DNA of 25,711 bases from IMG/VR virus record IMGVR_UViG_3300037808_001259; one strand, given 5' to 3'. Below the pieces are notes generated by a model, which saw only the letters and a list, made by a program, of their open reading frames with translations, had not been told where the DNA came from and did no database searches. The position numbers and the translations under genes are program-made. Positions 1 to 25,711 of the stretch are shown here, one piece after another (positions within the stretch are counted from its first letter, which is position 1; each line of letters opens with the position of its first letter). The DNA is from a virus.

Positions 1-465
1 CCCACATTTTCAACTGAAGCATTGACTACATCTGGTGTATTGTTATGTGTAGTGGCAGTTGCAGCATGGGTTGGATATTTGTTAGTAGGACAATCTATAA
101 TGAAGAAATATAAACCACTTACTATCGTGTTCTACGATTTTCTACAAGTGTTTGTTTATACTTCATTATTACAATCACCAGCAACTACAATTTCACAACT
201 AACCACTCATAATCTATTGGCAATTCTCTATATTGCTATAGTGGCCAGTTATATTGCATACTTATGTTATTGGACAGCAATTAAATACATTGGAGCCAGT
301 AACGCAGGAGTTGGTGAACTTTGTTTTGGTTCATTCTTTGCAGTAATAATCGCCTATTTCTTTTTAGACACGGCACCATCAGTATATCAACTATTAGGTT
401 TGGGATTACTTTCAGGTGGTATCTTCTTGATTTATAAAGAAAAACAGACCGCGTATGACCAATGA
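1..465 (+). CDS. EamA/DMT-family membrane transporter (5' partial)
   Basis: Frame is open from base 1 (PTFSTEALTTSG...). Multiple hydrophobic helices; 'YLCYWTAIKYIGASNAGVGELCFGSFFAVIIAYFFL' matches the EamA repeat pattern. Confidence 0.8.
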   Translation, partial: PTFSTEALTTSGVLLCVVAVAAWVGYLLVGQSIMKKYKPLTIVFYDFLQVFVYTSLLQSPATTISQLTTHNLLAILYIAIVASYIAYLCYWTAIKYIGASNAGVGELCFGSFFAVIIAYFFLDTAPSVYQLLGLGLLSGGIFLIYKEKQTAYDQ

Positions 466-1243
466 GATTAAATATTTAAATTTAGGAAGTCTTACTCCCG
501 ACATATATAGTTCAGTTTGGGAGTATGGAAATTTAATTGATACAAATTGTCCTACAGTTATAAAATTTTCATCAAAAAAACATATTGTAGCTTTTTTTGG
601 AAATAGTGAATTAGATATTTCATCATTTTTTAATGGAGAAATAGAATATCCGATAGTAAGAGTTTACGAAGATCCAGATAACATAGATGATGATAAACTG
701 GCATATTGGATAGAAGGTCCTAATTGTTTTAATTTTATTTTATATTTTTCTCGTGATGTAAAACCATTATTCTTACAAGCGGTACGAGAATGTTGTTTTA
801 AATTTGGAATTGAAACTTTCTGGAATGGTCGTAATGATATATTTTTTAAAATAAGGAATAAACAAAAAAAATTCTTCGGTTGTAGTTATGAGGTTATAAA
901 TAATTGTCATGTAACTGTTGGAACTATAACTTATCAGTTTGATTCTAAATTAGCAACTAAAGTTAAAGAATTGGATATTAATAATGTACTTAAAACACCA
1001 TCATTTGAACCTGATGGTGGAGATGTTAGTGATGTGGTTGGTGGTCTATGGGAAGTTGATTCAACTATTGATACCACAAAATTTAATGATGAATTTTTGA
1101 AGATTCTGATGAAAAAACTTGGTGGTACATTAGAAAAAAATAATCTATCCAGTGAAGAATTACAACTACTTATTAGTAGAGGAAAGAAAAGGTTAGAAGA
1201 TGAAGAATGGTTGTTAAAAGGAAACAATGAAAACTTTATTTGA
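455..1243 (+). CDS. Lipoate-protein ligase (BPL/LplA/LipB fold)-like protein, divergent
   Basis: 'GRNDIFFKIRNKQKKFFGCS...VTVGTI' resembles LplA 'GRNDL..DGRKVSGSA...HHGTL'. The C-terminal 'EEWLLKG' resembles the end of the LplA catalytic domain. The RRxSGGG loop is not conserved. Confidence 0.6.
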   Translation: MTNEIKYLNLGSLTPDIYSSVWEYGNLIDTNCPTVIKFSSKKHIVAFFGNSELDISSFFNGEIEYPIVRVYEDPDNIDDDKLAYWIEGPNCFNFILYFSRDVKPLFLQAVRECCFKFGIETFWNGRNDIFFKIRNKQKKFFGCSYEVINNCHVTVGTITYQFDSKLATKVKELDINNVLKTPSFEPDGGDVSDVVGGLWEVDSTIDTTKFNDEFLKILMKKLGGTLEKNNLSSEELQLLISRGKKRLEDEEWLLKGNNENFI

Positions 1244-1303
1244 AAATATAATATAGTGATAAAATAAATTAAATTTTAAGATAAAACATTAATAGTTATA
1301 TAT

Positions 1304-1747
1304 ATGAAAACAAAAACACTGTTTGACCACATAAATCATATAACAGGAAAACAAACAAAAGGTTATTGGGATACGCTCAATGATAAAGAAAAGAAAAATT
1401 GGTCTAATTATATGGTACATCGCTTCCTATCTATGAAAATGGAATGGGTAGATATAGTAAATGAGTTCCAAAAATATAATTTAAGACCACAAGAGTTATA
1501 CAAGTTATATACCAATATATTACCAAAGGGTAAGCAATGGTTGAAATACACAAAAGGTAAAAAGAGTATGAAACATCCAAAATGGTTATTAGAAATAGTA
1601 GCAAAGTACTATGAATCAAGTCTTAAAGAAGCACACGAATATTTAGAAGTATTCTATGCAACCGAACAGAACAAGGCAAATCTCAAAACTATTCTCCAGA
1701 AATACGGAGCGGATACAAAAGAACTGAAAAAACTGAACCTACCGTGA
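1304..1747 (+). CDS. T4 gp62-like sliding-clamp loader small subunit
   Basis: 'YMVHRFLSM...VNEFQKY...LYTNILPKGKQWLKYTK...VAKYYESSLKEAHEYL' aligns by eye with gp62-like proteins of T4-like phages. Confidence 0.65.
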   Translation: MKTKTLFDHINHITGKQTKGYWDTLNDKEKKNWSNYMVHRFLSMKMEWVDIVNEFQKYNLRPQELYKLYTNILPKGKQWLKYTKGKKSMKHPKWLLEIVAKYYESSLKEAHEYLEVFYATEQNKANLKTILQKYGADTKELKKLNLP

Positions 1748-2823
1748 GCCGAACAAATTACTCAACACTCGGTAATTTTTTCGAGTTTGATGAAGATGAT
1801 TTAGAGTTTGAGAGAGTTACAAATAATATAGATACAGTAGATATTGATTACGGCGTAGAAGTCATTTTCAAGTATTATAGAAAACACGGTTTCCCTCACT
1901 ACAAAATACGAGAAGATGAGAAGCATTCTCATATGAGAAAACTGCGTAAATTCGACACAACCACTATATTTGAGGACAAGAAAATCATCCAGACTATGCA
2001 TGCTCTACGGTTAGCCTGGTCCTACTTCCCATATTTTTGGGAAATTCAATGTGGGAACTCTATGAAATCCCCAATGGAAACTTTCAATGATGATAAGAAG
2101 TTCAAGGCAACAATCAAAAAGTGTTGGACCTGGCAAATAAAACATTGGAGTGGTGAGGGAATACGGACCCATAATAAGTTTCACGAAAACAGATTACGTC
2201 AGTCAATAAAAATTTATACAGGTACACAATCAGTATCTAATTTTAGACCAACAGCTGCAAAGATGATTTATGAAAAATACGGTGGAGAAGTCATTAGGGA
2301 TTTTAGCTCTGGATGGGGCGGCAGACTATTGGGGTTCTTAGCATCATCAAATACCAAACATTATATTGGTACTGAACCATCCACCAGAGCATACGAAGGT
2401 CTATTAGAAATGAAAAAAGATTTTTCGTATTTAGGGAAAAAAGTTGATATATATAAGTGTGGGTCAGAAACATACAGAACAGATCCTGATATATTAGATT
2501 TAGTTTTTACATCACCACCATATTTCGACACTGAGAAATATAGTGATGAACCAACACAAAGTTATATAAAATTTCCTACATTAGACAGCTGGGTAAATGA
2601 ATTTTTATTTCAATCATTTGAAAATGGTTATTACGGATTAAAGGATGAGAAGTATATGATTATTAATATAGCAAATACATCAAAACATAAAACAATAGTG
2701 GGAAGTACAATTAAAGTTGCGGAAAGGGTCGGCTTCACTCACGTAGATACAATACAATTAACTCTTTCATCAGTTATGGGGAAAGGTATGAAACTGGAGC
2801 CTTGCCTAATTTTTCAAAAATAA
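1744..2823 (+). CDS. Amino-DNA methyltransferase (N6-adenine/N4-cytosine)
   Basis: SAM-binding 'DFSSGWGGRLLG' and catalytic 'FTSPPYF' motifs; GTGA start/stop overlap with the upstream gene. Confidence 0.85.
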   Translation: MSRTNYSTLGNFFEFDEDDLEFERVTNNIDTVDIDYGVEVIFKYYRKHGFPHYKIREDEKHSHMRKLRKFDTTTIFEDKKIIQTMHALRLAWSYFPYFWEIQCGNSMKSPMETFNDDKKFKATIKKCWTWQIKHWSGEGIRTHNKFHENRLRQSIKIYTGTQSVSNFRPTAAKMIYEKYGGEVIRDFSSGWGGRLLGFLASSNTKHYIGTEPSTRAYEGLLEMKKDFSYLGKKVDIYKCGSETYRTDPDILDLVFTSPPYFDTEKYSDEPTQSYIKFPTLDSWVNEFLFQSFENGYYGLKDEKYMIINIANTSKHKTIVGSTIKVAERVGFTHVDTIQLTLSSVMGKGMKLEPCLIFQK

Positions 2824-2852
2824 ATGAATAAAATAACTTCATTTTTTTACTT

Positions 2853-2872
2853 TAGTTATATTTATTATAGGA
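2853..2872 (+). promoter_or_regulatory. AT-rich promoter-like motif (TAGTTATATTTAT) plus SD GGAG upstream of nuclease cassette 1
   Basis: TAGTTATA at 2853-2860 also occurs at 1293-1300 and 5647-5654 in intergenic gaps, followed here by TTTATTATAGGAG. Confidence 0.45.
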
Positions 2873-2880
2873 GATGATAA

Positions 2881-3066
2881 GTGGGAAGAATAAAGAAACA
2901 TATTACGGTAGATGAAAAGAAACAAGCTCAACGTAAGTGGTCTTTAGATTATTATCATCGAAATAAAGATGAAATAAATAAAGAAAAAATGGAGAAATAT
3001 TATGAAGAAAAAATTAGGGAGTTTCAAAAGAAATTGTCCGACTTGCGAAAAGGTGATTACTTATAA
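2881..3066 (+). CDS. Small basic helical protein, partner of downstream nuclease
   Basis: 61-aa ORF with GGAG SD; overlaps the start of the nuclease ORF at 3002. Confidence 0.6.
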   Translation: MGRIKKHITVDEKKQAQRKWSLDYYHRNKDEINKEKMEKYYEEKIREFQKKLSDLRKGDYL

Positions 3067-3679
3067 ACGGAATGATATAATGATTCGAGCTGAATCAATG
3101 GGGTTTAAGTGTAGGAGTTGCACTCATAAAGGTGAAAATAATGGAAATTATAAACATGGATTGATGGTAGGTGATGGAAAAAATAAAAAATGTTTGAATT
3201 GTGAGAAGTTGATACACATTAGGTCAGTATATTGAAGGGCGTGTTCAGTAATTGGTGATAGAAACCCGTTTTATGGAAAAACTCACACCACATCTGTAAT
3301 TAATGTTGTTATTAAATCAAATAAAAATAGAGCTGGAGTAAATTGTAAAGATACTACAAGAAAAAAACACAGAGTAAATATGATAAATAAATTAAAAAAA
3401 TATCATCCTGATTTCCCAACTGGAGCTCCAATGTATAATGTAAAATCAATTTCGATAATAGAACGATACGGAAAAGAAAATAGTTACAACTTCCAACACG
3501 CAGAAAACGGCGGTGAAGTTCAAGTGATTGGATATTTTGTAGATGGCTATGACAAAGAACGGAATGTAGTGATAGAATACTATGAAAAACATCACAAATA
3601 TCAAAAAGAACGAGATGAAAGAAGAAAGTAAGAAATAGTTGATCATCTGGGATGTAAATTTATAATAATAGAGGAGTAA
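3002..3679 (+). pseudogene. Zn-finger/NUMOD3/Vsr(DUF559)-like homing endonuclease interrupted by TGA (3233-3235) and TAA (3629-3631)
   Basis: One frame throughout: CPTC..CRSC..CLNC..SVY*RACS, then GDRNPFYGKTH (NUMOD3), then GYFVDGYDKERNVVIEYYEKHH...ERRK*EIVDHLGCKFIIIEE. Confidence 0.8.
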
Positions 3680-3681
3680 AA

Positions 3682-4230
3682 ATGCACGAAAGTAAAGAAG
3701 TATTTTATAAAAATTTGGAGTGGGGAGTAGACATACATACTAATACTATGTATCTCACATACGACATAGATGCAGATAGTTTATATTCAACAATGACCAG
3801 ATTTGACCAGTTAGTTAAATACAATAAAGGTGAAGATATAAACTTGGTAGTCTCGTCTTATGGTGGAGATGTTTATGCGATGTTAGGAACAATAGATTAT
3901 TTCAGATCACTTCCAGTAAAAGTGAATACTCATTGTTTTGGAGTAGCAATGTCCGCAGCAGCAGTCATCCTCGCATGTGGAACCGGAGTTCGTTCAATGA
4001 GCATAAATTCAACAATAATGGTGCATGAGGGTTCAGCATTTGAGTCAGGTAAAACATCAGATGTACTAAAAGGTGCAGAACACCTGAAAAAATTACAAGC
4101 AAATATCAATCGTATTCTCGGTAAAGTAACAAATAAAGACCATAAATTTTGGACGAGAATATCTAAAAATGATGTGTATTTAACGGCAGACGAAGCATTG
4201 GAATACGGCATTGTTGACATTATAAAATAG
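3682..4230 (+). CDS. clpP: ClpP-like ATP-dependent protease proteolytic subunit
   Basis: 'SSYGGDV', catalytic Ser 'AMSAAAVIL', His 'IMVHEGS', Asp 'NDVYLTADEALEYGIVD'; SD GAGGAG at 3671-3676. Confidence 0.9.
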   Translation: MHESKEVFYKNLEWGVDIHTNTMYLTYDIDADSLYSTMTRFDQLVKYNKGEDINLVVSSYGGDVYAMLGTIDYFRSLPVKVNTHCFGVAMSAAAVILACGTGVRSMSINSTIMVHEGSAFESGKTSDVLKGAEHLKKLQANINRILGKVTNKDHKFWTRISKNDVYLTADEALEYGIVDIIK

Positions 4231-4242
4231 GAGTTATAAATT

Positions 4243-4665
4243 ATGACTAAATTTATCAAAGATAATAAAAAAAGAGTAATCTACGGAAACGATGGTTCAC
4301 CAGATACAATTGAAGTGAACCCACAGTCAAATAACATCATAGACAAAATGGAACGAGAATATCCAGAAATGATGAAAGAGTTTCGTAAAATACAAGAAGA
4401 ACAATATGAGTTATTTGCCAAAAAACAGCAAGCATATGGAAAAAATTCTATTTTAATGGGTGGTGATATAAATAAATCTGATGATAGACAAATGGCACTA
4501 TCAGGAGTAGTAATTAGATTGAATGATAAATTACAGAGATTATTAAATCTTGTATTAAAAAATAAGAAAAGTGCGGTAGATGAAAACGTTGAAGATACAT
4601 TTATTGACATTGCAAATTATGCTAATATAGCATTGGTTGTTAGTAGAAAAAAATGGGGAAAATAG
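4243..4665 (+). CDS. DUF1599 / nucleotide-modification-associated domain protein
   Basis: 'LFAKKQQAYG', 'IRLNDKLQRL' and 'EDTFIDIANYANIA' are characteristic of DUF1599. Confidence 0.8.
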   Translation: MTKFIKDNKKRVIYGNDGSPDTIEVNPQSNNIIDKMEREYPEMMKEFRKIQEEQYELFAKKQQAYGKNSILMGGDINKSDDRQMALSGVVIRLNDKLQRLLNLVLKNKKSAVDENVEDTFIDIANYANIALVVSRKKWGK

Positions 4666-4778
4666 TTTTTCCTGATAGTTATTATAGAACAAGGACAGCA
4701 TTCGACGGAGTGTTTCCTGAAACCTGTTTAAGTAAGGATAACTTGTTCTATAACATAAATCTGAACAGGAGAAATAAA
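4666..4778 (+). promoter_or_regulatory. Structured 5' leader RNA of the GIY-YIG gene
   Basis: Perfect 12-bp inverted repeat TTATAGAACAAG (4682-4693)/CTTGTTCTATAA (4742-4753) encloses an inner hairpin (4697-4714). TTTTTCCTG (4666-4674) or CCTGTTT (4723-4729) can pair over the SD region GAACAGGAGAAA (4763-4774). Confidence 0.6.
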
Positions 4779-5567
4779 ATGATTATCTACAAAGCTACTA
4801 ACAAAGTCAATAATAAAAGTTATATTGGTCAAACAATTAAACCATTAACACAAAGAATATCAGAACATTTACATGCATAACGAAATGATCCAGCAACCTA
4901 TTTTCATAGATCAATTAGAAAACATGGGAACGAAAATTTTAGTTGGAAAGTTATAGATAATTCAGCAAAATCTATTGGTGAGTTAAATCTATTAGAACAA
5001 AAATACATTAAAGAATATCACACATTCCGTGGTGATCCAGAATGTAATGGATATAACTTAACTACAGGTGGGATGAATAAATTATTGTCAATTGAAACCA
5101 TTAATAAAATAAGGAATACACGAATATCAAATAATGGTTATGCACACTCAAAGGAATCATTAGATAAAATGGTTGCAACTAGAACCAAAAATAACAGTTG
5201 GAAACATTCAGATGAAACCAAAGAAAAACTTAGAATATCGAGTACAGGACGTAAACATTCAGATGAATCCAAATTAAAAATGTCCATATCTAAAGTAGAA
5301 TGGCATAAGACTGTTGATATCACTGGAAAGAAAAATCCATTTTATGGTAAAAATCATACAGACGAACTTAAACTTTATTTTAAAAAATTATATGCTAAAC
5401 ATTGGATAGTTACATTTCCAAATGGCAACACTAAAACATTTTTAGGTAAAAAAGAAGTTAAACAGTATATTATGGAGTATACTATGAAAAATAATGAAAA
5501 AGTAAGTTACTATAGTTTATTTTATTATGGTAAAAATGGTCACAACTGGAAAGTTGAGAAGAAATAG
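4779..5567 (+). pseudogene. GIY-YIG homing endonuclease with NUMOD3 repeats, interrupted by a single TAA (4878-4880)
   Basis: MIIYKATN..SYIGQT..QRISEHLHA*RNDPATYFHRSIRKHG..LEQKYI..GYNLTTGG continues in frame into the 5073-5567 ORF (KHSDETKEKL, KHSDESKLKM, GKKNPFYGKNH). Confidence 0.85.
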
Positions 5568-5642
5568 ATGGACACCTTCAGGGACATTTCAGTTTATGGA
5601 ATTATTGCCGAGATAGTTCGTAGGGGTAGTTGGGGAAAATAG
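5568..5642 (+). pseudogene. Displaced C-terminal fragment of DUF1599 gene (MDTFRDISVYGIIAEIVRRGSWGK*)
   Basis: Manual translation; homologous to the last 23 aa of 4243-4665. Confidence 0.8.
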
Positions 5643-5771
5643 TGTATAGTTATAAATGTGACGCTGGACTCTATGAATCAGATTCTTGGATCGGATTGAT
5701 GATAGAAATAATTAAACATAGAACTTGGCATTTAGTAAACCACGGTAAGTGGATAGATTAGGAGAAATAAA

Positions 5772-6017
5772 ATGAAAACTGTAGATTATTATACGGCGAA
5801 CTGGTGTGGTCCCTGTAAAACTTTCAAACCAATCATATTGGAACTTGTGAGTGAGGGATATAACATAACATTACACGACATAGATACTGAACGAGATTTG
5901 GCACTAACAAATAGAATACAAAGTGTTCCAACGCTCGTCATATCAGAGAACGGTGAAGAGGTGGATAGATTAGTTGGAGTGCATACAAAACAGTCCGTCA
6001 TTTCAAAATTGTCTTGA
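5772..6017 (+). CDS. Thioredoxin
   Basis: WCGPC active site, cis-Pro 'SVPT' motif, SD AGGAG. Confidence 0.93.
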   Translation: MKTVDYYTANWCGPCKTFKPIILELVSEGYNITLHDIDTERDLALTNRIQSVPTLVISENGEEVDRLVGVHTKQSVISKLS

Positions 6018-6042
6018 CTTTAACTTATTTTTTACGTATATT
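6014..6042 (+). promoter_or_regulatory. Sigma70-type promoter
   Basis: TTGACT (6014-6019), 17-nt spacer, TATATT (6037-6042), 12 nt before the ATG at 6055. Confidence 0.7.
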
Positions 6043-6054
6043 TAGGCATAAAAT

Positions 6055-6924
6055 ATGAAAAGTATAAGCTATTCGCAATTTTCTAAATGGGATAGGTGTC
6101 CTCACGCCTGGAAACTATCTTATGTAGATAAAAAATCTGTATTTGAGGGAAACATTTATACAATTTTTGGAACCTCGATACATGAAGTATTACAAAAATA
6201 TATAAAAGTAATGTATACAGATAGTGTAAAGAAGGCCGATGAATTATATCTTGATGAATTATTAGAAGATAGACTCAGAATAAACTTTTTGGACACTATG
6301 AAAACCAATGGTGGTGTAGAGATTTGTACAAAAAATGAAATGAACGAGTTTTACCAAGACGGAATAAAAATAATAGATTTCTTTAAGAAGAAACGAAATC
6401 AATATTTCAGTAAAAAGGGTTATGAGTTACTTGGCATTGAATCTGCATTAGATTATAATATGAAAAAAGTGAAATTTAAGGGATTTATAGATTTGATAAT
6501 TCGTGACGTTAAACGTGAACGAATAAAAATTATTGATATTAAGACCGCAACATACGGCTGGAACAAATATCAAAAAGCAGATACGAACAAAACAGCTCAG
6601 TTATTGTTATATAAACAGTTCTTCTCTAAGCAGTTTGATGTTCCATTAGATAGAATTGACGTAGAGTATTTCATAGTAAAGCGAAAACTATATGAAGGAA
6701 CAGATTACCCACAAAAACGAATTCAGACATTCATCCCAGCAAATGGTACTCCATCTATAAACAAGGTTAATAGACGATTAGAGAGTTTTATAGACAACTG
6801 TTTTACAGTGGATGGGGAATACCGAACAGACCATATTTATAGTAAATTACCATCAGTAAAGAACTGTAAATGGTGTGAATACACAGACCAACCAGATTTG
6901 TGTGATAAGAAACCTGAGAATTAA
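6055..6924 (+). CDS. PD-(D/E)XK exonuclease, Cas4/AddB-like
   Basis: 'ISYSQFSKWDRCP', 'FGTSIH', 'KGFIDLI', 'IIDIKT' and 'QLLLY', plus a 1+3 Cys cluster (RCP...CKWC..DLC). Confidence 0.88.
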   Translation: MKSISYSQFSKWDRCPHAWKLSYVDKKSVFEGNIYTIFGTSIHEVLQKYIKVMYTDSVKKADELYLDELLEDRLRINFLDTMKTNGGVEICTKNEMNEFYQDGIKIIDFFKKKRNQYFSKKGYELLGIESALDYNMKKVKFKGFIDLIIRDVKRERIKIIDIKTATYGWNKYQKADTNKTAQLLLYKQFFSKQFDVPLDRIDVEYFIVKRKLYEGTDYPQKRIQTFIPANGTPSINKVNRRLESFIDNCFTVDGEYRTDHIYSKLPSVKNCKWCEYTDQPDLCDKKPEN

Positions 6925-7365
6925 ATGATAGGAAGTAATTTTAGTTTAAGGATGAAATTATCATATTTTATTAATACAGAAAATGAAAGCGATGTAATAG
7001 ATAAAATAAATGAGATATATGGATTATACCCATTTAAACTTCAGCTATGGTATGATGAGGGTGAAGTAGCACCATCAGACTTAAAGGGATTTTTGGAACG
7101 ATATGAAAAAATCCTTCACTATAAAACAACCATTACAGTCGGAAATACACATAAAATAAATGAATTTACGTGGTTTAATATAACTCATAAACGAGATATA
7201 TTATTGGAATCCCCGTTAAGATTTCAGTATTGGTTCACGGGATCATCAGCTTTTGATGGTTTAATGGATGGATTAGAAGAATTTAAGAGTTGTGTAACAT
7301 TTGTAACTTCACCAAAACCACAAAAATCACATCAACCAGTAAGAAAGCAAAAAAGGAATGATTAG
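6925..7365 (+). CDS. Hypothetical protein
   Basis: 146-aa ORF abutting its neighbours; no recognised motif. Confidence 0.7.
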   Translation: MIGSNFSLRMKLSYFINTENESDVIDKINEIYGLYPFKLQLWYDEGEVAPSDLKGFLERYEKILHYKTTITVGNTHKINEFTWFNITHKRDILLESPLRFQYWFTGSSAFDGLMDGLEEFKSCVTFVTSPKPQKSHQPVRKQKRND

Positions 7366-7368
7366 ATT

Positions 7369-7773
7369 ATGAAAAGAATTGGAATCGTTGGAAGTAGAAA
7401 ATATATCAACAGGCGAAAAATTCGAGAATTTATTTTCAATTTAAGGGAAAAGTTCGGTGATGAAGTTGAAATTGTAAGTGGTGGGTGTAAACAAGGAGCT
7501 GACCACTATGCAAAGAAAATATCACTTGAATTTGATATGAAGTACGTAGAGTATCCACCAAAACATTTTCAGTATAACCAACATTGTATATTGGATTCCA
7601 GTGAATACGGAAAACCATACAGAGTTACCAATTATTTTAACAGAAATAAACAAATAGCAGAACATAGTGATTATATAGTAGCATTTATACCAAAGGGTCA
7701 TACATCAAGGGGAACGAATAATACAATAGAATATGCAACAAAATTAGATAAAAAAGTAGTTATTTTAGATTAA
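7369..7773 (+). CDS. SLOG/DprA-like (YspA/DUF2493-type) Rossmann protein
   Basis: 'IGIVGSR', 'IVSGGCKQGAD', 'RNKQIAEHSDYIVAF' and 'SRGTNNTIEYA'. Confidence 0.8.
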   Translation: MKRIGIVGSRKYINRRKIREFIFNLREKFGDEVEIVSGGCKQGADHYAKKISLEFDMKYVEYPPKHFQYNQHCILDSSEYGKPYRVTNYFNRNKQIAEHSDYIVAFIPKGHTSRGTNNTIEYATKLDKKVVILD

Positions 7774-7804
7774 TCTGATATATATGTATATATGAGGAAT
7801 AATT

Positions 7805-8008
7805 ATGAGGATAAAAGATAATACAAAACTTACTTCTGTTAAAATAATAACGGATTTATACAAGAGATTTAAAGAAATTGCACTGAGAGAAGAATTTACA
7901 TTACAAAAATTAGTAAATAGATCAATGGATAAATATTTGAGTGATGAAGAATACAAAAAATCTATTGTAGAATATGATGGGCTTGAAGCAAGTGGTAGTA
8001 ATTTTTAA
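7805..8008 (+). CDS. Small ribbon-helix-helix-like DNA-binding protein
   Basis: Beta strand 'LTSVKI' followed by two amphipathic helices (DLYKRFKEIA / TLQKLVNRSMDKYL); SD GAGG. Confidence 0.6.
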   Translation: MRIKDNTKLTSVKIITDLYKRFKEIALREEFTLQKLVNRSMDKYLSDEEYKKSIVEYDGLEASGSNF

Positions 8009-8029
8009 ATAGTTTATAGGGAAACGGTT

Positions 8030-8218
8030 ATGAAAGAGAATGAAATAATAGATTTACCAAACGACTCATTTATGAGCAATGAAACTATACATTTTGAGAT
8101 GCCACATATGACATTACATTTTACCATTGATGAATGGTATTTGTTTATGGGGCATATATTTGAAGTTAGTGAAGCTGTAGATATGGTTATGAATAAAGAT
8201 AATATGGCAAAAAGTTAA
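8030..8218 (+). CDS. Hypothetical acidic protein
   Basis: 62-aa ORF with a GGGA-type SD, in operon order. Confidence 0.6.
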   Translation: MKENEIIDLPNDSFMSNETIHFEMPHMTLHFTIDEWYLFMGHIFEVSEAVDMVMNKDNMAKS

Positions 8219-8279
8219 AAATAAAATGATGTTTTATTTAATTTCTTGATATTTATATAAAAGATATAAGATATATAAT

Positions 8280-8459
8280 GTGAAATCAAATACAAAAAAA
8301 ATAGCACCTATAGAATTAGAAGTCGTAACTTTTAAAAAGTTACAAAAAATAATAGCTAAATATTCTGACGATGGTGTAAAATTTGTGTCGGTTAGAGAGG
8401 CGTTAGTTAATTTAATTGATGAAAAATATGAACAGATTAGTGGAAGTATAAAATGGTAG
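8280..8459 (+). CDS. Small RHH-like protein upstream of nuclease (not in ORF track)
   Basis: GTG-start 59-aa ORF VKSNTKKIAPIELEVVTFKKLQKIIAKYSDDGVKFVSVREALVNLIDEKYEQISGSIKW*, overlapping the ATG at 8453. Confidence 0.55.
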   Translation: MKSNTKKIAPIELEVVTFKKLQKIIAKYSDDGVKFVSVREALVNLIDEKYEQISGSIKW

Positions 8460-9460
8460 TTTGTGAAATATGTGGTGATACGATGAAAATGAGAATCAAT
8501 GGCTCACATTTAAAATCTAAACACGGTATATCATTGTATGAATACAAATTTAAATTTCCAAAATCAAATTATGGTGAATATGTTGTTGGAAAGTTTGATT
8601 GTAAAGAATGTGGTGATATTGTAAGTTCCAATTCAGCAATTAAAGTTAACCATTTAAAATTACATAATTTATCGGTTGACAATTATAATATAAAACACCA
8701 TAAAATTGAATGTGAATGTGGGTGTGGTGAATTTACAGAATATAGTTATACGAGACACACATATAATAGATTTTTAGGTGGTCACTGTGAAAGTTGGAAT
8801 AGTGGACTTACAAAAGATACTAATTCTTCTATAAAACGTCAATCTGAATATATGATGAAAAATAATCCTATGAATGACAATAAAGTAGTTGAACGAATGT
8901 TATCCCATCCAAATAGTAAATGGACAAGGAAGCGGATTCAGAGTAGAAGTGACAGTTATAAAAAGACAATGCTCAAAAAGTATGGTGTATCTAACTACTT
9001 CAAAACGAGTGAATTCAGAGAAAAATCTGAGACTACTTGTTTGAAAAAATACGGAGTTAGAAATGCTCAACAAAATACAGAAGTTCATCAAAAAAATATT
9101 AAAAGTAGATTAAATTTTAAAGATTATAAAACACCATCTGGTAAGTTATTAAGAGTTCAAGGGTATGAACCACAGGCGTTAGATATTTTGTTTAAGTTGT
9201 ACGATGAAAGTGATATTTTCACAGATAAAAAAGGCATGCCAAAATTTTGGTATAATAATGGTAAAGATAGAAGGTATTTTCCAGATATTTTTATAAAATC
9301 TGAAAATAAGTTTATAGAAGTTAAATCAATGTGGACGTATAAAACACACGAAGATACAGTTGAATCAAAATGTAAATCGGTTACAGATAAATTATATAAA
9401 ATTGATGTATGGATATTACATGAAAATGGTAAATTACTACAGGAATATAAATATGAATAA
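8453..9460 (+). CDS. Zn-finger + PD-(D/E)XK (TnsA-like) free-standing endonuclease
   Basis: N-terminal CxxC..H..H fingers (CEIC..HLKSKH; CKEC..HLKLH), CECGC, KKYGVxN repeats, and C-terminal 'RRYFPDIFIKSENKFIEVKS'. Confidence 0.75.
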   Translation: MVVCEICGDTMKMRINGSHLKSKHGISLYEYKFKFPKSNYGEYVVGKFDCKECGDIVSSNSAIKVNHLKLHNLSVDNYNIKHHKIECECGCGEFTEYSYTRHTYNRFLGGHCESWNSGLTKDTNSSIKRQSEYMMKNNPMNDNKVVERMLSHPNSKWTRKRIQSRSDSYKKTMLKKYGVSNYFKTSEFREKSETTCLKKYGVRNAQQNTEVHQKNIKSRLNFKDYKTPSGKLLRVQGYEPQALDILFKLYDESDIFTDKKGMPKFWYNNGKDRRYFPDIFIKSENKFIEVKSMWTYKTHEDTVESKCKSVTDKLYKIDVWILHENGKLLQEYKYE

Positions 9461-10016
9461 AATCACGGAGGTATCTACAGATCATCTGAATAGTAAGAAG
9501 AAAAAAATCTTACTTTTATCAGATGATCTTTGACTCAGAATGAGTAGTGGGGTTGGTACAGTTTCCAAAAATTTTGTACTGGGTACACTTGATAAATACG
9601 ATTGGGTCCAGGCCGGTGGTGCAATAAAACATCCAGAAGACGGTAAAGTGGTGGATATGAATGATTCAGTTAGAGAAGAAACTGGAATAGAAGATGCTTA
9701 CCTCAAAATATATCCTATTAGTGGATATGGAAATCAAGAGTTATTACGACAACTAATGAAATTGGAAAACCCAGATGCCATCTTACATTTTACTGATCCG
9801 AGGTTCTGGGGCTGGTTATATCAAATGGAACATGAAATTAGACAACTCATCCCCATATTTTATTATGCACTTTGGGACAATTTTCCATCACCATTATACA
9901 ATGCAAGATACTACGAGAGTTCTGATTTGATAATGGGAATATCCAAACAATCTTGTGCAATGCATAAAGATGTTTTAAACAGAAGTGGTGTCGACACTGA
10001 ATGGATTGGAAAATAA
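9453..10016 (+). pseudogene. GT-B (GT4-like) glycosyltransferase, N-terminal half, with in-frame TGA at 9531-9533
   Basis: MNKITEVSTDHLNSKKKKILLLSDDL*LRMSSGVGTVS... is in frame with the 9540 ORF and shows the typical GT4 N-terminal strand and Gly-rich loop. Confidence 0.7.
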
Positions 10017-10043
10017 GTTTTATTAGAAAAATAAGGAGTGAAA

Positions 10044-10955
10044 ATGAACGAGAAAAGTAAAGTTATGTTATCATACGTTCCACATGGTATTCCAGAAGAT
10101 AAGTTTTTCCCAATAAATGAGTTAGATGTGGAAAAATGGAAGAAACTACAAGGATATAGAAAATCAGTGTTCCACGATAAAGATAAAGATTTCGTAGTAT
10201 TTTGGAATAATCGGAATATCAGACGGAAAGTTCCAAGTGACGTGATTTTAGCATATAAAACATTCTGTGATACCTTACCCAAAGAGAAATCAGACAAATG
10301 TGTATTATTAATGCACACTCAACCAGTAGACCAGAATGGAACAGATTTACCAGTAGTAGTAAATGAAATTTGTCCAGATTACGATATTGTATTCTCACAC
10401 CAAAAGATAGACGACGAACAACTCAATTTTCTATATAATATTGCAGATGTTACTATAAACATGGCAAGTAATGAAGGTTTCGGATTGGGTACAGTCGAAA
10501 GTCTAATGGCAGGAACACCAATCACTACAAATACCACAGGTGGTCTACAGGATGCAAGTGGCTTCAAATATAAGGGTAAATTCCTAACAACTGAAGATTA
10601 CGATTGGGTTCATTCACTACACGATGACAGAAAATGGAAAGACAATCCTGATCTTACTTACGGTGATTGGGCAAAACCAGTCTGGCCATCAAATAGAAGT
10701 TTACAAGGTTCAATTCCAACACCGTATATTTTCGACGACAGATGTAGATGGGATGATGTAGCAGATAGATTATTAGAATGGTATAATGAAGGACCAGAAA
10801 AAAGAAAAGAATGTGGACAGTTAGGTAGGGAGTTTTTACAATTAGAAGAAATTGGAATGTCAGCTAAAAATATGTGTAAACGTATGGTACATGACATGGA
10901 CACTGCACTTGAAAACTGGACACCAAGAAAACGATTTACGTTATATAAAGTTTGA
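10044..10955 (+). CDS. GT-B (GT4-like) glycosyltransferase, C-terminal half
   Basis: 'YVPHG', 'NRNIRRK' and the GT4 signature 'NEGFGLGTVESLMAG'; own SD AAGGAG (10033-10038); same frame as the 9453 half. Confidence 0.85.
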   Translation: MNEKSKVMLSYVPHGIPEDKFFPINELDVEKWKKLQGYRKSVFHDKDKDFVVFWNNRNIRRKVPSDVILAYKTFCDTLPKEKSDKCVLLMHTQPVDQNGTDLPVVVNEICPDYDIVFSHQKIDDEQLNFLYNIADVTINMASNEGFGLGTVESLMAGTPITTNTTGGLQDASGFKYKGKFLTTEDYDWVHSLHDDRKWKDNPDLTYGDWAKPVWPSNRSLQGSIPTPYIFDDRCRWDDVADRLLEWYNEGPEKRKECGQLGREFLQLEEIGMSAKNMCKRMVHDMDTALENWTPRKRFTLYKV

Positions 10956-10997
10956 TAAAAATGAATTCAAAATAATAACAGAAGAGGATTTAAATAT

Positions 10998-12344
10998 ATG
11001 AGCTATAAACCTTTAGTTTTGATAACTGCTCCGGTGGGAACTCGAAGTGGATATGGTAGTCACTCCAGAGATATTGCAAGGTCATTGATTTCTATGAATA
11101 AATTTGATATTAAAATATGGCCTGTTAGGTGGGGGAGCACAAGTCAAAATGCATTAAGTGAAAATGACCCAAATGATATTCCAATCATAGAGAGATTATT
11201 AGATAATCCAAATATGGATAGACAACCAGATATTCACATCCATATAGTAGTCCCAAATGAATTCCAACCAATCGGTAAATTTAATATTGGTATCACAGCA
11301 GGATTAGAAACCACCGTGTGTCCCCCAGAATGGATAGAGGGATTAAATAGAATGAACTTGAATATTGTTCCAGCGACATTTGTTAAGGAAAGTATTGAAA
11401 AGGTCGTATTTGATAAACATGATAATCAAACTAAACAGAAAATTGGTGAAGTTAGATGTCAAACACCAATAGAAGTTTTATTTGAAGGTGCAGACACAAA
11501 CATATACAAAACAACAAAAGAATTTTCAAAGGATTTGGTAGACGAGTTCGATAGTATAAAAGAAGATTTTTGTTTTCTATTCGTGGGGCATTGGTTACAA
11601 GGTGGTTTAGGAAATGACAGAAAAGATCTTGGTATGCTGATTAAAACCTTCTTGGAAACATTTAAGAATAAGAAGAACCAACCTGCACTAATTCTAAAAA
11701 CAAGTGGAGCAACACCCTGTATATTAGATAGAGAAGATATACTCGCAAAGTTGAACCAAATAAGACAGACAGTAGAGGGTAACTTACCAAACATTTATGT
11801 ATTGCACGGTGATTTAAGAGATGATGAGATGAATGATTTATACAATCACCCAAAGGTAAAGGTTCACGTTTCATTCACCCACGGTGAGGGATTTGGTCGT
11901 CCATTACTTGAGGCATCTTTAAGTGAGAAACCAGTAATTGCACCAAACTGGAGTGGTCATACAGATTTCCTGGATAGTAAAAAGTCTGTATTATTACCAG
12001 GTAGTATGAATGATGTAAAGAAAGAATCATTACAGAATGGAATGCACATAAAAGGAACTCAATGGTTTACTGTAAATTACAATTACGCATCTAAAATGTT
12101 AAAGGATGTTTTTGATAATTATAATAAATACACGGTAAAGGCTAAGAAACAGGGTATAATGAATAAAACAAAGTTCTCACTTGATGCAATGACTGTAAAA
12201 TTTGAGAAAATACTCGACGCATGTTTACCTAATTTTGAAGCTCCACCACAACCGGTGGAACTTAAACTCCCGACGTTAAAAAAAGTCGGTGAAGTTAAAG
12301 AGTTACCGAAAATAAAACTTCCAACATTAAAAAAGGTAAATTAA
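10998..12344 (+). CDS. GT-B (GT4-like) glycosyltransferase
   Basis: 'TRSGYG', 'FLFVGHW', 'DRKD' and 'HGEGFGRPLLEA' signature. Confidence 0.9.
   Translation: MSYKPLVLITAPVGTRSGYGSHSRDIARSLISMNKFDIKIWPVRWGSTSQNALSENDPNDIPIIERLLDNPNMDRQPDIHIHIVVPNEFQPIGKFNIGITAGLETTVCPPEWIEGLNRMNLNIVPATFVKESIEKVVFDKHDNQTKQKIGEVRCQTPIEVLFEGADTNIYKTTKEFSKDLVDEFDSIKEDFCFLFVGHWLQGGLGNDRKDLGMLIKTFLETFKNKKNQPALILKTSGATPCILDREDILAKLNQIRQTVEGNLPNIYVLHGDLRDDEMNDLYNHPKVKVHVSFTHGEGFGRPLLEASLSEKPVIAPNWSGHTDFLDSKKSVLLPGSMNDVKKESLQNGMHIKGTQWFTVNYNYASKMLKDVFDNYNKYTVKAKKQGIMNKTKFSLDAMTVKFEKILDACLPNFEAPPQPVELKLPTLKKVGEVKELPKIKLPTLKKVN
12264..12338 (+). repeat. Duplicated peptide motif KLPTLKKV at glycosyltransferase C-terminus
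   Basis: Codons 12264-12287 and 12315-12338 encode the same 8 aa with synonymous differences. Confidence 0.85.
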
Positions 12345-12424
12345 AATGGAAATAATTGATTGAAAATTGAATTTCTTTATATTTATTTATGTATAAGTAT
12401 GAATAAAACTTGGAGATAAAGTAA

Positions 12425-12580
12425 ATGAAACGACAACTAGTAAATTATACAGTAGATAAATCAGTGGTGAAGCAATTTAATGAGATAGCAAAGACCCATT
12501 CTATAAATAAATCATTGTTAATAGAAAATTTAATATTGGAATGGATAGATAAAACACGAAAACTGGATAATAATAAATGA
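12425..12580 (+). CDS. Ribbon-helix-helix (CopG/Arc-like) protein (not in ORF track)
   Basis: MKRQLVNYTVDKSVVKQFNEIAKTHSINKSLLIENLILEWIDKTRKLDNNK*: alternating beta strand plus two helices with the 'NKSLLI' turn; SD GGAG; ATGA overlap with the HNH gene. Confidence 0.8.
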   Translation: MKRQLVNYTVDKSVVKQFNEIAKTHSINKSLLIENLILEWIDKTRKLDNNK

Positions 12581-13314
12581 ATACTATTAAATGTAAGGCT
12601 TGTGGTGTGGATACTACAAATATAAAATATTGTTCAAATGAATGTTCTTGGAAAAGTAAGATAAAATACAATGTTAAAATAAAAAATGGTAAGTTTGTTA
12701 GGGATTGCCCAAGTTGCAAGTGTGAAGTATTCCATACAGCAAAGCAATCTTGTATAAATCAAATTAGACATAAAGTGCAATGTAAATCGTGTGCTAGGTT
12801 AAAATTTAATAAAAGTGGTGATGGTAAATTGTTATATAAACGCATTTCAATGATGATGATTGGTAAAAATAATCCATTCTGGGAAAAATGTGGTAAAGAG
12901 AATAATATGTACAAACCTGGTGTATTAGATAGATACATTAAGAAATATGGATATGATAATTACGATGATTTTTTAGCTTCAAAAACGGATAAGCAGATAT
13001 ACAAAAAGAATGTTCTACGTATAACAAATTCACAGTCGGTACACTTATTACCAAATAGTGGAAAACGAGGTAGGTTGGGATATCATTTAGATCACATAGT
13101 TCCGATAAATTATGGGTTTGTAAATAACATACCGGTAGAATATATTGGAGATATAAGTAATTTACAATTTATTACATATAGCGAAAACGTTAGAAAGCAC
13201 ATAAAGTTATTTTTTGAAAGCAAGGATGTCCACTGTGGCAGTGAATTAAAGGGAGATCATGCTGTATTAAGTACAATGTTTTTTAAATATTTTTTAAATA
13301 GGGAGGTAGTTTAA
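12577..13314 (+). CDS. Zn-finger HNH homing endonuclease
   Basis: CKAC..CSNEC, CPSC..CKSC, 'GKNNPFW', and HNH core 'YHLDHIVP...NLQFITYSENVRKH'. Confidence 0.82.
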   Translation: MNTIKCKACGVDTTNIKYCSNECSWKSKIKYNVKIKNGKFVRDCPSCKCEVFHTAKQSCINQIRHKVQCKSCARLKFNKSGDGKLLYKRISMMMIGKNNPFWEKCGKENNMYKPGVLDRYIKKYGYDNYDDFLASKTDKQIYKKNVLRITNSQSVHLLPNSGKRGRLGYHLDHIVPINYGFVNNIPVEYIGDISNLQFITYSENVRKHIKLFFESKDVHCGSELKGDHAVLSTMFFKYFLNREVV

Positions 13315-13805
13315 TGGAAATTGGAAAATATGTCGGTGAACGAGTTGTAGATACTTGCCCAGTGTGTTACGATAGAGATACTTGTTTTGAAGATATGTAT
13401 GAAAATTATAGTTCATTTTTATGTTTTAATTGTGGGATGTTAAGCAATACATTTTACACAGAGGACAACAAAGAACGAGCAAAACTATTAGAAACCACTT
13501 CAAAACTTGTTAAAGACTTAGAATTCTTTGATGAAGAAAGACAAATATACTGGTATCCATCCATTATAAATATGGGACAAATGGGTATGATATTCCCAGA
13601 AGGTTCAATAAATAAATGGGTATGGAAGTATGCTACAGTAGTTGAAGTTCCTAAAAACGAAAAAGAATCATATCCAGTACCAGGAAAAGATGGAGAATTT
13701 TATACTGAGAAACTTGATATGGAAGGTGCTATAGAATATGGACAATATGAGTTTCTCCAGGCTTGTAAAGATATGGGTTTTGCTAAGGATATAGGTAATG
13801 GCTAA
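13314..13805 (+). CDS. Hypothetical Zn-ribbon protein
   Basis: CPVC...CFNC motif; SD GGAGG. Confidence 0.7.
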   Translation: MEIGKYVGERVVDTCPVCYDRDTCFEDMYENYSSFLCFNCGMLSNTFYTEDNKERAKLLETTSKLVKDLEFFDEERQIYWYPSIINMGQMGMIFPEGSINKWVWKYATVVEVPKNEKESYPVPGKDGEFYTEKLDMEGAIEYGQYEFLQACKDMGFAKDIGNG

Positions 13806-14310
13806 GTATTACAGATTACATAGGGGTAGAATAATAGGTGATAGCAAGGGGAGAAAAAAATCTCAACCTCGTGATTTAAAACCTGGGTCAGTTTATGAAA
13901 TTAGATATGATAGTAAAACTGCGTCCAAGGGTAGATACTTAGTCTTGATATTAAATCTATGGCCAGTTGTTGGTGGAATGAAAGATCAAAAAGCACACTG
14001 TCTTGATTTATCAGAAGTTCCACCCGTTGAATTGAAAAAAATCATAAAGGAAAGTGAGGGTATATTTAATGAAACCGATGGGAAGTTTGAATATCAGGCA
14101 TTAAAGTTTCCAAGTGGATATTCTGCACCAAAGGTATTTTATAAGAAAAATATAAAAAAGCTTGAAAAGACACTTCCAAACATATACAAAACTTTTAAGT
14201 TGGAAAAAATGAAATTGGTAGAATTATTAAATTATGATTTTGAATTAGCATTAAGTGGTAAAGAAAAGAAAAAACAAGATGATGAACAATTGGAGTTACT
14301 TAACGACTAA
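13798..14310 (+). CDS. Hypothetical protein
   Basis: 170-aa ORF overlapping both neighbours. Confidence 0.7.
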   Translation: MAKYYRLHRGRIIGDSKGRKKSQPRDLKPGSVYEIRYDSKTASKGRYLVLILNLWPVVGGMKDQKAHCLDLSEVPPVELKKIIKESEGIFNETDGKFEYQALKFPSGYSAPKVFYKKNIKKLEKTLPNIYKTFKLEKMKLVELLNYDFELALSGKEKKKQDDEQLELLND

Positions 14311-14969
14311 TGAAAATTAGTTATGGAATCACTGTTCATAATGAAGCAGATGAACTAAACAAGTTATTAGAGATATTAATACACAAAACAGACCCAGAAG
14401 ATGAGATTGTTATTTGTGATGATTATTCAGATGAGAAAACACAAGAAGTTATAACGAGTTGGATACAACAATACTCACATGAGAAAACCATTAAGGTTTA
14501 TCAGAGAAAACTTGATGGTGATTTTTCGGCTCAAAAGAATTCGGTTATAGAAAACTCTACGGGAGATTATATATTTCATATAGATGCGGATGAGCAGCCA
14601 CACGAAACATTATTACAACAACTTAAACAAATAATAGAAATGAATGATGGGGTTGATTTAATATATGTACCAAGAGTGAATACAATCGATGGTATGGAAG
14701 TAGAACACATTCAGAAGTGGGGATGGAAAGTATCAGAAAAGGGTTGGGTAAATTGGCCAGACTACCAGGCCAGGGTATTTCGTAATGATGAAAAGGTACG
14801 ATGGACTCGACCATTACACGAACTAATTACAGGTTGTAAAACATATGCACATTTGCCACCACACGAAGAATTATCGTTATATCATCCTAAAACAATAGAT
14901 AAACAAGAACAGCAAAATCTATTTTATAATCAAAATTTTAGTAAAGAATTAAACGTGAGGAAAGGATGA
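14310..14969 (+). CDS. GT2-family glycosyltransferase
   Basis: 'ISYGITVHNE', 'ICDDYS', 'FSAQKN', 'IFHIDADE' (DxD), 'DYQARVF' and 'LHE'. Confidence 0.92.
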   Translation: MKISYGITVHNEADELNKLLEILIHKTDPEDEIVICDDYSDEKTQEVITSWIQQYSHEKTIKVYQRKLDGDFSAQKNSVIENSTGDYIFHIDADEQPHETLLQQLKQIIEMNDGVDLIYVPRVNTIDGMEVEHIQKWGWKVSEKGWVNWPDYQARVFRNDEKVRWTRPLHELITGCKTYAHLPPHEELSLYHPKTIDKQEQQNLFYNQNFSKELNVRKG

Positions 14970-15373
14970 GAAAATATTTACCAACAATAGCTGAACTAAT
15001 AGACAGACTTTCTATTATTCAACTAAAAGAAGTTTTTATAACAGAACACAAAGAAGAATATGTCAAAGAAATTAAAGACATAGTTCACGATTTAAATAAA
15101 TTGGGTTTAGAAAAAGAATATGATTATGCTAACTTAGGAGAACTTCTTAGGGCAGTTATAGTTTTATCACAAATGAATCTACATATTTGGCATAATGAAA
15201 CCAAATATAGAGCCGGTGAAGGTGATGGTAATCTTGGATTGACTCATGGATTAAATGGAATTAGAAATACTGCTAAGAATAAAATCCAAGACCAACTTGT
15301 AGATGGTGGAAGAAAAGATTATAAAGTAGATTGTATAGCAGCCGAGTTTGATGATTGGGATGTGAGTTGGTAG
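14966..15373 (+). CDS. DUF6165-like helical protein
   Basis: 'PTIAELIDRLSIIQLK...MNLHIWHNE...LNGIRNTAKNKI' resembles DUF6165 proteins found near glycosyltransferases. Confidence 0.5.
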   Translation: MRKYLPTIAELIDRLSIIQLKEVFITEHKEEYVKEIKDIVHDLNKLGLEKEYDYANLGELLRAVIVLSQMNLHIWHNETKYRAGEGDGNLGLTHGLNGIRNTAKNKIQDQLVDGGRKDYKVDCIAAEFDDWDVSW

Positions 15374-16240
15374 ATGATATTCTGGAGAATCGTAGATAAC
15401 CAACTTCACCCAGTTCACGAAACGGACAATCTTGGATTTGAGAAATCAGAAGGATTACGGATACCTGATGAGTATTTAGATAAACAAGAGTTTATGATTA
15501 TGAGAACTGCTCACGGAATAGGTGATTGGGGAATTATATCGGCAATGCCAAGATTATTAAAAGAAAAATATCCCAATTGTAAAGTTTATCTACCATCTTC
15601 TAAATTATTGAAAGATTTATTTGGTAGTATGGAAAAGAACTGGGGTATTTGGGATAATCCATTTGAAAATGTAAATACTATTTTTGATAATAATCCATAT
15701 GTAGATGGGTATTTGGATTCTATAGAAGATGAGATATTTCATGATCATTATAGAGTATATGATAACGATAATTCAGATGTTCCATTACTTGAACAAATGT
15801 TAAAGTTTTGGCAGTTTGAAGAAAATGAATATAAAGATTCCCAACCGGAGATGTATTGGTCGGATGAGGAAAAGGAATTGGGTGATTCTATCATACAAGA
15901 ATATGTAGGTGATTCTGAATTTGGTACTCTTCTAACTACCAATAGAATAATGGATGGTGATGAAGAAAAAATATTAAATATATTAAGTAAAAACCCCATA
16001 CCTTATTTCTATTACACACATAAACCATTAAATGAAACTTCATTTAAAGATATAAATAGTGTATTGGATATGAGATATATAGATATGAGAATACAATTGT
16101 ATATAAAATCTAAAGCTAAATTAAACATAGGCAATCAATGTGGGGTTAATCATATGACAGTAAGATATTCAGATGTATATGAAGTACAAAGACAATTTCC
16201 AATTGGATCTAATTTCGTACAGGGAGAAATTTATTTATGA
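15374..16240 (+). CDS. GT9 (heptosyltransferase)-like glycosyltransferase
   Basis: 'RTAHGIGDWGIISAMPRLLKEKYP...FDNNPYVD...YIKSKAKLNIGNQCG' follows the GT9 pattern. Confidence 0.7.
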   Translation: MIFWRIVDNQLHPVHETDNLGFEKSEGLRIPDEYLDKQEFMIMRTAHGIGDWGIISAMPRLLKEKYPNCKVYLPSSKLLKDLFGSMEKNWGIWDNPFENVNTIFDNNPYVDGYLDSIEDEIFHDHYRVYDNDNSDVPLLEQMLKFWQFEENEYKDSQPEMYWSDEEKELGDSIIQEYVGDSEFGTLLTTNRIMDGDEEKILNILSKNPIPYFYYTHKPLNETSFKDINSVLDMRYIDMRIQLYIKSKAKLNIGNQCGVNHMTVRYSDVYEVQRQFPIGSNFVQGEIYL

Positions 16241-17115
16241 AAGATGATTTGAAAAGAAATATTATGGAAAGTTATCCCCATACTGATCTAGATTTTTCTA
16301 GAAAATTACCGTCAATAAATTTTTGGATTGATAAAATTGAATCAGGAGAACAATTTAATTTAGTACGGGCTCAGCACGGGTGGTGGAACGCGTTTCACAA
16401 GTTCGAGGACATTAAAAAACATTATGAAAATGAAGATTATGATAAAATACTAACTACACAATTAAAATATAAAAATTTAAGACTTTGGGGTAAAGATCAT
16501 AAGTTCAACCTACAAACTCAGAAAAGTGACCAATTAAAAGAATGTTTAACTTTGGCCTTTAAACTTATACACAAACGAACAGAAATGGTCCCAACTTTAA
16601 AGCTAGGAGTTTCAGGGTCATCGGCTCAAAAAAAGATATTAAATTATTTTTATAAGAAAAATGTTGATGATTTATATAACGGAGATATGTCCAGACAATA
16701 TGGGCGATATGGTGATTGGTATCATTTTTTTCAAAAAATGAATGAATTAAAAGTAAAAATCATACTGGTAGGTTCAACATATTTAGGACATATTAAAGAG
16801 ATTTATGAAATTGAACAGTTTGATCATATATTAATTCCATATCAAGGAGCATTAAAATCCATTGATAACTTTTGTGAAAAAATAATTGAGTCGTGTGAAA
16901 ATTATAATAAGTCAGTTTTAGTGTTAAATTCAACGGGATATGTTTTTGGTAGTAATATGGTGGTTAAAATACATGAACGTGGTATAAGCAGTTTTGATGT
17001 CGGCCGGGGATTGGATTTTCATTTTGTCAAACATGCAGATAAATTTAAAAACTTACCATTACATTTTAAGAAAGTAGCAGATCAATTTAAAATGGAGGAT
17101 GGAGTGTTAAAATAA
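16237..17115 (+). CDS. Hypothetical protein, possibly GT-D-fold (DUF1792)-like
   Basis: 'FNLVRAQHGWW', 'IILVGS' and 'SSFDVGRGLD' loosely resemble GT-D motifs. Confidence 0.4.
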   Translation: MKDDLKRNIMESYPHTDLDFSRKLPSINFWIDKIESGEQFNLVRAQHGWWNAFHKFEDIKKHYENEDYDKILTTQLKYKNLRLWGKDHKFNLQTQKSDQLKECLTLAFKLIHKRTEMVPTLKLGVSGSSAQKKILNYFYKKNVDDLYNGDMSRQYGRYGDWYHFFQKMNELKVKIILVGSTYLGHIKEIYEIEQFDHILIPYQGALKSIDNFCEKIIESCENYNKSVLVLNSTGYVFGSNMVVKIHERGISSFDVGRGLDFHFVKHADKFKNLPLHFKKVADQFKMEDGVLK

Positions 17116-17117
17116 TT

Positions 17118-17753
17118 ATGTCAAATAGTCCATATAATATAACAGATGAATTTGAAATAGAATTGTGTAAGTATACTGGAGCTAAGTATTGTATAGCAAT
17201 AGATAATAGTAGTAATGCACTTTTTTTATCTTTAATGTATGAAAATATAAAAGGGCAAGAAATAACCATACCAAATAGAACTTATCCTTCAGTTCCTTGT
17301 GAAATTATACATGCGGGAGGAAATGTTGTTTTTGATCAAGTATCTGGTAATACTATAAAGGGAGCATATCAATTAAAACCAACTAAGGTTTGGGATTCCG
17401 CGTTAAGATTTTCAGCTGATATGTATATTCCACATACTCATATGTGTTTGTCTTTTACAGGTCCGTATAAACATTTAAAATTATCTAAAGGTGGAGCAAT
17501 TTTAACAGATGATTATAAAGCACAATTATGGTTTCGTAGAGTTAGGTTTAGTGGTAGACGAGAATGTTCATATCACGATGATAATTTTGATATGTTAGGT
17601 TGGAATATGTATATGTTACCAGAAATAGCTACGAGAGGATTGTTGATGATGAAACAATTTTATAATTTGGATCGAAGTAAAAAAATAAATGAAGATATAG
17701 AATTAGAGTATCCAGACCTAAGTAAATTTGAAGTATACACTCGAAATGATTAA
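17118..17753 (+). CDS. DegT/DnrJ/EryC1/StrS PLP aminotransferase, short form
   Basis: 'FEIELCKYTGAKYCIAIDNSSNALFLSL', 'WDSA', 'SFTGPYKHL..GGAILTDD' and 'GWNMYM'; only 211 aa. Confidence 0.85.
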   Translation: MSNSPYNITDEFEIELCKYTGAKYCIAIDNSSNALFLSLMYENIKGQEITIPNRTYPSVPCEIIHAGGNVVFDQVSGNTIKGAYQLKPTKVWDSALRFSADMYIPHTHMCLSFTGPYKHLKLSKGGAILTDDYKAQLWFRRVRFSGRRECSYHDDNFDMLGWNMYMLPEIATRGLLMMKQFYNLDRSKKINEDIELEYPDLSKFEVYTRND

Positions 17754-18474
17754 TAAATTAGCAATTATGCAACCATATTTTTTTCCATACATTGGATATT
17801 TTCAATTGATAAATGCAGTAGATAAATTTGTTATTTTTGATGATATTCAGTACATCCGACATGGATGGATTAATAGAAATCGAATATTATCACCGAATCT
17901 TGAAAAAGAATGGCATTATTGTAATGTGCCATTGGAAAAACACAGTCGAACAGATGTAATTAAAAATATTAAAATAAAGATATCAGAAAATTGGAAGGAC
18001 AGTATTTTAGGAAAACTTGCATATTATAAAGAATTGAGAGCTCCATATTATGAAGGGGTTTTGGAATTAGTTACTGATTGTCTTTCTTATGATACCAATT
18101 TTATTAGTGATTTAAATATTTATGTGTTGAAAAGAACATCAGAGTATATAGGAATTAATTTTGATTATATGGTGTCATCTCAAAGTGGGTTTGATTATTC
18201 TAATGTGGGAGATTCTGGAGAGTGGGCGTTAGAAATTTCCAAACAGTTAAATGCATCAGTATATATTAATCCAGCTAGAGGTACTAAATTATTTGAAACT
18301 TCGAAATTTAAACAGGTTGGAATAGAGCTACAATTTTTAGATTCAAATAGTATTTCATATACTCAATCAAAAAGAAAATATGTTGAGGGACTTTCAATTA
18401 TTGATGTATTAATGTGGAATTCTATTGAAAGTGTACATGATATGATGAATTATAAATCTCTTACAGGAGGGTAA
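17746..18474 (+). CDS. WbqC-like protein
   Basis: 'AIMQPYFFPYIGYFQLINAVDKFVIFDDIQY..GWINRNRI' and 'LSIIDVLM'. ATG at 17746 preferred over 17728. Confidence 0.92.
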   Translation: MINKLAIMQPYFFPYIGYFQLINAVDKFVIFDDIQYIRHGWINRNRILSPNLEKEWHYCNVPLEKHSRTDVIKNIKIKISENWKDSILGKLAYYKELRAPYYEGVLELVTDCLSYDTNFISDLNIYVLKRTSEYIGINFDYMVSSQSGFDYSNVGDSGEWALEISKQLNASVYINPARGTKLFETSKFKQVGIELQFLDSNSISYTQSKRKYVEGLSIIDVLMWNSIESVHDMMNYKSLTGG

Positions 18475-18476
18475 AG

Positions 18477-19481
18477 ATGAATGAAATATTGATTTTTGGA
18501 GCAACTGGTAACAGTGGTAAATATATTGTAAATAATTTAATAACGGAAGGATATACTGTAGTTGCATCGGGTAGGTCAGACACAACATATTTTGATGATT
18601 TAGAGGTTGAATATATTCAAGGAGATATTCAAGAAAAAGATTTTTTTAAAACAATACCTCATTACAAATTTGATACGGTTATAAATTTGGCTGGAATTCA
18701 ACCATCCATTTTAACTTATTCGGAATCGACAGAACTTGAACAAACTCTTACTGAATATGTTGATGTAAATATAAAGGGAGTTTTCAACGTTTTAGAATTT
18801 TGTAGAAAAAGGAATATTTCCAGATACATTTATACAATTTCACATCGAGATATTGAGGGCCATTGGAAAAACGGTAAATTATTGAAAGCAGACTTACCAA
18901 TAAAAATTAATTATGAGGGGGATCATGTTATGTATGCAATAACAAAAACCTCTGCAATGATGATGGGCGATTATTATCATTATTTAACAGGTATGAAAGT
19001 TTTTAATTTGAGATTACCGATGATATTTTCTATACCCGAGAAAAATTGGTATTATGCTCATGGAGAAAAAAAGATAATTCCATTTTTGTCAATTATACGT
19101 GATGCTATGTCTGGAACCCGACTTGAAGTATGGGGTGATAAGAATATGAAACGAGACTATGTTCATATGGATAATTTATTACAAATGATTAATCTTTGTT
19201 TAACAACAGAATTGACAGCTGGTATATTTAATGTTGGAACAGGAGAGGCTGTAACTACAGAAGATTTTATACGGACAGTTGCAGAGGTTTTTTCACCACA
19301 TGGAGAAAATTGTGAGATTATTTATAGGCCACATAATAAAACATATAAATGTACTTCATATGATATTAGCACAGAACATGACCAGTTAGGATATGACCCA
19401 ATATATCTCAGAGAAATGTTGATTAGGTTAAAAGATGATATAATTAAAACTAACATTTTTAAGAAGTGGGATTGGAAATGA
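18477..19481 (+). CDS. NAD-dependent epimerase/dehydratase (extended SDR)
   Basis: 'GATGNSG', 'YAITK' (YxxxK), 'RDYVHMD' and 'FNVGTG'. Confidence 0.92.
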   Translation: MNEILIFGATGNSGKYIVNNLITEGYTVVASGRSDTTYFDDLEVEYIQGDIQEKDFFKTIPHYKFDTVINLAGIQPSILTYSESTELEQTLTEYVDVNIKGVFNVLEFCRKRNISRYIYTISHRDIEGHWKNGKLLKADLPIKINYEGDHVMYAITKTSAMMMGDYYHYLTGMKVFNLRLPMIFSIPEKNWYYAHGEKKIIPFLSIIRDAMSGTRLEVWGDKNMKRDYVHMDNLLQMINLCLTTELTAGIFNVGTGEAVTTEDFIRTVAEVFSPHGENCEIIYRPHNKTYKCTSYDISTEHDQLGYDPIYLREMLIRLKDDIIKTNIFKKWDWK

Positions 19482-20320
19482 AACTTGTAATTCATGTTGG
19501 ATATCCAAAGACTGGTTCTACGACATTACAATATGGACTTTTCAAATATTTACATGATGTAGGTCAAATACATTTAAAAATGTGGCGACAAAATATTTCA
19601 GATGAACCACTAACTGACAGACTTAGTAGTTTGTTATTTCAAAAGAATCCAATCAGTGATAAATATAAACAATTGAGACAAGATAAATTAAATTTTATAT
19701 CGGATGAAAGTCTTACGGCTCCTATTAGATTACGACAAAATGATTTTGGTGATGAGATAGAAAATCCAAATAAATTTCCTTCTATTCTTAAAACCACATT
19801 TACCACTGAATTTGGAAATGATTTAGATATAAAAATTCTTGTTGTTTTACGAAATCAGGCGGAACTTTTATATTCTCAGTACGTAGAGGAATACAAATTA
19901 ATATTGTATAAATCGATAGATTTATTACATAATAAAAGAGGAGAATTAGATTTGACTGGGATGGATATTTATGACTATTCAACTTATTTGGAAACATTAC
20001 AAAAATCATTTGGTAAAGAAAATATAGTTGTTTGTTTGTTTGAAGATTGGAAACATGATCCAAGTACATTTTTTACTCAAATATCTTCAATTGTATCTGT
20101 TGATATTAATCATGTTGCAGATATTTTAACTCGGACTCACAAAAATAAAAAAATTAAAACCTCAGCGGGATATGTTACTGAAGTTTCAAACATACAAGTA
20201 GATTATTTTTCTGATGAAATGAAATCATTAATCATGGATAGATTTAAAAAATCAAATGGGGTATTAGCATCAAATTGGAATATTTCTAAAGAGAAGCTTA
20301 ATTCATATGGATATATATAA
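19478..20320 (+). CDS. Sulfotransferase-like protein
   Basis: PAPS-binding-like 'IHVGYPKTGSTTLQ', 'ISDESL' and 'LRNQAELLYSQY'; ATGA overlap at 19478. Confidence 0.8.
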   Translation: MKLVIHVGYPKTGSTTLQYGLFKYLHDVGQIHLKMWRQNISDEPLTDRLSSLLFQKNPISDKYKQLRQDKLNFISDESLTAPIRLRQNDFGDEIENPNKFPSILKTTFTTEFGNDLDIKILVVLRNQAELLYSQYVEEYKLILYKSIDLLHNKRGELDLTGMDIYDYSTYLETLQKSFGKENIVVCLFEDWKHDPSTFFTQISSIVSVDINHVADILTRTHKNKKIKTSAGYVTEVSNIQVDYFSDEMKSLIMDRFKKSNGVLASNWNISKEKLNSYGYI

Positions 20321-20873
20321 GAAATATATTATAGGAGTAGATGTCGATGGGGTGTTACGAGACTTGATTCCTGATTTATATAAAATTGTAGAAAAATATT
20401 ATCCTACTTATATTGCAAATAATAAATTGGATACTTGGGATTTTGACGAGAGTTTTACTGCATCTCGTGAAGAAATACATCGTATTTACCGTGAAGAATT
20501 TGCAGAAGATATACTTGGGAATGGAACTCCAATATTGAAAAATATAGAATATCTTAAACGTGAGATTGTAAAGGAAGAGCATGAGTTTGTATGTATATCT
20601 TCTCAATTTTTGACTTGTAGATATTGGACATTACAATGGTTAGGTAATCAGTTTATTAATTTTCAAAGTGTATATTTTAGAGGGGGAAAATATAAGTGGT
20701 TAGTGGAATGTGATTACTTAATTGATGATTCACCGTATGTTTGGTTACATTGGTTAAATGGACGGGGGTCGGATGAAAATTTTATTTTGATAGATACTGT
20801 ATACAATCAGAAAGTGAGAGCAACCCATAGAGTAAAAAATATTGAAGAGGCGATGAAGATTATTAATGAATAA
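20307..20873 (+). CDS. HAD-family 5'(3')-deoxyribonucleotidase-like phosphatase
   Basis: 'IGVDVDGVL' (DxD) and 'LIDDSP'. Confidence 0.82.
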   Translation: MDIYKKYIIGVDVDGVLRDLIPDLYKIVEKYYPTYIANNKLDTWDFDESFTASREEIHRIYREEFAEDILGNGTPILKNIEYLKREIVKEEHEFVCISSQFLTCRYWTLQWLGNQFINFQSVYFRGGKYKWLVECDYLIDDSPYVWLHWLNGRGSDENFILIDTVYNQKVRATHRVKNIEEAMKIINE

Positions 20874-21627
20874 AAACGATGTAACATTTTGTACTGGATT
20901 TTGGTATGTTGTAACGGGTAGTGGTGAACCAGCAAGACATAGTTTCTCACATTACATTAATTGTATGACAAATACGTTTGAGCTATTAAAGGATTCAAAT
21001 ATTATATTTTTTTATGAAGATGAAAATATTTTAAATCGTGTCGAAAAATATGTAAATTCGGATAATTTTGAGGTGAGAAAAATTGAAATTTCGGATCTTC
21101 CTACTTGGGAAGTATCAAAATTTTATCTTGAATCATGTAAGCGACAAGACTATGAAGCCTTGAAAAAAATTAATAATATTGGAGAAAAGGGAGTAAGACA
21201 TTATAGAGATGAATATAAAAAATCGGGTGAAATTTCTTATCGGAAAATATTTACTATTTGGTCAAGTAAAATATTTTTAGTAGATAGATTAATTGAAGAG
21301 AATATTTTTGGGACTAATAATTTTTCGTGGGTAGATATATCATATGGTAGATTTAAGGAAAAAAGAGATCGATGGAATTTTGCTGAACTTGATTTTGATG
21401 ATAATCATATATATCATTATAATAGTAATATGAAATATTTTGGTAAAAAAATAGATTTAAATGCGAGTTTTTTATTTGGTCATAGAAACAGTTGGGATAA
21501 ATTTATACTACTTTACAAAACTCAAATAGATCAAACAAGAAATTCAAGTTATGCTCATGACGAAGAAACAATTATTAATTTATTTTATGAAGACAATATT
21601 AACTTATTTAGAAATTTAGGAGGATAG
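20866..21627 (+). CDS. HtrL/WlaTC-like glycosyltransferase
   Basis: 'TFCTGFW', 'IWSSKIFLV..IEENIFGTNNFSWVDIS' and 'HDEE'. Confidence 0.7.
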   Translation: MNKNDVTFCTGFWYVVTGSGEPARHSFSHYINCMTNTFELLKDSNIIFFYEDENILNRVEKYVNSDNFEVRKIEISDLPTWEVSKFYLESCKRQDYEALKKINNIGEKGVRHYRDEYKKSGEISYRKIFTIWSSKIFLVDRLIEENIFGTNNFSWVDISYGRFKEKRDRWNFAELDFDDNHIYHYNSNMKYFGKKIDLNASFLFGHRNSWDKFILLYKTQIDQTRNSSYAHDEETIINLFYEDNINLFRNLGG

Positions 21628-21631
21628 AACT

Positions 21632-22216
21632 ACGAGATACGATTATTTATTTGAATATGTGCGGGAATATAAAGTGAAATCAATTTTGGAAATTGGAACT
21701 TGGAATGGTGAAAACTCGAAAAAAATGATACAGGCTGCGCAGAGTGTGAATAACAGTAAAGATGTAGTTTATTATGGATTTGATCTTTGGGATGATATGG
21801 ATAAAGATACATTTGATTATGAAGTTGCAAAATGGCCTCCATCACATAGAGAAGTAGAAGAAAAATTGAATTCTACATCTGCAACTATACATCTATACAA
21901 AGGAAATACTCTTCAAACTTTACCTAATTTTATTAAAGATAATCCTGATATTGATATAGATTTAATTTTTATGGATGGTGGACATTCATTTGAAACTAGT
22001 CAGTCTGATTGGGATAATATAAGTAAAATTGTTAAAGAAAATACAATAGTGTTAATAGACGACTACTTGGTGTATCCTGATGGTACTGAACCACCCTGGG
22101 GGTGTAGTGAAACTGTTGATAATATAGATAGAAGTATCTGGAATGTTAATATGTTACCACATGGTGATTTTATGAGAGGTAAAACTAATTACATAGTGGA
22201 GGTTACAAAAAAATGA
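21632..22216 (+). CDS. Class I SAM-dependent methyltransferase (Methyltransf_24-like), probable ACG or lost-ATG start
   Basis: 'ILEIGTWNG', 'YYGFDLW', 'IFMDGGH' and 'IDDY'. The frame is open from 21620; AGGAGG (21618-21623) lies 8 nt before ACG at 21632. Confidence 0.8.
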   Translation, partial: TRYDYLFEYVREYKVKSILEIGTWNGENSKKMIQAAQSVNNSKDVVYYGFDLWDDMDKDTFDYEVAKWPPSHREVEEKLNSTSATIHLYKGNTLQTLPNFIKDNPDIDIDLIFMDGGHSFETSQSDWDNISKIVKENTIVLIDDYLVYPDGTEPPWGCSETVDNIDRSIWNVNMLPHGDFMRGKTNYIVEVTKK

Positions 22217-22833
22217 ATACTAAAATACCACAGGTTATAATGCAGACGAGTAAGAATAGACTACCAGAATATGTTGTTGAGATAATAAAATCAAAATCTG
22301 TTGGGTGGGAATATGAACATTTTACAGATGAGGGCTGTATTCAATTTTTTAAAGATAATCCTATAGAAGAATTTCCAAATGTAATTGATGTGTTTAATGG
22401 ATTTGTGCAAGGACCACATAAAGGGGATTTGTTTAGATATTATTATATGTATATAAAAGGTGGAGTTTATATAGATAGCGATGCTAAGATTGAAACTAAT
22501 ATTGAAGATATTGTTAAAAAATATGAATTTGTTTCTATAGTACGAGACGATGTGAATTTGATATTTAATGGATTTTTAGCGTGTACACCAAATCATCAGA
22601 TAATTTATGATGCTTTAAGTCATATCTATAAAAATCCAAATCCTAAATATTATATGGAATTTGTAACTGAGTTATATATTATAGTTAAATCTTCAAATGC
22701 ACCAAACATAAAGTTATATATTGAAAAAAGACCAACACCACCATTTCCAGATCCATGGTTTGTGTGTAGTTATGATGGTGATAACATTATTTTAAAACAT
22801 TATCCAAGAACAAAGATAATTCCAAAGGATTAA
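22213..22833 (+). CDS. GT32-like (DxD sugar-binding) glycosyltransferase
   Basis: 'IPQVIMQT' and 'DLFRYYYMYIKGGVYIDSD'. Confidence 0.9.
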   Translation: MNTKIPQVIMQTSKNRLPEYVVEIIKSKSVGWEYEHFTDEGCIQFFKDNPIEEFPNVIDVFNGFVQGPHKGDLFRYYYMYIKGGVYIDSDAKIETNIEDIVKKYEFVSIVRDDVNLIFNGFLACTPNHQIIYDALSHIYKNPNPKYYMEFVTELYIIVKSSNAPNIKLYIEKRPTPPFPDPWFVCSYDGDNIILKHYPRTKIIPKD

Positions 22834-22837
22834 TATT

Positions 22838-23458
22838 ATGAAAACTTATTATAAACTTCGGAATACTAAGAGAATAGGTACATTTATACATATTCCACGA
22901 TCTGCTGGTAAAACATTTCGTGATAATTTGGGTGAATATTTTATTAGAAAGGATGAAAAACACGCTACAGCTTTATATGTTAGAGAAAATTATCCAACAG
23001 AAGAAGAGTTGCCAATGATTTCTTGTGTTCGTAATCCATGGCAACGAATATGGAGTTTGTTTAATTATACAAGAATGATAAGTCAAACAAAGGATACAAT
23101 ACATATGTTGGAGTGGGATGAGTGGTTAAAAACTCCAATAGTAAATAATGAAAGGAGAAATCATTATCGTGATGTTGTGGATAGAAATCATTTATCATCG
23201 GCTACATATTTGTTTGATAGAAGTGGTGAGTTAATAGTTGATCATATACTTAGATTTGAAAATTTAGAAGAAGATGTTAATCGTATTTGTGATTCTTATA
23301 AAATAACAGATGTTAGGATTGATATGTCTAATAAATTTAGTGAAGAGTTTGGATCAACATCGGATGGTTGGAAAGAACATTATACAGATGAACAACGACA
23401 ATATGTTGAAGAAATATGTAGTTGGGAAATCAAAGAATTTGGTTATAAGTTTGAATAA
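22838..23458 (+). CDS. Sulfotransferase family 2 protein
   Basis: 'FIHIPRSAGKT', 'VRNPWQRIWS' and 'LRFENL'. Confidence 0.85.
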   Translation: MKTYYKLRNTKRIGTFIHIPRSAGKTFRDNLGEYFIRKDEKHATALYVRENYPTEEELPMISCVRNPWQRIWSLFNYTRMISQTKDTIHMLEWDEWLKTPIVNNERRNHYRDVVDRNHLSSATYLFDRSGELIVDHILRFENLEEDVNRICDSYKITDVRIDMSNKFSEEFGSTSDGWKEHYTDEQRQYVEEICSWEIKEFGYKFE

Positions 23459-24206
23459 AAATATAGTTATATTTTATCATTTATTTTTAATGAATAATTG
23501 GAAAGAGATATTTAATTTTCATTTGTATGAAATTGTAAATAGTGGTTTGTATGATAAAGTATCCCAAATCAATGTTGGAATTATTTATAAAGATGGAATT
23601 GAATTGAAAGAATTTAACAAAGAATTTAACAAAGAATTTTTTGAAAGTTATAAAAAAATAAATATCTTATATGAAAGACAATATGATTTAATTCCAGTTA
23701 AAGTTTGGAATAACCCTGAAAGAAAAATGGATATTCAGTTAGGTGAGGGAGAAACAATTTTAAAAATGGTTGAATACGCTAGAGAAAATAATGATGAGGA
23801 TATTTATTTGTTTTTTCATTCAAAGGGAGTGACGGACCCACCAGACAAAAATAGATCACAGATTTCTCATTTTTATAATAAAGGATTGAGTAAAAAGTCA
23901 GATAGTAGTGAGGCTCGTTATTTTATTTTACGAGATATGAGTCATGAATTAATTCGAGAATGGAAAAGAAATATAGATTTTTTAGTGGATAATGAATTTT
24001 ATTATTATATTTGGAATTTTTTTTGGGTGAGAGGATCTTTATTGAAAAAGTTTGATTTCGATTCTTTCAATAAAAATGCACAGTTTCCACGAATATATGG
24101 GTTAAAAGATCGACATTGGTCTGCAATTTTTCCTATAAATTTATTTGGGGCAGTTAATAATATAGAATATAAAAATATAAAACAATTGATAGGATTTATG
24201 AATTGA
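23451..24206 (+). CDS. Hypothetical, putative glycosyltransferase-like protein (likely TTG start at 23451)
   Basis: 'IVIFYHLFLMNNWKEIF' and 'YLFFHSKGVT..WNFFWVRG'. The track start at 23310 overlaps the upstream gene by about 150 nt and is unlikely. Confidence 0.55.
   Translation: MNKNIVIFYHLFLMNNWKEIFNFHLYEIVNSGLYDKVSQINVGIIYKDGIELKEFNKEFNKEFFESYKKINILYERQYDLIPVKVWNNPERKMDIQLGEGETILKMVEYARENNDEDIYLFFHSKGVTDPPDKNRSQISHFYNKGLSKKSDSSEARYFILRDMSHELIREWKRNIDFLVDNEFYYYIWNFFWVRGSLLKKFDFDSFNKNAQFPRIYGLKDRHWSAIFPINLFGAVNNIEYKNIKQLIGFMN
23607..23639 (+). repeat. 12-bp tandem repeat AAAGAATTTAAC x2.75 (KEFN repeat)
   Basis: Directly visible; preserves the frame. Confidence 0.9.
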
Positions 24207-24886
24207 AATCAATAATTTATACTTCAGTATTTGGTGGATATGATGATCCAACAGAACAAAAATTACCAAATGGTTGGGATTGGAAATGTTTTAGTGAAGA
24301 AAATAGTTTATCATTATATACAGACAATACGAGAAATGCCAAAAGATTTAAAGTTTTACCACATAGATATTTACAAGATTATGAATATAGTATTTTTATA
24401 GATGGGAATATGAAGGTTGTTGGTAATGTAAATGAATTGGTAGATAAATATTTAAGTGATTCAAATGTTGCATTTTTCAGTCATGCACAGAATGCGCTTG
24501 ATTCAAGAAACTGTATTTATGAGGAAGGTAGGGTTATATTAGAGACGGGAGAAAGAAATTATAAATTGAATCCGGAAAGAGGTAAGTTTACTTATAAAGA
24601 TAACCCAACTATTATTACAAATCAAATGAAAAGATATATGAATATGCATTATCCAAAAGATAATGGGCTAATTACAGGGATGGTTATATTGCGGAGACAC
24701 AACGAACAAGATTGTATAGATACGATGGAAGACTGGTGGACAGAAATAAAATATAACAGTAAGAGAGATCAGTTAAGTTTTAATTATACGGCGTGGAAGA
24801 ATAACTTAAAGTTTAATTACATGGATGGGGATTCGAGAGATAATAAATATTTTTTAAATATGGGAGCACACACAGGTAAGAAATGA
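24203..24886 (+). CDS. DUF616 (TOD1/MUCI70-like) glycosyltransferase
   Basis: 'IYTSVFGGYD', 'RFKVLPH', 'SIFIDGN' and 'SKRDQLSFNY'. Confidence 0.88.
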   Translation: MKSIIYTSVFGGYDDPTEQKLPNGWDWKCFSEENSLSLYTDNTRNAKRFKVLPHRYLQDYEYSIFIDGNMKVVGNVNELVDKYLSDSNVAFFSHAQNALDSRNCIYEEGRVILETGERNYKLNPERGKFTYKDNPTIITNQMKRYMNMHYPKDNGLITGMVILRRHNEQDCIDTMEDWWTEIKYNSKRDQLSFNYTAWKNNLKFNYMDGDSRDNKYFLNMGAHTGKK

Positions 24887-25711
24887 GAGATATTTTAAAA
24901 GGAATTCCAGATAAACGACAGGATAAAAATACAACATCTCTTAAATTTAAAAAGGATTTGATTGAATTTTTTGGAGAAGATTATAAAGATAAAATTTGTT
25001 TGGAAATCGGTACAAGTAAAGGTTATTCCACTCGACTTTTAAGTTTTTTATTTAAGAAAGTTATTACATGCGAAATTAATCCAGAGTTGATAACTTTTGC
25101 AAAAAATATAAACAAAGATAGAGAAAATATTGAATTTTTACAGAAAGATGTTTATGGTACTCGGTGGGATTTTGAAGATATTGATGTAGTTTTTATTGAT
25201 TGTGATCATGAAATCAATGCAGTGTTACGTGATATTCAGAATGCAATAAGTCTGTGTAAACCATCACATGAACTTTTAATTGTGTTTGATGACTATGGGT
25301 TAGATAATCCGTGGGAAGGTGTTAAAGATGCTATATCCAGATATGATGATAATCCACATTTTAAAATAATAAAGGAAATTGGAGAGCCAAAGGGTTCAGA
25401 CTGTAATCCACGAGCTAATCTATTAGAAGTTGAGGGGGTTATTTGTAGATATACAAAATCAGATATGTCAAAAAATATAGTATTCATTCCAGACATTGAT
25501 TTAGGTGATGATAGAAATAAATCATATAGTTATTCTATCAATAGTTGGAAACATTTTTGTGATAAATATAATTGTGAATTAATTGTATGGAACGATTTAT
25601 TGTTACCAGTAGAACAAATGAAGATAACTTGGCAACGATATTATATGTTTGATATATTAGAGGCAAATCATATTGATTATGACCAAATACTGATAGTAGA
25701 TGCAGATACAA
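24883..25711 (+). CDS. SAM-methyltransferase fused to GT-A glycosyltransferase (3' partial; absent from ORF track)
   Basis: Open frame from ATG 24883 to the window end: 'LEIGTSKG', 'VFIDCDH', 'VFDDY', then 'MSKNIVFIP...SWKHFCDKYN...ILIVDADT' (DxD). Confidence 0.82.
   Translation, partial: MRDILKGIPDKRQDKNTTSLKFKKDLIEFFGEDYKDKICLEIGTSKGYSTRLLSFLFKKVITCEINPELITFAKNINKDRENIEFLQKDVYGTRWDFEDIDVVFIDCDHEINAVLRDIQNAISLCKPSHELLIVFDDYGLDNPWEGVKDAISRYDDNPHFKIIKEIGEPKGSDCNPRANLLEVEGVICRYTKSDMSKNIVFIPDIDLGDDRNKSYSYSINSWKHFCDKYNCELIVWNDLLLPVEQMKITWQRYYMFDILEANHIDYDQILIVDADT

Follow-up and report, generated by a model that had tools for sequence, protein, structure and literature searches.

The window, a 25,711-nt stretch of AT-rich DNA (GC content, 30.2%) taken from an IMG/VR virus record, was analyzed around its DUF1599 gene, where all genes lie on the + strand (Table 1). 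The host of the locus is an uncultured marine phage.

Table 1. Genes and segments of the DUF1599 locus in window coordinates
Feature	Coordinates	Strand	Support or remark
ClpP-like protease gene	3682-4230	+	
DUF1599 gene (Nmad1, "nucleotide modification associated domain 1")	4243-4665	+	Complete 140-codon ORF; PF07659, E 1.6e-7
DUF1599, putative resident-type 5' part, codons 1 to ~66	4243-4440	+	Segment identities, informative sites
DUF1599, putative imported 3' part, codons ~70-140, including current tail 4594-4665	4450-4665	+	Identities, informative sites
Leader travelling with the endonuclease gene, 113 nt	4666-4778	+	Near-identical in L036/L038
Free-standing GIY-YIG + NUMOD3 homing endonuclease gene, inactivated	4779-5567	+	PF01541, NUMOD3
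Predicted DNA-binding region, C-terminal ~85 residues of the endonuclease	5307-5564	+	Common to DUF1599-adjacent endonucleases
Putative stranded old DUF1599 end (remnant), codons 117-140 + stop	5568-5642	+	Tail HMM, identity profile
Small ORF, 39 codons from GTG 5642 (ATG in L001/L002)	5642-5761	+	Absent from L005
Thioredoxin (Trx) gene, right-hand neighbor	5772-6017	+	PF00085; also in L004-L007
PD-(D/E)XK nuclease (PDDEXK) gene, conserved right-hand anchor in relatives	6055-6924	+	PF12705; synteny in most loci

The C-terminus of the DUF1599 protein, a 23-residue tail, reads DTFIDIANYANIALVVSRKKWGK* (the asterisk marks the stop) and is of the DIANYANIALVV type. A second tail, MDTFRDISVYGIIAEIVRRGSWGK* (5568-5642), begins with the base that directly follows the endonuclease stop codon. 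This remnant is a 24-codon open frame, and its first codon is a native Met codon homologous to the codon at 4591. The homologous tails share a strand, offset by 977 nt, and are identical at 13/23 amino acid and 48/72 nucleotide positions, with a longest contiguous identity of 13 bases and a shared final 12 nt (TGGGGAAAATAG). A tail HMM was built from 25 non-redundant DUF1599 tails of other phages, the window being left out, and run against the 963 six-frame peptides of the window. Only the two tail sites matched (E 1.3e-16 for the gene's own tail and 1.1e-15 for the fragment; next best, E 0.77). The coordinates, the sequences of both tails, and the 13/23 amino acid identity given in a first-pass annotation of this DNA are confirmed. 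That annotation had also singled out the shared last 12 nt. Their identity stands, but it cannot serve as a mark of the event, since WGK-stop codons of this kind are found family-wide: the TGG GGA AAA codons are present in L003, L027, L028, and L036, and the WGK ending is used by most family members. The entire arrangement recurs at 99.9% identity in L001 and L002, which are other IMG/VR assemblies of the same phage. Given this recurrence and the tail HMM matches, the observation is therefore real and not an accident of assembly.

The endonuclease is encoded by a separate ORF with its own SD sequence, outside any intron or intein. In the window it is a pseudogene, interrupted by an in-frame TAA at 4878-4880 that is also present in L001 and L002, whereas its relatives in L036 and L038 are intact. 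The truncated product (P0051) is on record from 9 contigs. With the stop read through, PF01541 covers residues 2-82 (E 1.2e-7, above the cut-off); the N-terminal 33 amino acids alone match this family with E 6e-6, and NUMOD3 is matched in 3 stretches (E 6e-13). Within the leader upstream of the gene are a perfect 12-bp inverted repeat (4682-4693/4742-4753) and the SD sequence AGGAG; the 3' part of the leader is near-identical at the nucleotide level in L037 too. Among viral contigs, a 27-nt pattern covering the leader and start retrieved the same phage only. A leader structure that sequesters the ribosome-binding site was considered and rejected (z -3.97 in the window and -0.85 in L036, with no covariation in the 12-bp stem).

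For comparison, we assembled a set of DUF1599 relatives from 26 viral loci and 50 database proteins. The closest syntenic phages that lack the endonuclease, L004-L007, have the order ClpP-DUF1599-Trx-PDDEXK, with a DUF1599-Trx spacer of 12 nt. Their ClpP (81%), PDDEXK (81.5%), and following ORFs (63-79%) are well conserved with the window at the amino acid level, whereas their DUF1599 is just 54% identical to that of the window, far below the neighboring genes. The DUF1599 genes of these phages end in ...MDAFKDISVYGIIAQIVKNGKWGK (TMDAFKDISVYGIIAQIVKNGKWGK*), which is the remnant type, native Met codon included, and no second tail fragment was found in L004-L007. The remnant itself matches the tails of L003 and L005-L007 at 17/23 amino acids. 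It had been predicted from the window alone that the DUF1599 of endonuclease-free relatives would end in this way, and L004-L007 agree with the prediction. The converse pattern, namely an upstream-type tail in an endonuclease-free phage that still carries the downstream fragment, was not seen: L027-L029 are endonuclease free and have the upstream-type tail without such a fragment.

The endonuclease is thus polymorphic for presence and absence at one position. It is absent from the locus in L004-L007, L003, L013, L014, and L029, and present at the same place in the window, L036, L038, L041, and L060-L063. An endonuclease-free sibling more than 95% identical to the window phage was not found. 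As the best empty-site relative is just ~80% identical, the "resident" status of a segment is read from identity profiles. A blastn search of 3600-6950 against GenBank phages gave no match, and the sole cultured relatives, judged by the PDDEXK protein, are distant (34-40%).

The identity profile of the window against L005 changes within DUF1599. Nucleotide identity is 79.4% for ClpP, 73.1% for DUF1599 codons 1-70, 54.5% for codons 71-116, 57.3% for the current tail, 74.7% for the remnant (5568-5642), and 80.3% for PDDEXK. Codons 34-70 are 79% identical in nucleotides to L003, a value similar to the levels of the flanking ClpP and PDDEXK genes versus L005. In the alignment, the DUF1599 of the window is L003/L005-like to approximately residue 66; beyond this point it resembles P0003/L041 and P0004/L027, with P0003 being the protein closest to the part that appears imported. 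Within that part, codons 71-116 are 73% identical in nucleotides to L041. The current tail is 86-89% identical to L027/L028 (89% to the uninterrupted L028 gene), while the preceding 46 codons show 63-67% identity to the same two loci.

Breakpoint tests placed the change in the middle of the gene. The ratio of resident to foreign informative sites was 49:10 in the 5' part and 16:62 in the imported part. A max-chi2 analysis located the breakpoint at amino acids 68-74 at the protein level (22:5 versus 4:27 informative sites) and within ~4429-4455 at the nucleotide level (codons ~65-71; chi2 of about 52). Permutation gave p<0.0002 for both, with 0/5,000 permutations reaching the observed value. 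No significant further breakpoint was seen where the duplicated tail begins (codon ~117-124; p 0.1-0.4). The first-pass annotation had placed the left junction at 4591-4600; this position has to be given up, as the foreign tract starts ~150 nt upstream of it. The identity profile and the breakpoint tests together indicate that ~1.1 kb (roughly 4440-5567) is foreign, comprising the 3' third of DUF1599 (~200 bases), the leader, and the endonuclease gene. The endonuclease is followed by 75 nt that look like the resident gene's own end. The remnant is short, and it is about equally near the tails of L003, L005, and L036/L038 (50-52/69 nt); for these reasons, its identification as the lineage's own tail, instead of a leftover brought with the element, is likely rather than certain. 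The core of the original proposal is supported: the endonuclease appears to have arrived with a foreign DUF1599 3' end that kept the gene whole with no need for splicing, while the former end remained as a leftover.

The right flank has a history of its own. The Trx gene is only 57% (amino acid) and 63% (nucleotide) identical to that of L005, and the small ORF is an extra gene relative to that locus; thus, the right flank also appears to have been remodelled, which complicates a single-event history. The start of the small ORF and an SD-like GGGGA fall in the last bases of the remnant, and a homologue of this ORF occurs at another place in L026. In both loci with a long leftover, its 3' end falls together with the start region of the gene that follows (GTG/ATG 5642 for the window and ATG 4781 for L036); the DUF1599/PDDEXK overlap in L029 belongs with these cases.

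Among the relatives of the endonuclease, the best match is P0052, which is intact and lies at exactly the same place in L036, where the gene order is ClpP, DUF1599, endonuclease, an 87-amino-acid ORF, and PDDEXK. L038 carries the same endonuclease. The two loci share a block of ~1,010 nt with 2 mismatches, which begins at DUF1599 codon ~46 and ends 16 nt beyond the endonuclease stop; elsewhere the loci show little or no relationship, the PDDEXK proteins being only 55% identical in amino acids. Such a block bears the apparent signature of recent horizontal movement of the DUF1599 3' part, leader, and endonuclease as one unit. Directly after the block, L036 has a leftover tail, ...IMATIVGRDKWGK*, of a third, L014-like type (tail HMM, E 1.6e-6). 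Past the block, L038 has an unrelated 86-amino-acid ORF, whose first codons are retained in L036, and no leftover tail.

Further members were retrieved by an exhaustive search of representatives with the C-terminal 86 residues of the window endonuclease, followed by context look-ups, which added L041, L060/61, L062, and L063. A word-index search with the DNA-binding region had returned P0052 only, and a metagenome scan with this domain gave one locus, L038. The C-terminal region is 72-76% identical to that of the window in L036/L038 and 57% identical in L041, and it is also present in L060, L062, and L063. All endonucleases found with this domain (the window and six other contexts) adjoin a DUF1599 3' end, and they precede PDDEXK wherever the contig extends that far. 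Their nuclease modules are of two kinds: PF01541 in the window, L036, L038, and L060, and a LEM-3-like GIY-YIG module (PF22945) in L041, L062, and L063. L037 has the nuclease domain and leader of the window but a different C-terminus; its contig, which starts inside the leader, yielded no DUF1599 tail. Because the nuclease modules differ while the C-terminus tracks DUF1599, the C-terminal region behaves as a putative targeting module.

Leftover lengths vary among these loci (75, about 42-57, about 18-24, and 0 nt). At the endonuclease 3' ends of L041, L062, and L063, 6-8 codons tentatively resemble tail ends; the candidates read NRRGGK*, a frame-shifted SRGKWAK*, and IVSNGSWS. No leftover tail was found in L063 at E<1, and L038 has none; a leftover is therefore not an obligatory product.

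From these sequence comparisons, we consider it quite probable that a GIY-YIG gene with a DUF1599-3'-specific C-terminal domain moved into an L005-like ancestor by double-strand-break repair, importing ~4440-5567. The break would have been made in the 3' half of the resident, endonuclease-free DUF1599 gene, and the left end would have been repaired by homologous invasion of the donor gene. The left crossover lies within the conserved EFRKIQEEQYELF block, the most conserved of DUF1599. The imported segment extends from DUF1599 codon ~67-70 through the donor tail, the 113-nt leader, and the endonuclease gene. The right junction lies inside the resident gene at codon 117, so that the last 24 resident codons appear not to have been replaced but pushed behind the endonuclease stop. 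As the imported 3' third is in frame, DUF1599 remains a complete ORF and splicing is unneeded. The endonuclease has later acquired its nonsense codon.

Two options may be considered for the right end. It could have been closed by illegitimate joining, with a donor that had no downstream homology, or by pairing with a leftover tail that the donor itself carried, as in the logic of mitochondrial mobile ORFs. The comparison of L038 with L036 favors illegitimate joining, because the L036 junction sits 16 nt into donor-type downstream sequence. The variable leftover lengths would fit either independent joins or later trimming. One possible reason for the retention of the remnant's 3' end is that the following gene has its ribosome-binding region and start there. 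If the left end of the remnant corresponds to the broken end, the cut would be bracketed between the crossover at approximately codon 70 and codon 117, lying downstream of the former and at or upstream of the latter.

A more general reading is possible, although we hold it with some doubt: in this group of marine phages, the DUF1599/PD-(D/E)XK junction may be a dedicated landing site for a GIY-YIG family that combines one shared DNA-binding domain with swapped nuclease modules and habitually replaces the DUF1599 3' part. Leftovers would then be kept, trimmed to varying lengths, for the translation start of the downstream gene and/or as a right homology arm in a later round of homing.

A narrower version of the event, which is that of the first-pass annotation and corresponds to the mobile-ORF type of fungal mitochondria, seems rather unlikely. 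Here, only the tail and endonuclease (4591-5567) would insert at a fixed site at codon 117, the junctions would represent the recognition and cleavage site, and the carried tail would be recoded and uncuttable. This version accounts for the start of the remnant, which lies right after the endonuclease stop at the codon homologous to 4591, and for the short piece of another tail seen at most endonuclease 3' ends (in L036 and, tentatively, in L041, L062, and L063). It would also explain why the current tail is far closer to L027/L028 than the preceding 46 codons are. It does not predict a foreign tract that reaches ~150 nt upstream of 4591, and a breakpoint at codon ~121-124 has p 0.1-0.4. A fixed site is likewise at odds with leftover lengths that vary by locus, down to none in L038. 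Moreover, the endonuclease in L036/L038 is linked to a tail that is identical to the window remnant at 52/69 nt and is thus of the same type, which argues against the tail type alone giving cleavage resistance. An upstream co-conversion tract would be compatible with the insertion of such a cassette, so this version differs from the double-strand-break repair described above mainly in the origin of the right junction.

The remaining alternatives are far less probable. A local tandem duplication of the DUF1599 3' end, with the endonuclease inserted between the copies and subsequent divergence, would account for a pair of homologous tails on one strand, 977 nt apart, that agree in their last 12 nt. 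However, the copies are just 67% identical to each other in nucleotides, while the upstream copy reaches 86-89% identity with tails found in other phages and the downstream copy reaches 75% with the tail of the closest syntenic relative. The mosaic nature of DUF1599 from codon ~67 onward and the movement of the same block between L036 and L038 are equally foreign to this scenario, which we regard as very improbable.

GIY-YIG endonucleases are common in phage group I introns, and a full-length protein of the resident type would result if codon 116 were joined to 5568. The endonuclease might accordingly be imagined within a self-splicing intron, or a segment otherwise removed, with the downstream fragment as the true last exon and the upstream tail as incidental. 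This reading was dropped as scarcely credible, because the Rfam scan of 4200-5900 found neither a group I intron nor any other family at E<=1. The upstream tail is also bona fide, with its strong HMM match, its own stop, and 89% nucleotide identity to the tail of the uninterrupted L028 gene, and the endonuclease-bearing L038 has no downstream exon-like piece. Finally, a metagenome assembly chimera of two strain variants, for which only the metagenome-type record speaks, is just as hard to credit, given the same structure in three separately assembled contigs at 99.9% identity, a truncated product on 9 contigs, a stretch of 13 contiguous shared nucleotides that is too short to mislead an assembler, and an analogous architecture in L036, from an unrelated sample.

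Free-standing Seg/Mob enzymes of phages are classical agents of co-conversion. Intronless homing of the T4-type enzymes SegE, SegF, SegG, and MobE, with co-conversion of flanking markers, is said to have been described by Belle et al. in 2002 and Liu et al. in 2003. Like the T4-type systems, the locus in the window has an intergenic GIY-YIG gene beside a conserved gene, a presence/absence polymorphism between related phages, a putative donor-derived tract in the neighboring gene, and an endonuclease that has decayed by point mutation. With the T4 enzymes, homologous recombination exchanges both flanks and leaves no second copy of the gene end, whereas here the resident end appears to survive behind the element.

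Other phage systems share individual aspects. In Aeromonas phage Aeh1, nrdA is split by mobE (Friedrich et al. 2007; Crona et al. 2011, PMC3045599), and there, too, a free-standing endonuclease lies inside a conserved phage gene whose function is rescued without splicing. The Aeh1 nrdA product consists of two reassembling polypeptides, whereas DUF1599 would be kept in one piece via the imported end, the old end being apparently surplus. In the "HEG-islands" of ICP1-like and other phages, endonuclease genes bound exchanged segments (Barth, Dunham & Seed 2023, PMC10055350). Gene fragments beside phage endonuclease genes have been proposed as recombination substrates in that context, and nuclease and DNA-binding domains are shuffled in these islands (PMC10055350). 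The present case involves other phages, other endonuclease families, and another cargo gene; in contrast to the islands, the fragment is the putative displaced end of the same gene, with a mapped breakpoint and an empty-site relative. A search of the searchable literature, in which only 3 papers mention DUF1599, found no discussion of it as a homing target. The C-terminal region appears to delineate an endonuclease DNA-binding module that is new to the literature and linked to a single target gene, DUF1599/Nmad1.

The closest counterparts are found in fungal mitochondria. A mobile ORF with a foreign C-terminus occurs in Allomyces macrogynus atp6 (Paquin, Laforest & Lang 1994, as cited in PMC3630166), and mobile ORFs (mORFs) have been described in Glomus atp6, atp9, cox2, and nad3 (Beaudet et al. 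2013, PMC3630166). As in these fungal elements, a foreign in-frame C-terminus is followed by an endonuclease ORF and then by a displaced native C*-terminus, and the gene would need no splicing to function. The native piece is also nearer to the closest relative than the inserted piece, at 91-98% versus 64-81% nucleotide identity in Glomus (PMC3630166) and 75% versus 57% here. The present locus differs in its phage host, in an endonuclease that is unfused and encoded by a separate ORF behind the stop codon and a 113-nt leader, in an imported tract that reaches ~150 nt upstream of the duplicated part, and in a leftover whose length varies, with one locus having none.

The architecture is thus already known from fungal mitochondria; it introduces no new principle, and its mechanism is expected from known homing biology. 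What the locus provides is a well-resolved instance from nature, for which an empty-site relative is available, the crossover has been mapped, and another, independent case exists. It suggests that a free-standing endonuclease can invade a conserved phage coding region non-lethally by supplying a replacement gene end. Mosaic phage genes would result from such events, together with short orphan ORFs that are prone to annotation as hypothetical proteins. If the DUF1599/PD-(D/E)XK junction does serve as a dedicated landing site, the family would be a phage counterpart of the fungal mitochondrial mobile ORFs, and the leftover ends would be more than debris.

Comparison with relatives indicates that the DUF1599-PDDEXK interval is an exchange hot spot. 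Its cargo varies by relative and comprises nothing at all, thioredoxin (Trx), ORFs of 86 to 87 aa, or a 172-aa ORF (L041, which also carries an endonuclease gene directly 3′ of DUF1599). Trx of the window is only 57% identical at the amino acid level (63% at the nucleotide level) to that of L005, an endonuclease-free syntenic relative, whereas the flanking ClpP and PDDEXK genes are ~80% identical. The small ORF following the leftover DUF1599 tail is absent from the closest such relatives (L004 to L007). It starts with GTG in the window but with ATG in the sister assemblies (L001 and L002); this difference results from one G/A change, which also converts the stop codon of the remnant from TAG to TAA. 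L026, another related viral locus, has a homologue (44% identical) of this ORF, located 1.8 kb upstream of its DUF1599 gene.

Variation is also seen at the left end, where the 99.9% match of the sister assemblies to the window is confined downstream of 1307 (L001) or 1019 (L002). The upstream ends (window 1-1306, L001 1-1064, and L002 1-776) do not align; the one exception is a 95% match between L002 63-200 and window 1307-1445. The nonaligning sequence suggests another rearrangement or variable region.

Separately, the phage encoding P0003, the protein closest to the imported 3′ part of the window DUF1599, gave weak matches to intein-splicing domains in two replication-clamp-loader/AAA-like genes. 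These matches suggest more selfish elements in the replication genes of this phage group.

Coordinates of the features compared
Feature	Locus	Position	Remark
Small ORF, 39 codons from 5642	window	5642-5761	between leftover DUF1599 tail and Trx
Trx	window	5772-6017	
113-nt leader upstream of endonuclease gene	window	4666-4778	nucleotide comparison
Leader	L036	4002-4117	nucleotide comparison
Leader	L037	1-72	nucleotide comparison
12-bp stem arms	window	4682-4693/4742-4753	
Endonuclease gene encoding the common C-terminal region	window	4779-5567	
Same	L036	4118-4726	
Same	L041	713-1489	
Same	L062	132-904	
Same	L063	3001-3816	
SRGKWAK*, in another frame	L062	877-900	likeness to DUF1599 tail end
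NRRGGK*	L041	1468-1488	likeness to DUF1599 tail end
IVSNGSWS	L063	~3785-3808	likeness to DUF1599 tail end

The leader is almost unchanged at the nucleotide level among three unrelated contigs (window, L036, and L037), and the endonuclease reading frame stays open across it in all three. In the window, it folds strongly (z-score, -3.97) and buries the Shine-Dalgarno (SD) sequence; neither the SD pairing nor the strong z-score was reproduced in L036 (z-score, -0.85). Both arms of the perfect stem lie within nearly identical sequence, and the stem shows no covariation.

The 3′ ends of three further DUF1599-adjacent endonuclease genes (L062, L041, and L063) overlap 6 to 8 codons resembling DUF1599 tail ends, possibly trimmed DUF1599 leftovers. 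The single conserved C-terminal region, predicted to bind DNA, is paired with at least two GIY-YIG nuclease modules (PF01541 and the LEM-3-like PF22945). L037 has the nuclease module and leader of the window but a Cys-rich C terminus. These combinations represent domain shuffling among the endonucleases.
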